This document shows positions 1 through 64,000 of a stretch of 64,000 nucleotides of DNA, in pieces. A program made the translations under genes and the position numbers. The DNA lies in NCBI GenBank assembly GCA_964390635.1, contig CAYMIG010000006.1, positions 108,995-172,994 of the forward strand. The letters run 5' to 3'. Positions within the stretch are counted from its first letter, which is position 1; each line of letters opens with the position of its first letter. Source of the DNA: an uncultured Vampirovibrionales bacterium (GTDB lineage: Bacteria > Cyanobacteriota > Vampirovibrionia > Vampirovibrionales > Vampirovibrionaceae). The notes beneath the pieces were generated by a model that was not told where the DNA came from, did not search any database, and saw only the letters and a list, made by a program, of their open reading frames with translations.

Positions 1-23
1 CTTATATGAAACCCACTTGAATT

Positions 24-52
24 GCCAGGCCTCAAAACCTGGCCTTTTTTTT
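24..52 (+). terminator. Rho-independent terminator-like hairpin (gccagg-N8-cctggc followed by T8), probably ending a plus-strand gene upstream of the window
   Basis: Inverted repeat gccagg/cctggc at 24-43 followed by tttttttt at 45-52. Confidence 0.45.
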
Positions 53-147
53 GGCGCGCATCGGCACGCCGGGCTTTGATTCACTGGCCGGCGACGAAAA
101 TGCCCCGACCGCCTGGCCGGGGCACTGGGGGCGATACCGGGGAAGGC

Positions 148-510
148 TCAGAACAGGGCCGCGTATTGCTTGGCGGAGAAGCCGGCCAGCACCTTGCCAT
201 CGGCGGTCACAATGACCGGGCGCTTGATGAAGGTGTATTCCTCCTGCATGTAGCGGTACATGTCTTCTTCCGAGAGTGTTTTTTCGTGCAGGCCCCAGGC
301 CCGGTATTTCATGGCCCGTTTGGAGAACAGGTTCTCCACCCCGCCCAGGCCCTGGGCCAGTTCTTCCAGTTCCGAGCGGGAGACCTTTTCTTCTTTCACG
401 TTAATTTCTTTTTTGATTGTGGCGCCGTGCTCCAGCAGGTATTGCTGGGCTTTCAGGCAAGTGCTGCAATAGGGCAGCCAGTACATGCGTTCTACGACAA
501 GCTTTGGCAT
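148..510 (-). CDS. ArsC/Spx-family protein (arsenate reductase-like thioredoxin fold)
   Basis: ORF 148..552. Internal ATG at 510 is preceded by aaagga RBS and gives MPKLVVERMYWLPYCSTCLKAQQYL, an ArsC/YffB-like N-terminus with a Cys pair. ORF 22..573(+) overlaps it in antisense. Confidence 0.65.
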   Translation of the reverse strand: MPKLVVERMYWLPYCSTCLKAQQYLLEHGATIKKEINVKEEKVSRSELEELAQGLGGVENLFSKRAMKYRAWGLHEKTLSEEDMYRYMQEEYTFIKRPVIVTADGKVLAGFSAKQYAALF

Positions 511-735
511 GGGGATCCTTTCTGTGTCATGGGTAAAAGCATTATATGCCAAGGGTTTTCGGCATGTTTGTAAAACTATTGCCGTAACAACAACAAGTCA
601 TGGTTGTGCCCTGGCATGGGTTTGCGTATGATAATCCTCCCAACGGCGAGTCCGACGCAGGAAAGTGGAAAGGGGTTAGCGGGCATGCGGCTGCAGATGC
701 AGGCTGCGCGGCTTTTCCTCTCATGCGTTCACCGT

Positions 736-741
736 TACAAT
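736..741 (+). promoter_or_regulatory. Candidate -10 element (tacaat) upstream of dnaB
   Basis: The same tacaat motif recurs upstream of the gene at 3175 (3152-3157) and of the first LysM paralog (3966-3974); AT-rich patch in GC-rich DNA. Confidence 0.25.
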
Positions 742-818
742 AGATTCAAGCAGAAACGATGCTCCCGGTACGAAAGAAGATAGAGAAAACCCACAAAGCA
801 TAGAGAGTTAGAGTACCC

Positions 819-2222
819 ATGGCCTCCAAGAAAGCCTTCGCCGACAGCGCGGATCTCAGCGACCCGACCCTGGCGCTCCTTGAGCCCCGGATCCCGCCGC
901 AGAGCCTCGAAGCCGAGCAGGCCCTTCTGGGGGCCATTCTGATTGTCCCGGAAGCCATCAACAAGGTGGTGGAGCTGGTGTCGCCCAAGTGCTTCTACCG
1001 GCAAGCCCACCAGCTGATCTTCCAGGCCATGATCGACCTGTTCAACCAGAGCGAGCCCATCGACATCATCACGGTTTCGGAGGCCCTGAGCGACAAGGGC
1101 GAGCTGGAGGCCGCCGGCGGGCGGGACTACGTCAACGCGCTGGCCCTTAGCTCCAGCACCGCCGAAAACATCGTTTATTACGCCAAGCAGCTGAAAAACA
1201 AGGCCCTGCTGCGGGAGCTGATTATGGCCGGCAACGAGATTGCCTGCAGCGGCTACGAAAGCACCGAGGCCGAAGAGGCCATCGATCATGCCCAGCAGAT
1301 GGTCTTTGAGCTGGCCCAGCAGGGCTTGCCCAACGATCTGACCCACATCAAGGATATCCTGCCCGCCACCTTCGATCAGATCGAGGATCGGCACTCCAAT
1401 AAAGGCAGCCTGATGGGGGTGGCCAGCGGCTTCTACGACCTGGACAACTACACATCAGGCTTCCAGAAGTCTGATCTCATCATTCTGGCGGCCCGTCCTT
1501 CCATGGGTAAAACCGCCTTCTCGCTCAACATCGTCTCGCACGTTGCCCTGCGCGAAAACAAGCCGGTGCTGGTGTTCAGCCTGGAGATGAGCAAGGAGCA
1601 GCTGGTGCTGCGGATGCTGTGCGCGGAAGCCGAGATCGACGCCCAGCGCATCCGCACCGGCGAGATTAGCGAAGCCGACTTTGCCAAGATTGCCCAGGGC
1701 ATGAGCAAGCTGGGCGATGCGCCCATCTTCATCGACGACACCCCGGGCATGACCGTGATGGAGATGCGGGCGAAAGCCCGCAAGGTGCAGGCCGATGTGG
1801 GCGGCGAGCTGGGCCTTATCATGATTGACTACCTGCAGTTGATGGAAGGCCCGGGCGGCGGTTCCAGCGACAACCGGGTGCAGGAGGTGTCCCAAATCTC
1901 GCGGGGCCTGAAGGGCCTGGCCCGGGAGCTGCGGGTGCCGGTCATCGCGCTGTCGCAGCTGTCCCGTTCGGTGGAAAGCCGCCAGGATAAAAAGCCCATG
2001 CTGAGCGACCTGCGGGAATCCGGCTCCATCGAGCAAGACGCCGACCTGGTCATGTTCATCTACCGGGACGAGTACTACAACAAGGAGTCCGACCGCCCCG
2101 GCACCGCCGACATCATCATCGCCAAGCAGCGGAATGGCCCTGTGGGCGAGGTGAACCTGCTGTTCCGCCACAACATCACCAAGTTCCTCAACCCCGCCGA
2201 CCGCAAGATCAAGATTTTCTAG
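819..2222 (+). CDS. dnaB: Replicative DNA helicase DnaB
   Basis: 467 aa. N-terminal DnaG-interaction domain (LSDPTLALLEPRIPPQSLEAEQALLGAIL), Walker A ARPSMGKTAF, Walker B LIMIDYLQL, RecA-like C-terminal domain. Confidence 0.95.
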   Translation: MASKKAFADSADLSDPTLALLEPRIPPQSLEAEQALLGAILIVPEAINKVVELVSPKCFYRQAHQLIFQAMIDLFNQSEPIDIITVSEALSDKGELEAAGGRDYVNALALSSSTAENIVYYAKQLKNKALLRELIMAGNEIACSGYESTEAEEAIDHAQQMVFELAQQGLPNDLTHIKDILPATFDQIEDRHSNKGSLMGVASGFYDLDNYTSGFQKSDLIILAARPSMGKTAFSLNIVSHVALRENKPVLVFSLEMSKEQLVLRMLCAEAEIDAQRIRTGEISEADFAKIAQGMSKLGDAPIFIDDTPGMTVMEMRAKARKVQADVGGELGLIMIDYLQLMEGPGGGSSDNRVQEVSQISRGLKGLARELRVPVIALSQLSRSVESRQDKKPMLSDLRESGSIEQDADLVMFIYRDEYYNKESDRPGTADIIIAKQRNGPVGEVNLLFRHNITKFLNPADRKIKIF

Positions 2223-2225
2223 CCC

Positions 2226-2909
2226 TTAGCCGGGTGGCGGCACCGGGGGCGTGGGCAAAAACGGGTTGAAGCCGGCGTTTTGGCCGGCAAGCCCGGGTCG
2301 CCGCGGGTTGAGCGGGTTCGCATTGAGTTGATCGGGACGGACGCCCTGGTGCAGTTGGCCGGGCGAAAGGCCCAGCGCGGCCAGCTGGCGATCGAAACGC
2401 TGCTTGTTCTGCATGGCCACCTGGGCCTGGCCCATCAGGCTGGCGGCCTGGGCGGCCACCGAGAGATCCTGCCCGGAGGCATCCGCCCCGGGGGCCAGCG
2501 CGGCGGCGCGCACCTGCATGTAGTTGCGCAGGCTCTGCGCCGGGTTGGCCGGGTCCAGTTCCGGGATCATGATGGGCACATGCCCGCCCACCGCAATGCC
2601 GTTGGCGTCGTATTCTATGTGGATGCCGCCCCCAAAGGCCCCGGCTGCCGAGGCATGGGCCTGCTCGTGGGCCATAATTTTGGCGAAGCTTTCCGCCTTG
2701 ATGCGATCCAGCTCGGCCCGGGGAATCAGGCCGGTTTGCAGGCCAATGCAGGCCAGGCAGCCTCCCCCGCCCTGCCCCCCGGAAAGCTGAACCATGGGTT
2801 GGGCCCCCTGCAAGGGGTCAACCGCATTGCCCGCGCCGGCGGAACCATACCCTGACGGGTTTGGGCGATTGGTATGCGGCATGGGACCGAGCGGATGTAC
2901 CCCGGACAT
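2226..2909 (-). CDS. Hypothetical protein with HExxH motif (possible minimal Zn-metallopeptidase) and Gly/Gln/Pro-rich low-complexity termini
   Basis: Motif AKIMAHEQAHASAAG. ATG at 2909 preceded by ggagga RBS (the GTG at 2915 directly abuts the RBS). Shares GGQGGGG and GFNPF motifs with the LysM paralogs transcribed divergently. Confidence 0.55.
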   Translation of the reverse strand: MSGVHPLGPMPHTNRPNPSGYGSAGAGNAVDPLQGAQPMVQLSGGQGGGGCLACIGLQTGLIPRAELDRIKAESFAKIMAHEQAHASAAGAFGGGIHIEYDANGIAVGGHVPIMIPELDPANPAQSLRNYMQVRAAALAPGADASGQDLSVAAQAASLMGQAQVAMQNKQRFDRQLAALGLSPGQLHQGVRPDQLNANPLNPRRPGLAGQNAGFNPFLPTPPVPPPG

Positions 2910-3151
2910 CCTCACTCCTCCAGATTCCGAAAAAGGCTATTAAAACGATAATGCGTGATGAGAACCAAGTAAATAAAAACATGGAAAACGCCCGTCTTGA
3001 CTGTATTACGGGCTGAAAATTTTTTGTCAAATTTCGATCGACGAATGATTGCAGATTGTAAATAAGGCATGTGGCCTACTGTTATGCTTTAAAAGAGGTA
3101 ATCTGGAAATAGTTGTTTATATTTCTATTTTTAATCCTGAGAAATCTCAGA

Positions 3152-3157
3152 TACAAT
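3152..3157 (+). promoter_or_regulatory. Candidate -10 element (tacaat) in the 250-bp AT-rich divergent intergenic region 2916-3165
   Basis: tacaat 18 nt upstream of the ATG at 3175; ttgact -35-like further upstream; region is ~30% GC against a ~64% background. Confidence 0.3.
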
Positions 3158-3174
3158 AGTTTCTGTTGATTGGA

Positions 3175-3855
3175 ATGAATGTTGAATTGACCGGGGGATA
3201 CGGGAAGCCGATGGTGGTCCAGTTAGACAGGCCGCAAGTTTTAGCGCCGCAACAATCGCAAAAAACCCTGCCTGCCAGGCTGATCTTTGCCGCGCAGCCC
3301 CAGGCGCCGGTCGATGTGCCGAAGGTTCAGAACGGCCCTAACGCCGACGTCTTCCAGTCCGCGGGAGATTCCTCCGAGGGTCAGTCCAAGGCGGCCCAGG
3401 CTTCCGATCGGCTGGCCGAACTGCTGACCACTTCCGAGGATCGCAAGGCCAATGCCGCGGCCTTCTTCCAGGCGGTCACCGGCAAGCTGCCGTTTCGCGT
3501 CAGTCTGGAGGCGCAGGCCGAAAAGCAGGCCGAGCTCCAGGCCCTGGCCGAGACGGTCAAACAGATGAACCCGCAACAAAAAGTGGCACTGATGCAGAAG
3601 CTGACCGGTACCGAGTCGCCCTACAGCAAGGTGGCCGAGACGGTGCTCATCAACCAGCAACTGCCCAATCTCAAAGACGTGGCGAACCTGTTCAAGCCCC
3701 AGGCCCAGCAAAAGTCGCTGGAGGGCTTGTCCGTCGCCATCCAAGGTGTGGGCCTTGGCCTGCTGTTACTGCCCATCCTGTGTCCGGCCTCCATCCTGTT
3801 CAGGCCGGAACTGCTGGGTCAGTTTGCCGCCGGTCTGGCCGTGATTTTACTCTGA
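3175..3855 (+). CDS. Hypothetical protein, Gln/Ala-rich with hydrophobic C-terminal segment (possible C-terminal membrane anchor)
   Basis: ORF 3166..3855 (TTG). Likely ATG at 3175 (MNVELTGG...). C-terminus LGLLLLPILCPASILF...LAVILL is hydrophobic. No recognised domain. Confidence 0.5.
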   Translation: MNVELTGGYGKPMVVQLDRPQVLAPQQSQKTLPARLIFAAQPQAPVDVPKVQNGPNADVFQSAGDSSEGQSKAAQASDRLAELLTTSEDRKANAAAFFQAVTGKLPFRVSLEAQAEKQAELQALAETVKQMNPQQKVALMQKLTGTESPYSKVAETVLINQQLPNLKDVANLFKPQAQQKSLEGLSVAIQGVGLGLLLLPILCPASILFRPELLGQFAAGLAVILL

Positions 3856-3914
3856 CCATTTGCCTGCCTATATATCCTAACTGCGACTGATAAGGTGATA
3901 ATTGCCTGCCCTAG

Positions 3915-3948
3915 CCCGGAGTCTGCCTGACTTCCGGGTTTTTATTTT
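3915..3948 (+). terminator. Rho-independent terminator after the 3175-3855 gene
   Basis: cccggag-N10-ttccggg hairpin followed by tttttatttt. Confidence 0.6.
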
Positions 3949-3987
3949 CTTCCGCGTCACAATCCCTTTACAATCGATCCCGGTCAG

Positions 3988-4030
3988 GCAATCCCTCACA
4001 ATAAATTGTTTTTATTTTTTTAGAGAGAGG
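3988..4030 (+). promoter_or_regulatory. Conserved AT-rich upstream element of LysM paralog 1 (gcaatccc-N11-tgtttttatttttttagagagagg)
   Basis: Near-identical element upstream of paralog 2 at 5009-5050 (gcaatccc-N10-tgtttttattttattagagagatat); ends 80 nt upstream of the ATG at 4110. Confidence 0.5.
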
Positions 4031-4109
4031 ATTTTAATCTACCCATTTTCTATCGCAGTTTGAATTTTCTTAGGCATCCCATTTTGCATTTGAGAGAGAA
4101 GGCGTTCGC

Positions 4110-4874
4110 ATGTCGTCCAATTCCGTGACAGTCCAATCCGGCGATACCATTTGGGGCCTGGTTGCTGCGCGCAATCCGGGGGCCAGTAACGCCGAGATTC
4201 AGAAAAAGACCCAGGCGGTTTTGGATGCCAATGGCGAAACCTGGGATTCGGCCAGAAGGATTCAGGTGGGTCGCGAGCTTGATTTGTCCGCCGCAGGCGG
4301 CGGCGCCCCGACCGGTGGCAAGACGGCCGCCACGGCCAAGACGGCCATCGTGGAGCCCAAGCCGGAGCCGGAACCCAAGGCGGAACAGCCCAAGGCTGAT
4401 AACCCGGCGCCCACGCCACAAAATACCGCGCCTGCGGCCCAGGGCGGCAACGATTTGCTGGCCCTGCTGGAGCAGTACATCCGCATGCAGCTGCAAACCG
4501 GCACCCTCGATCCGACCCTGCTGCTGTTGCTGGGCCTGGGAGGCCAAGGCGGTGGTGGATTTGGCGGCCTGTTTTCGGGCTTGTTTGGTCAAGGTGGCGG
4601 CCTGTTTGGCCAGGGTGGCGGTCTGTTTGGCCAGGGTGGCGGCACCAATCCGTTTGGCGGCGGCCTGGACGCCTACCTGCAAAGCATTGGTATCCTGGGT
4701 GGTGGCCTGAGCCCCACCACCAGCAAGGCCATCGGCCTGGCGGGAATCGACCCCCTGAATGCCCGCAGCCTGGCCGCGCAAACGGCCTCGTTCACCTTCG
4801 GTCTGGCCGGCGGAGACGTGTTACCTTTCGCCAACCCCAGCGTCATTCTGGGCAACCTGGGCATAACCGCTTAA
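4110..4874 (+). CDS. LysM-domain protein with Pro-rich linker, GLFG/FG glycine-rich repeats and a conserved C-terminal domain (paralog 1 of 3); no signal peptide
   Basis: N-terminal LysM-like segment VTVQSGDTIWGLVA...IQVGRELDL. Linker PKPEPEPK. Conserved helix APAAQGGNDLLALLEQYIRMQLQTGTLDP. Repeats GGLFSGLFGQGGGLFGQGGGLFGQGGG. C-terminal block ...AIGLAGIDPLNARSLAAQTASFTFGLAGGDVLPFANPSVILGNLGITA is ~90% identical to paralog 2. Confidence 0.85.
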   Translation: MSSNSVTVQSGDTIWGLVAARNPGASNAEIQKKTQAVLDANGETWDSARRIQVGRELDLSAAGGGAPTGGKTAATAKTAIVEPKPEPEPKAEQPKADNPAPTPQNTAPAAQGGNDLLALLEQYIRMQLQTGTLDPTLLLLLGLGGQGGGGFGGLFSGLFGQGGGLFGQGGGLFGQGGGTNPFGGGLDAYLQSIGILGGGLSPTTSKAIGLAGIDPLNARSLAAQTASFTFGLAGGDVLPFANPSVILGNLGITA

Positions 4875-5008
4875 TTGCTGACTTGGAGAGAACCCCGGTA
4901 GTGCAGGCCGGTTAAATAGGTCACTGACCGCATTCCGGTTTTTCCGCACCTTGGCGGATCCCTGAAAAGGCTGGCTAGCAACAATTTGTAATACTTGCAG
5001 AGGAAAAG

Positions 5009-5050
5009 GCAATCCCGTCTTACTGACTGTTTTTATTTTATTAGAGAGAT
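5009..5050 (+). promoter_or_regulatory. Conserved AT-rich upstream element of LysM paralog 2
   Basis: Matches 3988-4030. Ends 44 nt upstream of the ATG at 5094, so spacing to the start codon differs between paralogs. Confidence 0.5.
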
Positions 5051-5093
5051 ATATTCATTCTTCCCTATTCACTAGCAAGTAAGAGCGAGAGAG

Positions 5094-5921
5094 ATGTCTG
5101 CACCATCCCCAGGAACGTATACCGTTCAACCCGGCGATAGCTATTACCGGATTGCGCAACAATTGAACGCCAAGCCGGCGGATGTTGTGAAGGTAGTCGA
5201 GCAGCTGCAAGAGCAAAACGGCGGCAAGGGCCTGCATCCTGGCGATACCCTGACCATTACGCAGGATATGATTAACCTGCCCCCGGGCGCTGCGCCGATT
5301 ACCCCACCTTCCCAAGGGCTTCCCGGCGGAACGGCGGGGGGTACCGTGGGAGCCCCTGCGCCCGCACCAGCTCCGGCACCGGCCCCCGCGCCTGCACCTG
5401 CACCGGCTCCAGCGCCCGCACCGGCGGCGCCTACCCCGCAAAACACCGCGCCTGCGGCCCAGGGCGGCAACGATTTGCTTACCCTGCTGGAGCAGTACAT
5501 CCGCATGCAACTGCAAACCGGCACCCTCGATCCGTCTCTCTTGTATTTCCTGGGCCTGGGTGGCCAAGGGGGCGGCGGATTCGGCGGCCTGTTTGCCGGC
5601 CTGTTTGGCCAGGGCGGCGGTTTGTTCGGCCAGGGTGGTGGATTCGGCTTTAACCCCTTTGGCGGCGGCCTGTTTGGCCAAGGTGGCGGCACCAATCCGT
5701 TTGGCGGCGGCCTGGACGCCTATCTGCAAAGTATCGGCGTGTTGGGCGGCGGCTTGAATCCCACCACCACGCGTGCCATCGGCCTGGCGGGCATCGATCC
5801 GCTGAATGCCCGCAGCCTGGCCGCGCAAACGGCCTCGTTCACCTTCGGTCTGTCCGGCGGGGACGTGCTGCCCTTTGCCAACCCCAGCGTCATTCTGGGC
5901 AACCTGGGCATTACGGCCTAG
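5094..5921 (+). CDS. LysM-domain protein with (AP)11 dipeptide repeat, GLFG/FG repeats and conserved C-terminal domain (paralog 2 of 3); no signal peptide
   Basis: LysM-like YTVQPGDSYYRIAQQL...GLHPGDTLTI, then APAPAPAPAPAPAPAPAPAPAP. Conserved helix APAAQGGNDLLTLLEQYIRMQLQTGTLDP. FG repeats and the same C-terminal domain as paralog 1. Confidence 0.85.
   Translation: MSAPSPGTYTVQPGDSYYRIAQQLNAKPADVVKVVEQLQEQNGGKGLHPGDTLTITQDMINLPPGAAPITPPSQGLPGGTAGGTVGAPAPAPAPAPAPAPAPAPAPAPAPAAPTPQNTAPAAQGGNDLLTLLEQYIRMQLQTGTLDPSLLYFLGLGGQGGGGFGGLFAGLFGQGGGLFGQGGGFGFNPFGGGLFGQGGGTNPFGGGLDAYLQSIGVLGGGLNPTTTRAIGLAGIDPLNARSLAAQTASFTFGLSGGDVLPFANPSVILGNLGITA
5352..5430 (+). repeat. Coding microsatellite: about 13 consecutive GCN-CCN (Ala-Pro) codon pairs inside LysM paralog 2
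   Basis: gcccctgcgcccgcaccagctccggcaccggcc... direct dinucleotide-codon repeat; creates the poly-Pro shadow ORF 5144..5695(-). Confidence 0.8.
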
Positions 5922-6005
5922 GACTGCCTGCTTACTCCCATCCCTTCCCGGTAAAGCGTATTCCAATGCAGTGACTGGAAACCATGCATCCAGGAGTGAG
6001 TCACC

Positions 6006-6542
6006 ATGCCAACCATCATTCCGATTCAAAAGGGTGAAACCATCGAGTCGATGGTGCGCAAGGCGCGCCCCGACGCCTCTCCGGCTGAGTTCCAGCGCCT
6101 GGTGGCCCAGGTGCTGAGGGACAACAACCTGGAGGACAATGGTCCCGGCAGCAGCGCCTGGCGCATTCCCATCGGCAAACCCATTGATATGACCGCGGTT
6201 TATGGCGAACCCACCGCCACGCCGGTCAACCAGGCGCCCGCCGCGCAGGGTGGCGGGGATACCCTGGCCCTGTTGGAACAGTACCTGCGCTACCAGATTT
6301 TGTTACAGCAGCAGCAGTTGGCTTTTCAGCAAAATCCTTTTGGCCTCAACCTGGGGGGCTCTGGCTTTAATTCGCCCGGATTTTTCAATCCCTTCTTGGG
6401 CCAGGGCGGCTTTAATCCCAACGATCCCTTCGGTATTCTGGATGCCCGCCTGGGAACCCATGATATGACCGTGCGCGCAGCCATCCTGGCGGGTATCGAT
6501 CCGCTGGGGGCCCGTCAACTGGCGGCGGGGCTGTTGTTCTAG
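6006..6542 (+). CDS. LysM-like / FG-repeat protein, shorter third paralog lacking most of the C-terminal domain
   Basis: Degenerate LysM IPIQKGETIESMV...WRIPIGKPIDM. Conserved helix APAAQGGGDTLALLEQYLRYQ. FNPF/GG repeats. Ends with AILAGIDPLGARQLAAGLLF, matching AIGLAGIDPLNARSLAAQ of paralogs 1 and 2. No own AT-rich element, probably co-transcribed with paralog 2. Confidence 0.75.
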   Translation: MPTIIPIQKGETIESMVRKARPDASPAEFQRLVAQVLRDNNLEDNGPGSSAWRIPIGKPIDMTAVYGEPTATPVNQAPAAQGGGDTLALLEQYLRYQILLQQQQLAFQQNPFGLNLGGSGFNSPGFFNPFLGQGGFNPNDPFGILDARLGTHDMTVRAAILAGIDPLGARQLAAGLLF

Positions 6543-6940
6543 GCGCCGGTCAGAACGGTTTCGGCTTCGGGAGCGGCCTCTTCAACCGGTTTTTCGGCTT
6601 TGGCCGGTTTTTCAGCCGGCTTCTTGGCAGCCTTGGGCTGGTTCCCGGTGCTGCCCTGCGGGCTTAGCTGGTAAAACTCAATGGAAATGGGTTTGCGGGA
6701 AACCGGTTCCACTTGCAGTTGCTGGGTACGAACCACCCGCTCGGGGCCCAGACCGGTGAGGGTGAATTCCTTGTGGCCTTGCAGGCTCAGCTGGGTGAAT
6801 TCGTGGGCGCGAACCTGGATGGACTGGGACTCAACGCCTTTACCGTAAAGGGTTGCCGGGATGTAGCCCGCCGCACGCAGCTGGCGAGGGGTCAAAGTGG
6901 TATCCCGTTCCGTGGCTTTCAATTCCTGAGGGGTAGACAT
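6539..6940 (-). CDS. rplY: 50S ribosomal protein L25 / general stress protein Ctc with Lys/Ala-rich C-terminal tail
   Basis: MSTPQELKATERDTTLTPRQLRAAGYIPATLYGKG... L25 N-terminal fold. ATG at 6940 (ORF track extends to 7015). Confidence 0.8.
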   Translation of the reverse strand: MSTPQELKATERDTTLTPRQLRAAGYIPATLYGKGVESQSIQVRAHEFTQLSLQGHKEFTLTGLGPERVVRTQQLQVEPVSRKPISIEFYQLSPQGSTGNQPKAAKKPAEKPAKAEKPVEEAAPEAETVLTGA

Positions 6941-7130
6941 GGTGGGGTAAACTCCGTTTCGCGTTGTCAAAAGGCCTGGACAGACCCGTAAAAACATTAC
7001 TACAAAATAGTGCAATCAGAGTCGCGGCGTCAAGCCGGGGCTGATCTTCAAAAAACCGCCGGGCGTCCCGCGATTGCCCCGGCCCGTCCCGGTGGCACCC
7101 GCATCGGCCAGCGTCCTGGAAAACCGGCAC

Positions 7131-9323
7131 TTATCCGTGGTAGCGGTAGTTCTCGGCAAAGGTTTGCAGGGCTTGGGCATCTTGTACCCGGGTTTGCTCC
7201 CGCTGGGCGGTGGTTTTGTCCTGCAAATCCACCAGTCCCTGGGCCACCGCCTGGCTAACGAAGTCCCGGGCGACCTTGTAACCTGCCTCCCGCTTGAAGT
7301 CGTTCTTGAACGCCTCCGGCAGCGAGCTGCGCCGCAGCACGATGATGTGCTTGGGAATCAGCGCCCCGGCCAGCTTACCGGATTCCACCATGCGGCCCAT
7401 GGCCTGCTTGATGTCCTCTTCGCCCAGGCGGGGATCTTCGGTCACCGCCACCACCACCGATTTTTCGGTTTCCCGATCCGGGCGGTAGGGCACGGCCATG
7501 GCATCCAGCACCCGGGGCTCGGCGGTACGCACCGCCTTTTCAAACTCGCCGGGATCGCGCCGTTCGCCGCCCGAGTCCTTGATGAAGTTGCTCTCGCGGC
7601 CAATAATCTGCATGGGGCCCAGCACCAGGCTGCCAAAGTCGCCGGGCTTGGCGCCCGCCCGCAGCCGGGTTTGCCGGTTGCCCTGATCGCCCGTGTGGTA
7701 CCAGCCGTCCTTGTCGCTCAGGGAAACCAGCCCGTGCTCATCGCCCGTTTCGCCTTCGTCCAGCGTGCCGGCCACGTAACCGGGCGAGACACCCGGCGAG
7801 CGCACCAGGATTTCCCCTTCGCCGCTCATCTTGCTGGCGCCGTAAAAGGCATGGCGGGTATCGGTTTCAATCATCTTCACTTCCACGCCGGGCAGTTCGC
7901 TGCCTACAAAGCCGGGCTCGCCGGTCATGTTCAGCATGTTGATGCCGCCCTCCGAAGAGCCGTAGCCCTCCAGAATCTGCATATGCGGGTTGATGGCTTT
8001 CAGCGCGTCGTAGGTTTCCTTTTTCAGGGGGGCGCCGCCGCTGATGACCACCCGGATTTGCTGCAGCGCCTGGCGGGTTTGCGGGTGGCTGTTGGCGTGG
8101 GCCACCAGCTTTTCCAGGAAGATGGGCACGGACGGCAGCACCGTGACCTTGTAATCGCGAATGGTCTGGCTCACCTTGTCCAGATCGGCAATGGCGGCGC
8201 GCAGAGAAGGTAGCATCACCATTTGGGTGCCCCGGTAAATGCCGGTCAGTTGCACCGCCTTGCCGAAAATGTGGAACAGCGGCAGGCCCACCAGCATCAC
8301 GTCATCCGGCTTCAGGATGTTTTCCACGGCCTGGTTCAGCGAAGTGGCTGTAAACACCAGGTTCTGGTGGGTCAGGGCCACGCCCTTGGGGTTGCCGGAG
8401 GTGCCCGAAGTGAATATAACATCCGAAATGCTGTCGGGCTTGGGATTCAGGGCCATATCGCCCACAGAAAGCGGCTTCAGGCGTCGCATTTTGGATTTGT
8501 CCTCGGGCGTAATTAGCCGCAAGTTCTGGGGCAGGCGCTCAAACAGGGTGGCGAAATCCGATTTTGCCTGGGCCAGCAGCTCGGCGCGGTGTGCCTCGGT
8601 CACCGTCACCCCGGATTGCTGTAGCTTGTGCACGCCTTCTGCCACTTTTTCCCGCATGCTCTTGTCAAGTACCTTGTAAAGCAGCTTATGCAGGGGGTTT
8701 TTGGCTGGAAGCCCCTGGGCGTAACGTTCGGCCACGTTGCGTAGCAAGGGTTTTCTGAGGGACAGAATTTTTTGGAAGCCGTACATGGGCTTGAACAGGG
8801 AATCGCTGCCAAACACGTAGGCGTCGCTTTGGGTGCCGCCCACCATATGGGCCAGGTTGGCGATTTTGGTGTATTCATCCTGCATGGCCAGCAGGTTGAT
8901 GGGCAGCATGGTGGCCCCCACGGCCAGGCCGCCGTAATAGGTGCTCAGGTAATCCAGGGTGTTGGTTTCGGCCACGGCAATGCGCTTGCCGTCCAGGCCC
9001 ATCTTGCGGAAACCCGCCGCCGTGCGCTGGATTTTATCCAGCATCTGGGCGTAGGTAGTGTCATGATCCTTGCCGTCCGGGGAAAAATGGCGGCTGACCC
9101 GGAAGCCCACCCGGTTGCGGGTGGCCGGATCGGTGCCCAGGCTCACCAGCTTGTGCACCATGTTGAGTTCGGCGGGATACTGAAACGCCTTGCGCCCGCT
9201 AAAAAAGACGTCGGTCGCCGGGCCGTTCCTCAGGCTGGGCAAGCTGGCGGCAACCGGCGCCGGTTGCGGGCGCCTTGCCCCGAAACTAACGGCGGGACGG
9301 TTGGGCAGAAACGAAATATCCAT
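7131..9323 (-). CDS. AMP-dependent synthetase/ligase (long-chain fatty-acid-CoA ligase-like), ~730 aa
   Basis: AMP-binding motif IFTSGTSGNPKGV; large adenylate-forming enzyme architecture. Likely start MDISFLPNRP at 9323. ORF 7074..8213(+) is an antisense shadow. Confidence 0.8.
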   Translation of the reverse strand: MDISFLPNRPAVSFGARRPQPAPVAASLPSLRNGPATDVFFSGRKAFQYPAELNMVHKLVSLGTDPATRNRVGFRVSRHFSPDGKDHDTTYAQMLDKIQRTAAGFRKMGLDGKRIAVAETNTLDYLSTYYGGLAVGATMLPINLLAMQDEYTKIANLAHMVGGTQSDAYVFGSDSLFKPMYGFQKILSLRKPLLRNVAERYAQGLPAKNPLHKLLYKVLDKSMREKVAEGVHKLQQSGVTVTEAHRAELLAQAKSDFATLFERLPQNLRLITPEDKSKMRRLKPLSVGDMALNPKPDSISDVIFTSGTSGNPKGVALTHQNLVFTATSLNQAVENILKPDDVMLVGLPLFHIFGKAVQLTGIYRGTQMVMLPSLRAAIADLDKVSQTIRDYKVTVLPSVPIFLEKLVAHANSHPQTRQALQQIRVVISGGAPLKKETYDALKAINPHMQILEGYGSSEGGINMLNMTGEPGFVGSELPGVEVKMIETDTRHAFYGASKMSGEGEILVRSPGVSPGYVAGTLDEGETGDEHGLVSLSDKDGWYHTGDQGNRQTRLRAGAKPGDFGSLVLGPMQIIGRESNFIKDSGGERRDPGEFEKAVRTAEPRVLDAMAVPYRPDRETEKSVVVAVTEDPRLGEEDIKQAMGRMVESGKLAGALIPKHIIVLRRSSLPEAFKNDFKREAGYKVARDFVSQAVAQGLVDLQDKTTAQREQTRVQDAQALQTFAENYRYHG

Positions 9324-9569
9324 CAGAAAACCCCCAGTGTCAGACTTGTTTGGCCGCCGGGCAGCCAATCCCCTTCAAAAAGTCCTCCCATTGTAAAAAG
9401 AACACCGCCCTGCTTCAGCCATTGTAGGGCTTTGTAAACTGGATTGTTTTTAAAATAAATTTGTCCCCCGCGCCTGGGCGCAAATGGCGCAAATGAAAAG
9501 GGCCGATGCAAGCACCGGCCCGGGGTTATGCACTAGGGTTCATCCAGGGTAAATTGTCTGGGGATGGGT

Positions 9570-10727
9570 TTAATCACCATCCAGCTTGCGCTTGATTACA
9601 TAAATGGCCCCACCCACGGCAGCGGCCCCGCCCATGCCGATGCCCACTTTAATCATGATTTCTTGCAGGTGTTGCTGATCGGCCTGGTGTTGCAGGTAGC
9701 GGTAGACCGGATCCCGGTACAGGCTGGCGAAGGTATCGGCCATGCTGCGCAGCGCGGCGTCGTAGTCGCCCTGGTACAGGGTATAGGCCTGATCGTTGCG
9801 GCTTGCCTGGATGCCAGTGGCAAAATATTCCGCCAGCTGCCGGGTTGTCTCCTGTGGATTTTCCCGCATCGCCTGCTGAATTTTTTCGGCCTGGGCCTGC
9901 ACGTCGGCGTTGTTGTAATGGCCTCCCGAACGCTCAATCTGGGCGGCCAGATTCGCAAACATGTTGGGCCCCTGGGTCACTTCCAGCATATTGGGTTGGA
10001 TGTTGTAGTCGGTGTGGTGGATGATGATGGGCGTGCAGGTGGTGGTTTTGCCGTTGGAGGTGCACATCATCGAGATGGACGTCCAGTCGTGGCGGATGTT
10101 GGCGTGGTTTCCCCGCAACTCCCGGGCGTTCAGCAGGATGACCGCCCCGTCCCCCGCCGGGTTGAGCCGCTGGTTGATTTGCTGGGCCAACACCTGGGCG
10201 TTGCCGGCAATATCCGGGGCGATGACCACGTAGACGTTTCCCACGTAGCCGGCCTGGTGGATGACTTGCAGCTGCTGGTTGACGTAGTCGTGCGTTTCCC
10301 TTGACACCAGCGGGTTGTCCGCCGCCTCAATCACATACTGCCGGCTTCCCTCGGCGGGAATGGGAATGTCATCCGCCGAGTCGACCACGTGCACGTTAAT
10401 GTGCACATCCTCCGCCTGGACATTGAAATAGCCGTAGTTGGGGGCTTCCACCACCTGGGTGATGGGCGTTCCCTGGCTGATGGGCAGGCTGGCCGCGCTG
10501 GCGGCGGGTATGCCCCGTACTCCGCCAAACATGCTGACCAGGGCGAAGGCCGCCACGGCGGCCAACCGCAGGATGGGATTGGGCTTTTTCTTTTTGGGCC
10601 TGGCCGTGCTTAATTTGGCCTGGTCCAGGTTTTCGCCAAAGTAAACAAGCCGTGGCGATGCCGATGGCAGCCGCCCGGCAGCGGAATGAACGGCAGGCGC
10701 AATGCCTTGCCGCATGGCATATAGCAT
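9570..10727 (-). CDS. Hypothetical membrane-anchored exported protein (possibly TPM-domain-like) with C-terminal Gly-zipper TM segment
   Basis: ATG at 10727 preceded by aaggagag RBS. Internal hydrophobic segment ILRLAAVAAFALVSMFGG after a KKKK stretch; C-terminal IGMGGAAAVGGAIYVIKRK. Domain assignment uncertain. Confidence 0.55.
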   Translation of the reverse strand: MLYAMRQGIAPAVHSAAGRLPSASPRLVYFGENLDQAKLSTARPKKKKPNPILRLAAVAAFALVSMFGGVRGIPAASAASLPISQGTPITQVVEAPNYGYFNVQAEDVHINVHVVDSADDIPIPAEGSRQYVIEAADNPLVSRETHDYVNQQLQVIHQAGYVGNVYVVIAPDIAGNAQVLAQQINQRLNPAGDGAVILLNARELRGNHANIRHDWTSISMMCTSNGKTTTCTPIIIHHTDYNIQPNMLEVTQGPNMFANLAAQIERSGGHYNNADVQAQAEKIQQAMRENPQETTRQLAEYFATGIQASRNDQAYTLYQGDYDAALRSMADTFASLYRDPVYRYLQHQADQQHLQEIMIKVGIGMGGAAAVGGAIYVIKRKLDGD

Positions 10728-10981
10728 CCTTCTCTCCTTGTTTCCCCTCACGCAGAAAAAGTGTCCAAAGATATAAAAACCAGGATTTCGGTTTTTGTGC
10801 TAGTGACACTATCCCCTTTTGTCTGGCTGGCGCCTTGCTGCCAAAACCGGGGCGCCGGGGCGAAAAAACCGGTAGCCCATTGCTTTTAGGGATGCCGGCG
10901 CGGGGCATGCCCCGCAGTTCTGGGCGCGGCAAAACCCGTCCCGCGAAAAAACGCCGTCGGCCCAGCCCCCTTCATAGAGCC

Positions 10982-11062
10982 TGGGCGAGGTGGGACTTGA
11001 ACCCACACACATTGCTGTACTGGCTCCTAAGACCAGCGCGTCTACCATTTCGCCACTCGCCC
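10982..11062 (-). tRNA. tRNA-Leu (anticodon TAG), class II with long variable arm, no encoded CCA
   Basis: Reverse complement folds as acceptor gggcgag/ctcgccc, anticodon loop cttagga, T-arm gtggg-ttcaagt-cccac. Confidence 0.85.
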
Positions 11063-11151
11063 GGCTGCTTAAAATTTTAACCCATTTCCGATGGGCCCCT
11101 CAAGCCGGTTGGGGATGTCCCGGTTGCCCGGGCGTTGCGCAGCTTGCGGGG

Positions 11152-12288
11152 TCAATCCAGGTAGATTTTCTCCGGGCCGGGGGGGGCCAGATCGGCCAGC
11201 CGGGATTTGCGGGTCTTGGGGGTGACCGGGGTGGCGCCCAGCCGGTCAATCACCTTGGTGGCCAGGCGTTCCTCGTTCAACTCTTGCTGCAGCTTGCGGT
11301 TTTCGGCTTCTAAATCCTTGATTACCGCCTTCAGCCGGTTGACTTCTGACTCCTCCTCCCGCCGCTGGATGGCCCGGCGGTTCACTTCGCCGGCCAGGGC
11401 CTTGAGGGCGGTTTCCAGGGAGCTGTCCTCGGCGGCGGTAAAATTGATGCCCGCCTCCGGGGTGGCCCCGGCGTGCTTGCAATGCCGTTTGCGCACCTTG
11501 ATTAGCTGGGTGCTGCCCTTGCCGAAGTAATAAAATTCCCCGGGTTTCAACGCCTTGATGGCCTGGAAGGTGATGCCCGCCTCGTTGAGGAAGGGCTTGA
11601 TGGCTTTATAGTCCTGCTCGGAGGTAATCCCCCCGAACCAGAAGCGGTTGCACTGGCTGAGAATGTCCTTGTTCAGGCTGGCCGGTCGCTGGGTGGCCCA
11701 CAGGCTGTCGATGGCCCGCTTGCGGCCCCGCTTGGCGATTTTCTGCGAGGCCTGCACCGGGTCGATGCTGCGTTTCTTGCTGCGCTTGGTCGAGGTGGCG
11801 GCCATGCGCTGGGGCGCGTAAATTTGCGCCTCCTCCACCACCAGTCGCAGCTTGGTGCGGTACTTTTGCTCCGCCACGAACAGGGCGTCGGCAATCAGCC
11901 CGTACAGGTGTTGTTGCTCCTCGTCCAAAAACTCCGAGAGATCGAACACCGCCGACAGCCGGTTTTGCAGCATGGCTTCCACGTACAGGTCGATGGCCTC
12001 CTCTTCCATGGGCAGGCTGCCGTGCTCGCCGCCGATAATCATCATGGGGTAGCGGGCAGCCAGGGTGAAATGCTCCCCTTCTGGGTCGATGATGCACACC
12101 AGCCCCCCGGTTTCCAAGGTTTCTTCAATCAAAACCCCGGTTAAATAAGACTTTCCCATCCCGGATGAGGCCAGGATGGCGTCTCTCTCTCCTGTCGTGG
12201 CCCATGCGTCCAGGGGGATGCTGAAGTTCTTGCCGACCTCCAAGGCACGGGCGCCCGGCACCAGCCGGTTTTTGATGAAGCGGAACAT
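11152..12288 (-). CDS. HerA/DUF87-like P-loop ATPase with basic, coiled-coil C-terminal region
   Basis: Walker A ILASSGMGKSYLT, Walker B-like LVCIIDPEGE; KR-rich region and heptad-like C-terminus (EVNRLKAVIKDLEAENRKLQQELNEE). Confidence 0.6.
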   Translation of the reverse strand: MFRFIKNRLVPGARALEVGKNFSIPLDAWATTGERDAILASSGMGKSYLTGVLIEETLETGGLVCIIDPEGEHFTLAARYPMMIIGGEHGSLPMEEEAIDLYVEAMLQNRLSAVFDLSEFLDEEQQHLYGLIADALFVAEQKYRTKLRLVVEEAQIYAPQRMAATSTKRSKKRSIDPVQASQKIAKRGRKRAIDSLWATQRPASLNKDILSQCNRFWFGGITSEQDYKAIKPFLNEAGITFQAIKALKPGEFYYFGKGSTQLIKVRKRHCKHAGATPEAGINFTAAEDSSLETALKALAGEVNRRAIQRREEESEVNRLKAVIKDLEAENRKLQQELNEERLATKVIDRLGATPVTPKTRKSRLADLAPPGPEKIYLD

Positions 12289-12384
12289 ATCACTATTATA
12301 GAGCTTATTGACGGGGTAGGGAATGGATTGCCGATCCCCTTTCCGCTAAGATGGTTGCAAAGCAAGTGATTGGAGGATTGGACC

Positions 12385-12639
12385 ATGCCGGTACCGAGAA
12401 GCGGAAACCTGACTGTGGGTGGCATCCCCTGGCTGGCCCGCATGATCGACAAGGCCCGCCTGGAGGCCGCCGGGCAGATTGATGCCTACGACCTGGAATA
12501 CCCCTGCCCCATGGACCGCGCCTGCCTGGCCAAGCTGGGGGTGGACGCCGAGACTTTCCAGAAAATCGCCGTTGCCGCCGGTTCCGACGAGCAGGTGCTG
12601 GCCGGGCTGCGGGAGCAGGGCGCCCACATTCCGCATTAA
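12385..12639 (+). CDS. DUF5069-family small protein
   Basis: MPVPRSGNLTVGGIPWLARMIDKARL...YDLEYPCPMDRACLAKLGVDAETF matches the conserved DUF5069 pattern; ggagg RBS 7 nt upstream of the ATG at 12385. Confidence 0.6.
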   Translation: MPVPRSGNLTVGGIPWLARMIDKARLEAAGQIDAYDLEYPCPMDRACLAKLGVDAETFQKIAVAAGSDEQVLAGLREQGAHIPH

Positions 12640-12809
12640 GCCGGGCCTTCCGGCGGTGGGCCGGGAGATTCGCATCCCGGGTTTGCGGCTGGGCTAATTG
12701 AGAGAAATCACAGACCCCGCGGCATGCTTATCCTAAGATGGAAAAGCGGCTGGCTGTTTTTTGCTTAAAACGTCCGGCCCGCTCAACTGATTGAATAAGG
12801 AAGCATCGC

Positions 12810-13712
12810 GTGGCCACAAATTCGACAGTGAATCAGGGCACCCAGCGCAAGGACAACTGGCAGCTGGCCCCGTTACTCACGTTCCTGGGGCTGGGTGGTT
12901 TTGTTGTTTACGCCACCTGGGCGGCCTTTAATCCCGGCCCGGTGAGTCAACCCTACTACACTTTGCAGGGAACCAACTATCTTTCCCCGTTTTTCTCCCC
13001 CAACATTTACGAAATTATCCACCTGGTGGGCCCCAAGATTGGGCTGACGGCGGAGCAGTTCATCAACAACGCGGGTTACTGGGTGATTACCCCGGGTCTG
13101 TTCATTCTGTGGGCGCCGGCGGGGTTCCGGGCTACTTGCTACTACTACCGCAAGGCCTATTACCGCTCCTTCTTTACGGCGCCTGCGGCCTGTGCGGTGG
13201 ACACCGGGGTGAAAAGCCCGCTGATTGCCCTGCTGGGCACCGGCAAGCGTTACATGGGCGAAAAGGTCTTCCCCATGGTGCTGCAAAACCTGCACCGCTA
13301 CTTTTTCTACGTGGCGGCCCTGTTCATCCTCATTCTGGGCTGGGATGCCTTTGTGGCCCTGTTTGCGGCCCAGGGTGCCGGGCTTGAAAAGCACATCGAC
13401 TGGACCACCCTGCGGGTAGGGCTGGGCTCCATCGTGCTGGGCGTTAATGTGCTGCTGCTGTCCTTGTATACTTTCGGCTGCCATTCCTACCGGCATATCC
13501 TGGGCGGGCAGGTCGATTGCTTCTCCACCTGCCCCATGGGCGCGGAACGCCACCACGCCTTCCAGCGCCAGAGCATCCTGAATGCCCACCACATGGAATT
13601 TGCCTGGATGAGCCTCTTTTCGGTCGGCTTTGCCGATTTCTACGTGCGGATGTGCTCTATGGGCGTGTGGCAGGATCCGGTACTGTTGAGCTGGCATTGG
13701 GCCTGGTGGTAG
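12810..13712 (+). CDS. Succinate dehydrogenase / fumarate reductase membrane anchor (cytochrome b) subunit, Bacillus-type single large subunit
   Basis: 300 aa polytopic membrane protein with conserved His in TM helices, immediately upstream of the flavoprotein and Fe-S subunits in sdhC-A-B order; GTG start with taaggaag RBS. Confidence 0.6.
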   Translation: MATNSTVNQGTQRKDNWQLAPLLTFLGLGGFVVYATWAAFNPGPVSQPYYTLQGTNYLSPFFSPNIYEIIHLVGPKIGLTAEQFINNAGYWVITPGLFILWAPAGFRATCYYYRKAYYRSFFTAPAACAVDTGVKSPLIALLGTGKRYMGEKVFPMVLQNLHRYFFYVAALFILILGWDAFVALFAAQGAGLEKHIDWTTLRVGLGSIVLGVNVLLLSLYTFGCHSYRHILGGQVDCFSTCPMGAERHHAFQRQSILNAHHMEFAWMSLFSVGFADFYVRMCSMGVWQDPVLLSWHWAWW

Positions 13713-13733
13713 AAGGGTAAGGTTTATCGCACT

Positions 13734-15551
13734 ATGACAACTTCTTACGAAACCCATACGCATGACGTGATTGTCATTGGCGCCGGTGGGGCCGGCCTGC
13801 GGGCCGCCATTGAGGCCTCCGCCCAGGGACTTTCCGTGGGCCTCATCTGTAAATCGCTGCTGGGCAAGGCCCACACCGTAATGGCGGAAGGCGGTGCGGC
13901 GGCGGCCTTGGCCAACGTGGACAAGCTGGATGACTGGAAGACGCACTTCAAGGACACCATGAAGGGCGGCAAATTCCTGAACCAGTGGCGCATGGCACAA
14001 ATTCATGCCCAGGAAGCGCCGGACAGAATTCGGGAGCTAGAGCAATGGGGTGCGGTGTTCGATCGCACCAGGGAAGGGAAGATCAACCAGCGGGCCTTTG
14101 GCGGCCACACCTACAAGCGCCTGGCGCACGTGGGCGACCGTACCGGCCTGGAGCTGATTCGCACCCTTCAGGACAAGGGCGTGCATTCCGGCATCGACGT
14201 TTATATGGAATGCACCATTACCCAACTCCTTAAGGATGGAGATGGCCGGGTAACCGGCGCCTTCGGATACTGGCGGGAAAGCGGTCGCTTCGTGGTCTTC
14301 AAGACCAAGGCCGTGATCCTGGCCACCGGCGGCGTGGGCAAGGCCTGGAAAGTGACGTCCAACTCCTGGGAATACACCGGAGATGGCCAGTCGCTGGCCT
14401 ATCATGCGGGCGCGGAACTCATCGACATGGAGTTTGTGCAGTTCCACCCCACCGGCATGGTTTGGCCTCCCGGCGTGCGGGGCATCCTGGTGACCGAAGG
14501 CGTGCGCGGCGAGGGCGGGATCCTCACCAACAACAAGGGCGAGCGCTTTATGTGGAAGTACCTGCCCGACAACCTGCGCAACGAGTACGCCGCTGACGAG
14601 GCCGAGGCCAAGCGCTGGGTGGAGGCCACCGTCTCTGGTCACAAAACCAGCGATCGTCGTCCGCCGGAGCTGTCCACCCGGGATAACGTGGCCAAGGCCA
14701 TCCACCGCGAGGTGCAGGAAGGCCGGGGCAGCCCGCATGGCGGGGTGTTCCTTGACATCAGCTACCAGAACGCTGAGCGGGTCAAGAAAAAACTGCCCAG
14801 CATGTACCACCAGTTCAAGGAACTGGCCGATGTGGACATCACCGCGGGCCCCATGGAAGTGGGCCCCACCATGCACTACATCATGGGCGGCGTGCGGGTG
14901 GATGCCGAAACGGCCATGACCACCGTGCCCGGCCTCTTTGCCGCGGGCGAGGTGGCAGGCGGCATGCATGGGGCCAACCGCCTGGGTGGCAACTCGCTTT
15001 CCGACCTGCTGGTGTTTGGCCGCCGGGCTGGTATGGGTGCTGCCGACTACGTGCGCGCCTTCGACGGCCAGGCCGGCTTCGATGACGCGCAAGTCAAGGC
15101 GGCTGCCGATGCCCTGACCGCGCCATTCGACCGCAAGGGCGAGGGCCCCTACGAAGTGCACCGCGCGCTGCAGGAAGTCATGCAGAACAAGGTGGGCATC
15201 GTGCGCAACCGGGCCGATCTGGAAAGCGCCGTGGCCGAACTCGACGCCTTGCAGCCGCGCGTGGACAACGTGTCGGTGGAAGGCTCTATCCAGTTTAACC
15301 CCGGCTGGCACCTGGCCAACGATCTCAAGTCCATGATCACCGTGTCCCGCGCCATTGCCCGGGCGGCCCTGGCCCGCGAGGAGAGCCGGGGCGGCCACAC
15401 CCGGGAGGACTTCCCGGAATACAGCCCGGTGTGGTCGAAGCAGAACAACGTCGTCTGGCAGGACAACGGCCAGATGAAACTGCGGCAGGATGCCCTGCCC
15501 GAGATGCCCGACGAGCTGAAAAAGCTCTTTAGTGCGGAGGAGGCGAAGTAA
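13734..15551 (+). CDS. sdhA: Succinate dehydrogenase / fumarate reductase flavoprotein subunit
   Basis: FAD-binding VIVIGAGGAGLRAAIEA, covalent-FAD region HTVMAEGG, active-site FHPTGM, RGEGG. Confidence 0.95.
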   Translation: MTTSYETHTHDVIVIGAGGAGLRAAIEASAQGLSVGLICKSLLGKAHTVMAEGGAAAALANVDKLDDWKTHFKDTMKGGKFLNQWRMAQIHAQEAPDRIRELEQWGAVFDRTREGKINQRAFGGHTYKRLAHVGDRTGLELIRTLQDKGVHSGIDVYMECTITQLLKDGDGRVTGAFGYWRESGRFVVFKTKAVILATGGVGKAWKVTSNSWEYTGDGQSLAYHAGAELIDMEFVQFHPTGMVWPPGVRGILVTEGVRGEGGILTNNKGERFMWKYLPDNLRNEYAADEAEAKRWVEATVSGHKTSDRRPPELSTRDNVAKAIHREVQEGRGSPHGGVFLDISYQNAERVKKKLPSMYHQFKELADVDITAGPMEVGPTMHYIMGGVRVDAETAMTTVPGLFAAGEVAGGMHGANRLGGNSLSDLLVFGRRAGMGAADYVRAFDGQAGFDDAQVKAAADALTAPFDRKGEGPYEVHRALQEVMQNKVGIVRNRADLESAVAELDALQPRVDNVSVEGSIQFNPGWHLANDLKSMITVSRAIARAALAREESRGGHTREDFPEYSPVWSKQNNVVWQDNGQMKLRQDALPEMPDELKKLFSAEEAK

Positions 15552-16309
15552 TGGCGCATGCGACCGGACAAAAGACGGCCACGTTCCGCGTGTTTCGCGG
15601 CGATGCCAACGGCGGGGAGCTGAAAGAGTACCAGGTGCCCGTGGAATCGGGCATGGTGGTGCTGGACGCCATGCACTACATCCAGGGCTACCAGTCCCCG
15701 GATCTGGCCGTGCGCTGGAACTGCAAGGCGGCCAAGTGCGGCTCCTGCAGCGCCGAGGTGAACGGCAAGCCCACCCTGATGTGCAAGGCCCGCCTGGACC
15801 ACCTCGATCTCGGCCAGCCGGTGGAAGTGCGTCCCCTGGCCACCTTCCCCACCATCCGCGACCTGGTGACCGACGTGTCCTGGAACTTTGCGGTGAACAA
15901 GACCATCAAGCCCTTCACCCCGCCGGATGAAAACAGCGACGCCTGGACCTACTACCAGGAGGATGTGGACCGGGTGCAGGAATTCCGCAAGTGCATCGAG
16001 TGCTTTCTGTGCCAGGATGTCTGCCACGTGCTGCGCAACCACGATCGCAAGGACCTGTTCTACGGGCCGCGCTTCATGGTGCGCCTGGCCGGGCTGGAAA
16101 TGCATCCCATGGACCGGGCCGACCGCGTCCCCTTCATCAAGGACACCGCGGGCGTGGGCCTGTGCAACATCACCAAGTGCTGCACCGAGGTCTGCCCGGA
16201 AGAGATCCATATTACCGACAACGCCATCATTCCGCTGAAAGAGCGGGTGGTGGATCGCTACTACGACCCCATGCTGTGGGTGCTGCGCAAGCTGGGCTTC
16301 ATCCAGTAG
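15551..16309 (+). CDS. sdhB: Succinate dehydrogenase / fumarate reductase iron-sulfur subunit
   Basis: 2Fe-2S Cys cluster CKAAKCGSCSAEVNGKPTLMC and 4Fe-4S/3Fe-4S motifs CIECFLCQDVC, CNITKCCTEVCP; start overlaps the sdhA stop (taATGg). Confidence 0.95.
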   Translation: MAHATGQKTATFRVFRGDANGGELKEYQVPVESGMVVLDAMHYIQGYQSPDLAVRWNCKAAKCGSCSAEVNGKPTLMCKARLDHLDLGQPVEVRPLATFPTIRDLVTDVSWNFAVNKTIKPFTPPDENSDAWTYYQEDVDRVQEFRKCIECFLCQDVCHVLRNHDRKDLFYGPRFMVRLAGLEMHPMDRADRVPFIKDTAGVGLCNITKCCTEVCPEEIHITDNAIIPLKERVVDRYYDPMLWVLRKLGFIQ

Positions 16310-16346
16310 CTGCCTGCTTTCGCTTGCCGCATGCGGTCGGTCATGC

Positions 16347-17048
16347 CTAGCGTTGTTCGTGCTCCACAACCCCGTAACTAATGGGGTTGCGGGTATTGGC
16401 CTGCCTGGCGGACTGCTTGGCCTGGTACATCAGGCTATCGGCCAGGGTTTTCATGTCTTCCGCCGAATTGACCCGCTGGGGGTTTTCGCCCCGCCCGCGG
16501 ATCATGGTCACCACCCCCTGGCTGACGCCCAGCTGGATGGGATGATCCGCCCCCGGCCAGTTGAATCGCTCCCGCTTCACTTCGGCTTTGATGCGGGCGG
16601 TGAATTTGTGGGCCCGCCGGTTGGAGGTTTCCGGCAGCAACACCACGAATTCGTCGCCTCCCAGGCGGAACACGGTGCCCTCATCGCCCACCGCCCGTTC
16701 CAGTGCCCGGGCGAAACGGCGCAGGGCCTCGTCGCCGGCGTCATGCCCGTAGGTGTCGTTAATGCCCTTGAAGCGGTCCAGGTCGGTCAGGATGAGGGTG
16801 AGCGGCTGCCTTTGCTTGACCGCCCGGCAGTAGATGGGGGCGGCCACCTTGTTGAAAAAGGCCCGGTTGGGGATTTGGGTGAGGGGATCGCTGTAAAGCG
16901 CCTGTCGGATGCCCTGGATCTGGATTTTCTTGCGCTGTACCCGTCCCTCCAGGCGAGCAACCTGACGGTGGAGGGCTGCATTTTGCTCCTGAACCTGCGG
17001 GCAGGGGGAATGCTCCTGCGCCTGGCCGCCAAAATAAAGGCTAGCCAT
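16347..17048 (-). CDS. GGDEF-domain diguanylate cyclase with short coiled-coil N-terminus
   Basis: RLGGDEFVVLL active-site motif, DTYGHDAGDE. Start ambiguous: ATG candidates near 17048 and 17138, and the ORF track gives TTG at 17399, which would overlap the next gene. Confidence 0.75.
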   Translation of the reverse strand: MASLYFGGQAQEHSPCPQVQEQNAALHRQVARLEGRVQRKKIQIQGIRQALYSDPLTQIPNRAFFNKVAAPIYCRAVKQRQPLTLILTDLDRFKGINDTYGHDAGDEALRRFARALERAVGDEGTVFRLGGDEFVVLLPETSNRRAHKFTARIKAEVKRERFNWPGADHPIQLGVSQGVVTMIRGRGENPQRVNSAEDMKTLADSLMYQAKQSARQANTRNPISYGVVEHEQR

Positions 17049-17289
17049 CCGGTGGCCTGACCTGGAAGCGCCTAGGGGCAAAAAACTGCCAAACCGGGCA
17101 GCCTGGATGCGGGCGCCCTGGGGGAAGAACGGCGCCATCAACGACGAATGACCCACTTGAATTGCCATGGAAACCATGTGCTTGCTTGCTGACTTTAAAT
17201 CCCCTGAATATAAAAAAGTGCTCAGGGGGGCAAAAATTCCTGGGTGGGCTGACCGGGGCGGGGGTGTGGTGTCGTTTTTGACGGGAAAA

Positions 17290-18168
17290 TCAGGAGGAGC
17301 TGCGGGTTTTGACCGGGATTTTTCGGGGGAGCTTGTGCGCGTTGGGATCCCGCACCGGGTACTTGCCGCCCCGGTGGGGCAGAAAGTCTTCCACCACAAA
17401 CTTCAGGCTGCGGGGGAATTTTTCCAGCACCGGGAAATCCCGGTCCAGGGTGCGGCCCTGCTTGTGGGTGCCCAGCAGCGAGGCGAAGATTTCCCCTTGC
17501 AGGTCGCGGCTATCCAGGGCTTCCAGGGGGGTACACCAGGCTTCCGAGAGCTTCAGGCGGTCGGCATCTGACAGCCGGGCCAGATCCTCGCGGTAAGCCT
17601 GCACGAAAGCCTCCTCGTAAGAGACCTTACGGTACAGGTGGTCGATGGCATGGCTCACCTCTTCGGCCAGCGTGCTGTCTACGGGCGGCGCCGGGTGGCG
17701 CTCCCCGGTATAGGGGTTTTTGTAGTACTCGGCCACGATGATGTACTTGGTCTCCGGGCTTTGCGGTGGGGTATAGAACAGCCCGACCTCAACCTGGAAG
17801 GTATCCGGTGCGGGCGTGGCGGGCTTTCCATTGGCGCCGCGCACCACGATGCGGGGCGGGTTTCGGGAAGGCACCACGGTTTCCACCGTTTCCGCGCAAA
17901 AGAACCGGTAGCCGTTCTCTTTCAGCGTGCGCAGCTCTTTGGGGCTGAAGGTTTCCGACAGCACCCGGGCCACCTGCTTGCGGAAACCTTCCGAGACGTC
18001 GCCCCGGGTTTCCAGGAGGGCCAGGGTGTCGAAGGTTTGGCGGCTGAATTGATCGCCCGGCAAGGCTCCGAACCGGCATGGGGGGTGGGCCGCTTCCAGG
18101 GTAAGGGCTGGTGTGGCGGGGATGCGGGTCAAAAACGCGTTTGCCCGCAGCGATTCCAGGAGCCTCAT
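17290..18168 (-). CDS. Hypothetical protein (292 aa), no recognised domain
   Basis: Long ORF with good coding composition between the GGDEF gene and the deaminase gene. Confidence 0.45.
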   Translation of the reverse strand: MRLLESLRANAFLTRIPATPALTLEAAHPPCRFGALPGDQFSRQTFDTLALLETRGDVSEGFRKQVARVLSETFSPKELRTLKENGYRFFCAETVETVVPSRNPPRIVVRGANGKPATPAPDTFQVEVGLFYTPPQSPETKYIIVAEYYKNPYTGERHPAPPVDSTLAEEVSHAIDHLYRKVSYEEAFVQAYREDLARLSDADRLKLSEAWCTPLEALDSRDLQGEIFASLLGTHKQGRTLDRDFPVLEKFPRSLKFVVEDFLPHRGGKYPVRDPNAHKLPRKIPVKTRSSS

Positions 18169-18177
18169 CAGGCCGCC

Positions 18178-19308
18178 TTAGGCTTGCCTGGCCGCTGGGG
18201 CGGCTTGCAGCTTGGGGTGCGTGCAGGTTTGGCAGAAGTATTGGTTGATGACATCCCGGTAGGTTTGCTCCAGCTGGGCGAACTGGCGGTTGAAGCGGTT
18301 GAGCAGCCTGCGCTTTTCCCCGGCGGGGATGAAGGCGCCCCGCACCCCGTTCAGGCTGAGGGTTTTGACCTGTTCCCAGCAGGTAACCACGTGGTTGGCC
18401 CACAATTGGGCCAGTTGCTGGGTCAGGGTAATTTTGGACATCATGCGGTTGTCGGTGCTCAGGCTGACGTTGACCCGGTTTTGCAGGAACTGGGGCAGCG
18501 GGTGGTTTTCAAAGCCTTGCACGGCGTTAATTTGCACGTTGCTCCAGGGGCAAATTTCCACCGGGATTTTCTTTTTCACGAATTGATCCATTAGTTTGGG
18601 GTCGTTGATGAGTTGCAGGCCATGCCCAATGCGATCTGCGCCCAGCTTGCGGGCGGCCTTGATGGAATCCACCCCGGACATGCCCTGGGAGTTGGGGGTT
18701 TCGCCCGCATGCACGGTCAGCTTCATGCCGTGCCTTTTCACGTAGCGTAGGGCCTCGGCGTGCTTCAGCACGGTATGCTGCCCTTCGCTGCCGGCGAGAT
18801 CGAAGCCCCGGATGAGCGAGCCCGGGCGCTTGGCCAGTTCCACGGCCAGCTTGGCGCTTTCCAGCGATTGCTCCGGCGTGCCGGCCCGCTGGGCCAGCAC
18901 GATGAGACCCACGTTCATGTCAATGCCCCGGGCCTGTCTGGCCCATGCCTGGCCTTCCTTAATGCCGGCCTCAATGGCTTCCACGATGTCTTGCGGGGTG
19001 GCCCCGCCCTTGGAAAGGATGCTGCTGCGGATTTCCAGGTACTGCACGTTCTCGTTGGCGGCCTGCTGCACGATGGCCCGGCTGGCCCGGCGGAAGTGGT
19101 CCGGGGTTTTTACCTGGGCAGGCACCTTGTAATAGGTGGCCAGGAAGTCGTCGAGGTCGTCATAGTAGTTTTTGAGTATGGTCTGGCGGCGGATTTCATC
19201 TTCGGGCATTCCGGACTCCCGCATGAATTGGCGAATCAGGTGAATGGGGGCGCTGCCGGAGAGGTGCATATGCAGCTCCGACTTGGGTACGGCCCGGAAC
19301 AGACTCAT
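18178..19308 (-). CDS. Adenosine/adenine deaminase-family metal-dependent hydrolase
   Basis: N-terminal PKSELHMHLSGS metal-binding motif, HAGE, SLSTDN. Start chosen at MSLFRAVPKSELHMHL (19308); the ORF track extends to 19614. Confidence 0.8.
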   Translation of the reverse strand: MSLFRAVPKSELHMHLSGSAPIHLIRQFMRESGMPEDEIRRQTILKNYYDDLDDFLATYYKVPAQVKTPDHFRRASRAIVQQAANENVQYLEIRSSILSKGGATPQDIVEAIEAGIKEGQAWARQARGIDMNVGLIVLAQRAGTPEQSLESAKLAVELAKRPGSLIRGFDLAGSEGQHTVLKHAEALRYVKRHGMKLTVHAGETPNSQGMSGVDSIKAARKLGADRIGHGLQLINDPKLMDQFVKKKIPVEICPWSNVQINAVQGFENHPLPQFLQNRVNVSLSTDNRMMSKITLTQQLAQLWANHVVTCWEQVKTLSLNGVRGAFIPAGEKRRLLNRFNRQFAQLEQTYRDVINQYFCQTCTHPKLQAAPAARQA

Positions 19309-19578
19309 GAGTTGCGGATCGACGCGCGGCACATGGCTTTTTTGCCGACCAAACAAGGCCTGCGCCCGGACTACGTTTTGCCCGCCCCATGGCAGGCCAA
19401 TCCCCATCGACATTCTGGATCGTTCCCCCTCGGTTAATCCCTCTGAATAGCGCCACCATACCAAAAAGACGCCCCGGCGGCAAGAAACCCATGCGCGGGG
19501 CGGGACTGGCCCAACCTTGAATAAACAAGGGCTTTGCAATACAATGGCCCTGTTTGTGAGGACAGTCGAGGGGACACC

Positions 19579-20499
19579 ATGCGCCTGAGTGCTTTGATGC
19601 CTGCGCGCCCGCATTTTGGAATGGCGGCGCCCAAACGTTCAGCCGACCTTGAAGGGAAGCTGGCCGGCTACGAGCTGGGCTGGAACCAGTTGATTGCCTG
19701 GGATCGCCAGGCTCATCCCGTGCCCGTGCTGGAAACCGTGCGCCTGCCGCAGCTCATGGCCTCCGCCCGGACGTTCCTGCAACGGCAGGCGGCCAGCGGC
19801 GCCTCTACGCCGGTGCCCTTCATGATCGGCATGGCGGGCGGGACGGCTTCCGGCAAGACCACCATCAAGAATGAATGGCTCAAAATGTTTCCCCGGCAGG
19901 CCAATCGGTTGTTTGGATGGCGTCAGCGCAAGCAGGGGCCTGTTACCGAGGAGATTGAGCTGGATAACTATTACCGGGATATGTCCCGGCAATACAAACA
20001 GCTTGGCGGCGAGCGGTTTTTCCGTGAGACCAACCTGGATATCCCGGATACGGTTTCCCTGAACAAGGCGGCCCGCAACCTGGCCCGCCTTAAAAACGGC
20101 CAGGCCGTGCGTGCTCCCAAGTATGATTTTAGCGACTGCAGCCGCCGTAAGGGGTACGATCTGAAGGTGCCCGCCCCTTTTGTGGTGGCCGAAGGGTTAT
20201 TTACCCTGGTACCGGAGCCGTTGCGCAAGCTGTTTGACCTGAAAGTCTTTGTTTCCGCCGATTACGAAACCCGGGCCACCCGCTGGTGGGCCCGCGCCCC
20301 GGAGCGCAACCTGGACAACGATGCCGGTCGCGCCATGTTTGAGCGCGGCATGGCCGAGCATGAGCGCCATGTGGAGCCCACCAAGGCCCATGCCGACGTG
20401 GTGCTTAACAGCGCCGCGCCGTTGAAGGACATGCGGGACACTTTGCGTCGAATGACCGCCCTGCTGGTCAGGACGTTCACCCCGACAGGTGCGTCCTAA
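19579..20499 (+). CDS. Uridine kinase / phosphoribulokinase-family P-loop kinase
   Basis: P-loop [15 protein letters not shown]. Likely ATG at 19579 (MRLSAL) with gagggg upstream. Confidence 0.7.
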
Positions 20500-21770
20500 G
20501 CCCGGACGCTGTCGGCGGGAGCGGTCTTGGTGGCCGGGATGACGGCGCCCTTAGGCACCACGGTAATGCCGCCCTCCGATACGTAGAAGCCGCGGGCCTC
20601 GTCTTCCTCTTTGTTGTAGCCGATGCGGGTGTGCGGGGGAATGTCCACCCCCTTGTCGATGATGGCCCTGCGAATCTTGGCGTGGCGGCCCACGTTCACC
20701 CCGTGCATCAAAATGGATTCCTCCACCAGCGAAAAGCTGTTGACCCGGCAGTAGGGCGACAGCACGCAGCGCACCAGGCGCCCCCCGCTGATGATGCAGC
20801 CGTCGGAAACAATCGAGTCGGTGGCAAAACCGCGCCGTTCCTCGTCGTTGAACACGTATTTGGCGGGCGGGGCCTGGTAGGAGTAGGTTTTGAGCGGCCA
20901 ACCCTTGTTGTACAGGTTGAAGACGGGCTTGATTTCCACCAGGTCCATGTTGGCCTCCCAGTAGGCGTCGATGGTGCCCACGTCCCGCCAGTAGCCCCGC
21001 TCTTCCTCGTTCTGGCCGGGCACCGTGTTGGTGGCGAAGTCGTACACAAACACCCGGCGTCCCTTTTCAATCATGTTCAGGATGACGTTTTTGCCGAAGT
21101 CGTGGGCGGAATCTTCTTTTGCGGCGTCCTCAACCAGCTCTTCCACCAGCACGTCGCGGTTAAAGACGTAGTTGCCCATGGAAGCCAGCGCCCAGCCGGG
21201 GCGCCCGGGAATCTCCTTGGGATTTTCCGGCTTTTCCTGCCAGCCGGTCACCCGGAACATGCTGTCCACCTCAATCACCCCGAATTCGCTGGCGTCCTTT
21301 ACCGGCACCGGAATGGCCGCAATGGTCAGGTCGGCGGACTGGCGCTTGTGGTAATCAATCATTTGCCCCACGTCCATGCGGTAAATGTGGTCGCCGCCGA
21401 ACACGCAGACCAAATCAGGCATTTCGTCGTAAATCAGGTTGAGGTTCTGATAGATGGCATCCGCGGTGCCCCGGTACCACTCGCTGCTGATGCGCATTTG
21501 CGCGGGCACCAGCTCCACGTACTGGTTCAGGAAGGGCGGCATGGGCCAGCAGCGGGCAATGTGCTGGTTCAGCGAGTCCGACTTGAACTGGGTGAGCACT
21601 TTAATTTTGTACAACTCGGAGTTGACGAAGTTGTTGATGACGAAATCGATGATGCGGTACTTGCCCCCAAAGGGCACCGCCGGCTTGGCGCGATCAGCCG
21701 TCAGGGGAAACAACCGCGTTCCCTGACCGCCGGCCAGAATCATAACCAACACGTTTCTCATAGGGGCCAT
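20496..21770 (-). CDS. glgC: Glucose-1-phosphate adenylyltransferase
   Basis: [37 protein letters not shown] signature; C-terminal left-handed beta-helix. Confidence 0.95.
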
Positions 21771-21821
21771 TGTAACCCAAAGCCATCCCAGGCTAAAGGC
21801 AAGGGTACGGATGGCTGCGGG

Positions 21822-23276
21822 CTAGCGGGCGAGTCCCTTGCCGGCGTTGACCTCCCCAGCCATCCGATCGATTTCCGCCTGCAAGGCGGCCTGGATTTTT
21901 CCGCTGAGGGCCTGCTCCACCAGGTCGTCGTCGCTTAGGCGGGCAATCTCCTGGCTGGACAGAAACCGGGCCACGTCAATGGGTTCGCCCACCTTGACGT
22001 GCGCGGTCACATGTCGCCAGAACCGGTAAAATGCGGGCTCTTTACCCTGGTTCAGGTCGCGATCAACCTTGAACAGGGTTTCAATCATGCGGTTCGGGTC
22101 GCCACCGTCCAGGTAATCCGCCGGGTACATGCTCAGCTGCATGAGCTGGCCCAGGGTGTCGATGTCTTTTGCCCAGCGCGCGTTTTGGGTTTCGTAAGCC
22201 TGTTTTTGGGCTTTATCCTGCCGTTTCGGCCAGCCGGTTTTGGGAGTGGCGGCCAGGGCGTTGCGGGCATCGCGGCGTTGGCCGCTGACGGCGCCAATCA
22301 ACCGACGGGCCCGGATTTCGGTGGTTCCGGAGCGCACCGTGCCCAGGTATTGCCGCTCCAGGCGCTCCAGCACCTGCTGTTTCAGGCTTTCCAGGCGGAC
22401 GTAGGGATCCCCGTGGGGCTGAACCGCCAGGCCGTATTGCAGTTCCCGCTCCGAGACCATCAGGCCCAGCAGCCGGTGGATACGATCCACGGCGGACATG
22501 TCCGGCGTCAGGGGCGGAACGCTAATGCCCCGGGCCTCCAGGCGCGGGGTAATCAGGCGCTCCAGGGCGTCCATGTGCTCAAGGATGCGGCGGGGCAGGT
22601 CGCCCTGGTTGTCATAGAAGAAAGCCAGCGGCACCACCTGCACGTTTTTGCCGTTGCGCACCACGCTAATGGCCGTGTGGGCGGCCCCGTGCTTCAGCGG
22701 GGTGATCTCCTGGTTGGTCCAGGAGACATGCCCTTCCGGGAAAATCATGAAGGGATACTCCCCGGCCTGCACCACTTGTTTGGCGGTGTTCAGGCTGAGG
22801 GACTTGTCCTTGGCCCCCCGGTTCACCGAGAAGATGCCCAGCCGTTGCAATAGCGAGCCGCTCAGGGTGACGGTCTTGCCAAAGGCCCGGCGCTCAAACA
22901 GTTCGATGGCCCCAATAGCCACAAAGTTCACCTGGGTCTGGCGGGATAGCTCCAGAATGCTCAGCACGTCCAGCAGGTGGGCGTGGTTGGGGGTGACAAT
23001 CACGCTGTCGGGCCCTTTGACCAGGGCCCGCAGCCGGTCGCGATCCGCCCTGGAGATTTTCAGCTCGAAGTCCATGGGCCGGGCGCCCAGCCAGTGGGCC
23101 AGCTGCTTGGCCGTCCACAGCACCGCCCGGTTGGGCTTGGGCGGATAGAAGCGATCCTCGGGGAAGTCCCGGTTGGCGGGATACAGCGCCCCGAATTGCG
23201 GTGCCTGGGTTTGTGCTTGCGGGCGCAGGCCCGACGAATGGATGGTGCCGGCACGTCCGGCGGGAAAATGCAGCAT
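21822..23276 (-). CDS. Lysophospholipid/glycerol-phosphate acyltransferase-family protein (long form, ~480 aa)
   Basis: Acyltransferase motif I VTPNHAHLLD and motif III IFPEGHVS. Confidence 0.65.
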   Translation of the reverse strand: MLHFPAGRAGTIHSSGLRPQAQTQAPQFGALYPANRDFPEDRFYPPKPNRAVLWTAKQLAHWLGARPMDFELKISRADRDRLRALVKGPDSVIVTPNHAHLLDVLSILELSRQTQVNFVAIGAIELFERRAFGKTVTLSGSLLQRLGIFSVNRGAKDKSLSLNTAKQVVQAGEYPFMIFPEGHVSWTNQEITPLKHGAAHTAISVVRNGKNVQVVPLAFFYDNQGDLPRRILEHMDALERLITPRLEARGISVPPLTPDMSAVDRIHRLLGLMVSERELQYGLAVQPHGDPYVRLESLKQQVLERLERQYLGTVRSGTTEIRARRLIGAVSGQRRDARNALAATPKTGWPKRQDKAQKQAYETQNARWAKDIDTLGQLMQLSMYPADYLDGGDPNRMIETLFKVDRDLNQGKEPAFYRFWRHVTAHVKVGEPIDVARFLSSQEIARLSDDDLVEQALSGKIQAALQAEIDRMAGEVNAGKGLAR

Positions 23277-23374
23277 TCCCCGAAACCCCTTATAACCCCT
23301 TGCGTTGCTTTACCATACACCAAACATGCCCGGCAATCGATTCGTCGGTTCCAACGCGGTACAATGGGGGCACC

Positions 23375-23896
23375 ATGACCAACCTGATTGAACGCGCCGC
23401 CGCCATTCGCCTGGTCGTCCTGGATGTGGACGGCGTGCTGACCGATGGCAAGATTACCTACACCTCGGCGGGGGAGGAGATTAAGGCGTTTAACGTGAAG
23501 GATGGCCTGGGCATTTCATCGGCGGTGCGGGCCGGCTTGCAGCTGGCCATCATTACGGCGCGCGAGTCGGTGATGGTAACCCGTCGGGCCAGCGAGCTGG
23601 GCATCCAGCATGTGATTCAAAACACCCGCACCAAGCTGCCCGCGCTGGAGGCCCTGGTTGCGGAGCTTGGCCTGGCCTGGCATGAAGTGGCCTACGTGGG
23701 GGACGATCTGCCCGATATCCCTTGCATGCAGGCATGCGGCTTGGCTTGCTGCCCTGCGGATGCGGCGCGGGAGGTGCTGGATATGGCCGAGCTGGTTTCA
23801 AACCGCAACGGTGGGGAGGGGGCGCTACGGGAAATCCTGGATTTTGTGCTGGAATCCCGTTCGATTGTTTGTCATAATAAAGTAAATATTTCTTAA
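23375..23896 (+). CDS. kdsC: 3-deoxy-D-manno-octulosonate 8-phosphate phosphatase (HAD IIIA)
   Basis: VLDVDGVLTDGKI, KDG, YVGDDLPD motifs; ATG at 23375. Confidence 0.85.
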   Translation: MTNLIERAAAIRLVVLDVDGVLTDGKITYTSAGEEIKAFNVKDGLGISSAVRAGLQLAIITARESVMVTRRASELGIQHVIQNTRTKLPALEALVAELGLAWHEVAYVGDDLPDIPCMQACGLACCPADAAREVLDMAELVSNRNGGEGALREILDFVLESRSIVCHNKVNIS

Positions 23897-23971
23897 AGTA
23901 ACCTTTAGGGAACAGAGGGGCCGGACGATATTTCCCTTGTGGGTAATATTCGGACGGAAGTGACAACCTAG

Positions 23972-24856
23972 ATGCTTGAACACTTGGGACGTTTCTTCAG
24001 AAATCCCTTCGCCGCGCAGTCGGGCCAACGCCAAGGCTACCGGCTGGATGGCGCGCAGCTGGAGGGCATGCTGCGCCGAATCGGGGATACGCCTGAAGAT
24101 CAGCGTCACCCGTTGCAGATGGCGTTTTATGAAAAGCTGCTGAAAAGCATGGTGTTGCTTCCTGTGCCCGCTGGTACGGATGTGTCTTCCGGGGTGCCGC
24201 TGATGGCGCTGGAGAACGCCCAGGGTGAGCTGGGCGTACCGGTTTTCACCAGCGAGAACACCCTTTCCCAGTGGATGGGCCATACCCCCGAGTTTGATGG
24301 GGAGTACGTGGGCATTCCTTTCCCGGTGCTGTGTGGGCACGTGCTGAAAGCCCGCCTCGATTTCGTGATCCTGAACGTGGCGGGCCCCTATGGCGGGGAA
24401 ATTGGGCAGGCGGAGTTTTCGTACCTGGCCGAAGGTTTGTTGCCTCCTCCCAATCGCAAACCCGGGGAGCTGAAGATAGAACCCGGCGCCGATATGCGCA
24501 TTTCTGCCACCAACAGCCTGTCGGAATTTGTCAGTGACCGGCTGCGGGATGTTTTCAGGCATAACGAGCCGCTGATTGACCATGCCTACGTGTTTGAGGT
24601 GGCCTTTGGCCCGGAATCCCTGAAGCCGGCCATTGCCATCCGCATGCCCGAGGGAGCCGAGCACGAGTGGGAGGTATCGCTGTGGCCCAACATCCAGGCC
24701 GTGCTGCAGGAGATGCTGGATGTCAGCGAGTATGCCAACGTCTTCCTGCTGAACGTCTCGGGCGATCTGGAAGCCACCCTGCGCGGGATGATGCATCCCT
24801 TCTATACCCGCCCACAGGACTATCCCGGCGCCAAACGCGCTGGCAAAGACGTCTGA
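23972..24856 (+). CDS. SseB-family protein (putative)
   Basis: Weak resemblance to the SseB N-terminal domain (LLLPVPAG...ENAQGELGVPVFTSE); function unknown. Confidence 0.45.
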   Translation: MLEHLGRFFRNPFAAQSGQRQGYRLDGAQLEGMLRRIGDTPEDQRHPLQMAFYEKLLKSMVLLPVPAGTDVSSGVPLMALENAQGELGVPVFTSENTLSQWMGHTPEFDGEYVGIPFPVLCGHVLKARLDFVILNVAGPYGGEIGQAEFSYLAEGLLPPPNRKPGELKIEPGADMRISATNSLSEFVSDRLRDVFRHNEPLIDHAYVFEVAFGPESLKPAIAIRMPEGAEHEWEVSLWPNIQAVLQEMLDVSEYANVFLLNVSGDLEATLRGMMHPFYTRPQDYPGAKRAGKDV

Positions 24857-24886
24857 AACGCCCCGGTTACCGTCGGGGCGTTTGAC

Positions 24887-25402
24887 TTAAGAGGCGGTTT
24901 CCTCGATGCTTTCGATGTGAATGGCGGAGCGCACCCGCTCGGAGCCGGGTTCCGCGGCGGCATTGGCCCATTGGGCACTATTAAAGCGGTTGGCCCGCTT
25001 TTCCAGGCTGTATTTCACCTTCACGCTGCCGTGCTGGCCTTCGTTGACCATGCCAACCAGGCTCTGGATGGTTTCCAGGGCCTGGGTCATAAAGGGGTTG
25101 CTGATGAGCGGGTGGTAAACGCTGGTGCTGAAACCGCCGGTCTTACGCAGTCCATCCGCTTGCAGGGGTTTGAGCAGCTCCGAAAAGCGGGTGAAGTGGT
25201 CTCCGTGGCCGTCATTGCGAAAGATGAACGTGCCTGCGTTGGCCGCCACGAAGTAGGCGGTTTCCGGGTTGGCCTTTCTTAGCTCCTTCAAGGTCTGGAT
25301 GGCCAGCGCCTCGTTAAAATACGACGGATGGCGGTACTCCACAAAGGGCCCGGATTGCTTGTGGCGCTCCAGCCGGTAAATTCCCCCGAATTGCACGTTC
25401 AT
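24887..25402 (-). CDS. Hypothetical protein
   Basis: ORF 24887..25483; likely start MNVQFGGIYRLERH at 25402. Confidence 0.45.
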   Translation of the reverse strand: MNVQFGGIYRLERHKQSGPFVEYRHPSYFNEALAIQTLKELRKANPETAYFVAANAGTFIFRNDGHGDHFTRFSELLKPLQADGLRKTGGFSTSVYHPLISNPFMTQALETIQSLVGMVNEGQHGSVKVKYSLEKRANRFNSAQWANAAAEPGSERVRSAIHIESIEETAS

Positions 25403-25547
25403 AATCCCGCTCCTCTGCTGACTTTCAATAAACCCATTGGCCGGATGCGCGACCCGGTGATGAACGCCCACAGTGTAGCGCAAACATGCCCCGGCATGGC
25501 CGGTGGCAGCCGTTTTTGTTACGAACCCCCGGAATTCCGCCGAGCGG

Positions 25548-26468
25548 CTAGGACACCAGCGTGGGTTTGCCGGGCACCAGGGCCTTGTACTCGTCCAGGA
25601 TTTTTTCGATGCGGGCCATCTCGGCGTCGTCGGCGGGCACCATGGGGGCCCGGAAGACCTCTTCCATCATGCCCAGGCGGGCCAGGCAGGTTTTGATGAC
25701 CGTGGGGTTGGGCAGGAAGAAGATTTCCCGTCCCAGGTTCAGTTGCTTCAGGTGCAGCTTCAGGGCCCGCTCTCGATCGCCGGCCTTGGCGGCCTGGATC
25801 ATCTCCCGCAGCAGGTTGCCGGTCAGGTGCGCCAGCACGCTGAAGGTGCCATGCGCGCCGCAGCTGATCATGGGCACGGTCAGGGTGTCGTCCCCGCACC
25901 AGGTGTGCCAGGTATCCGAAGGCAGCTTGGCGGTGATTTCGCTGACCTGGTCCATGTCGGGGTGGCTTTGTTTCACCCCCACGATGTTGGGGCACTGCTC
26001 GTGCAGGGCGGCCATGGTGTCCGGGCTCATCAGCACCACGGAGCGGCTGGGGATGTTGTAGATGACGATCTCGGTGTCCACGGCCTGGGCGATGCGCCGG
26101 AAGTGCTCCATCATGCCGCGCTGGGAGGGCTTGTTGTAGTATGGCACTACCACCAGCAGGCCGTCCAGCCCCAGGGAGGCCATCTTGCGGGCTTCTTCCA
26201 CGCTTTTTTCGGTATTGTTGGAGCCCACGCCGCTGAGGATCTGCACGTTCTTTCCGCGCACGGCGTTTTTCACCACCTTCGCCAGCTCCATCTTTTCGTC
26301 AAAGCTCAGCGTGGGGGCTTCCCCGGTGGTGCCGTTGACGAGAATCCCGTCGCAGCCGTTGTCGGCCAGATAGACGGCCAGCTGCTCGGCCCGCTCAAAG
26401 TCGATGGATTCGTCCCGCTTGAAGGGCGTCACCATCGCGGGGATGAGTTCTGCGGTTAAGTTGGGCAT
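25548..26468 (-). CDS. dapA: 4-hydroxy-tetrahydrodipicolinate synthase
   Basis: PAMVTPF...GILVNGTTGE...catalytic Lys region YNIPSRS; ORF 25503..26459(+) is an antisense shadow. Confidence 0.95.
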   Translation of the reverse strand: MPNLTAELIPAMVTPFKRDESIDFERAEQLAVYLADNGCDGILVNGTTGEAPTLSFDEKMELAKVVKNAVRGKNVQILSGVGSNNTEKSVEEARKMASLGLDGLLVVVPYYNKPSQRGMMEHFRRIAQAVDTEIVIYNIPSRSVVLMSPDTMAALHEQCPNIVGVKQSHPDMDQVSEITAKLPSDTWHTWCGDDTLTVPMISCGAHGTFSVLAHLTGNLLREMIQAAKAGDRERALKLHLKQLNLGREIFFLPNPTVIKTCLARLGMMEEVFRAPMVPADDAEMARIEKILDEYKALVPGKPTLVS

Positions 26469-26496
26469 GGGCGTTACCTCTGTCTGTCACTAAAAC

Positions 26497-27612
26497 CTAG
26501 ACCGGAACCGTTTGGCGCTGGGCCTGGGGCTTGACCCAGCCGTTGCGGGCAATGACTTCCGCCAGGCGCACGGCGTTCAGCGCGGCGCCGATGCGCAGGT
26601 TGTCGGCCACCACCCACAGGTTCAGGCCGCGCTCCGGGTTGGAGGTATCGCGGCGGATGCGGCCCACGTACACCGGGTCCTTGCCGGTGGCTTCCACCGG
26701 GGTGGGAAAGTCTTGCTGGCGCTCCCGCACCACCACGTCCGGCACTTTCTTCAGCACGGCAATGGCTTGCTGGGGGGAGACCGGCTGGCGGAAATCCAGG
26801 GTGGCCGCCTCGCTGTGGCCCACCATCACCGGCACGCGCACTGCGGTGCAGGTCACTTTCAGGTCCGGGCGGTGCAGAATCTTGCGGCTCTCGTTTACCA
26901 CCTTAATCTCTTCCTTGGTATAGCCGTTGGTGGCGTCGTCGCTTTCCACGAACTGGTCAATCTGGGCCACCAGGTTAAAGGCGATGGGCCGGGCAAACAC
27001 CCGGGCCTGGGGCGCCTCGGCCTCCTGCCGGGGGCCGGTGGGCTGGCCGTCCATCATGGCGAACACGTCGCGGGTGGTGTCCAGCAGTTCATCCATGCCC
27101 TCCTTGCCCGCGCCGCTGACCGACTGGTAAGTGCTCACAATGGCCCGCTCCAGCCCGAAGGCTTCGTCCAGGGCCTTGAAGACCGGCATCAGCTGCATGG
27201 TGGAGCAGTTGGGGTTGGCGATAATGCCGTTGTGCCAGGCGCAGTCCTCGTCATTCACCCCGGCCACCACCAGGGGCACCTGGGGATCCATGCGGAAGCA
27301 GCTGGTGTTGTCGATGACCACGCAGCCCCGCTTCACCGCTTCGGGCACCAGCTTTTCGCTGACCGAGCCGCCCGCCGAGGCCAGCACGATGTCCACCCCC
27401 TCGAAGGCTTCCGGGGTGGCCTCTTCTACGGTCAGTTCCTCGCCCATAAAGGTGACGATGGAGCCCGCAGTACGCTTGCTGGCCAGGGGTTTCAGGCGTT
27501 TCACCGGAAAGTTGCGTTCTTCCAGAATCTGCATCAGGTGGGTGCCGACCAGCCCGGTGGCGCCCAACACGGCTACCACGTAGCCATCGGCTTGGGGTTG
27601 AGAGGATGCCAT
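26497..27612 (-). CDS. asd: Aspartate-semialdehyde dehydrogenase
   Basis: VAVLGATGLVG NAD-binding motif; ASD family architecture; ORF 26512..27630(+) is an antisense shadow. Confidence 0.9.
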   Translation of the reverse strand: MASSQPQADGYVVAVLGATGLVGTHLMQILEERNFPVKRLKPLASKRTAGSIVTFMGEELTVEEATPEAFEGVDIVLASAGGSVSEKLVPEAVKRGCVVIDNTSCFRMDPQVPLVVAGVNDEDCAWHNGIIANPNCSTMQLMPVFKALDEAFGLERAIVSTYQSVSGAGKEGMDELLDTTRDVFAMMDGQPTGPRQEAEAPQARVFARPIAFNLVAQIDQFVESDDATNGYTKEEIKVVNESRKILHRPDLKVTCTAVRVPVMVGHSEAATLDFRQPVSPQQAIAVLKKVPDVVVRERQQDFPTPVEATGKDPVYVGRIRRDTSNPERGLNLWVVADNLRIGAALNAVRLAEVIARNGWVKPQAQRQTVPV

Positions 27613-27731
27613 ATGTGTAATCTCCTGTGAAACAGCGTAAAACCCGAGATTGAGGGTTTCATTATAACCGAAAGGCCCCTGTTTTCGTACAGTAGCGCAT
27701 TAAACGCATGGGGCCCCGACGGCGCGGGCAA

Positions 27732-27770
27732 TAAAAAACCCCTCTTCTTTTGGAAAAGGGGGTTATTTTT
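27732..27770 (-). terminator. Rho-independent terminator (A-run, cccct/agggg hairpin, T-run), downstream of the HEAT-repeat gene
   Basis: aaaaaacccctcttcttttggaaaagggggttattttt. Confidence 0.55.
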
Positions 27771-27837
27771 GTTAGAAAAGTCGTTTGTAGAGATGATTTT
27801 CAGACGCTTATGAAGAGCCTGGGCAGTGGCCCGGCGG

Positions 27838-28284
27838 TTATACCGCCTTGCTGAATTGCAGAACCTTGCTGCTTTGCTCCAGATCGTATGCTTCCAGGGC
27901 CGGCAGCTCTTCGTAGAGCTCGCCCAGGATGAACTCGGCCACCCAGCGGAGACGCGGGCGGGCGGCGTTGCGCACGTAAAATTCCTTGATTTCCTCGACC
28001 GCCGGCTTGCCGATGCGAATCAGCGCCATCGCGCACACGGATTTGACGGTCTTGTTGGCCGACTTCAGCCCCTGCACCAGGTAGGGCACGGCGGGGGTGC
28101 CAATGCGGGTCAGCAGGTTCTCGGCCTTGTTGGCGTTCACCTTGTCGGCGTCTTCCAGCGACTCAATCAGAAACTCAATCAGCTCGTGGAGTGAAACGGT
28201 CTGGTTTTCACGGTTGAAGCTGAAATCCTTGTTCCAGATCAGGTGGAACTTGATGTTGTCGAGACTCAGGGGTGACGATGTCAT
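27838..28284 (-). CDS. HEAT-repeat (PBS-lyase-like) protein
   Basis: Tandem HEAT-like units GTPAVPYLVQGLKSANKTVKSVCAMALIRIGKPAV. Confidence 0.7.
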   Translation of the reverse strand: MTSSPLSLDNIKFHLIWNKDFSFNRENQTVSLHELIEFLIESLEDADKVNANKAENLLTRIGTPAVPYLVQGLKSANKTVKSVCAMALIRIGKPAVEEIKEFYVRNAARPRLRWVAEFILGELYEELPALEAYDLEQSSKVLQFSKAV

Positions 28285-28626
28285 TGATCTTAACTCTCCA
28301 CGTCGTCGAGCTGATTTGATTACCTAAACTTATACTTGATTTTTGGAGGGGGGGCAATTTGCCCAATGCGTGCCAGCGTACCCAAAAAGCGCCTGAAAAA
28401 ACATTTTCTTTAACTCGTTTTTTAAGAAAATGATCAGCTTTCGGCCCGGGGTAGGCGAAAATGCATTGATATACGGCGGATTAAGCCTTTTTCGCATGGC
28501 CCCCGATTGTTAAAGATCGCCCGCCGTCTTTATCTTCTCCGCCCAAAAAACTAACCTCTCCTTAATCGATTTTTTAGAGGTTCTTTATATGTTCTTAATC
28601 TGAAAGCCCGTCCATCCACAGGACAA

Positions 28627-29496
28627 TCAAGACAGCAGCAGGGTAACGGCGTCCCCCGGTTTGGCCCCGGTTACATGGGCGGCGCTGGCCTGGCACTTGC
28701 TGATTTCCAAGGTGCCTCCGCTGGAGGGGATGACAAACAGGGGGGCATCCTCAAAGCCGCCCCCTTCGGTGTAAGAGAGGGCCAGGCGGCTGTGGAAGGG
28801 TTCCGCCGTGCCCAGGCCTACCCGCAGGTTTTGCCCGGGGGTCAGCCAGGATGAGGGAATGTTGGTGATCAGGTTTCCGAAAATATCGCTGTGCACAATT
28901 TGTCCCACCAGGGCGGTGCCGTCCGGGCCCGGACGGCGGGTGGGCTCATGCCAGTCCAGCATCTGGAACTCCCGGGTCACCGGGCCAATCAGGTTCAGGA
29001 AGTCGTCCAGGTAGCGCCGGCTGAGGGCGTTGGCCAGATAGGCCGCGGTGGGCGCATAGATATCCCGCCCGTGGAAGGTCTGGCTGGCCGGGTTGAAGAT
29101 GGACTGGTTCTCAATGCGGCGCACGTGCAGGTTTTTGCCGGCCCGCTGAAACACCGGGGTCAGCAGGCCGTTATCGGGGGCCACGAAGAACTGCCATCGA
29201 TCCGGCCAGATGGCCAGCAACTTGGCTTGCGCCGGATGGCCAACATTCGGGTCCACCACGCAGCAAAACACACTGTCGCGTGGAAAGTAAGGCACCGCGC
29301 TGCCCAGCACCCAGGCAGCATGCCAGATGTTGTGCCGATCGACGTCGTGCGAGAGATCCACAATGGAGACCGGCCCCTTCAAAATGCCGTGGATGACCCC
29401 CTTCATCACCCCCACAAAGCCGTCCCGCTGGCCAAAGTCGGTTAGCAGGGCAATGAGGGGCGTTTGTAACGAAGTGCCGAGTTGCGCAACATTCAT
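28627..29496 (-). CDS. SAM hydroxide adenosyltransferase / SAM hydrolase (DUF62 family)
   Basis: IALLTDFGQRDGFVGVMKGVI N-terminus and FHGRDIYAP motif typical of this family. Confidence 0.85.
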   Translation of the reverse strand: MNVAQLGTSLQTPLIALLTDFGQRDGFVGVMKGVIHGILKGPVSIVDLSHDVDRHNIWHAAWVLGSAVPYFPRDSVFCCVVDPNVGHPAQAKLLAIWPDRWQFFVAPDNGLLTPVFQRAGKNLHVRRIENQSIFNPASQTFHGRDIYAPTAAYLANALSRRYLDDFLNLIGPVTREFQMLDWHEPTRRPGPDGTALVGQIVHSDIFGNLITNIPSSWLTPGQNLRVGLGTAEPFHSRLALSYTEGGGFEDAPLFVIPSSGGTLEISKCQASAAHVTGAKPGDAVTLLLS

Positions 29497-29601
29497 TTGA
29501 AACGGGCCCTTAAACGGTCTAAGATGGGGACTATCATAGAGGAAAAGCCCGCCGCTTCAAACCGGCAGTCCCGGGCGGGCGGGAGAGGTTAGACCCACCC
29601 C

Positions 29602-30570
29602 GTGAGCATCTCGCTGTACTACGGTGATGAGGAATACCTGCTGTCGCAGGAGGCCCGGCGCCTGCGACAATCCGTCATCAACCCCGAAATGGGCGGCCTG
29701 GGCTATAAGCTGCTGGAAAAGCCGGACATTGGCGAGGTGCTGGAGACCATTGGGGCGGTCACCTTCAACCTGGGCGGGAAAACCCTGATCGAAATCCGCG
29801 ATTTCGACTTCCTGCACAAGGCCGCCGACAGCAGCGCCGATGAAAAGCAGCTGGCCGAGCTGTGCGAGTTGCTGGCCCACCACGACGAAGGCAAGCATAT
29901 CTTCTTCTATAGCACCAAGGTGAACAAGACCGTGAAGTTCGCCAAGTGGCTGACTTCCGGCAAAAACGTGCCGCTGGATCTGAAAGAGTTCAAGCAGTTT
30001 CCCTTCTGGAAAACCGATGATGCCGTGCAGGCCGTGCTGCAGGAGTGCCGCAAGCAGGAAATCGCCATCCAGCCCCAGGCGGTGGCCATGCTGGTGGAAA
30101 ACCTGGGGGTGTCCATCCGCCCGGTGATGAGCGAGATTGAAAAACTGGCCGTCTTTGCCGGCAACCGCCCGGTGACCCCCGCCGATGTGCAGATCCTGTC
30201 CAGCCACAACGAAAACACCTTCCAGATGCTGGGCGACTGGCTGCATGACCGCGAGCGGGCGGAAGTCTTCGCCACGTTGGACGAATTGTTCCTGCGCCAG
30301 CACCCCATGCAGCTTTTTGGCCTGACCCAAAGCTGGCTGGGCGGCATCTTCCAGATGCGCTACTGGCAGCAAATGGGGTTTTCCGAGCAGGAAATCGCCG
30401 ATCGCACCAAAAAGCACCCCTTCAAGGTCAAAAAAGACCTGCAGGAGTTCGGGCGCATTCCCTTCCGCCGGCTGGAGCGGCTGAAGTCCATGGCCACCGA
30501 GCTGGAGTGGAAAATGAAAACCGGTGAGCTGGAAGGCCGTCTGGCCTTTGAAATGCTGATGGGAGCCTGA
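29602..30570 (+). CDS. holA: DNA polymerase III delta subunit
   Basis: MSISLYYGDEEYLLSQEARRL N-terminus characteristic of HolA; clamp-loader fold. Confidence 0.85.
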   Translation: MSISLYYGDEEYLLSQEARRLRQSVINPEMGGLGYKLLEKPDIGEVLETIGAVTFNLGGKTLIEIRDFDFLHKAADSSADEKQLAELCELLAHHDEGKHIFFYSTKVNKTVKFAKWLTSGKNVPLDLKEFKQFPFWKTDDAVQAVLQECRKQEIAIQPQAVAMLVENLGVSIRPVMSEIEKLAVFAGNRPVTPADVQILSSHNENTFQMLGDWLHDRERAEVFATLDELFLRQHPMQLFGLTQSWLGGIFQMRYWQQMGFSEQEIADRTKKHPFKVKKDLQEFGRIPFRRLERLKSMATELEWKMKTGELEGRLAFEMLMGA

Positions 30571-30574
30571 ACGC

Positions 30575-31600
30575 ATGCACGCCGTTGCCCAAGCCGAGCG
30601 CCCGCTGGCCCACCGCTTTTTCAAGGAAGCCCTGGAAAACCAACGCTTGGCGCATGCCTACGTGTTAAAAGGGCGCGCCTACGGGGAAATGTATCGCCTG
30701 GCCCTGTGCATTGCCCAGGTGCTGAACTGCCAGAACCCCCCGTCTGCCGGCGAGGCATGCGGCGAGTGCACCGACTGCAAGTGGATTCTGAACAACTCGC
30801 ACCCGGCGGTCACCACCCTTTCCCGGCTGACCTACCAGGTGTCGGAAACCGGCGAGGATCTCGACCCCGAGGCCCTGGAAAAGCTGGCCAAAAAGGCCAC
30901 CACCCCCACTCAAATCAAGACCGAGCAGATTGAGCGCCTGCTGGCCCAGCTGGGGCTGTCCTCCAAGCACAAGCGGGTCATTATTTTTACCGACGCCGAG
31001 GAATTGCCGGCCAGCATGCCGTCCGATGTGGTGGCCCCCTACGAATGGCGCGCCCTAAAGGCCAACGAGGACAAGAGCTTTCACATTCGTCCCCTGGAGC
31101 GCAAGCTGTTCAACGCGGCCTCGGCCAACCGCTTCCTGAAAACCCTGGAAGAACCGTTGCCCAACACCCTGTTTTTCTTTATTGCCGAAACCGAGGAGCA
31201 GTTGCTGGAAACCATCGTCTCCCGCTGCCAGGTGATCCCCTATGCCTCGGCCTGCACGGCGGCCTATGGGGCGGTGCCGGATGTTTACCAGGCCTGGTTG
31301 GAGGGATTTATCCTGGGCTTTCGCCGGGGCATGCCGGATGTGTACCAGGCCGCCGGCGAGTTTGAGCAGTTTTTCGTGGCCGAACAAGGCCTCAGCCTGG
31401 AGCAGGCGCTGGAGCTTTTCCAGCTGTACCTGCGTTCCCGCTTTTTGTACGGCACCCCGGATGCCGCCGCCTTTGCCCGCTACCGGGCCGCCCAGTTGCC
31501 CCTGGATGAGGCCATCCGCATGCTGCGGGCCAAAACCAACGAGGCCCAGGTGCTGCTGGCACTGTTTCTGAACCTGCGCGAGCCGCTGGCCATGCTCTAG
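30575..31600 (+). CDS. holB: DNA polymerase III delta-prime subunit
   Basis: HAYVLKGRAYGEMY degenerate Walker A plus Zn module CGECTDCKW typical of HolB. Confidence 0.85.
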   Translation: MHAVAQAERPLAHRFFKEALENQRLAHAYVLKGRAYGEMYRLALCIAQVLNCQNPPSAGEACGECTDCKWILNNSHPAVTTLSRLTYQVSETGEDLDPEALEKLAKKATTPTQIKTEQIERLLAQLGLSSKHKRVIIFTDAEELPASMPSDVVAPYEWRALKANEDKSFHIRPLERKLFNAASANRFLKTLEEPLPNTLFFFIAETEEQLLETIVSRCQVIPYASACTAAYGAVPDVYQAWLEGFILGFRRGMPDVYQAAGEFEQFFVAEQGLSLEQALELFQLYLRSRFLYGTPDAAAFARYRAAQLPLDEAIRMLRAKTNEAQVLLALFLNLREPLAML

Positions 31601-31837
31601 GCCGGTTCGCCCCTGCTTTTGCCGTTCCCGCGGGCCGGGCGGCCGGTTGTTTAAAAATCCTTCACAAAGCTGACACAAAAATCTGAATGTTTGTTTTTAT
31701 GCAAACACAGGGTGAGACCTAGGCTGGTAAACAACTTCAAAGAGAATGAACCCCGAAGAGGCTGGGTTAGACGGGGTTTTACTTAACGCTGGGTTGAACG
31801 ATCAGGGCACGATAGGGAACAATAAGGAGTACTGGGG

Positions 31838-32401
31838 ATGGAACGGAAACAGCAAAAGACTTCGATTATTCTGAAATACAACAAGCGCCGCTTTGACGGG
31901 GGCAGCGAGGTGGAGCAGATCCGCCAGATCGAATACAAGCAGGCGGTGGCTCAGCTGGACAAGCTGTACAATTCGCAACCGCAGCCCGAACTGGCGGGAA
32001 CCAGCGCGCTGGCCCCCCGGCTGAGCGCTCCCGCGGTGGCCCCGAGCCTGAACCCGGTGCTGCCGGCCAGCCAGCCCGTGGCCGAGCCGCTGCCCGAGCT
32101 GAACGAACTCAATCCGGTCAACGAACTGACCGCGCCGCCGCTGCCGGAGGAAACCCGCCACCAGAAACGCCTGAAGCGGGTGCAGGAAGCCCTGCTGATG
32201 GGGCCGCTGGAGCTGTGCGTGGGTATGGTCGGCATGCTGACCGCCCTGCTGGCCCTGCTGACCTTCAGCCGCATGAAAAACGAAAAGCTGGTGGGCCAAA
32301 GCAAAGCCATCTTCAAGGATTGCCTGAAGACCTTCAACAAGGGGCTTCTGGACACCGTCGCCGCACCGGTGAAAGCACTGAAAGCTGCGGTAAAACCTTA
32401 A
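31838..32401 (+). CDS. Hypothetical protein, Pro/Leu-rich with C-terminal hydrophobic helix
   Basis: No recognised domain; followed by a clear terminator. Confidence 0.45.
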   Translation: MERKQQKTSIILKYNKRRFDGGSEVEQIRQIEYKQAVAQLDKLYNSQPQPELAGTSALAPRLSAPAVAPSLNPVLPASQPVAEPLPELNELNPVNELTAPPLPEETRHQKRLKRVQEALLMGPLELCVGMVGMLTALLALLTFSRMKNEKLVGQSKAIFKDCLKTFNKGLLDTVAAPVKALKAAVKP

Positions 32402-32424
32402 TCGTTCCTGATCTCAGCACCTGC

Positions 32425-32461
32425 TATCACCCGTCTTGCCCAAGGCGGGTGATACGTTTTT
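32425..32461 (+). terminator. Rho-independent terminator
   Basis: tatcacccg-N12-cgggtgata followed by cgttttt. Confidence 0.7.
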
Positions 32462-32744
32462 AAGGGGCTGTTTTGGGTGTAAATGCTTTGGCAGTGCGGT
32501 GTTCTGGAATGAGTGCCAGGGAGGCCCTTGACAGGAGCCTTTTCTGCCTGGGCTCTGCGGGGGAAGCCCTCCCCTGTGGGAGGGGTGGCCTGCTGCTTGT
32601 TTTTTAAATTTTTCACCCCCCCGGGTGATGTATCGAGGTGGGATGGATTATATATTGAAAATATAAGAGAAGTTTGAGCAGTACGAACTGACAGATTTTC
32701 CTGAGTAGTCAAGTTGTGTAGTCCAATGTAAGAGGGATAGAAGC

Positions 32745-32960
32745 ATGATTAAACAATTCGTGGCGCTGCAAGTTTGGATGGCCTCCCGCAAGAAGCGCGA
32801 AAAAGGTCAGTCACTGGCTGAATACGGCCTGATTCTGGCCCTGGTGGCGGTGTTCTGTATCGCGGCCCTGCAATTGCTGGGCGGCAGCATCACCACCATG
32901 TTGAACAACCTGTCCGGAGCCATCAACCAGGTGGCCGCCGGCCCCGGGATGGGCGGCTAG
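32745..32960 (+). CDS. Flp/Fap-family prepilin (Tad pilus subunit), 71 aa
   Basis: Leader MIKQFVALQVWMASRKKREKG with cleavage motif G/QSLAEYGLILALVAV; aagaggg RBS; C-terminus ...AAGPGMGG. Confidence 0.8.
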   Translation: MIKQFVALQVWMASRKKREKGQSLAEYGLILALVAVFCIAALQLLGGSITTMLNNLSGAINQVAAGPGMGG

Positions 32961-32976
32961 ACCCCGATTTCCAGAA

Positions 32977-33008
32977 ACACCAGGCGGGTTCGCCCTGCCT
33001 GGTGTTTT
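32977..33008 (+). terminator. Rho-independent terminator between the two Flp genes
   Basis: acaccaggc-N10-gcctggtgt followed by tttt. Confidence 0.65.
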
Positions 33009-33036
33009 CGTGTCCGCGCCATCAGAGCCTGCTTGC

Positions 33037-33243
33037 ATGAAAACCCTTTCCCGCACCGTCCGCCATCGTTGCCCGGGGGTATCCCTGCCGGAATACGCCC
33101 TGATCCTGGCCTTGGTCACGGTCTTTTGCCTGGTGGCGCTCAGCTTTTTCGGTCAATCTTTCAGCAACTTCTTTTCAGCCGCCGCCAACGTGGTGACCAC
33201 CAACGTCAACCAGGCGGTGGGTTTTGGCATGGGCGGAGGCTGA
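33037..33243 (+). CDS. Flp/Fap-family prepilin, second copy, 68 aa
   Basis: MKTLSRTVRHRCPG/VSLPEYALILALVTV (ATG at 33037; ORF track starts earlier at 33010); C-terminus ...VGFGMGGG. Confidence 0.75.
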   Translation: MKTLSRTVRHRCPGVSLPEYALILALVTVFCLVALSFFGQSFSNFFSAAANVVTTNVNQAVGFGMGGG

Positions 33244-33346
33244 GCACCTGCGGGCCGGAGGCGCGTTATTTTGGGGGAAGCCATTTGTCTGCATCCGTTT
33301 GACAAGGGGTCCGCTTTGAAACTATGATGATTGCACCCAAACCCGT

Positions 33347-33431
33347 GTCGGGGTGGCGGAACCGGTAGACGCGCACGTTTGAGGGGCGTGTGGAGCAATC
33401 CGTGGGGGTTCAAGTCCCCCCCTCGACACCA
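33347..33431 (+). tRNA. tRNA-Leu (anticodon GAG), class II, CCA encoded
   Basis: Acceptor gtcgggg/cctcgac, anticodon loop ttgaggg, T-arm ggggg-ttcaagt-ccccc, 3' acca. Confidence 0.85.
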
Positions 33432-33473
33432 CTTTGGCCCAGGCAGGAACGTGGGGTGGGGCAAGCGCAGGCC

Positions 33474-33510
33474 AAAAAAAGACGACCGCATTGGAACGGG
33501 CCGTCTTTTT
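33474..33510 (+). terminator. Rho-independent terminator after tRNA-Leu
   Basis: A-run, gacgaccg...cgggccgtc hairpin, ttttt. Confidence 0.55.
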
Positions 33511-33534
33511 AAGTTGGGAATAGTGTTGTGGGCG

Positions 33535-33861
33535 CTAGTCCTTGGGGTTGCCTTGGCCAATCAGCAGCTTGTTCAGGGCAAAGGCGGCCACGTTGTTGCC
33601 ACTGGCGGCACCATTAATGGTGGTATGCGACACCTTGCCCTCGGCGTTCACCGTGCAGGTATAGGTGACCTGGGTGGTGGTGTGTGGACGGGGCGCGGTG
33701 AAAGTCAGCCCGCCATGGCGGCCAAAGGCAATCCCCGGATTCGTCTCGGTGCCATCTTTAATTTTGTCCAGTTTTGCCAGCGCCCGCTCATCCAGGTGGT
33801 CGGAACTTTTCCGGGCGCCAAACCGCGCGGCGGTCGCTGCAAAATAGGTGCTTCCAATCAT
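33535..33861 (-). CDS. Hypothetical small protein (108 aa)
   Basis: ORF convergent on the tRNA-Leu terminator; Thr/Gly-rich; no recognised domain. Confidence 0.4.
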
Positions 33862-34073
33862 GGGAATCTCCTTGTCAGGGGCTAATCGAAGGTGAAGGAG
33901 GGTGATGGGATCTTGCCTGCCCGGGGGATGCCCCAGGGTGTCAGGGAAGACTTCCTGAAAAACGCGGCTGAAGCTTTCAAATTGATCCCCGCAAAGGCGT
34001 GTTTTCTCAATTAAAGCTTGGCCTGGTTTGGCCGACAGTTTCCATGAGAAGACGTTGGTAGGAAGCGCACGGT

Positions 34074-35165
34074 ATGTCCACAGCCCACCCGCAGGCCCCG
34101 GCCTCGCCCGCCGGCATCTGGTTTTTCAGCCCCTGGCTGGATATGCTTTGCCTGGGGGGCTTGTCCATTGCGGCCTTCGTGCCTTTCCTCTTGCTGGGCG
34201 TGACGGGGGATGCCTCCGATGCCCTCATCAAGCTGACCGTGGCCGGCAACGTGCTGGTGAATTACCCGCACTACGCCGCCACCTATTACCGGGTGTACCC
34301 CAGACCGGATGAAGTGCGTAAATACCGATTTGAGGCGATTGTGGCCCCCGTTATCCTGGCCATATTGTGTACCTTTGGGGTGATATACCACCAAACATGG
34401 CTCCCTTGGCTGGTTCTGGCGTATATCAGTTATTCGGGCTGGCATTATTCCGGCCAGGCCTTTGGGGTGGCCATGATTTTTGCGGGCAAATCCGGCTTGC
34501 GGCTGAACGGCTGGGCCCGACGGGCTCTGGTGTGGCCCATCTACCTGGCCCTGTTTTACGCCCTGGCCTGGATGCATACCCCCGGCCACAAGCCCATGGC
34601 CATGTTTGGCATTACCCTGCCCGTGCTGGGCTGTCCGCCGGTGCTGACCCAGGCGCTGTTTGTGCTGGTGTGCCTGTCGCTGGCAGGCTATGGAGGGCTC
34701 ACGCTATTTGCCCGCAAGGTGTGGGGCAGGCCGGTGCCCTTTGCGGTGCACATGATTCTGGCCGCCCATCTGGTGTGGTTTGCCTTCAGCAGCCACCATC
34801 CGGCGTTTTGGGTGGTGGTGCCCTTTTTTCATTGCCTGCAATACCTGGTGGTGACCGTTTATTGCGATTACAAGGAGTGGCTGAAATCCGACGGGGAAGC
34901 TGTATCGGCCATGGCGTACCTGCGGAGCCGACAGTTTGGTCGATATTATCGCACCCAGGCCCTGGTGGGAGCCGCCCTGTTTTTGGGTGTGCCCATCCTG
35001 CTGACCCTGGTCGGCGCCGGCAGCTTTGGCCTGATGAGCGCGGTGATGACCTGCTTCCTCAACCTGCACCATTTCATCCTGGACGGGGCTATCTGGAAGC
35101 TGCGCAAGCCTGAGGTTTCCCGGGCCCTGCACCTTGAAAACCCCGGCGAACAAGCTGCCGCCTGA
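34074..35165 (+). CDS. Polytopic His-rich integral membrane protein, unknown function
   Basis: About 9 predicted TM segments; conserved-looking His clusters NYPHYAATYYR, WHYSGQ, FHCLQY, NLHHF suggest a metal or heme site. Confidence 0.55.
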   Translation: MSTAHPQAPASPAGIWFFSPWLDMLCLGGLSIAAFVPFLLLGVTGDASDALIKLTVAGNVLVNYPHYAATYYRVYPRPDEVRKYRFEAIVAPVILAILCTFGVIYHQTWLPWLVLAYISYSGWHYSGQAFGVAMIFAGKSGLRLNGWARRALVWPIYLALFYALAWMHTPGHKPMAMFGITLPVLGCPPVLTQALFVLVCLSLAGYGGLTLFARKVWGRPVPFAVHMILAAHLVWFAFSSHHPAFWVVVPFFHCLQYLVVTVYCDYKEWLKSDGEAVSAMAYLRSRQFGRYYRTQALVGAALFLGVPILLTLVGAGSFGLMSAVMTCFLNLHHFILDGAIWKLRKPEVSRALHLENPGEQAAA

Positions 35166-35172
35166 GCTTTGC

Positions 35173-36969
35173 CTAGCCCGCCCCTGCTGCCCCGGCGGCC
35201 TGAATTTGTCGCACCGCCGCCCGGATTTTCATTTCCAGCAGTGTTTCCCCCAGCTCCGCCGAGGCCAGGCCGGGGTTGCCGCTGACCCCCAGGGTGGCGA
35301 AGGTTTTACTGTCCCCTTTTTGACGCAGGGCCTTGCGGATGCCTTCCGGGTAGACCCGCCATAGTTCGGAGGTGTCCCGCATGCCGGCATGCTCGCCAAT
35401 GTCGGCGGGCGACTTGCCCGAAAGCAGCAGGCGGGCGTTTTGCCCGTTCTTGTAGTAATAATCACCCACCTGCATCACCAGTACGCCGTCTTGGCGCCAT
35501 TCGCGGCTCAACTTCTCGGCTACTTTGGCCTGGGCGGCCTGGCTCCAGCCATGATCGCCCACAAAGCAGATTTTTTTGAACCCATGCTGTTTCAGGCTGC
35601 GGGCGGCGGCTTCCAGGATTGCTTCAAACGCGGGCTCCGGCAGGCTAATGCTGCCTGAAAAACGCATGTGGCTGCTGGGAGGCTCGATTTCGCCGGCGGG
35701 AGAATAGGGAATGACCGGGGCCACCAGCGTGTGGCCGTTCAGTTCGGCGATGCGGCGGGCGGTATAGCGCACCACATAGTTGTGCTTGCCCAGCACCATA
35801 TGGGGGCCGTTCTGCTCCAGGCCCCCGGTGGGCACAATCACCGTGGTATCGCCCTGGGCAATGCGCCCTTTAACCTCCGGCGAGGTCAGCTCCTCCATCA
35901 TCACGCTGCGGGGGTCGTATTTCACCACCGGCCCGGTGCACATCCAGGCCAGCCCGGCGGTAAACATCAGCAAAATCGCCACCGGCACCGGGTCAATCGT
36001 TTTCAGCTGGGCCCAAATCCTGGCGAAGGGCCTCAGGTACAGGGTGGCCACGGAGTGGTAGGCTTTGTGCTCCCCCTCCCGGTTCAGGCCGAATTCCAGG
36101 TGCTCCCGCCCCTGGGGCACGTACAGCGTGCCGAACATGCGGTCCCAGAAGGCAAAGATGAAGCCCATGTTCTTGTCGAAGTGGCGGGGATCGGTGCTGT
36201 GGTGAATCTGGTGCTGGGCGGGGCTGATGAACACCTGGTCGGCCACCGGCCCGTAATCCACCCAAATGTGGGAATGGCGCAGGTTGTAGCCCACAAAGTA
36301 GAAGGCAAACAAGAGCAGGTTCAGGTTGAATACCGAAATCATCCCGAAAGGCCCGGCCACCAGGGATTGAAAGATGCCATCCACCAGCCCGGTCACGGTC
36401 ATGCTGAAAGCCAGGGCCAGCAGGTCGTCAAAGGGATGCATGCGGTACACCGTGATGGGAGTCAGCACCTCGGCAGAGTGGTGGGCCTTGTGAAACTCCC
36501 ACATCCACGGAATGCGGTGCTGCAGATAGTGGGCGTAAAATACCGCAAAGTCCCCCACCAGGGCCAGGCACACGGTGTACAGCAGGCTCACGGCAATGGG
36601 GCTGGGGGCAAACACTTCCGGCACCTTCCACAGCAGGCACAAATCCTGCACCGCGCTGGAGATGACCGGCGAAATGGCGGCGGTCAGGGGAAAAATGACC
36701 AGAAACAGCACCAGGCTGTTGAGGATGAAATACTGATAGTCCACCCAGGCCGAGGGATGGCCATACACCGAGCCTGGAAAGGCATAGGAAAAAAATCCGC
36801 CCAGGCTGAGCGGCTTGGCCCGGGGCATGCGCAGGTAAGCCACCAGGGCAATCACCAGCGCCGAGCCCAGGTAAAGCCAGAAAATCCGCTCGCCTCCCAG
36901 CAGCGGAAACAGAAACGGCCTGAAAGCCGCCTCCACCAGGGTTTTTATGCCTTCCACGGTTTCAAGCAT
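35173..36969 (-). CDS. Fusion protein: N-terminal fatty-acid hydroxylase/sterol desaturase-family membrane domain plus C-terminal creatininase/creatinine-amidohydrolase-family domain
   Basis: His boxes HYLQHRIPWMWEFHKAHHSAE and HQIHHSTD in the N-terminal half (di-iron hydroxylase family). C-terminal half VIVPTGGLEQNGPHMVLGKHNYV...VGDHGW resembles the creatininase/MftE/ArfB fold. Confidence 0.7.
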   Translation of the reverse strand: MLETVEGIKTLVEAAFRPFLFPLLGGERIFWLYLGSALVIALVAYLRMPRAKPLSLGGFFSYAFPGSVYGHPSAWVDYQYFILNSLVLFLVIFPLTAAISPVISSAVQDLCLLWKVPEVFAPSPIAVSLLYTVCLALVGDFAVFYAHYLQHRIPWMWEFHKAHHSAEVLTPITVYRMHPFDDLLALAFSMTVTGLVDGIFQSLVAGPFGMISVFNLNLLLFAFYFVGYNLRHSHIWVDYGPVADQVFISPAQHQIHHSTDPRHFDKNMGFIFAFWDRMFGTLYVPQGREHLEFGLNREGEHKAYHSVATLYLRPFARIWAQLKTIDPVPVAILLMFTAGLAWMCTGPVVKYDPRSVMMEELTSPEVKGRIAQGDTTVIVPTGGLEQNGPHMVLGKHNYVVRYTARRIAELNGHTLVAPVIPYSPAGEIEPPSSHMRFSGSISLPEPAFEAILEAAARSLKQHGFKKICFVGDHGWSQAAQAKVAEKLSREWRQDGVLVMQVGDYYYKNGQNARLLLSGKSPADIGEHAGMRDTSELWRVYPEGIRKALRQKGDSKTFATLGVSGNPGLASAELGETLLEMKIRAAVRQIQAAGAAGAG

Positions 36970-37064
36970 CCAGCCGGGCCCGCCTGTTGCTTACGTTGCT
37001 CTGGGGTGCGATAACCCGATTCTACCGTTTTTTTGTGGCGGGCGCCTTCTGCATCCGGAGGATG

Positions 37065-39176
37065 TCAGGGCTGGAACAGAGCAATCGGCCAGCCGTTGGC
37101 CGCCGCTAAGCGCAACAGCTCCCGGGGCAGGCGGATGGGGTCGCCGGTCTTTTTCTGGCGGTAATACAGGGCCCGGATGTGGGGGCGCACGGCCAGCACC
37201 ACCGGGTTGGGGACTTCGGCGGGGTTGGGCTTGTCCGGTTGCAGCCGGGCGGCCCATAGCCGGGTAAAGGCGTCCTGCTGGGTTTGCCCGCTGACAATCT
37301 GCCGGTAGGCATGATCGGTATCCAGCAGGGCGGGGCGGGCATCCGTGGCGCCGGCGCCCAGAATCGCCCGATCCCCGGCGTAGGCCACATCCTGGGGGTC
37401 TACTTCTACCAAAAAGCCGTAGGGCAGGCGGCTGTGGGCAAAGTCAGCCGGCTTCCACAGGTGCAGCTGATGGAGCGTGTGGTCGAACATCCCGTCTTGC
37501 AATCGATTTCCACGGCTGGTGAGGGCATCCAGGTTGGCGTCCCGGGCGTCCATGGCCAGCCAGGGAGTTTTGTCCCCGCTGGGCGGACGGAACACGAAAA
37601 CCCCCTCCCGCATGGCCAGCCCCACCCGGCGATACGAGAATGCCATGCCTTGCAACAGGGCGTCCAGGCTTTCGTCAAGGCGGCTGTTCAGGTCGGTGCG
37701 CTTTTGCCACAGCGCGGCCAGCACGGCCAGGGGATCCTGATGGGGCACCACGAAGTCCTGGGCGCGGTTGCGTCGGATGCGGGCATCAATCATGCCGCCA
37801 TAGTCCCGCAGACGCCCGGCAATTTCCGGGGTAAACCAGGCACTGTCCCTTTTTACGCTGCGGATGTCGCCTTCGGTCAGGGCTTGCAGCATGACCAGTT
37901 CGGCAGGCGTGGGGATGAGGGCGGCAAGCTGCTCCAGCTGGCCCTCGTCCGGGGGCTTGGGATTGCGGGTGCAAAGGGTGCCCAGCACCTGGTGGTAGAG
38001 AATCAGCCGGCACACCGTGGCGGTTTCCTCCGGGCTGAACCCCAGCGCAGGGAGCACTTGGGCGGCAATCATCTCCGACTTGGCCGGGTGCGGGCGATCT
38101 ACGGCAATCAGGCAATGCAGGTTTCCCGGCCCGGTTTCCTTACCGATATCGTGCAACAGGGTGGCAAACATGGCCAGGCGCTGCTCCCGGGGGCTGAGCT
38201 GCTGGAAATAGGGCGAGCGGCGGGCATGCATGACCGCATTCAGGGAGTGTTCCGCCAGGTTAAAGTGCTGATCGCTGTGTTGCACGTTGTCAAAGCCCAC
38301 CAGCCGGCCCCATTCGGGGATTAACCGCACCAGTTCCCGGCTGCGGCTCATCTCCCGCAGGGGTTGCGGGGTTTCGTCCAGCAGGGCGGCCTCCAGCTTT
38401 CGCAGCAGGGCCGGGTTTGCCGGGGGCCGGGCGGCCATGGCGGGCAGAATGCGGGTGAGCAGGGGCACAATCTGGCGCCGGGTGGCCAGCCCGTCTGCAT
38501 CCTGAAAGGCGGAGTCGGGTTTCCATGTCTGGCCCGTCACAAATTGCAGCCAGTGGATGCGCAATTGCCGCTGCAACTGCCAGGATAGCTCCGGCTGGCC
38601 GTTGGCGGGATTCATGAAGCGGGAGAACACGGCCAGCAGTTGGGCCTGCAGCTGGCGTTGCCGGCGTCCCGGCGCCGCCTTGGCCAGCCGCCCGCCCGGG
38701 CGGAGGGTACCAAAATACAGATCGCATAGAACCAGCAGCGCGTTGCTTCTGGCTGTCATGGAGGGCGGTTGCCAGGCGGTGGTTTCCAGGGCCTTAATCA
38801 GTTTTTCCCGGGCCCGGTGGTTGTCCAGGCGCATGAACAAATCCGTAAACGGGGTGTGGAAGCTGTCGCGTCCCTTGATGCGGGTGAGCACAACGTAATG
38901 GGGGCTTTGCAGGACGGCCAGGAAGCGATCCGGGCTATCCAGCCGGCTGGCCCGGGAGATTTCTTCAATCAGCCGCGCAGTGGGGGCCTGCTCTGGGGTA
39001 AGGGCGACCTCCTGGTACAGGGCTTCGTAGGGCTTTTGCCCAAAGTGAACCCGATCCGGGCGCGGCAAGGCTGCGCGCAGGGAAGCATGCCCACGGGGCT
39101 CCCCGCCCCAGGGCGCAGGGCTGCGAAGCGGCCATCCAGGCAGGCGGGCGCGCGACAATTCCAAACCCAACCTCAA
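37065..39176 (-). CDS. Large HD-domain protein (GlnD-like HD hydrolase domain with extended flanking regions)
   Basis: HD motif FATLLHDIGK...; 703 aa; no nucleotidyltransferase GS motif recognised. Confidence 0.55.
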   Translation of the reverse strand: MRLGLELSRARLPGWPLRSPAPWGGEPRGHASLRAALPRPDRVHFGQKPYEALYQEVALTPEQAPTARLIEEISRASRLDSPDRFLAVLQSPHYVVLTRIKGRDSFHTPFTDLFMRLDNHRAREKLIKALETTAWQPPSMTARSNALLVLCDLYFGTLRPGGRLAKAAPGRRQRQLQAQLLAVFSRFMNPANGQPELSWQLQRQLRIHWLQFVTGQTWKPDSAFQDADGLATRRQIVPLLTRILPAMAARPPANPALLRKLEAALLDETPQPLREMSRSRELVRLIPEWGRLVGFDNVQHSDQHFNLAEHSLNAVMHARRSPYFQQLSPREQRLAMFATLLHDIGKETGPGNLHCLIAVDRPHPAKSEMIAAQVLPALGFSPEETATVCRLILYHQVLGTLCTRNPKPPDEGQLEQLAALIPTPAELVMLQALTEGDIRSVKRDSAWFTPEIAGRLRDYGGMIDARIRRNRAQDFVVPHQDPLAVLAALWQKRTDLNSRLDESLDALLQGMAFSYRRVGLAMREGVFVFRPPSGDKTPWLAMDARDANLDALTSRGNRLQDGMFDHTLHQLHLWKPADFAHSRLPYGFLVEVDPQDVAYAGDRAILGAGATDARPALLDTDHAYRQIVSGQTQQDAFTRLWAARLQPDKPNPAEVPNPVVLAVRPHIRALYYRQKKTGDPIRLPRELLRLAAANGWPIALFQP

Positions 39177-39270
39177 AGTCCCCCAATGTCAGGTCTCAAC
39201 AAGGGCCATTGTACAATAAACAGCCCTGGTTTCAACTTGCGGGGGCGGCGGGAAAACGCCTGGTCTTCCT

Positions 39271-40023
39271 CTAGCCCTTGAGCGACAAGGAGGCAGACCG
39301 CACTTCGGTTTGCGGCCAGGCCTTGATTTCCTCGGTCAGCGGCTTGATGGTGGGCCTGAGGGTTCGCAAATGGCGCCACCACTGGCTTATGGGGGAACCC
39401 TCCTGGTGGTTGAGTTTAAATAAGGTTTCTTTGGCGGGATCCACGTAGATTTCGGGCCAGGTCTTTTTGGCCTCGTAAAAGCGCGATTCCCGCATGGCCC
39501 TGGTCAGCTCGCCGTCTTCCAGGTTCCCTACCAGGCGTTCCCCATGGGGCCCCTGCAGGTAGACGTTGGCGTGATGGGTCAACGCCTGGGTTTTGGCGGT
39601 TTCAATGGTTTGGGTTAACCCGCTTCGCATCCATTTCAGGGCGTTTTGCGGGGTGATGTTTCTCCAGCTGCGGCCCGTCAGGCCCTGGGCGTCAATCGGC
39701 AGGCTTTGCACCGCTTCCAGGGCCTTTACGGCAGCGGCCCGGCTTTCTTCGGTGGCTCGGGTGGCGGGGTTATCCAGCATGTCGGCCAGGGCGCCCACTG
39801 CCGGGGCATGCCCCAGGCTGTAGGTAATCTGCAAGGGAAAATCGGGGTGGGCCATCTCTTCCAGGCTCAGGCCGTTTTGAATGTTATGCACGGTGAGCTG
39901 GATTTCGTCTCGCCCAATGGCGTTCCCCTTGGATGAAAAGGCTGCCCAGCTGACGCGGTTGGAATCCGGCGTCACGTACAGGCCCAGTCCCTGAAACTTG
40001 GGCCCCATGGCGGTGATGGACAT
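39271..40023 (-). CDS. Hypothetical protein
   Basis: ATG at 40023 with gaagggga RBS (ORF track has GTG at 40047); no recognised domain. Confidence 0.45.
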   Translation of the reverse strand: MSITAMGPKFQGLGLYVTPDSNRVSWAAFSSKGNAIGRDEIQLTVHNIQNGLSLEEMAHPDFPLQITYSLGHAPAVGALADMLDNPATRATEESRAAAVKALEAVQSLPIDAQGLTGRSWRNITPQNALKWMRSGLTQTIETAKTQALTHHANVYLQGPHGERLVGNLEDGELTRAMRESRFYEAKKTWPEIYVDPAKETLFKLNHQEGSPISQWWRHLRTLRPTIKPLTEEIKAWPQTEVRSASLSLKG

Positions 40024-40069
40024 ATCAGTATCCCCTTCTCTATTCACACACAGTCGGTGATGACAGTGA

Positions 40070-41029
40070 TTATGGTTTCAACCAGTGTAACGTCTCGTTG
40101 TAGATGGCCTCCCAGTCGATGCCGTACTCCTTGAACAGCAGGCCGGGATCCCCGCTTTGCCCGAAGCGGTCCTGGGTGCCCAGGCGACGCACCGGGGTGG
40201 GGTGATGCTGGCTGAGTTCCTCGCAGACGGCGCCGCCCAGGCCGGCAATGACCTGGTGGCTTTCGGCGGTGATGACTTTGCCGGTTTTGCGGGCGCTGGC
40301 CACAAGCGTTTCGGTGTCGAACGGCTTGATGAAGACCACGTTTAGCACTTCGGCGTTGATGCCATGGTCTTTTTGCAGGCGCTCGGCGGCCAGCAGGGCA
40401 TGGTAAACGGTTTCGCCGGTACCCACCAGGGTGATGTCCGCACCCTCGCGCTCCACCCGAATCTTGCCGGGCTCCAGGCGGTAGCTTTCGTCATGGATGA
40501 TGGGGCAGTTGGGGCGCACCAGCCGAATGTAGACCGGCCCCACGTATTCCGCGGCCCAGCGCACCACGCGGTCGGTTTCCACCGCATCCGAGGGCACCAC
40601 CACGGTCATGCCGGGAATCACCCGCATCAGGGCGATGTCTTCGATGCTCTGGTGGCTGGCCCCGTCCTCGCCCAGGCTAAGGCCGCTGTGGGTGGGGGCG
40701 ATTTTCACGTTCAGGTTGCTGTAGCACACCGTGTTGCGAATCTGGTCCCAGCCCTTGCCGGCGGCAAACAGGGCAAAGGTGCTGCAAAACGGGATTTTTC
40801 CGGTGGTGGACAAGCCGGCGGCGGTATTAATCAGGTCTTGCTCGGAAATGCCCTGGTTAAAGAACCGCTCGGGGAACTTGTCGGCGAACATCTTGGTTTG
40901 GGTGGAGCAGGCCAGATCCGCATCCAGCACCACGATATCGGGGTTTACGGCGCCCAGGGCGGCCAGGGTTTCCCCGTATTGGTTCCGCAGGGCTTTCTTT
41001 TCCGGTTTTTCAAGGTTGATGGTGGCCAT
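40070..41029 (-). CDS. Transketolase, C-terminal (pyrimidine-binding) subunit of a split transketolase
   Basis: MATINLEKPEKKALRNQYGETLAALG...; transketolase pyrimidine-binding and C-terminal domains. Confidence 0.9.
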   Translation of the reverse strand: MATINLEKPEKKALRNQYGETLAALGAVNPDIVVLDADLACSTQTKMFADKFPERFFNQGISEQDLINTAAGLSTTGKIPFCSTFALFAAGKGWDQIRNTVCYSNLNVKIAPTHSGLSLGEDGASHQSIEDIALMRVIPGMTVVVPSDAVETDRVVRWAAEYVGPVYIRLVRPNCPIIHDESYRLEPGKIRVEREGADITLVGTGETVYHALLAAERLQKDHGINAEVLNVVFIKPFDTETLVASARKTGKVITAESHQVIAGLGGAVCEELSQHHPTPVRRLGTQDRFGQSGDPGLLFKEYGIDWEAIYNETLHWLKP

Positions 41030-41047
41030 AATGTCTACCTCAAAGTC

Positions 41048-41959
41048 TTACAACTGGGCTTCCAGCTCGGCGTGGGCGGCCACCAGTTCGCTGTGGGCCA
41101 TTTTGTACTGCTCTTCGTTGGGGGCCTTGCCGTGCCAGCCGGCCTGGTTTTCCATAAAGCTGACCCCCTTGCCCTTCACCGTGTTGGCGATGATGGCGGT
41201 GGGGCGATCGGTGGTTTCGGCATAGCGATCGGCCTGCTTCAGGGCCTCCTGGATTTGCGGGTAGTCGTGGCCGTCGATTTCAATCACGTTCCATTCGAAA
41301 GCCGCGAACTTGGGCCCCAGCTGACCCAGCCGCTTGATTTTCTCGGTATCCCCGTCGATTTGCAGGTGATTGCGATCCACGATGGCCGTCACCCGGCTGA
41401 CTTTATGGTGCGCGGCGCTCAGTACGGCTTCCCACACGTTGCCTTCCTGGCATTCCCCGTCGCCCATCAGCACAATCACGCGGGAGTTGATGCCGTTTAG
41501 CCGGTTGCCCAGCGCCATGCCTACCCCGCAGGAGAGCCCCTGGCCCAGCGAGCCGGTGGAAATGTCGCAGCCCTTGATGTAGCGCGACGCCGGGTGGCCC
41601 TGCAGGTTGGTGTGAATCTTGCGCAGGGTGCCCAATTCCTCCCAGGGAATGTAGCCGGCCTGCATGAGGGTGGCGTAATAGGCGGGCGCCCCGTGCCCCT
41701 TGGACATGATGAAGCGATCGCGCTCGGGCCACTGGTCGTTGGCGGGATCCCACTTCAGGTGGGCGAACCAGATGTTTACCAGCAGGTCGATGCAGGATAG
41801 CGAGCTGCCCGGGTGGCCGGATTGGGCCTGGTAAATCATGTCGATGATGTCGATCCGCAGCTTGGCGGCCAGCTTCTTCAGCTCAGGGATGTTCAGGCTG
41901 CAAGGGCCGGTGGTTTCGCGGGACTCGGATTGGGTGCCTTGGGAAGGTAAAGTCATCAT
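41048..41959 (-). CDS. Transketolase, N-terminal (TPP-binding) subunit
   Basis: SGHPGSSLS TPP motif, GDGECQEGNVWEA. Confidence 0.9.
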   Translation of the reverse strand: MMTLPSQGTQSESRETTGPCSLNIPELKKLAAKLRIDIIDMIYQAQSGHPGSSLSCIDLLVNIWFAHLKWDPANDQWPERDRFIMSKGHGAPAYYATLMQAGYIPWEELGTLRKIHTNLQGHPASRYIKGCDISTGSLGQGLSCGVGMALGNRLNGINSRVIVLMGDGECQEGNVWEAVLSAAHHKVSRVTAIVDRNHLQIDGDTEKIKRLGQLGPKFAAFEWNVIEIDGHDYPQIQEALKQADRYAETTDRPTAIIANTVKGKGVSFMENQAGWHGKAPNEEQYKMAHSELVAAHAELEAQL

Positions 41960-41979
41960 GGGGTCTGCCGCTCGTTGCT

Positions 41980-42828
41980 TCAGTGTGGGTCACGGGATAA
42001 CCACACTTTTACTACAAACAAGGGCAAACTTTTATAGGTGCGGCGAATGCGCCAGGGTTCTGTTGCAATTCGATACAACCACTCCAGGTTCAGGGCCCGC
42101 ATCAGCCGGGGCGCCCGCTGGGTCTTGCCGCTCCACACGTCCAGGCTGCCGCCGATGCCCACAAACGTGGTGCCATGGAAGAGATCCCGGTAGCGGTCAA
42201 TCCATTTCTCCTGGCGGGGCACCCCCAGCGCCACCAGCAGCAGGTGGGGATTGCTGGCCGCGCAGGCTTCGGCCACCGATTGCTCTTCCCCGGCGTTTTT
42301 GAAAAACCCGTGGTGGGCGTACACGATTTTAATGCCGTCATACCGCTGTTTCAGGGTGCCTACCGCCAGATCCAGCGCCTCCTGGGTGGCTCCCACAAGG
42401 GCTACCCGGTAGCCAATGCCACTGGCCCAGCGCAGCAGGTTCTCGGCAAACTCGATGCCCGGAAGCCGCCGGATAGGATACCCCCGGCGCCGCAAGGCCC
42501 ACACCACCCCCGCGCCATCCGGCAGCACCAGGTCCGCCTTTTTCAGGATGCGGCCCAGCTCCGGGTCTTTCTCGCCGGCCATCAGCATTTCCGGGTTCAG
42601 GGTGACCACGTGGAAGTTGCGGTGCTCCAGAATGGCCTGCTCCACCTGGGCCTGACCGTCCGTCAGGTCCACCAGGTGAATGGGAAAGCCGAAAAGCCTG
42701 GCTTCGGTAGGGTTGATGTTCAAGGAACGGTTTCCTTCCCGCCCACGCTGATCTCTCTCATCCCTTATTGTAGAGGATCTTGCCATGAGTACAATTGCCC
42801 TTTTCTTCGATTTTCCAGAAAAGCACAA
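41980..42828 (-). CDS. WecB/TagA/CpsF-family glycosyltransferase
   Basis: Family-typical LPDGAGVVWAL...LLLVALGVPRQEKWI; start uncertain, the ORF track N-terminus is probably over-extended. Confidence 0.75.
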   Translation of the reverse strand: MCFSGKSKKRAIVLMARSSTIRDERDQRGREGNRSLNINPTEARLFGFPIHLVDLTDGQAQVEQAILEHRNFHVVTLNPEMLMAGEKDPELGRILKKADLVLPDGAGVVWALRRRGYPIRRLPGIEFAENLLRWASGIGYRVALVGATQEALDLAVGTLKQRYDGIKIVYAHHGFFKNAGEEQSVAEACAASNPHLLLVALGVPRQEKWIDRYRDLFHGTTFVGIGGSLDVWSGKTQRAPRLMRALNLEWLYRIATEPWRIRRTYKSLPLFVVKVWLSRDPH

Positions 42829-42872
42829 TCAACAGTATGGCACAGGCGGGGTGAACGGGAAACGTCCCTGCT

Positions 42873-43232
42873 TCAGATGCTCATGATGTCGTGAAACGGG
42901 GTAATTTTGCGTCCCGCCTTTTCAATCATGCCGGCGGAGGTGCCCAGCTCGTGCAGGCTCTCCCCGGTGGTCTCGGTGTGCTCGTACACACCACGCAGGC
43001 GGGTTTTCTTGCCGTTGTCCATGCCCTGGGACATGCTTTCGCCCAGCTTGACCAGTTCGCGGTCGGCGGCGGATTCCAGGTTGGCCCTGCCGGTGTCCAC
43101 AATCAACACATCACCGATCTTGCGAAGGGTGTTGTGTGGATTGCCCAGGGCTTTTCCCTGAAGTTCCCGCGCCTGGCTGGGCCCAATGACCCGCGTATTG
43201 AAAAAATGGGTGGCCCCAAAACGGACGTTCAT
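42873..43232 (-). CDS. Hypothetical protein (119 aa)
   Basis: ORF with coding-like composition; no recognised domain. Confidence 0.4.
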   Translation of the reverse strand: MNVRFGATHFFNTRVIGPSQARELQGKALGNPHNTLRKIGDVLIVDTGRANLESAADRELVKLGESMSQGMDNGKKTRLRGVYEHTETTGESLHELGTSAGMIEKAGRKITPFHDIMSI

Positions 43233-43410
43233 CGTAACTTTCTCTCCCTTTTAGTACTAATGTACCCAGCGCGGGCATTAAACCCCCTCAGCCGAAAAAG
43301 TTGCCCGGCACTTTTATTGAACACTATTTTTATAATTACGACAATGCCGATAATTTGCGAGCTGAGCCGGTTTTGGGAGAAACATGCAGTATTGCCGCTT
43401 CTTAACAAAA

Positions 43411-43447
43411 TAAAAAAATACCCCGAGGGCGAATCGGGGTATTTTTA
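43411..43447 (-). terminator. Rho-independent terminator downstream of clpX (hairpin with flanking A- and T-runs; appears bidirectional)
   Basis: aaaaaaataccccgagggcgaatcggggtattttt. Confidence 0.65.
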
Positions 43448-43462
43448 TAATTTTAGGGTGCT

Positions 43463-44797
43463 TTAGGCGATCTCGCCCTTGGGTTTTTTGTCGGGCAATT
43501 TCACCACTTCGGCGGCGTTTTTCTTTTCCACCATTTCCGGGGTCAGTTCGAACACCTTCAGGTCCTCGCGGGAGGGAGCCTCGAACATGACGGGCAGCAT
43601 TAATTCCTCCACGATGGAGCGCAGCGCCCGGGCGCCGGTCTTGCGCTTGATGGCCTCCTTGGCAATGGCCTGGGCCACACCTTCGCCAAACACCAGCTCC
43701 ACGTTGTCCATGGCCATCAGCTCGCGGTACTGCTTGAAGATGGCGTTCTTGGGCTCGGTCAGAATTTTGATGAGCGCCTCTTCGTCCAGCGGGTCCAGCA
43801 CGGCGGTCACCGGCACCCGGCCTATGAATTCCGGGATCATGCCGAACTTGATGAGGTCGTCCGGCTGCAGTTGCTTCAGCAGGCGGGCGGCTTCCAGGTC
43901 GCGCTCGTAGAGGGATTTGGGCGCGGTAGCGCCAAAGCCCACGGATTTGCCGGAGTTGACCCGGCCTTCCACGATTTTGTCCAGCCCAATGAACGCCCCG
44001 CCGCAGATGAACAGGATGTTGCTGGTATCGATCTGGATGAACTCCTGGTGCGGGTGCTTGCGTCCGCCTTGCGGGGGGACGTTGGCCACCGTGCCTTCAA
44101 TCATCTTCAGCAGGGCCTGCTGCACGCCCTCGCCCGAAACATCGCGGGTGATGCTGGGGTTTTCGGACTTGCGGGCAATCTTGTCGATTTCATCAATGTA
44201 CACGATGCCCCGTTCGGCCTTGGCCGCGTCGTAGTCGGCGGCCTGGTACAGGCGCAGCAGGATGTTCTCCACATCGTCGCCCACGTAGCCGGCTTCGGTC
44301 AGGGTGGTGGCGTCGGCCACGGCGAAGGGCACTTCCAGAAACTTAGCAAGGGTTTGGGCCAGCAGGGTTTTGCCGCAACCCGTGGGGCCAATCAGCAGGA
44401 TGTTGCTTTTCTGGATTTCCACCACATCCTTGGCGTCCTTGTCCTTGTTGGCCATGTTGTGGTTGACCCGTTTGTAGTGGTTGTAGACCGCCACCGAGAG
44501 GATGCGCTTGGCGTCATCCTGCCCCACAATGTGGTCGTCCAGGAACGCGTTGATTTCTTTAGGCTTGGGAACCTTGGAAATTTCGGGCAGGGCCGAGCTC
44601 TTTTCGCCTTCCTCGGCTTCAAAGAACTCCTCATCCAGGATCTCGTTGCAAAGGTCGACGCACTCGTCGCAAATATAGACCTCAGGACCGGCAATCAGCT
44701 TCTTGACTTGATCCTGGCTTTTGCCGCAAAACGAACACTTCAGGCGGCTATCTTCGTGCTTGGCCATTGCTAGCCCTCCAATCTGAGGTTCAGACAC
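43463..44797 (-). CDS. clpX: ATP-dependent Clp protease ATP-binding subunit ClpX
   Basis: N-terminal zinc finger [11 protein letters not shown]...CDEC; Walker A GPTGCGKT; ORF 43871..44773(+) is an antisense shadow. Confidence 0.97.
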
Positions 44798-44839
44798 GCG
44801 TCATTAAAGACGGGCGTCCCCATTCCATGTTTCATTATA

Positions 44840-45523
44840 CTACTTGTTAACGCCGGCTTCCTCGGCCTTCGTGATGACCTTGTCCACCATGCCGTAGGCC
44901 ACGCCTTCTTCCGCCGACATGATGTAGTCGCGATCGGTATCACGCTCAATCTTCTTGATGCTCTGGCCGGTGTTGGAGGCCAGGATTTCGTTCAGCAGCT
45001 TTTTCATGCGGTTAATCTCGGCGGCCTGGATTTCGATATCGGTGGCCTGGCCTTGCGCGCCGCCCAGGGGCTGGTGAATCAGGATGCGCGAATGCGGCAG
45101 GGCCATCCGCTTGCCGGGGGTGCCGGAAGACAGCAGGAAGGCGCCCATTGAGGCGGCCTGGCCCAGGCAGATGGTGGCCACGTCGGCACGGATGTGCTTC
45201 ATGGTGTCGTAAATGGCGAAGCCGGCGGTTACCGAGCCGCCCGGACTGTTGATGTAGAGCATGATGTCTTTTTCGGGGTTTTCCGAATCGAGCAGCAGCA
45301 ATTGGGCCACGATGAGGTTGGCCACCATGTCGTCGATGGGGGTGCCCAGAAACACAATCCGCTCTCTCAGCAGGCGGGAGAAAATGTCGAAGGAGCGCTC
45401 GCCGCGGCTGGACTGCTCAATTACGATGGGCATGTAGGCGGAGGGATCCTGCGCAATCATGTCCGGCGTAATCTTGGACGGATCATATTTCGGGTAATAC
45501 AACATCTGTTGTGCCTCTTTCAC
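44840..45523 (-). CDS. clpP: ATP-dependent Clp protease proteolytic subunit ClpP
   Basis: Catalytic-Ser context [22 protein letters not shown]. Confidence 0.95.
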
Positions 45524-45582
45524 TCAGCTCAAAACACAAACGTTCTACAGACACGGAGAGCCTAAGACTCACTGTATCTAGT

Positions 45583-47001
45583 CTAATCTTCGTCTTCCAA
45601 AACGTCAAACTCTTCGCCGGAGATAGCCGCCGCGACAGCCGCCGGCTCGTTGGCCGCGCCTGAGCCACCCTCACTCTTCGCTTTTTCAGCTTTTTCCGCG
45701 ACTTCCTCGGGCACGTAGTTAAAATTGGCGCGCTCCATCAGGTAGTCCACGATTTTCTGGCTGAGAATCTGGTCGGACAGGGCTTGCGCCGCCTGGAAGT
45801 TGTTGGCCAGCTGGCGCATCACCTGCTTTTCGTCGATTCCGCGCATCTGGGCCATCTGCCCCACCATGCTGGAGAATTCGTCTTCCTGTACCTGCAGGCC
45901 TTCCTGCTTGGCGATGGCGCCAAACACCAGGCTGGTCTTGATACGCTTGGTGGCTTCCTCACGCAGGTTTTCCCAGGTGCTTTCGTGCCCTTCGGCATCC
46001 ACGAACTTGTTCCAGTCCAGCCCTTGGGCTTTCAGGCGCTGCTGCACCTCTTCCATCAGCAGTCGGGCTTCCCGGTTCACCATGGCATCCGGAATTTCCA
46101 CTTCGGCGTGCTGCAGGACGTATTCCACCACGGCCTTCTGCTTGCGGTAGGTCATTTCCTGCTCCACGTTTTCCTTCAGCAGGCGGCGCACTTCTTCTTT
46201 CAGCTGCTCGACATTCTCGAAGGGGCCCACTTTCTTGGCCACTTCGTCGCTCAGTTCGGGCACCACCTTCTTGTTAATCTCGTTAATCTTGATGCGGAAC
46301 TCGGCGGGCTTGCCGGCCAGGGCATTGTCGTGGTAGTCCTGCGGGAAAGTCACGTTGATGCCAAACTCTTCCCCAATCTTGTGGCCCACCAGCTGCTCGG
46401 CAAAGCCTTCAATAAAGTTGTTGTCGGCCAGATCCAGGCGGTAGTTCTTGGCGGATCCCCCGCGAATCTGCTCGTTGTTCACATAACCGGTAAAATCGAT
46501 GGTCACGATGTCGGTGGCCTCGGCGGCGCGATCCACCACGGCTTCCAGGGTGGTCATGCGCTCCACGATGGCTTGCAGTTCTTTTTCTTCGGCATCGTCG
46601 GGCAGCTTATACTCGGGCACATCCACGCTAAAGCCGCCCAACTCACCCAGTTTAGCCTCGGGACGCAGTTCCACGGAGGCCTTCACCCGGATGCCCTCGT
46701 TCAGGTCGAACTTCAGGGATTCAATTTGGGGCGGGGCCACAATGTCCAGCTGATGCTCGCTGATGGCATCGGCAAATACATGCGGGAACAGGCGATCCAT
46801 GGCTTCCTGCTTGATGCGGTCGATGCCGACGGTCTTTTCCACAATGGCACGGGGCGCCTTGCCGCGGCGGAAGCCGGGAATGTTCAGACGCTGGCCCAGG
46901 CGCTTCCAGGCTTTATTGTACTCCTGGGTGGCCTGATCAGCCGGAATCTCAAGATTAATGGTTGCAAGGTGCGCTTCGTTTTTTTCGACTTCTACTTTCA
47001 T
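45583..47001 (-). CDS. tig: Trigger factor
   Basis: MKVEVEKNEAHLATINLEIPADQA N-terminus; PPIase and C-terminal arm domains; tig-clpP-clpX gene order. Confidence 0.95.
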   Translation of the reverse strand: MKVEVEKNEAHLATINLEIPADQATQEYNKAWKRLGQRLNIPGFRRGKAPRAIVEKTVGIDRIKQEAMDRLFPHVFADAISEHQLDIVAPPQIESLKFDLNEGIRVKASVELRPEAKLGELGGFSVDVPEYKLPDDAEEKELQAIVERMTTLEAVVDRAAEATDIVTIDFTGYVNNEQIRGGSAKNYRLDLADNNFIEGFAEQLVGHKIGEEFGINVTFPQDYHDNALAGKPAEFRIKINEINKKVVPELSDEVAKKVGPFENVEQLKEEVRRLLKENVEQEMTYRKQKAVVEYVLQHAEVEIPDAMVNREARLLMEEVQQRLKAQGLDWNKFVDAEGHESTWENLREEATKRIKTSLVFGAIAKQEGLQVQEDEFSSMVGQMAQMRGIDEKQVMRQLANNFQAAQALSDQILSQKIVDYLMERANFNYVPEEVAEKAEKAKSEGGSGAANEPAAVAAAISGEEFDVLEDED

Positions 47002-47091
47002 GCGTCTGTTTTCCAGCCCATTCCTACGGTATACAACGTTGTATCAATTTTAAAAAGCTTCTAAAAAGCAGTTTTCCGGGCGATGAAAAGA

Positions 47092-47166
<75 letters not shown>

Positions 47167-47340
47167 ATCGCCCGGAAAACAGGTTTCATTTTATAGTGAA
47201 CCCCGTTGGAATATCAACAGGGGGATTCACAGGATTCTTTTTTACACCAAAGACGGCCCACGTCAAACCTTCTTTCTCATATTGGCCGCTAAAGGCTGGG
47301 AAAACTTCTATCGGCGGGCGCTTTCCGTGGGGTGCGCCGC

Positions 47341-47844
47341 TTAGGCGGGCGGCAGCTTGTACCAAACCTCCACGGCGCGGGCAAATTCCTGCTGGCTGTG
47401 GCCGATGACATGCTTTTTGGGGCCGAATTCATCGGCGGGGGCCGCCAGTTTTTCCTTCACCAAAGGCGCATGTGCCTGGTAAAGGGCCCGCTCCTTGCGG
47501 TAAAGCCGGTGGCTGGCCAGTAGGGACAGGCTGGCCAGGGGATGTTGCCAGTTGAACGCCGGCGGGGCAAGCTTGGCGTCCTGGCCAATTTCCGCATACA
47601 CCTGCAGTAGTTTTTTCCTTAAAAGAGCCTCGTCTTGGGCAATATCGGCCTGATTGCCCTTTTGCAGCACCGCGTGGGTGAGTGCCTGGGCCGTTTTGCT
47701 TTGAAAGGCAATGCTGCTGCCCTGGATGAACACCTGGTCGTCTGCCGCCTCGTCCAGCGGGGCAAACACCGAGGCAATGAAATAGGGCTGGGACGACGGC
47801 CCCTGGATGCTGAAGGAGACCCGTCCGAAGTGGGGGACATGCAT
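47341..47844 (-). CDS. Hypothetical protein (167 aa)
   Basis: GC-typical ORF; no recognised domain. Confidence 0.4.
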   Translation of the reverse strand: MHVPHFGRVSFSIQGPSSQPYFIASVFAPLDEAADDQVFIQGSSIAFQSKTAQALTHAVLQKGNQADIAQDEALLRKKLLQVYAEIGQDAKLAPPAFNWQHPLASLSLLASHRLYRKERALYQAHAPLVKEKLAAPADEFGPKKHVIGHSQQEFARAVEVWYKLPPA

Positions 47845-47987
47845 GGCGCGTTCGTTTCCTCTTCTTTACGCTATTCAAGGTGATGGCTAATCTAACGGGC
47901 CTGAACCGGGCCATTTGCTTAGCCGGGGCAAGATGTTTCGCCTCATCATTATTGAGAGCAACCCGGCAGTGTAAGATGGGCCAGATC

Positions 47988-48479
47988 TTATTTTGCCTTG
48001 CTAATCGTGAGCAGGTACGCGGGGAGAGGACGTTCCAAATGGCATTCCTCAGCGTCGAAGGCATGGAGGTCAAGTTGTTCGAATTGATGCTCGATATGCT
48101 GCCTCTGGAGCCATTTTCGGTGGAAATTAAATGTAGGCCCACTATTAGGCTCGGCTACATACCAGGGCACCACGGCCACCAGTTTGCCACCAGGTTTTAA
48201 TTGATCGTAGGCATGTTTGATGTGGGTAATGCACTGGTTGTTACTAAAGGGTGGGTTCATTAGGATGCGATCATAGAAACCAGGTTGGTTAAGTGCCAGA
48301 AAGTCATTGCCAATTACGTTATAGCCTTTACCGCGCAGCATTTCTCTCAGTTCGGCGTCGAATTCTATCAGGCGCAGGTCGATACCAAACACTTTACGGA
48401 GCTCTTTGGCAATGTTCCCCGTTCCGGCAGAGGGTTCCAGAACCTTCATTCTGGCTTTTATACCTGCCAGAGCCATCAT
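47988..48479 (-). CDS. Small class-I SAM-dependent methyltransferase with NPPF motif, in a low-GC (~47%) patch
   Basis: SAM motif VLEPSAGTGNIAKEL and catalytic ILMNPPFSN, the (D/N)PP(F/Y) motif of N6-adenine/amino-group methyltransferases. Start taken at the MMALAG ATG (48479); the ORF track extends to 48671 through GC-rich sequence. Confidence 0.65.
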   Translation of the reverse strand: MMALAGIKARMKVLEPSAGTGNIAKELRKVFGIDLRLIEFDAELREMLRGKGYNVIGNDFLALNQPGFYDRILMNPPFSNNQCITHIKHAYDQLKPGGKLVAVVPWYVAEPNSGPTFNFHRKWLQRQHIEHQFEQLDLHAFDAEECHLERPLPAYLLTISKAK

Positions 48480-48764
48480 TCGCTGAACCACGGCTGGCGG
48501 CGTTGGGACACAGTCCTTATTTTGCTGCAATCGTGCGGGGAAGGCTGCTCTAAAGTGAAGAGATACGGCGTCAGACCCAAATGGGGTCCGGGTTGAGAGA
48601 ACGTGTGGGGGGCTCCAGGGGGCTGCAAACTGAAAATCTGAGGAAGGCCGGCGATTGAGTTGAACAGACATAGCGATATCCCAGAAATCGAACTTGCACG
48701 GATGCCCGTATAAAACCGTCTTACTTGATATTGATGCTAAATGCGCTGAAGAAAGTGAATGGAG

Positions 48765-49463
48765 CTACTTTATTTGGACATTGAGGGTAAAAACCAGCGC
48801 ATGCACCACGCGGTCCGGGATGGTTTCCTGGTTCAGATAGCCGTTCATGTAACCTAGTTCCGCGTTGGCATGGTTGCCCAGCATGCGGTGGATGCCCGCA
48901 AAGGCCCGGTTCTGGTCAAATCCCGCCTGGGGGCCGTTATCCACCGAGTTGAAATTGATGAACAGCTCCTCTTGCAAGACGGCAGACCAGCGCTGCCCCT
49001 TGTCCAGGGGCAGCATCAGCCGAACCATGTGCCTGCCGCGCACGGAAGTTTCCCGGGTGTCCTGGATGAACCGTTGTTCCAGGCGGGTGCGGTTAATTAC
49101 CTTCAGCTTTTTCAATTCATGGTTCATTACCACCTGTTGGAACAGCCGGTTTTCGTTGCGATACGCCGGCACAAAAACCGGTGTCCAGGCGTAGCCCTGC
49201 CACACCGAGACCCGGGGATGCACTTGATAGCCTATGGCGGGTCGTACCAGGATGGCGCTGAAGTCTTGCCCCACGCGGGGTTGTACTTCCATATAGCCCA
49301 ACAGTTTTTTTTGGGGCTCCAGGGGTACGGTCAGGGTGACCACATCCCAGTTCTGAAAGTCCTGCGCGCGTTCCGCCGCCGGACATGACGCCATGCCAAT
49401 CCACAAACCAGCCAAGACCAGAAGCCATTGCCATCTGCGGTAGCGGATCTGTTGCATCTCCAC
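48765..49463 (-). CDS. DUF2490-like exported (probably outer-membrane) protein
   Basis: Signal peptide WQWLLVLAGLWIGMASCPAA; alternating beta-strand pattern. Confidence 0.5.
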   Translation of the reverse strand: MEMQQIRYRRWQWLLVLAGLWIGMASCPAAERAQDFQNWDVVTLTVPLEPQKKLLGYMEVQPRVGQDFSAILVRPAIGYQVHPRVSVWQGYAWTPVFVPAYRNENRLFQQVVMNHELKKLKVINRTRLEQRFIQDTRETSVRGRHMVRLMLPLDKGQRWSAVLQEELFINFNSVDNGPQAGFDQNRAFAGIHRMLGNHANAELGYMNGYLNQETIPDRVVHALVFTLNVQIK

Positions 49464-49474
49464 AGCCTCCGTGG

Positions 49475-50455
49475 TCAGACCGGAATCATCTCCATCTTGC
49501 GCTCGGCGGCTTCCAGCACTTTGACCACATTGTAGCCGTTCATGCCATCAGAACGGGGATTGTGCCCGTAACGGATACAGTTGATGAAGTGCTGGCACTC
49601 CAGCTTCAGCGGCTCAATCTCCATGTATTCCGGGTATTCCTCGATGGGGGTGGCCATGTCGTCTTTTTTGAAGATCTGCAGCTTGTTTTCGCCCTGGGTG
49701 TCGTCAATTACCGCCGAACGCTCGGTGCCCCGCACCACCAGCTTCACCTGCTTCACCGGATGCACCCAGCTGATGTGGATATGCCCGGCCACGTCGTTGG
49801 GAAACACCAGATCCAGGTGGGCGTCATCTACCAGGCCGTCTTCCCGGCTTTGGTAGCCGATGACCGAGACGATATCCTCCGGCTCCTGGTCAATCAGGTA
49901 GGCCAGCATGGACACGTCGTGCGGCGCCAAATCCCAGATGACGCTTTTGTCCGGGCGAAGCTTGTTGGTGTTCAGGCGGTCGCTGGCCACGCTCTTGATC
50001 TGTCCCAGGTAGCCCTCCTGAATTAGCTGGCGCAGGCGGTTGATGGCCGGATGATACAGCAGCAGGTGCCCCACCATCAGCACACGGCCCAGGTCGTTGG
50101 CCAGGTTGTAGAGCTCCAGGGTTTGTTCCGAGCTGGTGGCCACCGGCTTTTCCACGTAGACGTGCTTGCCGTTCAGGAGCGCCTCCCGGGCCAACGGGTA
50201 ATGGGTGTGGCTGGGCGTGGAAATAACCACCCCGTCAATAAAAGGGTCGGTAAAAATGTCCTCGAAGCGGTTGGTGACCTTCACCCGGTACTGGCGCTGC
50301 ATGTCCTTCAGCGCCTCCACGTTCAGGTCGCAGATGGCGTAGAGAAAGCCCAGGTTGTGGAAGTTGCGCACCAGGTTGCGTCCCCAGTTGCCGCAGCCGA
50401 TGACGGCAATCTTTTCCTGGGGCGGATTGTCCAGTTCGTCAAAAGGCAGGCTCAT
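49475..50455 (-). CDS. Gfo/Idh/MocA-family NAD(P)-dependent oxidoreductase
   Basis: IAVIGCGNWGRNLVRNF Rossmann N-terminus; family architecture. Confidence 0.85.
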   Translation of the reverse strand: MSLPFDELDNPPQEKIAVIGCGNWGRNLVRNFHNLGFLYAICDLNVEALKDMQRQYRVKVTNRFEDIFTDPFIDGVVISTPSHTHYPLAREALLNGKHVYVEKPVATSSEQTLELYNLANDLGRVLMVGHLLLYHPAINRLRQLIQEGYLGQIKSVASDRLNTNKLRPDKSVIWDLAPHDVSMLAYLIDQEPEDIVSVIGYQSREDGLVDDAHLDLVFPNDVAGHIHISWVHPVKQVKLVVRGTERSAVIDDTQGENKLQIFKKDDMATPIEEYPEYMEIEPLKLECQHFINCIRYGHNPRSDGMNGYNVVKVLEAAERKMEMIPV

Positions 50456-50552
50456 TGGAATCCGTTTTTTTGGGGTGGCTTTCGCTACAATAAAACAAGA
50501 ATACCACGCCCATGGGCACCATACCCCGAGCCGGCCCGATTAGAAAGCCCCC

Positions 50553-51686
50553 GTGATGAAATCGTTACGCAACCTGCCGATGCAAACCCGGCGCGACGCC
50601 TGGGTGGAAGTAAACCTGGACGCCATCGAAGGCAACGCGCGGGCCTTTCGGCGCCAAGTGCCCGCCCATGTAGACCTGATGGCCATTGTCAAGGCCGATG
50701 CCTACGGGCATGGAGCGGTGATGGTGCTGCCCACGCTGGAGGCGTCCGGGGTTTCCATGGCCGGGGTGGCAGCCATCGACGAGGCCATCCACATTCGGGA
50801 GGCCGGTATTAAGCTGCCGGTGCTGGTTATTGGTACGGTGCCGGACTGGGCGGTACAGACGGCGGCCAACTATGATATCCAGCTTACCGTGTTCGACCGC
50901 CACCACCTGTTTAGCCTTGAAAAAGCCTTCCCGCTGACCCGCAAGCCGGTCAAAGTGCACATTAAAGTGGATACCGGCATGCACCGCATCGGTATCGGCT
51001 GGGAGCAGGCCGCCGAATTCATCCGCCACTGCCAGGCACTGGAGTATATCCAGGTGGAAGGCATTTTCAGCCACCTGGCCGACAGCCACGACGAGGCCCT
51101 GACCCGCCAGCAACTGGCCCGCTGGCAGGCGGTGTGCCGACAAGTTGAGCTCCTGCCCCGCTACGTGCACATTGGCAATACGGGTTATGCGGCCCTGGGC
51201 TATGGGTTTGAAACCCCCAACAACCTGCTTCGCCTTGGCTATGCCTTCTATGGCTACGAGGCGCTGGCGGGGTGTCCGCTGAAGCCGGCCATGTCGCTGA
51301 AAGCCCGTATCATGCACATCCAGGATGTGCCGCCCGGCACCGGTATCAGCTACGGCCATACCTACCATACCCCGGCGGATCGCCCCACCCGCATCGCCAC
51401 CCTGCCCCTGGGCTATGCCGACGGCATTCCCCGCGTGCTCTCCAACCGTATCGAGGGCTTGCTGGGCGGGGTGCGCATCCCGCAGGTGGGCACCATCACC
51501 ATGGATCAGGTCATGTTCGATATCACCGCCTGTCCGCAGGCGGCCATTGGCGACACCATCACCCTGATCGGCGAGGACGGCGGCCAGGCCATCTGGCTGG
51601 ACGACTGGGCCGGCAAGGCCCAAACCATTCCCTACGAGTTGATGTGCGCCTTGCGGGTGCGCCTGCCCAAAACCTACACCCGCTGA
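50553..51686 (+). CDS. alr: Alanine racemase
   Basis: PLP-Lys motif AIVKADAYGHG. Confidence 0.9.
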   Translation: MMKSLRNLPMQTRRDAWVEVNLDAIEGNARAFRRQVPAHVDLMAIVKADAYGHGAVMVLPTLEASGVSMAGVAAIDEAIHIREAGIKLPVLVIGTVPDWAVQTAANYDIQLTVFDRHHLFSLEKAFPLTRKPVKVHIKVDTGMHRIGIGWEQAAEFIRHCQALEYIQVEGIFSHLADSHDEALTRQQLARWQAVCRQVELLPRYVHIGNTGYAALGYGFETPNNLLRLGYAFYGYEALAGCPLKPAMSLKARIMHIQDVPPGTGISYGHTYHTPADRPTRIATLPLGYADGIPRVLSNRIEGLLGGVRIPQVGTITMDQVMFDITACPQAAIGDTITLIGEDGGQAIWLDDWAGKAQTIPYELMCALRVRLPKTYTR

Positions 51687-51703
51687 AGCGGTACAATGGG
51701 AGT

Positions 51704-52630
51704 ATGCCTGGATTCATCTTCAAACGATTGCTGGGGGCGGCGCTGACCCTGTTTGCGGTCATCAGCCTGACTTTCGTGCTGCTGCGCGTCATGCCCGGCG
51801 GGCCGTTCGACCAGGAGCGCCAGTTGCCCCCCGCCATCAAGGCCAACATCGAGGCCCGCTATCATTTGGATCAGCCGTTGTTCCGGCAGTACCTCATCTA
51901 CATGGGTGGTATCCTGCGCGGCGATCTGGGCCCCTCTTTCAAGTTCAAGTCCCGCTCGGTGAATGACATCGTGGCGGAGGCCACCCGCACATCCGTCATC
52001 CTGGGCGGCATGGCCCTGGCCATTGGGGTGTTCCTGGGCATTCTGCTGGGCGCGGTGGCGGGGCTCAGCCGAAACCGCTTTGTGGATGCCCTGCTTTCAG
52101 TGGTGGGGGTGGCCAGCATTTCCACGCCGCTGTTTATCTTTGGCGGCCTGCTGGTACTGGTGTTCGCCCTCTGGCTGAATGTGTTGCCCGCCGCCACGCT
52201 GGAGAGCCCCCGCCATTATGTTTTGCCGGTGTTGTCGCTGTCCCTGATGCCCTTTGCCTATGCCTTTATGCTGATTCGCAGCGCGGTAAAAGAAACCCGC
52301 AGCAAAAGCTTCGTGCTGATCAAGCGCAGTGCGGGCCTGCCGGAGCCGGTGATTGCCCTGCGCCACATTCTGCGGAACTCTCTTTTGCCGCTGGTTTCCG
52401 TTCTGGGCCCGGTGGCGGCGGCGGTAATAACGGGCTCTTTCGCGGTGGAGTATATCTTTGCGGTTCCCGGGCTGGGGCGGCATTTTGTCACAGCGGTCAC
52501 CAACCGGGACTACACCCTGGTGATGGGCATCACCATTGTGTATAGCGTGGCCTTGATTGTCTTCAACATGCTCACCGATATTGCTTACGGCCTGCTCGAT
52601 CCCCGCCTGCGGGAAGGGGCCAAGGCATGA
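51704..52630 (+). CDS. Oligopeptide/dipeptide ABC transporter permease (DppB/OppB type)
   Basis: ATG at 51704 (MPGFIFKRLLGAALTLFAV...); EAA-type permease fold. The ORF track start at 51272 overlaps alr out of frame. Confidence 0.85.
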   Translation: MPGFIFKRLLGAALTLFAVISLTFVLLRVMPGGPFDQERQLPPAIKANIEARYHLDQPLFRQYLIYMGGILRGDLGPSFKFKSRSVNDIVAEATRTSVILGGMALAIGVFLGILLGAVAGLSRNRFVDALLSVVGVASISTPLFIFGGLLVLVFALWLNVLPAATLESPRHYVLPVLSLSLMPFAYAFMLIRSAVKETRSKSFVLIKRSAGLPEPVIALRHILRNSLLPLVSVLGPVAAAVITGSFAVEYIFAVPGLGRHFVTAVTNRDYTLVMGITIVYSVALIVFNMLTDIAYGLLDPRLREGAKA

Positions 52631-53484
52631 GCGGGGTCTGTGGGAGGCGGGCCGCGTCGAAACATTCACCTGGGCTGCTTTTTAGCCTGGGGATACTGCT
52701 GGTGGTGCTGGGCTTGGCGCTGCTGGGGCCTTGGCTGGGCCCGGATCCCACGCTCATTCGCCCCGACTTGCCCACCCTTTCGCCCTGGCCCCTCACCCCC
52801 CTGAGCGCTCAGCACTGGTTCGGCACCGATGACCTGGGCCGCGATCTGTTCAGCCGGGTAGCGGTGGGTGCCCGTATTTCGCTGCTGATTGGCCTGGCCA
52901 CGGCGGGGGTTTCGGTTATTATTGGGACGCTTTACGGGATTGCCGCGGCCATGTCCGAGGGACGCCCGCTGGATAACCTGTTGATGCGCCTGATCGACAT
53001 CATCTATTCGCTGCCGGGCCTGATGATTGTCATTCTGTTCAGCGTGTTCCTGGGCCGCAGCGTGCTTAGCCTGGTGCTGGCTCTGTCCCTGTTCAGCTGG
53101 CCGGATACGGCCCGCATCATCCGGGGGCAGATCCTGTTCCTGTGTCGGGAGGAGTTTATTGAGGCCTATCACAGCCTGGGGGGCTCGTGGCAGGGCTTGG
53201 TTATCCGGCATTTCCTGCCCAACCTGTCCGGCATGATGGTGTTGACCGCGACCATTACGGTGCCGCGGGCCATCCTGACCGAATCCACGCTCAGCTTCAT
53301 CGGGCTGGGGGTGGAGCCGCCGCTATCCAGCTGGGGAACCCTGGCCAGCGAGGGCTGGCAGCTGGTACGGGTCGCGCCCCATATGTTGTTGTTCCCGGCC
53401 CTGATGATTTTTGTCACCATGGTGGCCCTGAATTTGCTGGGTGAAGCCCTGCGGGAGCATTTCGATCCCCGAAGTGCCCTGTAG
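52627..53484 (+). CDS. Oligopeptide/dipeptide ABC transporter permease (DppC/OppC type)
   Basis: Overlaps the upstream permease stop by 4 nt; six TM segments; EAA loop. Confidence 0.8.
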   Translation: MSGVCGRRAASKHSPGLLFSLGILLVVLGLALLGPWLGPDPTLIRPDLPTLSPWPLTPLSAQHWFGTDDLGRDLFSRVAVGARISLLIGLATAGVSVIIGTLYGIAAAMSEGRPLDNLLMRLIDIIYSLPGLMIVILFSVFLGRSVLSLVLALSLFSWPDTARIIRGQILFLCREEFIEAYHSLGGSWQGLVIRHFLPNLSGMMVLTATITVPRAILTESTLSFIGLGVEPPLSSWGTLASEGWQLVRVAPHMLLFPALMIFVTMVALNLLGEALREHFDPRSAL

Positions 53485-53563
53485 CCGCCAAAAAATCCCG
53501 CTGGCACAAAAGGGCCTTGAAGGGTTTTTATGCGACGTGGTTTTTTTTGGAGTGAGTAGCGCC

Positions 53564-53881
53564 ATGACGGCGATTAGACCTAATTTTAGCGCAGCAGGCC
53601 CGTTGCGGGCCCCGGTTTCCCCGGTTCATGCCCCCGTGGGGACGAATGCCCCGGATGAACTCCGCTTTGGCCGCAACGGTCAGCGGGAAGGCCTGGTGGG
53701 GCGGCGTCGACACGACGGTAGCGTGGAGTGGGTTCCGGCCAGCCAGGCCATGCGCGATCAACAACGGTTGAGCCGGTGGGACAGCGGCAAGCGAGGCGGC
53801 GGCGGCAGCGGCGGCGATGACGAAGATCCGTTTATCAAGGCCATCAAGGAGTTGCTGGCTAAAGTCGGTATCCACTTGTAG
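53564..53881 (+). CDS. Hypothetical small protein (105 aa) with GGGGSGG segment and acidic patch
   Basis: ATG at 53564 with ggag RBS (ORF track begins at 53441); sequence MTAIRPNFSAAGPLR...GKRGGGGSGGDDEDPFIKAIKELLAKVGIHL. Confidence 0.4.
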   Translation: MTAIRPNFSAAGPLRAPVSPVHAPVGTNAPDELRFGRNGQREGLVGRRRHDGSVEWVPASQAMRDQQRLSRWDSGKRGGGGSGGDDEDPFIKAIKELLAKVGIHL

Positions 53882-53962
53882 AAAGAGGTATTACCCAACA
53901 GGGATACCGGCAATGGATGGGTTTTTCCATGCAATCGCACGTATTGCAGGTTGTAGTCGAAC

Positions 53963-54319
53963 TTAGTTTTTCTGGTCGGTGACCGTAATGAGGTGCCAGC
54001 CGAACTGGGTCTGGATCGGCTCGGACAGCTCGCCTACCGGCAGGGAAAAGGCGGCATTCTCAAACGGGGCTACCATCCGGCCCCGGGTGAAGTAGCCCAG
54101 ATCTCCGCCTTGCGAACCCGACGGGCACTTCGATACTTCCTTGGCCACCTGGGCAAAGCTTTTGCCGGCCAGAATCTCTTCGCGGCACTGCTCGGCTTGC
54201 TCCTTGCTGTCCACCAGCAGGTGGCTGGCGCGCACTTCAAACGGCTCGTTCACGTTGGATTTCCTCTTGTTGCTGCGACCGGGCCGGTAGAACAGGCCCT
54301 TGATAATCTGCAGAATCAT
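53963..54319 (-). CDS. Parvulin-type peptidyl-prolyl cis-trans isomerase (PpiC family)
   Basis: HLLVDSKEQAEQ...GGDLGYFTRGRMVAPFENAAF...FGWHLI. Confidence 0.85.
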   Translation of the reverse strand: MILQIIKGLFYRPGRSNKRKSNVNEPFEVRASHLLVDSKEQAEQCREEILAGKSFAQVAKEVSKCPSGSQGGDLGYFTRGRMVAPFENAAFSLPVGELSEPIQTQFGWHLITVTDQKN

Positions 54320-54370
54320 GGCGCTCTCCTGATTCCTTGCCCCAGACTATGCGCCAGGCAGGCGGCCAAG

Positions 54371-55090
54371 TCAAGCCTTGCGCCCAGATCGGCCCCCGGG
54401 CGCAGGGTGTTTGCCAGGCGGGGATGCCTGCTCAAAATCCCGATCCCAGGCTTGCAAGCCGTCGTTGCCGTGGGTAGTGGGGCCATGGACGCTGGGACTT
54501 TCCTGGGCGTGGATTTCCCCCAGCGTTCGTCCGCTGAGCGTGGAGGTGTTTTGTCGGCGGATATCCTCGTTGCGGGCGGCGTCATCCGGGTGTTTGATGA
54601 GCAGCCAGCGGTTGTCCCGGCTATCGGTTTGCCGATGCTTCAGCCTGACCAGGGAGAATGCGCCCCGCAGCTTTTGGCCGTTCAGAAACAGGCGAACATG
54701 GCCTGTGGTCAAGCCCTCCCGCAGTGCCCGTTCACTTTCCGCCCGGCTGCCGTCGGGGGCGGTGGCGTAGGTACCCGCATCCCACACCATCACCGTGCCC
54801 GCGCCGTAGTTGCCCTCGGGAATTACCCCCTCGAAGGTGCGGTAGTCCAGGGGATGGTCTTCCACCTGCAAGGCCAGCCTGCGATCCCGCGGGTTCAGGG
54901 AGGGCCCCTTGGGCACGGCCCAGCTTTTCAGCACCCCGTCCAGCTCCAGGCGGAAGTCATAGTGCAGGTGGCTGGCCGCATGCTTTTGCACCACAAAATT
55001 CAGCCCGGCATGCGGGGCGGGGGCGCCTTTTCCTTCGGGCTCCGGGGTTTTGTCAAACCGCCGCCTGGCCTGGTATTCCGTCAGTCCCAT
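54371..55090 (-). CDS. Stand-alone DNA ligase D 3'-phosphoesterase (PE) domain protein
   Basis: FVVQKHAASHLHYDFRLELDGVLKSWAVPKGPS is the LigD PE-domain signature. Confidence 0.85.
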   Translation of the reverse strand: MGLTEYQARRRFDKTPEPEGKGAPAPHAGLNFVVQKHAASHLHYDFRLELDGVLKSWAVPKGPSLNPRDRRLALQVEDHPLDYRTFEGVIPEGNYGAGTVMVWDAGTYATAPDGSRAESERALREGLTTGHVRLFLNGQKLRGAFSLVRLKHRQTDSRDNRWLLIKHPDDAARNEDIRRQNTSTLSGRTLGEIHAQESPSVHGPTTHGNDGLQAWDRDFEQASPPGKHPAPGGRSGRKA

Positions 55091-55269
55091 AGGGCACCAA
55101 TCTCCATGTCGGGTGGGTGCCCTTTATGCTAAAGGGCCCGCGCCCTCTTGCCATCGCTCGGGCGGCTAATGCCGCATGCCCGGGTGGCGGCGCATCCGCT
55201 GTAACAAACCGAACGATCATGGCTGGCAACGCCCGGGGCAATGCGCTAGCATGAGGACAGTCCGGTTTT

Positions 55270-55563
55270 TTGGTTTCCGAAGGTAAGCAGAGAGCCGCCC
55301 ACCGCGTGAATTTTCCATGCCCCCGATGTGCCGGCCCCGCCGCCGCTGGCGATACCTATTGCAAGGCGTGCGGCATGTTTTTTGCCTCCGCCCTGGGCGG
55401 GCAATCGGTTGGGTTGCCCGGACTGAACACGCTGTCGGGCAGACACCTGGAAATTCTGCAAATCATCTTTTTATGCCTGCTGTTTGGGGCCCTTGCGTGT
55501 ATTTATTTCAATCCCGGCCTTCTGGAGCCTGCTTGGCAGGCGAGCCATGAGGCGGGGAGGTAA
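55270..55563 (+). CDS. Possible small zinc-ribbon membrane protein
   Basis: CPRC...CKAC followed by a hydrophobic helix; convergent with the adjacent operon; weak. Confidence 0.3.
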   Translation: MVSEGKQRAAHRVNFPCPRCAGPAAAGDTYCKACGMFFASALGGQSVGLPGLNTLSGRHLEILQIIFLCLLFGALACIYFNPGLLEPAWQASHEAGR

Positions 55564-56235
55564 TCAACCGGCCAGCATGGCCAGGGCGGCCAGCCAGGGC
55601 TTTCGGCCTACCCGCCTTTTTCCGGCCAGCACGCCTGCCACCAGCGGGTCGGCGGTTTTGGGAACCTTGGGCCGGGGTGGGTGATTCAGGTGACGGGCCA
55701 ATTGCTGCTGCAAGGCCGAGGGGGCCCGGGGCGGAAAAACCAGGCTGATTGCAATTTGGCAGCCTTTTAGCTCACGCTGCGTTCCCTCGGCCCAGGTCCA
55801 CAGGGCGCCCTGGGTGGCGCTGAACGGGGCCAGCCCGGGCAGGCCCAGCCGTCCGTTCTGCCCCAGCAGCACGCCCAGCCGGCCTCGGCCTTCCACCCGC
55901 ATGCGGGTGATTATGGTTTCCAGCAGCTGGATGCCGTGGATGACGTTGACTGTGACCATACCGGCAAAGTCGCTTTCATCAAGGCAGGCCGCGCAGTGAA
56001 ACGCCGCGCCAGGTGTGGGTAAAGCCTCCAGGGCCTGCCAGTCGGGCCGGGCCAAATCGAATGGCTGCCAGCGAAGTGAGTGACCCTGTGCCTCTGCCCA
56101 TTGCATCAGGGCCAGGGGTTCGGTTCGGCTGAGAGCTATTACCTGCCAGCCACGCCGCAGCAGGGCCAGGATAATCTTCCGTCCCCAAAAACCGCTGGCG
56201 CCTGAAACCCAGGCGATCTGAACCGGGGCGCTCAC
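55564..56235 (-). CDS. NAD(P)-dependent epimerase/dehydratase-like short-chain dehydrogenase/reductase (SDR)
   Basis: GTG start (V/MSAPVQIAWVSGASGFWGRKI) overlaps the upstream stop as GTGA; Rossmann GxxGxxG. Confidence 0.7.
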   Translation of the reverse strand: MSAPVQIAWVSGASGFWGRKIILALLRRGWQVIALSRTEPLALMQWAEAQGHSLRWQPFDLARPDWQALEALPTPGAAFHCAACLDESDFAGMVTVNVIHGIQLLETIITRMRVEGRGRLGVLLGQNGRLGLPGLAPFSATQGALWTWAEGTQRELKGCQIAISLVFPPRAPSALQQQLARHLNHPPRPKVPKTADPLVAGVLAGKRRVGRKPWLAALAMLAG

Positions 56236-56996
56236 GGCGAAACGAACGCCTCGATGCGGGAGAAAACCTGCTCGCGTTCCACGTCCAGGCAAATCACATG
56301 ATCCGAATCGCTGAGCCAGCAAATTTCCTTGGGGGCCGGGAGTTTTTCCGCCAGGATATCCACGCTGGTGGGGCAAACCACCGAATCTTTCCGGGAATGG
56401 ATAATCAGGGTGGGTGCTTGCACCCGGTCCATTTCGGTGTGTACCAGGTCAATCAGCTCCAGGGCGCTTTTAACCGCCCCGATATTGAAGGTACGGAAGT
56501 AGGCCGCCTCGTGCGCCATGGCAACCATGTCCGGATCGTTGATGGGCAGCTTTATCCGGGGAATGTCCGGCACCAGGTGGCCGATTGCGCGCACGTAGGT
56601 TTCTGGCTGGGCTCCAAAGTACCACTCGTGGCGTACCTTCAGGAAGGGGGCCAGCAGCACCTGGCGGTGTACCGGGTAATGGGCGGCCAGGTGCAGGCCC
56701 AGCAGGCAGCCGGTGGAAAAGCCCACCACGCTGACGTGGGCGTGCTCTTCGGCCAGGTGGCGGTATTCTTGCTCCACATGGGCATACCAGTCCTCCCAGC
56801 GCGAAACCGGCATGCGGGGGGCCGGCGTGTCGTGGCCGGGATAATTGATGCCCTTTACCGAGTAGCCCAGCGCATGCAGGCGATCCCCAATCAGTGACAT
56901 CTCGTAAACCCCACCCCCCAGGCCATGCAGCAGGAGGAAGGCATGATCGTCCCGCTCGGTGGCTTTGCGATAAAAGGGCTGGTTGCTCAGCGCCAT
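56232..56996 (-). CDS. Alpha/beta-hydrolase (lysophospholipase/esterase-like)
   Basis: HGLGGGVYEM and nucleophile elbow GFSTGC; ATG at 56996. Confidence 0.75.
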   Translation of the reverse strand: MALSNQPFYRKATERDDHAFLLLHGLGGGVYEMSLIGDRLHALGYSVKGINYPGHDTPAPRMPVSRWEDWYAHVEQEYRHLAEEHAHVSVVGFSTGCLLGLHLAAHYPVHRQVLLAPFLKVRHEWYFGAQPETYVRAIGHLVPDIPRIKLPINDPDMVAMAHEAAYFRTFNIGAVKSALELIDLVHTEMDRVQAPTLIIHSRKDSVVCPTSVDILAEKLPAPKEICWLSDSDHVICLDVEREQVFSRIEAFVSP

Positions 56997-57814
56997 GGCA
57001 GGCTCTCCTCCCGGCGCAGCAGGGTGCCGACGGCAAAATACTGGTTGCGCTCCAGGGTTTCCAGGCTCCACCCCAGTTCGTCGGCCCATTCAACCAGGGT
57101 TTCGGCGCGGCGCGGCACCAGTTCCCAGGCTTGTTTGTGCAAATCGACCATAGTTTCCTTCAGCAGGCGTAAATCCGGGTGGTGTTCCTGGATGGTAAAG
57201 ACCCACCGGGCACCGGGGCGGGTAATGGCGGAGCCGTTGGCCAGCACCGTCCGGATATCTTCGTTCCTGGTCAGGATATCGAAAAATCCGGAGGAAACTA
57301 TAATATCCGCCCTTTGCGTGGCCAGCCTCCCCCGGTCGAAGGCATCGCTGGGCGCAAACCGAATATCGGTGCGGCCCAGGCGGCGGGCTTTGGTTTCTCC
57401 CAGGCGCACGGCTTCCGGTTCAAAGTCGCCGGCTACCAACTGGGCTTCCCCGGCCTCCAAAGCAAAGAGATAGGAGCCTACCCCCGCTGCCAGGTCAAAC
57501 ACCACGGGCTGCTCGTAGCGGGCAACGGCTTGCCTAAGTTGCCCTATCAGCATGTGTCGCCGGGAGCGCACCCCCTCCCACACCGGGTGGGCCAGGAAAT
57601 GGCGGTCGATGAGGCGCCCCAGCGGGGTAATGCCTTGGGGACGGTTCTGGTAGACATACTCTAGCATCACCCCCGAATCGAAGCCCGTGCGCCAGCCCAG
57701 GCGGATGCCATGGCTCAGGCGGCCCACCGTTTGCAGGGCCAGTTTCATCAAGGGGTATTTCAGGCGGAAGCCTGGGGTGGCTAAAAAAGGGTCGGGGTGG
57801 CATGGGGCGGCCAT
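56987..57814 (-). CDS. Class I SAM-dependent methyltransferase
   Basis: VFDLAAGVGSY SAM motif; ATG at 57814 (MAAPCHPDPF...); overlaps the downstream hydrolase gene start by 10 nt. Confidence 0.75.
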   Translation of the reverse strand: MAAPCHPDPFLATPGFRLKYPLMKLALQTVGRLSHGIRLGWRTGFDSGVMLEYVYQNRPQGITPLGRLIDRHFLAHPVWEGVRSRRHMLIGQLRQAVARYEQPVVFDLAAGVGSYLFALEAGEAQLVAGDFEPEAVRLGETKARRLGRTDIRFAPSDAFDRGRLATQRADIIVSSGFFDILTRNEDIRTVLANGSAITRPGARWVFTIQEHHPDLRLLKETMVDLHKQAWELVPRRAETLVEWADELGWSLETLERNQYFAVGTLLRREESLPWR

Positions 57815-57845
57815 TAGTGGGACTCCTGTTGCTGATGATCGGATC

Positions 57846-58901
57846 TTAGCGGTAATCGATGTAACACTTCGATAGCCAGTGTGACACTTTCCGCAACTGA
57901 CCCATTGAATTGAACAAGTGGGGCGAAAGGCGCACCAGGTCGCCCCGGCGGATGGTGACAATCCTGTGCCGGTAGCCGTCCTGCACAATCCGGTCGGCTT
58001 TGCTTTGCCCTTCGGCGTCCCGTCCCGGATCAAAGGACACGATGCCCGACCAGCGGGTGGGATCCGACACCACCGGCCAGCCGATTTCCAGCAGTTGCTC
58101 GTGCAGGAAGTCCCGGCGCGTTTTCACCTCGGCGGTCACGTTTTCCCAACCGTACCGTTTGAAAAAGTCCAGGTTGCTGGACAGGCGGGCTACGGCTCCC
58201 GGGCCTACCCCGCCTACTTCCCAGCCCCGGGCGGTGGGGTTTCGGCCCGAGGCGGGATCGGGGGGATCGTTGAGGCCCAGCCAGTTGGGAAAGGGAGGCT
58301 GCAATTCCGCCAGTGCCCGTCGGCTCAGCACCATGATGGCGATTCCGGTTCCAGAAACCAGCCATTTTTGGGCCCCGCAGCACCAGAAGTCGATTTCCGG
58401 CACCCAGGATGGCTTTACCCCCGCGGACTGGATGGCGTCCACGCAGGTCCACAGCCCATGGCGATGGGCGCGTTGAACCACTTCCCGCCAGGGCTGCTCG
58501 TTGCCGGTGGTGAAATTGACGGTGGAAACGGCTACCAGACGGGTTTTATCCGGCCAGGGCGCTGACCAGTCCGCGACAGGGCGGGCCTCCACCCCAAAGC
58601 GGGCCAGGTTTTCCCAGGGCAGGGTGTTGGCGGGAAAATCCCGGGCGGCGTACAAGGCCACATCGCCGGGCCGCCAGTTCAGGGCGTAGGCGGCGCCCAT
58701 TAGGCCCAGGCTGGTGTTGGGCATCAGGGCCACCTGATCTGCTTCGCAGCCCAGCCACTCGGCAATTTGCCCCTTCAGCCGCTTGACCTGGGCCATCCAC
58801 TGGGGCACCCGCACGTTGCCCAGCAGTTCCGGGGCAAACAGGCTGGCCAAAAAGGCCCGCACCGGCAGCCGGGCCAGTCCCGCGTAATTCAGGTAAATCA
58901 T
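57846..58901 (-). CDS. Class V aminotransferase-fold PLP-dependent enzyme
   Basis: Fold-type I class V pattern; PLP-Lys context WCCGAQKWL; 4-nt overlap with the upstream gene. Confidence 0.8.
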   Translation of the reverse strand: MIYLNYAGLARLPVRAFLASLFAPELLGNVRVPQWMAQVKRLKGQIAEWLGCEADQVALMPNTSLGLMGAAYALNWRPGDVALYAARDFPANTLPWENLARFGVEARPVADWSAPWPDKTRLVAVSTVNFTTGNEQPWREVVQRAHRHGLWTCVDAIQSAGVKPSWVPEIDFWCCGAQKWLVSGTGIAIMVLSRRALAELQPPFPNWLGLNDPPDPASGRNPTARGWEVGGVGPGAVARLSSNLDFFKRYGWENVTAEVKTRRDFLHEQLLEIGWPVVSDPTRWSGIVSFDPGRDAEGQSKADRIVQDGYRHRIVTIRRGDLVRLSPHLFNSMGQLRKVSHWLSKCYIDYR

Positions 58902-59602
58902 GCCGGGGGCAATCCGCCGTCCCCGGGCGCCGTCTCCTCGGCCTCGTCTTCCAGCGGCGGTTCGTCCAGGTCTTCCAGCTCATGCACCGAGCGATAAATG
59001 CGCAGGCCAATGGTCAGGATGCAACCGGCCACCATCAGGTTGATAATCCATCCCCACACGGCCATGGATTCCAGACCCAGCAGGCAAAGCAGGCTGCCCA
59101 CCAGGATGATTACCAGCCGGTCGGTTTGCCCGCAGGGGCCTACCGATTGGGTGGAGCCCCCCGCCAGCACGCCCAGCATCCCGAAAATCTGCACCCAGCC
59201 CACCAGTACAATCAGGAAAAACCCGCCCGGAAAAGGCCCATGCGGAAACAGGCCCACCACAATCAGCAGGTCGGTGAATTCGCCCGGCACCCGGTTCAGG
59301 TAGCCGCCCAGATGGCTTTGCTTGCCAAACTCCTCGGCCACCAGTCCGTCCAGGGTGTTCAGAACCATGCGGGCCACGATGGCGGCCATGGCCCAGCCCC
59401 ACTGGGCGGAAAAGAGGAACCAGGCCGCCAGCAGCCCGGGTACGAAGGCCAGCAGGGATAAGACGTTAGGGTTCAGGTGGGCGAGGCCCGGGATATGCCG
59501 CAGGATGCCCCGCAGCCAGTACTTGCATTGGTAAAGCCCGAGATCCGGCTTGATGGGCGGGTGATCCGGCACGTGGGGCTTTCCCGATTCAGGTTCGCTC
59601 AT
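58898..59602 (-). CDS. CDP-alcohol phosphatidyltransferase-family protein
   Basis: DGxxAR...G...D...D pattern: NTLDGLVAEEFGKQSHLGGYLNRVPGEFTDLLI; about 6 TM segments. Confidence 0.8.
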   Translation of the reverse strand: MSEPESGKPHVPDHPPIKPDLGLYQCKYWLRGILRHIPGLAHLNPNVLSLLAFVPGLLAAWFLFSAQWGWAMAAIVARMVLNTLDGLVAEEFGKQSHLGGYLNRVPGEFTDLLIVVGLFPHGPFPGGFFLIVLVGWVQIFGMLGVLAGGSTQSVGPCGQTDRLVIILVGSLLCLLGLESMAVWGWIINLMVAGCILTIGLRIYRSVHELEDLDEPPLEDEAEETAPGDGGLPPA

Positions 59603-60260
59603 GGTTCAGCTCCCTCTCAAGCTTTTGCATCAACTCCTCTATATTATCCCCCCGATAGGGCTCTTTGAGGGAGACCTTGATTGTCTTGAACGGACGCCAT
59701 AGCGGGGAGCCGGGCGGCCAGGCCTCCCCGGTGCCATCCAGGCGCACCGGCAGGATGGTCCACCCCGCCTTCAGCAGCAGGCGCAACAGGCCCTCCTGCA
59801 GCTGGTTCGATTTGCGCGAGCCGCTGGGGTAGAACAGGATCCAGCCCCGTTTCAGCGCGTGGAGGTCTCTGTGCCAGGCCCGCATGGCCGTGCGGTGCAG
59901 GCGGTCGAACGCCACACCCTGTGACAGCAGCGCAGCGGCCAGGGCTTTCCAGGTGTGGGAGAAAAAATAGTCCTCCGCCGCCAGCACCGCCACCTGCAAG
60001 CGCACGCGGGGCGGCATGCAGGATAAGATGGCCAGGGTGTCCAGGTGGGACTGGTGGTTGGCCACCACCGCCACCCGGGGATCATTCGGCCAGGCGCCGT
60101 GGACCTGCATGCGAAACTGGGTTCTCATGGCCGTCCAGCCCAGCCATCCGCCCAGCCGGCGGCAGGTATCCCAGGTCAGATCCGGTACCCGGGGGTACAT
60201 GCCCAGCTTTTTTTTCAGAGGCTGGCCGAAATCTTCGGTGTGACAATACTGGAACTGCAT
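59589..60260 (-). CDS. 1-acyl-sn-glycerol-3-phosphate (lysophospholipid) acyltransferase, PlsC family
   Basis: Motif I VANHQSHLDT, motif III LFYPSGSR; start uncertain (ATG candidates MQFQYCH and MYPRV; ORF track gives TTG at 60317). Confidence 0.75.
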   Translation of the reverse strand: MQFQYCHTEDFGQPLKKKLGMYPRVPDLTWDTCRRLGGWLGWTAMRTQFRMQVHGAWPNDPRVAVVANHQSHLDTLAILSCMPPRVRLQVAVLAAEDYFFSHTWKALAAALLSQGVAFDRLHRTAMRAWHRDLHALKRGWILFYPSGSRKSNQLQEGLLRLLLKAGWTILPVRLDGTGEAWPPGSPLWRPFKTIKVSLKEPYRGDNIEELMQKLERELNHERT

Positions 60261-60353
60261 CCTTGGCCCCTGCTTGTGTTGCTTCTTGTGACATTTTAGG
60301 CGGGATTGTCCCGTCAACTGTCCGCAATTGTGACAGTTTGGGCAACCGTCACA

Positions 60354-61289
60354 TTAATGCCCGAAGCCCCCGTGAAAATAGCGGGCCAGGTGGAAAAACA
60401 GGGGCGCCACCCATACCAGGCTGTCGATGCGATCCAGAATGCCGCCATGTCCGGGCAGCAGCGTGCCAAAATCCTTTACCCCCAGATCGCGCTTGAAGGT
60501 GCTCATCACCAGGTCGCCCACCTGGCCCCCTGCCCCCACCAGCAGCCCCATGCTCAGCACCAGCCAGCCTTCAAAATGGGGAAAGGCGATGGGCCAGCTT
60601 AAAAAGGTGATGGCTACGCTGGAAGCCAGGGCCAGAAGGGATCCCTCCACGGTTTTGTTGGGAGAGAGCCGGGTCCAGCGGGTTTTACCCAGCAGCTTGC
60701 CCCACAAGAAAGCCAGGGCGTCGTTGAACTGGGTGGTCATCAGCACGAACACCAGGTAGCCCACGCCATAGGCCGCGTTGGCCAGGAACCCCAGGTGCCC
60801 CAGGAACCAGCCAAAGTACACCAGCCCGATGACGGAGAGCGCCATGTGTTGGATGGCCCCCTCGTAGCGGTTGCGAAAGATGGGCACGGTGGTAATCAGT
60901 GCCACACCCCAAATGGGGATGGCCATGAACATGCCGTAATCCCGGGCCAGGCTGGCCAAGGCCAGGGCAATCATGGCCAGATCGGTCAGCAGCATGTAGG
61001 GTTTTTCTTTGTACAGCCCGGTGGCCTTGGCAAATTCCTTGAAGCCATAAATAGAATACAGCGCCACGGCAATAATCCAGGCTTCCCGGCCCAGCCACAG
61101 GGGGATGAAATAGGCCGGCAGCAGGATGAACCATGTGAGATAGGGCTTTTTGGCTGCTTCCAGGGGCTTAAGCCAGATGAAGGCCCCCAGCAGGGCGTAA
61201 ATGCCCAGGGCCATCGCCGTGTAAAAGCCCAGCACCCGGGTATCGGTGCCGAACCACTGGCTGGCGTTCTCAAGCATGGGAGGCATCAT
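60354..61289 (-). CDS. cdsA: Phosphatidate cytidylyltransferase (CDP-diacylglycerol synthase)
   Basis: SPNKTVEGS and GHGGILDRIDS signature motifs. Confidence 0.9.
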   Translation of the reverse strand: MMPPMLENASQWFGTDTRVLGFYTAMALGIYALLGAFIWLKPLEAAKKPYLTWFILLPAYFIPLWLGREAWIIAVALYSIYGFKEFAKATGLYKEKPYMLLTDLAMIALALASLARDYGMFMAIPIWGVALITTVPIFRNRYEGAIQHMALSVIGLVYFGWFLGHLGFLANAAYGVGYLVFVLMTTQFNDALAFLWGKLLGKTRWTRLSPNKTVEGSLLALASSVAITFLSWPIAFPHFEGWLVLSMGLLVGAGGQVGDLVMSTFKRDLGVKDFGTLLPGHGGILDRIDSLVWVAPLFFHLARYFHGGFGH

Positions 61290-61412
61290 TTCCTTTCATT
61301 GTCCCACTATTTTGCCGGCGCGGCTGCCTGACCGGTTAAACGGCAATTTGCAGCCGGGCCCGGTTTTTGTATCATGGTCCCAACACAGCCACAGGGGGGA
61401 CAGGAGAAGCGT

Positions 61413-62972
61413 ATGATTCAACCCGTTGCCGCCGCGCGTTTCAAGCCGGCAGGACACCTCGTTCCGTTCGGATCCAATGCCGCCGCCGACCGGCAGAAGC
61501 TGGAAAAGCTGGCCGCCGAATACCCGGTGATGCGCACCTTCCTGGATCTTATCGATATTCCCACCCCCACCCCGCAGGCCGATCCGCGTTTCGCCCCGGT
61601 GGTGGAAAGCCAGATGAAAAAGATCCAGCACTACGTCATCGATAAATTCAAGGCCATGGGCGTTACCGACATCCGGGTGGAGCCCAACGGCTCGCTGGTC
61701 GTGCGGGTGCCCGGCTCTCCGGGCTACGAGAACGCCAAGCCGCTCATGCTGACCGCCCACCTCGACATGGTGGCCGGCGATAAAAGCGATCCGGCCCGCC
61801 CGGTGACCCCGGTGTTCCTGCAACGGGACGGACGGGAATTCATCGGCACGGACGGCACCACCACGCTGGGCTCCGATGACAAGGGCGGGGTGGCCATGAT
61901 CATGAACACCGTGGCCCGCCTGCAAGGCTTTTCAGAGATTCCGGCCACCGCGGCCCCGCCGGCGTCCTGGGGCGATCGCTTCCGGCAATGGCCCCTGGCC
62001 CAGAAGCTGGCCGCTCGCCAACCCCTGGCCCGGCTCATCGATCGTATCGCCAACCTGCTGAACCGCCTGGCGGCTCTGCTGCCACGGCCACAGGCCCAGC
62101 CGGCCACCCCGGGCAAGGCCCTGGCGCCCATTCCACATGCGCCGCTGGAGATTATCTTCTCCCCTGATGAGGAAAGCAGCTGCGAGTCTCTGAAAACACT
62201 GGATACCAGCCAGTTCAAGGCCAAGCACGTGCTGGTGGTGGATGAGTTTGCGCCCTTTAAAGTAACCACCGGCCTGGCCAGCAGCGTGCAGGTGGATATC
62301 AACGTCTCCAACATCGAGGGCGGCCATTCGGGCGAAAACATCGCTGCCGCCGGCCCGGTGAACGCCATCCTGGTGGCCAACGAGGTGGCCCGCCGCATCG
62401 GCACCGGCATGCAGATTCCGCATCCCACCATCAAGGACATGCCCCTGCTGTCCTGGAATATCGGGGTAACCAACGGGGGCAGCGCCTACAACGCCATCCC
62501 CGAAACCGCCCATGTGGGCATCATGATGCGCAGCTTCGACGCCAAGGCCCAGGAGGAAGCCCTGGCCAAAATCCGTGCCATCGTGGAGCAGGTGCAGGCC
62601 GAGTTCCGCCAGGCTTATGCCCCCTGGCGGCCCAACAACCAGCTGAAGATTGAAATGACCGCCAACGAGGAATACCCGGCCTGGGAGGCGGATCCCAATT
62701 CTCCCATTCCGGGGTGGGGACGCCAGGCGGCCCAGAACCTGCCGGAAAAGCCCCAAGTATCCGTGGGGCCGGTGCATGCCGCCGCGCAGGCCAGTATTCT
62801 CGCCCTGAAGAAGAATGCCGACGGCGAACAGTTTGACGCGGCCCTGATTGGCCCGCACATTGAGGAAGCACACACCAAGCGGGAACGCATGGACTGGAAA
62901 TCCCTGGTGGAGGCCAACCGCTGGCTGGAGGAATGGATTCGCGTCTACACCGCCGCCCAGAAGGCCGGTTAA
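61413..62972 (+). CDS. M20-family metallopeptidase (PepT/PepD-like) with a ~90-aa Pro/Ala-rich insertion
   Basis: HLDMV and GSDDKGGVA metal-ligand motifs; ATG at 61413 with gacaggagaagc RBS. Confidence 0.75.
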   Translation: MIQPVAAARFKPAGHLVPFGSNAAADRQKLEKLAAEYPVMRTFLDLIDIPTPTPQADPRFAPVVESQMKKIQHYVIDKFKAMGVTDIRVEPNGSLVVRVPGSPGYENAKPLMLTAHLDMVAGDKSDPARPVTPVFLQRDGREFIGTDGTTTLGSDDKGGVAMIMNTVARLQGFSEIPATAAPPASWGDRFRQWPLAQKLAARQPLARLIDRIANLLNRLAALLPRPQAQPATPGKALAPIPHAPLEIIFSPDEESSCESLKTLDTSQFKAKHVLVVDEFAPFKVTTGLASSVQVDINVSNIEGGHSGENIAAAGPVNAILVANEVARRIGTGMQIPHPTIKDMPLLSWNIGVTNGGSAYNAIPETAHVGIMMRSFDAKAQEEALAKIRAIVEQVQAEFRQAYAPWRPNNQLKIEMTANEEYPAWEADPNSPIPGWGRQAAQNLPEKPQVSVGPVHAAAQASILALKKNADGEQFDAALIGPHIEEAHTKRERMDWKSLVEANRWLEEWIRVYTAAQKAG

Positions 62973-63089
62973 CGCGGGTCTTCGCCCACGGGCCCAAAGG
63001 AAAAGACAGCAAGTTGGCTATCTTGCTGTCTCTGATGCAGTGATATGGATAGGCAATAGGAAACAAAACGAACGCGAACCAAAGCGCCT

Positions 63090-63455
63090 CTAATCACGAT
63101 TCAGGAAACGGCTGTATCGGATGGCCTGGACGCCCGCGCCGATGCCGGCGCCCAGCACGGCGGATTTGCCGACGGATTTGTCAAACAACAGGGCGCTGCC
63201 CGCGCCGATACCCGCCCCCACCAGGCCGCCTTTCACAATTTTGCCGGTCCGGGTGTCAAACCACGAGTGGCGGTGATCGTCGTAATAGTAGCGACCGTCC
63301 TGGCTGTAGTGGCGGCCATTGTCGCAGTGCTTGCGGTCATGCTTGTCGTACCAGCAATGGGCGGCCTGGGCCGGTTCCATCGCCATCAGGCTCGTGGAAG
63401 CCAAGGTGCTTGCCGCCAGGGCCAGGCTTAAAAGCGGTTTGTATCGGTAAGCCAT
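63090..63455 (-). CDS. Exported glycine-zipper (GxxxG) small protein, probably outer-membrane or lipoprotein
   Basis: Signal peptide LLSLALAASTLASTSLMA; His/Tyr/Asp-rich region; GLVGAGIGAGSA...LGAGIGAGV glycine zipper. Confidence 0.6.
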   Translation of the reverse strand: MAYRYKPLLSLALAASTLASTSLMAMEPAQAAHCWYDKHDRKHCDNGRHYSQDGRYYYDDHRHSWFDTRTGKIVKGGLVGAGIGAGSALLFDKSVGKSAVLGAGIGAGVQAIRYSRFLNRD

Positions 63456-63650
63456 CGCAAAAACCTCCTGGGGTACGAGAAACTGCTTTCTGGAGCCTAT
63501 CGTAACCGGCGAGCTTGCGATGGGGCATCGGGCGATGGTGTAATTTCGCAGATTAGCCGATGGAGGGATGGATTTTTGGGGCCGGGGGAGGGGCTTTCTA
63601 AGCGGCAGAGGCCCCGCACCGCGGAGCCTCTACTCTTGACCTTGCTCTGA

Positions 63651-64000
63651 TTAATCCGGCAGGTTGGGGGTGGTGGTGCCAGCCACGCCGGCCTGGTTCA
63701 CGGGCAGCGGTTCCGGCTCCAGCCCACCCCGGAACAGGATGGGGGTGTTCAGGTCGCTGCTGGCGATGGTGGCCGCGTTGCCGTCGCGGTTGGCCACGTT
63801 CCAGACATCGTTGAAGGAAATGGAATTGAAGTTGCGGTCGTTGTTGGCAAAGGCGCCAAAGTTGTCCATCATCACGTTGGCGGCATCCAGCTTTTGCTGC
63901 ATTTGCTGGACCTGCTTGTTGATGAGGTCTCCCCAGAAGCCGAACCCGCCAAACAGCTGGCCCCACCAGGACCAGATTTGCACCTGCTGTTGCAGGTTGT
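63651..64000 (-). CDS. Hypothetical protein, 5'-truncated by the window end
   Basis: Open reading frame continues past 64000; the portion read contains WGQLFGGFGFWG and an Asn-rich region. Confidence 0.4.
   Translation of the reverse strand, partial: NLQQQVQIWSWWGQLFGGFGFWGDLINKQVQQMQQKLDAANVMMDNFGAFANNDRNFNSISFNDVWNVANRDGNAATIASSDLNTPILFRGGLEPEPLPVNQAGVAGTTTPNLPD

Follow-up and report, generated by a model that had tools for sequence, protein, structure and literature searches.

A tandem family of LysM proteins with disordered, Phe-studded tails and a candidate tail-anchored partner in Vampirovibrionales

Results

We identified, in a 64 kb window of DNA (the whole stretch analyzed), three tandem genes encoding LysM proteins with charge-poor, Phe-studded, predicted disordered tails, preceded by a gene for a small, apparently tail-anchored protein, here called X. 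The best explanation of the data is that these genes form a lineage-restricted, co-regulated module confined to a sub-clade of the Vampirovibrionales, non-photosynthetic relatives of the cyanobacteria.

Table 1. Coordinates of genes, protein segments, and regulatory features in the window
Feature	Position	Strand	Evidence
Predicted zincin, SprA-related (PF12118), HEQAH	2226..2915	-	Pfam, motif
ATGTTTTTATTT copy of motif, upstream of zincin	2971-2982	-	
Second conserved block upstream of X, GCTGAAAATTTTTTGTCAAA...ATTGCAGATTGTAAA	3012-3062	+	
TTGTTTATATTT motif upstream of X	3113..3124	+	
-10-like TACAAT near X motif	3152-3157	+	
Partner X, 214 aa	3211..3855	+	Homolog search, hydrophobicity, AF2
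Conserved AACTGCGACTGATAAGGTGATAATTGCCTGCCCTA, 3' of X stop codon	3879-3913	+	
Intrinsic terminator hairpin and U-tract after AACTGCGACTGATAAGGTGATAATTGCCTGCCCTA	3914-3948	+	
TTGTTTTTATTT motif upstream of paralog 1	4006..4017	+	
Paralog 1, long type, 254 aa	4110..4874	+	ORF call, Pfam, alignment, AF2
Paralog 1 LysM head	aa 4-60 = 4119-4289	+	
Paralog 1 linker rich in Pro/Lys/Glu	between LysM head and helix	+	
Paralog 1 amphipathic helix	aa 114-135 = 4449-4514	+	
Paralog 1 GLFG/Gly tract	aa 137-185 = 4518-4664	+	
Paralog 1 C-terminal motifs GGLDAYL, LAGIDPLNARSLA, FTFGLAGGDVLPFANPSVILGNLGITA	aa 186-254 = 4665-4871	+	
CTGTTTTTATTT copy of motif, upstream of paralog 2, then TTAGAGAGA	5027..5038	+	
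Paralog 2, long type, 275 aa	5094..5921	+	ORF call, Pfam, alignment, dN/dS
Paralog 2 (AP)12 linker	5352-5423	+	
Paralog 2 helix	5469-5534	+	
Paralog 2 GLFG/FGFNPFG tract	5538-5711	+	
Paralog 2 C-terminal block, 93% identical to paralog 1	5712-5918	+	
Paralog 3, short type, 178 aa, divergent LysM head	6006..6542	+	ORF call, alignment
Paralog 3 helix	6255-6317	+	
Paralog 3 tract rich in NPF/DPF	6333-6437	+	
AMP-binding, acyl-CoA-synthetase-like enzyme	7131..9323	-	Synteny, motif

Alignment of the three paralogs revealed a common four-part plan of LysM head, Pro/Ala linker, amphipathic helix, and a G/F/Q/N tail that closes with conserved motifs. The first-pass annotation had described three tandem paralogs of modular design; ORF calls and alignment confirm the genes, on the plus strand, and the design is real and conserved across the family. 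The helix block that it recognized, APAAQGG(N/G)D(L/T)L(A/T)LLEQY(I/L)R(M/Y)Q, is common to all three proteins, and the near-identity that it noted between the C termini of paralogs 1 and 2 amounts to 64 of the last 69 residues. Paralog 3, said to keep only the first C-terminal segment, indeed ends directly after LAGIDPLGARQLAAGLLF and lacks the terminal FxFGL...FANPxVILGNLG block, while the Ala-Pro run reported as (AP)11 is in fact (AP)12. A tentative likeness of ...VILGNLG to encapsulin cargo peptides was dropped, and the window contains no shell gene. No start codon is available between the start of each paralog and the preceding in-frame stop, which excludes a hidden N-terminal extension. 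Kyte–Doolittle profiles (19-residue windows) detected no signal peptide or transmembrane segment in paralogs 1 to 3: the top mean was 1.0-1.3, inside the Gly/Leu tract, and the N-terminal maximum was at most 0.7. Start codons and hydrophobicity thus agree with the earlier observation that an N-terminal signal peptide is absent.

Both strands of this region carry long ORFs, as would fit a reading in which the ORFs are artifacts of GC-rich low-complexity DNA, or in which the real genes are the antisense ORFs at 4050-4781 and 5055-6029. This reading is virtually impossible, being already refuted by protein-level homologs in at least six lineages (GC 41-61%), by the confident LysM fold described below, and by a dN/dS of 0.085 at dS 0.50 in the plus frame (C-terminal halves, paralog 1 versus 2). 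In addition, GA-rich ribosome-binding regions, terminators, and conserved promoters all point along the plus strand. The Gly/FG tract alone gave a dN/dS of 0.07 in the same comparison. The C-terminal half of paralogs 1 and 2 is therefore under strong purifying selection, and because of this selection we conclude that the low-complexity tail is functional.

The head was modeled by AF2 as strand-helix-helix-helix-strand (residues 1-60, pLDDT ~90), and the LysM beta-alpha-alpha-beta fold of about 45-60 residues is present in the family N-domain. The N-domain profile matched the canonical LysM profile (95.4% probability, E 2e-8) and returned LysM proteins from PDB sequences, with an algal chitinase LysM as best match, while the full-length profile gave no meaningful match to PDB sequences. 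The best structural matches were P2 gpX, pyocin PA0627, Algoriphagus eCIS 7aeb_M, and Streptomyces CIS 9gtp. The N-terminal LysM fold that had been assigned by eye, and for which structure prediction had been proposed as a check, is therefore supported by AF2, profile–profile comparison, PDB profile search, and structural matches alike. Pfam scores were mixed: against a gathering score of 20.9 bits for LysM (PF01476), paralog 2 scored 26.1 and paralog 1 14.1, paralog 3 gave no match, and 2 of 19 family members matched at E <= 0.01. The signature GDT(I/L)W loop and conserved Asn are kept in the family, whose proteins carry one LysM, rarely two. We conclude that the N-domain is a divergent LysM subtype with a longer second helix.

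Outside the head, pLDDT fell below 60 except in the helix at residues 116-130. Paralogs 1 and 2 each contain three LFGQGGG copies, with six and eight FG dipeptides, respectively, and the fraction of charged residues in their tails is 0.04-0.10. Across the tails of 19 family members this fraction is 0.02-0.14 compared to a background of 0.25, Phe accounts for 4-12% of residues, and Gly, Gln, and Asn together are high. The tail composition thus bears out an earlier comparison with cohesive FG-type low-complexity domains, being charge-poor and enriched in Phe, Gly, and Gln/Asn. It had also been proposed to check whether homologs always pair LysM with GLFG; they do not, and GLFGQGGG is limited to paralogs 1 and 2 of the window. 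The conserved property of the family is a low-charge, Phe-studded, disordered tail rather than exact GLFG repeats. No Cys occurs in 4163 family residues (background 1.07%), which may reflect export, as is typical of extracellular proteins, or equally well the low-complexity composition. Isoelectric points lie between 4 and 9.6 in the family as a whole and between 4.5 and 5.0 in the three window paralogs.

Members of this family are very rare: 1.84 billion representative proteins, searched exhaustively by HMM, yielded ~12 relatives, and about a dozen 50%-identity clusters were found among 15 billion proteins, none from a cultured organism and every one unannotated, unnamed, or labeled "hypothetical protein." Homologous tandem sets occur in at least five lineages besides the window, and the LysM-tail genes invariably form tandem long-plus-short sets of two to four paralogs (the window and loci L001, L002, L003, and L014). 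All family loci with readable flanks are syntenic with the window; the locus is chromosomal, and the order ArsC, DnaB ... L25, AMP-binding is kept across lineages. The window DnaB shares 74% identity with the DnaB of Vampirovibrio chlorellavorus, in which we found no family match, and the loci anchored on DnaB in this species and in two further Vampirovibrionales lack the cluster. Searches of Pfam, NCBIfam, and PHROGs gave only weak LysM matches (marginal for PHROGs), and at E <= 0.01 Pfam reported nothing but LysM in the 19 members, save one spurious CCDC14 match. These results uphold the view that no annotated family has this combination of domains; a search for a match to any characterized family, RTX, XVIPCD, and phage families included, likewise gave none. 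The architecture was not described in the literature that we found on Vampirovibrio LysM proteins, bacterial GLFG plus LysM proteins, or signal-less Gly-rich LysM proteins. Scans of genome and metagenome contigs returned only unrelated LysM proteins, from a Bacteroidales contig and an actinobacterial-looking contig (L006 and L012). A TerD match to paralog 2 was a chance result of a word-index search that was swamped by low-complexity candidates and otherwise returned only paralog 1.

X lies directly upstream of the LysM set in the window, L001, L002, L003, and L016, and precedes it in every locus having upstream sequence. A search of 5.8 billion clusters yielded only five homologs, none away from LysM sets; X is a second new protein family beside the LysM-tail family. 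Its N terminus is disordered and bears a "P..F.A ... GP..DVF" motif, its middle is helical, and a pair of hydrophobic helices (GVGLGLLLLPILCPASILFRPELLGQFAAGLAVILL) lies at its C terminus. X looks tail-anchored in the membrane with a cytoplasmic body; its bulk would be cytoplasmic because it has no signal peptide. The AMP-binding gene is a syntenic neighbor in four lineages, and the N-terminal extension of the enzyme shares the bipartite motif of X (NRPAVSFGA...NGPATDVFFSG), suggesting a functional link to the module. The zincin gene is transcribed divergently from X and encodes a protein with Gly-rich ends, a GFNPF motif, and no signal peptide.

X, the LysM genes, and the zincin gene share a promoter-associated motif. 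TTGTTTTTATTT occurs 4 times in the window compared to 0.18 expected, once upstream of each of X, paralog 1, paralog 2, and the zincin, and is placed likewise in other lineages with GC contents from 41 to 61%. Upstream of paralog 1 it forms part of a composite, GGCAAT-N14-TTGTTTTTATTT-N4-AGAGAGAG. Between X and paralog 1, ATTGCCTG (3901-3908) is an inverted repeat of CAGGCAAT (3985-3992). An Rfam search of the locus (E <= 5) found no family, and sigma-54, sigma-28, and NtcA-type sites were set aside as identities of the upstream motifs after a poor fit by eye.

Discussion

Concerning the LysM ligand, self-association, cellular location, and role of X, we tentatively infer a self-associating scaffold, similar to that of SafA, which is docked by LysM and assembled on X where membrane and wall meet. 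X would be a small protein fixed in the cytoplasmic membrane via its C-terminal hydrophobic tail, and the LysM head would be the docking unit, its ligand a GlcNAc-containing glycan or, in the manner of SafA and baseplate proteins, a protein partner. The amphipathic helix and a GIDPxxAR motif could provide for co-assembly of long and short forms, the long forms adding their terminal, beta-like motif, and the charge-poor, Phe-studded G/Q/N tail could make many weak Phe–Phe contacts, through which the set would form a gel- or matrix-like layer tethered via X. Candidate clients would be X itself and the AMP-binding enzyme, by FG/DVF-type N-terminal peptides, and the zincin, by an internal NPF motif. 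LysM proteins without a signal peptide have cytoplasmic precedents in SafA, CIS baseplate LysM proteins, and Kbp. Against such a scaffold, most characterized LysM domains act outside the cytoplasm; at 50-60 residues the FG-like tracts are short, and they differ in composition by lineage, with few Phe motifs in L003 members; the zincin adjoins the module in the window and L001 alone and is absent from L002 and L003; and AF2 modeled X poorly (mean pLDDT 52), so its topology is a reading of hydrophobicity only. The "xFG ... DVF" peptides occur on X and the neighboring AMP-binding enzyme in four lineages, and a bolder version of the scaffold, which we consider improbable, would make it a bacterial analogue of the FG-nucleoporin phase: an X-tethered Phe-Gly gel recruiting enzymes by these N-terminal peptides, and hence, in Vampirovibrionales, a membraneless compartment that is lineage-specific and addressed by sequence.

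It is also conceivable, if somewhat unlikely, that the proteins leave the cell by non-classical export, with the conserved C-terminal block as signal or X as a holin-like or dedicated export factor, and the zincin possibly opening the wall. Outside, the LysM head would act on the cell's own peptidoglycan or on an algal or fungal chitin-like wall, the tail serving as an adhesive or protective gel. LysM mostly acts on extracytoplasmic GlcNAc polymers, and the GDT(I/L)W and Asn positions are kept here; the algal chitinase match, the absence of Cys, the conserved C terminus, the membrane-active hydrophobic helices of X, and the shared promoter motif of the predicted metalloprotease point the same way. 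So does the biology of a cultured relative, V. chlorellavorus, which preys on Chlorella as an epibiont and possesses a type IV secretion system (PMC4451040). However, the family gave no match in V. chlorellavorus, and secretion-system genes, which the first-pass annotation had proposed to look for near homologs, were found neither in the window nor in any related locus. Short forms are conserved though they lack the terminal block, X (214 aa, terminal anchor) is unlike a typical holin, L002 and L003 have no zincin, and the RTX motif is absent. Pfam, which presumably contains an XVIPCD model, gave no match to this domain of type IV effectors in the 19 members (E <= 0.01).

The earlier analogy with type I secretion substrates, as Gly-rich repeat proteins with an uncleaved C-terminal signal, fared worse and is now very unlikely. 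It draws on the Gly-rich tracts, the missing N-terminal signal, the lack of Cys, the conserved C terminus, and the acidity of the window paralogs, but the nonapeptide pattern GG.G.D is absent from all three window paralogs (1 occurrence in 19 family members), the Gly tracts are not kept across the family, and the isoelectric points of the family spread well beyond the acidic range. A cognate ABC transporter and membrane-fusion protein were found neither in the window nor in L001-L005 or L014, and TolC is not near any locus. Scarcely credible is a derivation from a phage tail or contractile injection system, of which the proteins would be components or remnants, with LysM as a P2 gpX-like baseplate "glue": beyond the structural matches of the head, sheath, tube, baseplate, and other phage genes are absent from the window and related loci, PHROGs matches are marginal, the tail has no tube-initiator fold by AF2, and the locus is chromosomal and syntenic.

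Few condensate- or gel-forming scaffolds are so far known in bacteria. If the scaffold proposed above is correct, the module would be a compact bacterial system comprising a docking head, an FG-like tail, a membrane tether, and its own promoter signature, and its literal GLFG repeats would open nucleoporin-type cohesion to study in a module of four genes. If the proteins are instead exported, they would point to an unrecognized secretion route, and to a glue by which relatives of the algal predator Vampirovibrio bind walls or prey. In both cases, two new protein families (LysM-tail and X) and a conserved cis-regulatory signature come from a poorly known uncultured lineage, with rarity and the lack of a cultured host as the practical limit.

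Among known systems, Ecp6, AtlA, and NlpC/P60 LysM proteins share the LysM fold and signature residues with the family. In secreted LysM effectors and wall hydrolases a signal peptide is present, usually along with a catalytic domain or several LysM repeats, whereas the family has neither signal peptide nor catalytic domain. RTX substrates resemble it in lacking an N-terminal signal and Cys and in having a Gly-rich region and a conserved C terminus, but the family is without the GGxGxD nonapeptide, ABC/MFP neighbors, and a consistently acidic isoelectric point. Baseplate LysM proteins of phage tails and CIS are the closest structural matches to the N-domain; they are synthesized and assembled in the cytoplasm and act as protein–protein modules, not wall binders. 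They consist of LysM alone or with a tube-initiator domain, in tail or CIS clusters, neither of which applies to the family.

In SafA, LysM lies at the N terminus and the C30 region is disordered and self-interacting; the full-length form recruits a shorter isoform, and LysM makes both protein and peptidoglycan contacts (bioRxiv 10.64898/2026.02.03.703564). Like this Bacillus subtilis inner spore-coat hub (SipL and SpoVID are looser parallels), the family has an extreme N-terminal LysM, no signal peptide, a linker followed by a largely disordered C-terminal region, and longer and shorter forms with a common C-terminal part; self-interaction, known for SafA, and co-assembly are proposed for the family. 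There is no sequence similarity beyond LysM, and the SafA chain in the PDB aligned by sequence over no more than the first ~22 LysM residues (E 0.029). The family tail is Cys-free, charge-poor, and Phe/Gly/Gln/Asn-rich, its partner would be X, novel and apparently tail-anchored, in place of SpoIVA/SpoVID, and its short form has a gene of its own, with LysM retained and only the terminal block missing, whereas C30 is an internal-start isoform without LysM. The 64 kb window contains no sporulation genes, and spore formation is not known in Vampirovibrionales, so the SafA parallel is architectural only.

The likeness to GLFG domains of the Nup98/Nup100/Nup116 class is one of composition, without homology. 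The family is bacterial and LysM-headed, its repeat sequence is not kept between lineages, and its tracts have ~50-60 residues with 3-8 FG dipeptides, compared to hundreds of residues in nucleoporins. Shared with nucleoporins are the literal (G)LFGQGGG of paralogs 1 and 2 and charge-depleted tails with Phe "stickers" between Gly/Gln/Asn spacers, the composition that makes GLFG domains cohesive.

Three tandem genes, two of them mosaics, share one modular plan

The three LysM-headed genes of the window (paralogs 1 and 2, the long type, and paralog 3, the short type) occupy exactly the plus-strand coordinates assigned in the first-pass annotation. Each ORF starts at the first start codon past an in-frame stop, leaving no room for a hidden upstream signal peptide, and no segment is hydrophobic enough to be a signal peptide, as the annotation had stated, or a transmembrane helix. 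Aligning the paralogs reproduced its modular plan, in the order N-terminal domain, Pro/Ala-rich linker, helix block, Gly/Phe tract and C-terminal block; the Ala-Pro run, given there as (AP)11, was counted as (AP)12. All three share the block APAAQGG(N/G)D(L/T)L(A/T)LLEQY(I/L)R(M/Y)Q. Three LFGQGGG units are present in each of paralogs 1 and 2, which are identical at 64 of their final 69 residues, and paralog 3 ends past LAGIDPLGARQLAAGLLF.

Between paralogs 1 and 2, the region from residue 100 to the end gave a dS of 0.50, a dN of 0.042 and a dN/dS of 0.085 (about 94% residue identity from codon ~100 on), whereas synonymous sites in the N-terminal halves (LysM heads plus linkers) have reached saturation (dS > 2; 18/60 residues identical). 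We conclude from this difference in dS that the two genes are mosaics whose 3' halves have a more recent common ancestor, which implies past recombination or gene conversion confined to those halves. The Gly/FG tract alone has a dN/dS of 0.07, and the low-complexity part is, judged by sequence, also under purifying selection. Long antisense ORFs (4050-4781 and 5055-6029) were rejected as genes and regarded as by-products of composition, given the dN/dS of the plus-strand paralogs. The L25 gene (6539-7015, minus strand) converges on paralog 3 with a 4-nt overlap at the stop codons, and its product has a C-terminal extension rich in Lys/Ala/Pro/Glu.

Coordinates of the LysM locus and its conserved elements (window positions unless another locus is named)
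Feature	Locus	Position	Strand	Description
Paralog 1	window	4110-4874	+	ORF, 254 aa
Paralog 2	window	5094-5921	+	ORF, 275 aa
Paralog 3	window	6006-6542	+	ORF, 178 aa
X	window	3211-3855	+	214 aa
TTGTTTTTATTT	window	2971-2982	-	upstream of SprA-related zincin
TTGTTTTTATTT	window	3113-3124		upstream of X
TTGTTTTTATTT	window	4006-4017		upstream of paralog 1
TTGTTTTTATTT	window	5027-5038		upstream of paralog 2
TTGTTTTTATTT	L001	9032-9042, 9912-9922		
TTGTTTTTATTT	L002	7620-7630, 8589-8599		
TTGTTTTTATTT	L003	2845-2855, 3823-3833		
TTGTTTTTATTT	L013, L016	intergenic regions		
Post-X conserved region	window	3879-3992		
Post-X conserved region	L001	9784-9902		
Post-X conserved region	L002	8441-8580		
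Post-X conserved region	L003	3715-3816		
Post-X conserved region	L016	628-750		
Bipartite peptide	window	3211-3370		X N-terminus
Bipartite peptide	window	9180-9323	-	AMP-binding enzyme N-terminus

The family joins a divergent LysM head to a charge-poor tail predicted to be disordered

The Pfam LysM model scored 26.1 bits on paralog 2 (the sole paralog above threshold) and 14.1 bits on paralog 1, did not match paralog 3, and at E <= 0.01 recognized 2 of the 19 family members. AF2, supplied with a 13-sequence family alignment, modeled residues 1-60 at a pLDDT of ~90 as strand-helix-helix-(short helix)-strand, a LysM fold. Profile-profile comparison of 16 family N-domains with canonical LysM repeats returned 95.4% probability (E 2e-8), and the N-domain profile retrieved LysM chains from PDB sequences. 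The LysM nature of the N-terminal domain, for which the first-pass annotation had named structure prediction of ~60 residues as a check, is thus upheld. Based on the alignment, we conclude that the head is a divergent LysM subtype whose second helix is ~8 residues longer than the canonical one; in structure the head comes closest to the baseplate LysM proteins found in contractile injection systems. The subtype is not restricted to this family, since P0014, an unrelated 843-aa database protein lacking a signal peptide, has two LysM domains of the long-helix type (...GASNAEIQNHVDEIARLNKI...), in addition to repeats of high charge and a globular region at its C-terminus.

Past residue 60, pLDDT is below 60 save in a conserved amphipathic helix (116-130, about 73). 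The tails of the 19 members are rich in Gly, Gln, Asn, Pro and Ala, contain 4-12% Phe, and have a charged-residue fraction of 0.02-0.14 (versus 0.25 in 14 housekeeping proteins of the window); Cys is absent from the family's 4163 residues (background 1.07%). This charge-poor, Phe-containing composition bears out the FG-like, cohesive type of tail that had been proposed. GLFG repeats as such are present in paralogs 1 and 2 but are confined to them: in other lineages the tails are instead NPFG/DPF-rich, Gln-rich or GL/GM-rich. Conserved across the family are the helix L..L(L/I)EQ(Y/F)L..Q, GGLD(A/S)FL, (L)AGI(D/N)P..AR.LA and, usually, an NPF(G) motif; long forms also conserve (G/S)NF.F.L.GG..LPFANP.(V/I)IL.NL.

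The family is rare and its module appears vertically inherited

An exhaustive HMMER search with the three-paralog profile, covering 1.84 billion representatives (15 billion proteins), yielded 20 matches at E <= 0.001. True family members (155-325 aa) account for about a dozen of these, the remainder being ordinary multi-LysM proteins or chance matches, and no database match bears a name beyond 'hypothetical protein', in keeping with the earlier suggestion of an undescribed family.

The genes form tandem sets at every locus except L016. Where X, the partner protein encoded upstream, is present, it is followed by long, long and short members in the window; long and short in L001; long and short-like in L003, L004 and L005; long, short, short and a Gln-rich member without LysM in L002; and a single member in L016. 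L013 has two members, and L014 and L015 have four. The set is flanked by ArsC-DnaB and L25/AMP-binding genes in the window, L001 and L002; L014 and L015 keep the L25/AMP-binding flank, their contigs beginning just upstream of the set. These shared flanks argue that the module was inherited vertically and is not a mobile element.

In X, a disordered N-terminus is followed by a helical core bearing the motif MNPQQKVELMQKLTGPESPYSK, with a hydrophobic pair at the C-terminus; the protein matches nothing in Pfam, NCBIfam or PHROG. A profile search of 5.8 billion clusters found only 5 homologs, 4 on contigs that also carry family members and the fifth (P0147) on a 1.7 kb contig.

DnaB of the window shares 74% identity with its counterpart in Vampirovibrio chlorellavorus, a species that itself gave no family match and has no cluster beside DnaB. 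The other named best matches of the window are Vampirovibrio, Vampirovibrionales or Melainabacteria MAGs, bar three labeled Oculatellaceae, Coleofasciculaceae and 'Cyanobacteria bacterium'. Given these Vampirovibrio-type matches and the absence of photosynthesis genes from the window, the 'Oculatellaceae cyanobacterium' label of GCA_036702885.1 is probably a misassignment. The NCBI labels of L005 (GCA_036702885.1, DATNQC010000413.1) and of the DnaB matches P0027 and P0052 are 'Oculatellaceae cyanobacterium' and 'Coleofasciculaceae cyanobacterium'. MAGs so labeled carry the module and/or a DnaB whose identity to that of the window (~72-75%) is on a par with that of Vampirovibrio DnaB, and are probably Vampirovibrionales under a wrong taxon name.

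A conserved control signature marks X and the LysM genes

With one mismatch allowed, the 12-nt TTGTTTTTATTT occurs 4 times in the 64 kb window (0.18 expected), always at the LysM locus. Copies are also found ahead of X and of the first LysM gene in L001, L002, L003 and L016 and ahead of the LysM gene in L013, in lineages ranging from 41% to 61% GC. The first LysM gene is preceded by GGCAAT-N13/14-TTGTTTTTATTT-N4-6-(T)AGAGAG, and at X the element lies ~33 nt upstream of a TACAAT/TAGAAT -10-like box. TTGTTTTTATTT is probably an activator site or UP-like element defining a small regulon.

Past the X stop codon lies a near-invariant ~35-nt sequence ending in ATTGCCTGCCCT, then an intrinsic terminator; variation in its stem is compensatory. 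ATTGCC and a GGCAAT partner arm 70-110 nt downstream form a conserved inverted repeat around the terminator. Because both arms are invariant, the sequences do not distinguish an RNA stem from a pair of protein-binding sites; the element, which has no Rfam match, could work either in RNA, as a 3'-UTR element or attenuator, or as paired sites bound by protein. We conclude from these layouts that X, the LysM genes and, in two lineages, the zincin (a predicted SprA-related metalloprotease, PF12118; 2226-2915, minus strand) are separate transcription units with a common, strongly conserved control signature.

A Vampirovibrionales MAG without a LysM cluster (GCA_016712355.1; L011, 11938-12905) encodes a 260-aa protein, lacking a signal peptide, whose EF-hand-like head is followed by a low-complexity middle rich in G/S/A and by a Gln-rich helix that ends in GVTDP. 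Its gene adjoins a TadE-like gene and has the layout GGCAAT...TGTTTTTATTT...GA-rich upstream, as LysM genes do. The protein may be an analogous 'head + cohesive tail' product under the same regulator, so that this design and promoter may be broader in the order than the LysM family.

A bipartite N-terminal peptide, [KR]P.xF[GA] followed 10-30 residues on by P..D[VIL]F, is common to X and the AMP-binding enzyme (7131-9323, minus strand), which are unrelated in other respects. It is found on X in four lineages and on the enzyme in the window, L001, L002 and L014; outside the window, its occurrences are in L001, L002, L003 and L014. The peptide may serve as a targeting or docking signal specific to the lineage; being FG/F-containing and disordered, the peptides could act as docking 'stickers' for the tail phase or as ligands of the LysM head. 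Weaker look-alikes occur at the N-termini of window 17290-18168 and 9570-10751 (both minus strand), L002 7109-7480 and L001 6435-7406. Elsewhere in the window, a 378-aa HerA/DUF87-type ATPase with weak VirB4/TraC-like matches (11152-12288, minus strand) adjoins a tRNA-Leu gene (10982-11062), with no partner genes found for it, and transketolase (40070-41959, minus strand) is split into N- and C-terminal half genes (41048-41959 and 40070-41029).

Discussion

We tentatively favor a reading in which these proteins self-associate into a LysM-docked scaffold built on X at the interface of membrane and wall, given that X looks tail-anchored with a cytoplasmic body. Cohesion would come from the charge-poor, Phe-rich tails, and long and short forms would co-assemble through the common helix and GIDP motifs. 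In contractile injection systems, assembly of the baseplate LysM proteins takes place in the cytoplasm, so LysM can there be a purely protein-binding module.

The main rival, which we consider somewhat less likely, is that the proteins leave the cell by non-classical export and then bind its own wall or that of a host or prey. The usually extracytoplasmic role of LysM, the lack of any Cys and the conserved C-terminus all speak for export, as does the predatory habit of the cultured relative (PMC4451040). No secretion machinery, phage genes or contractile injection genes lie beside the module in the window or the related loci read. The resemblance to type I secretion substrates raised in the first-pass annotation fails the defining tests, since that machinery is missing there and the RTX motif, as had been noted, is absent from paralogs 1-3.

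For the scaffold on X, the closest architectural precedent is SafA, in which an N-terminal LysM without a signal peptide precedes a disordered self-interacting region, the shorter form is recruited by the longer one, and the LysM makes both protein-protein and peptidoglycan contacts (bioRxiv 10.64898/2026.02.03.703564). The LysM-tail family is new as a family, but both of the things it brings together, the domain and the type of disordered scaffold, are known.
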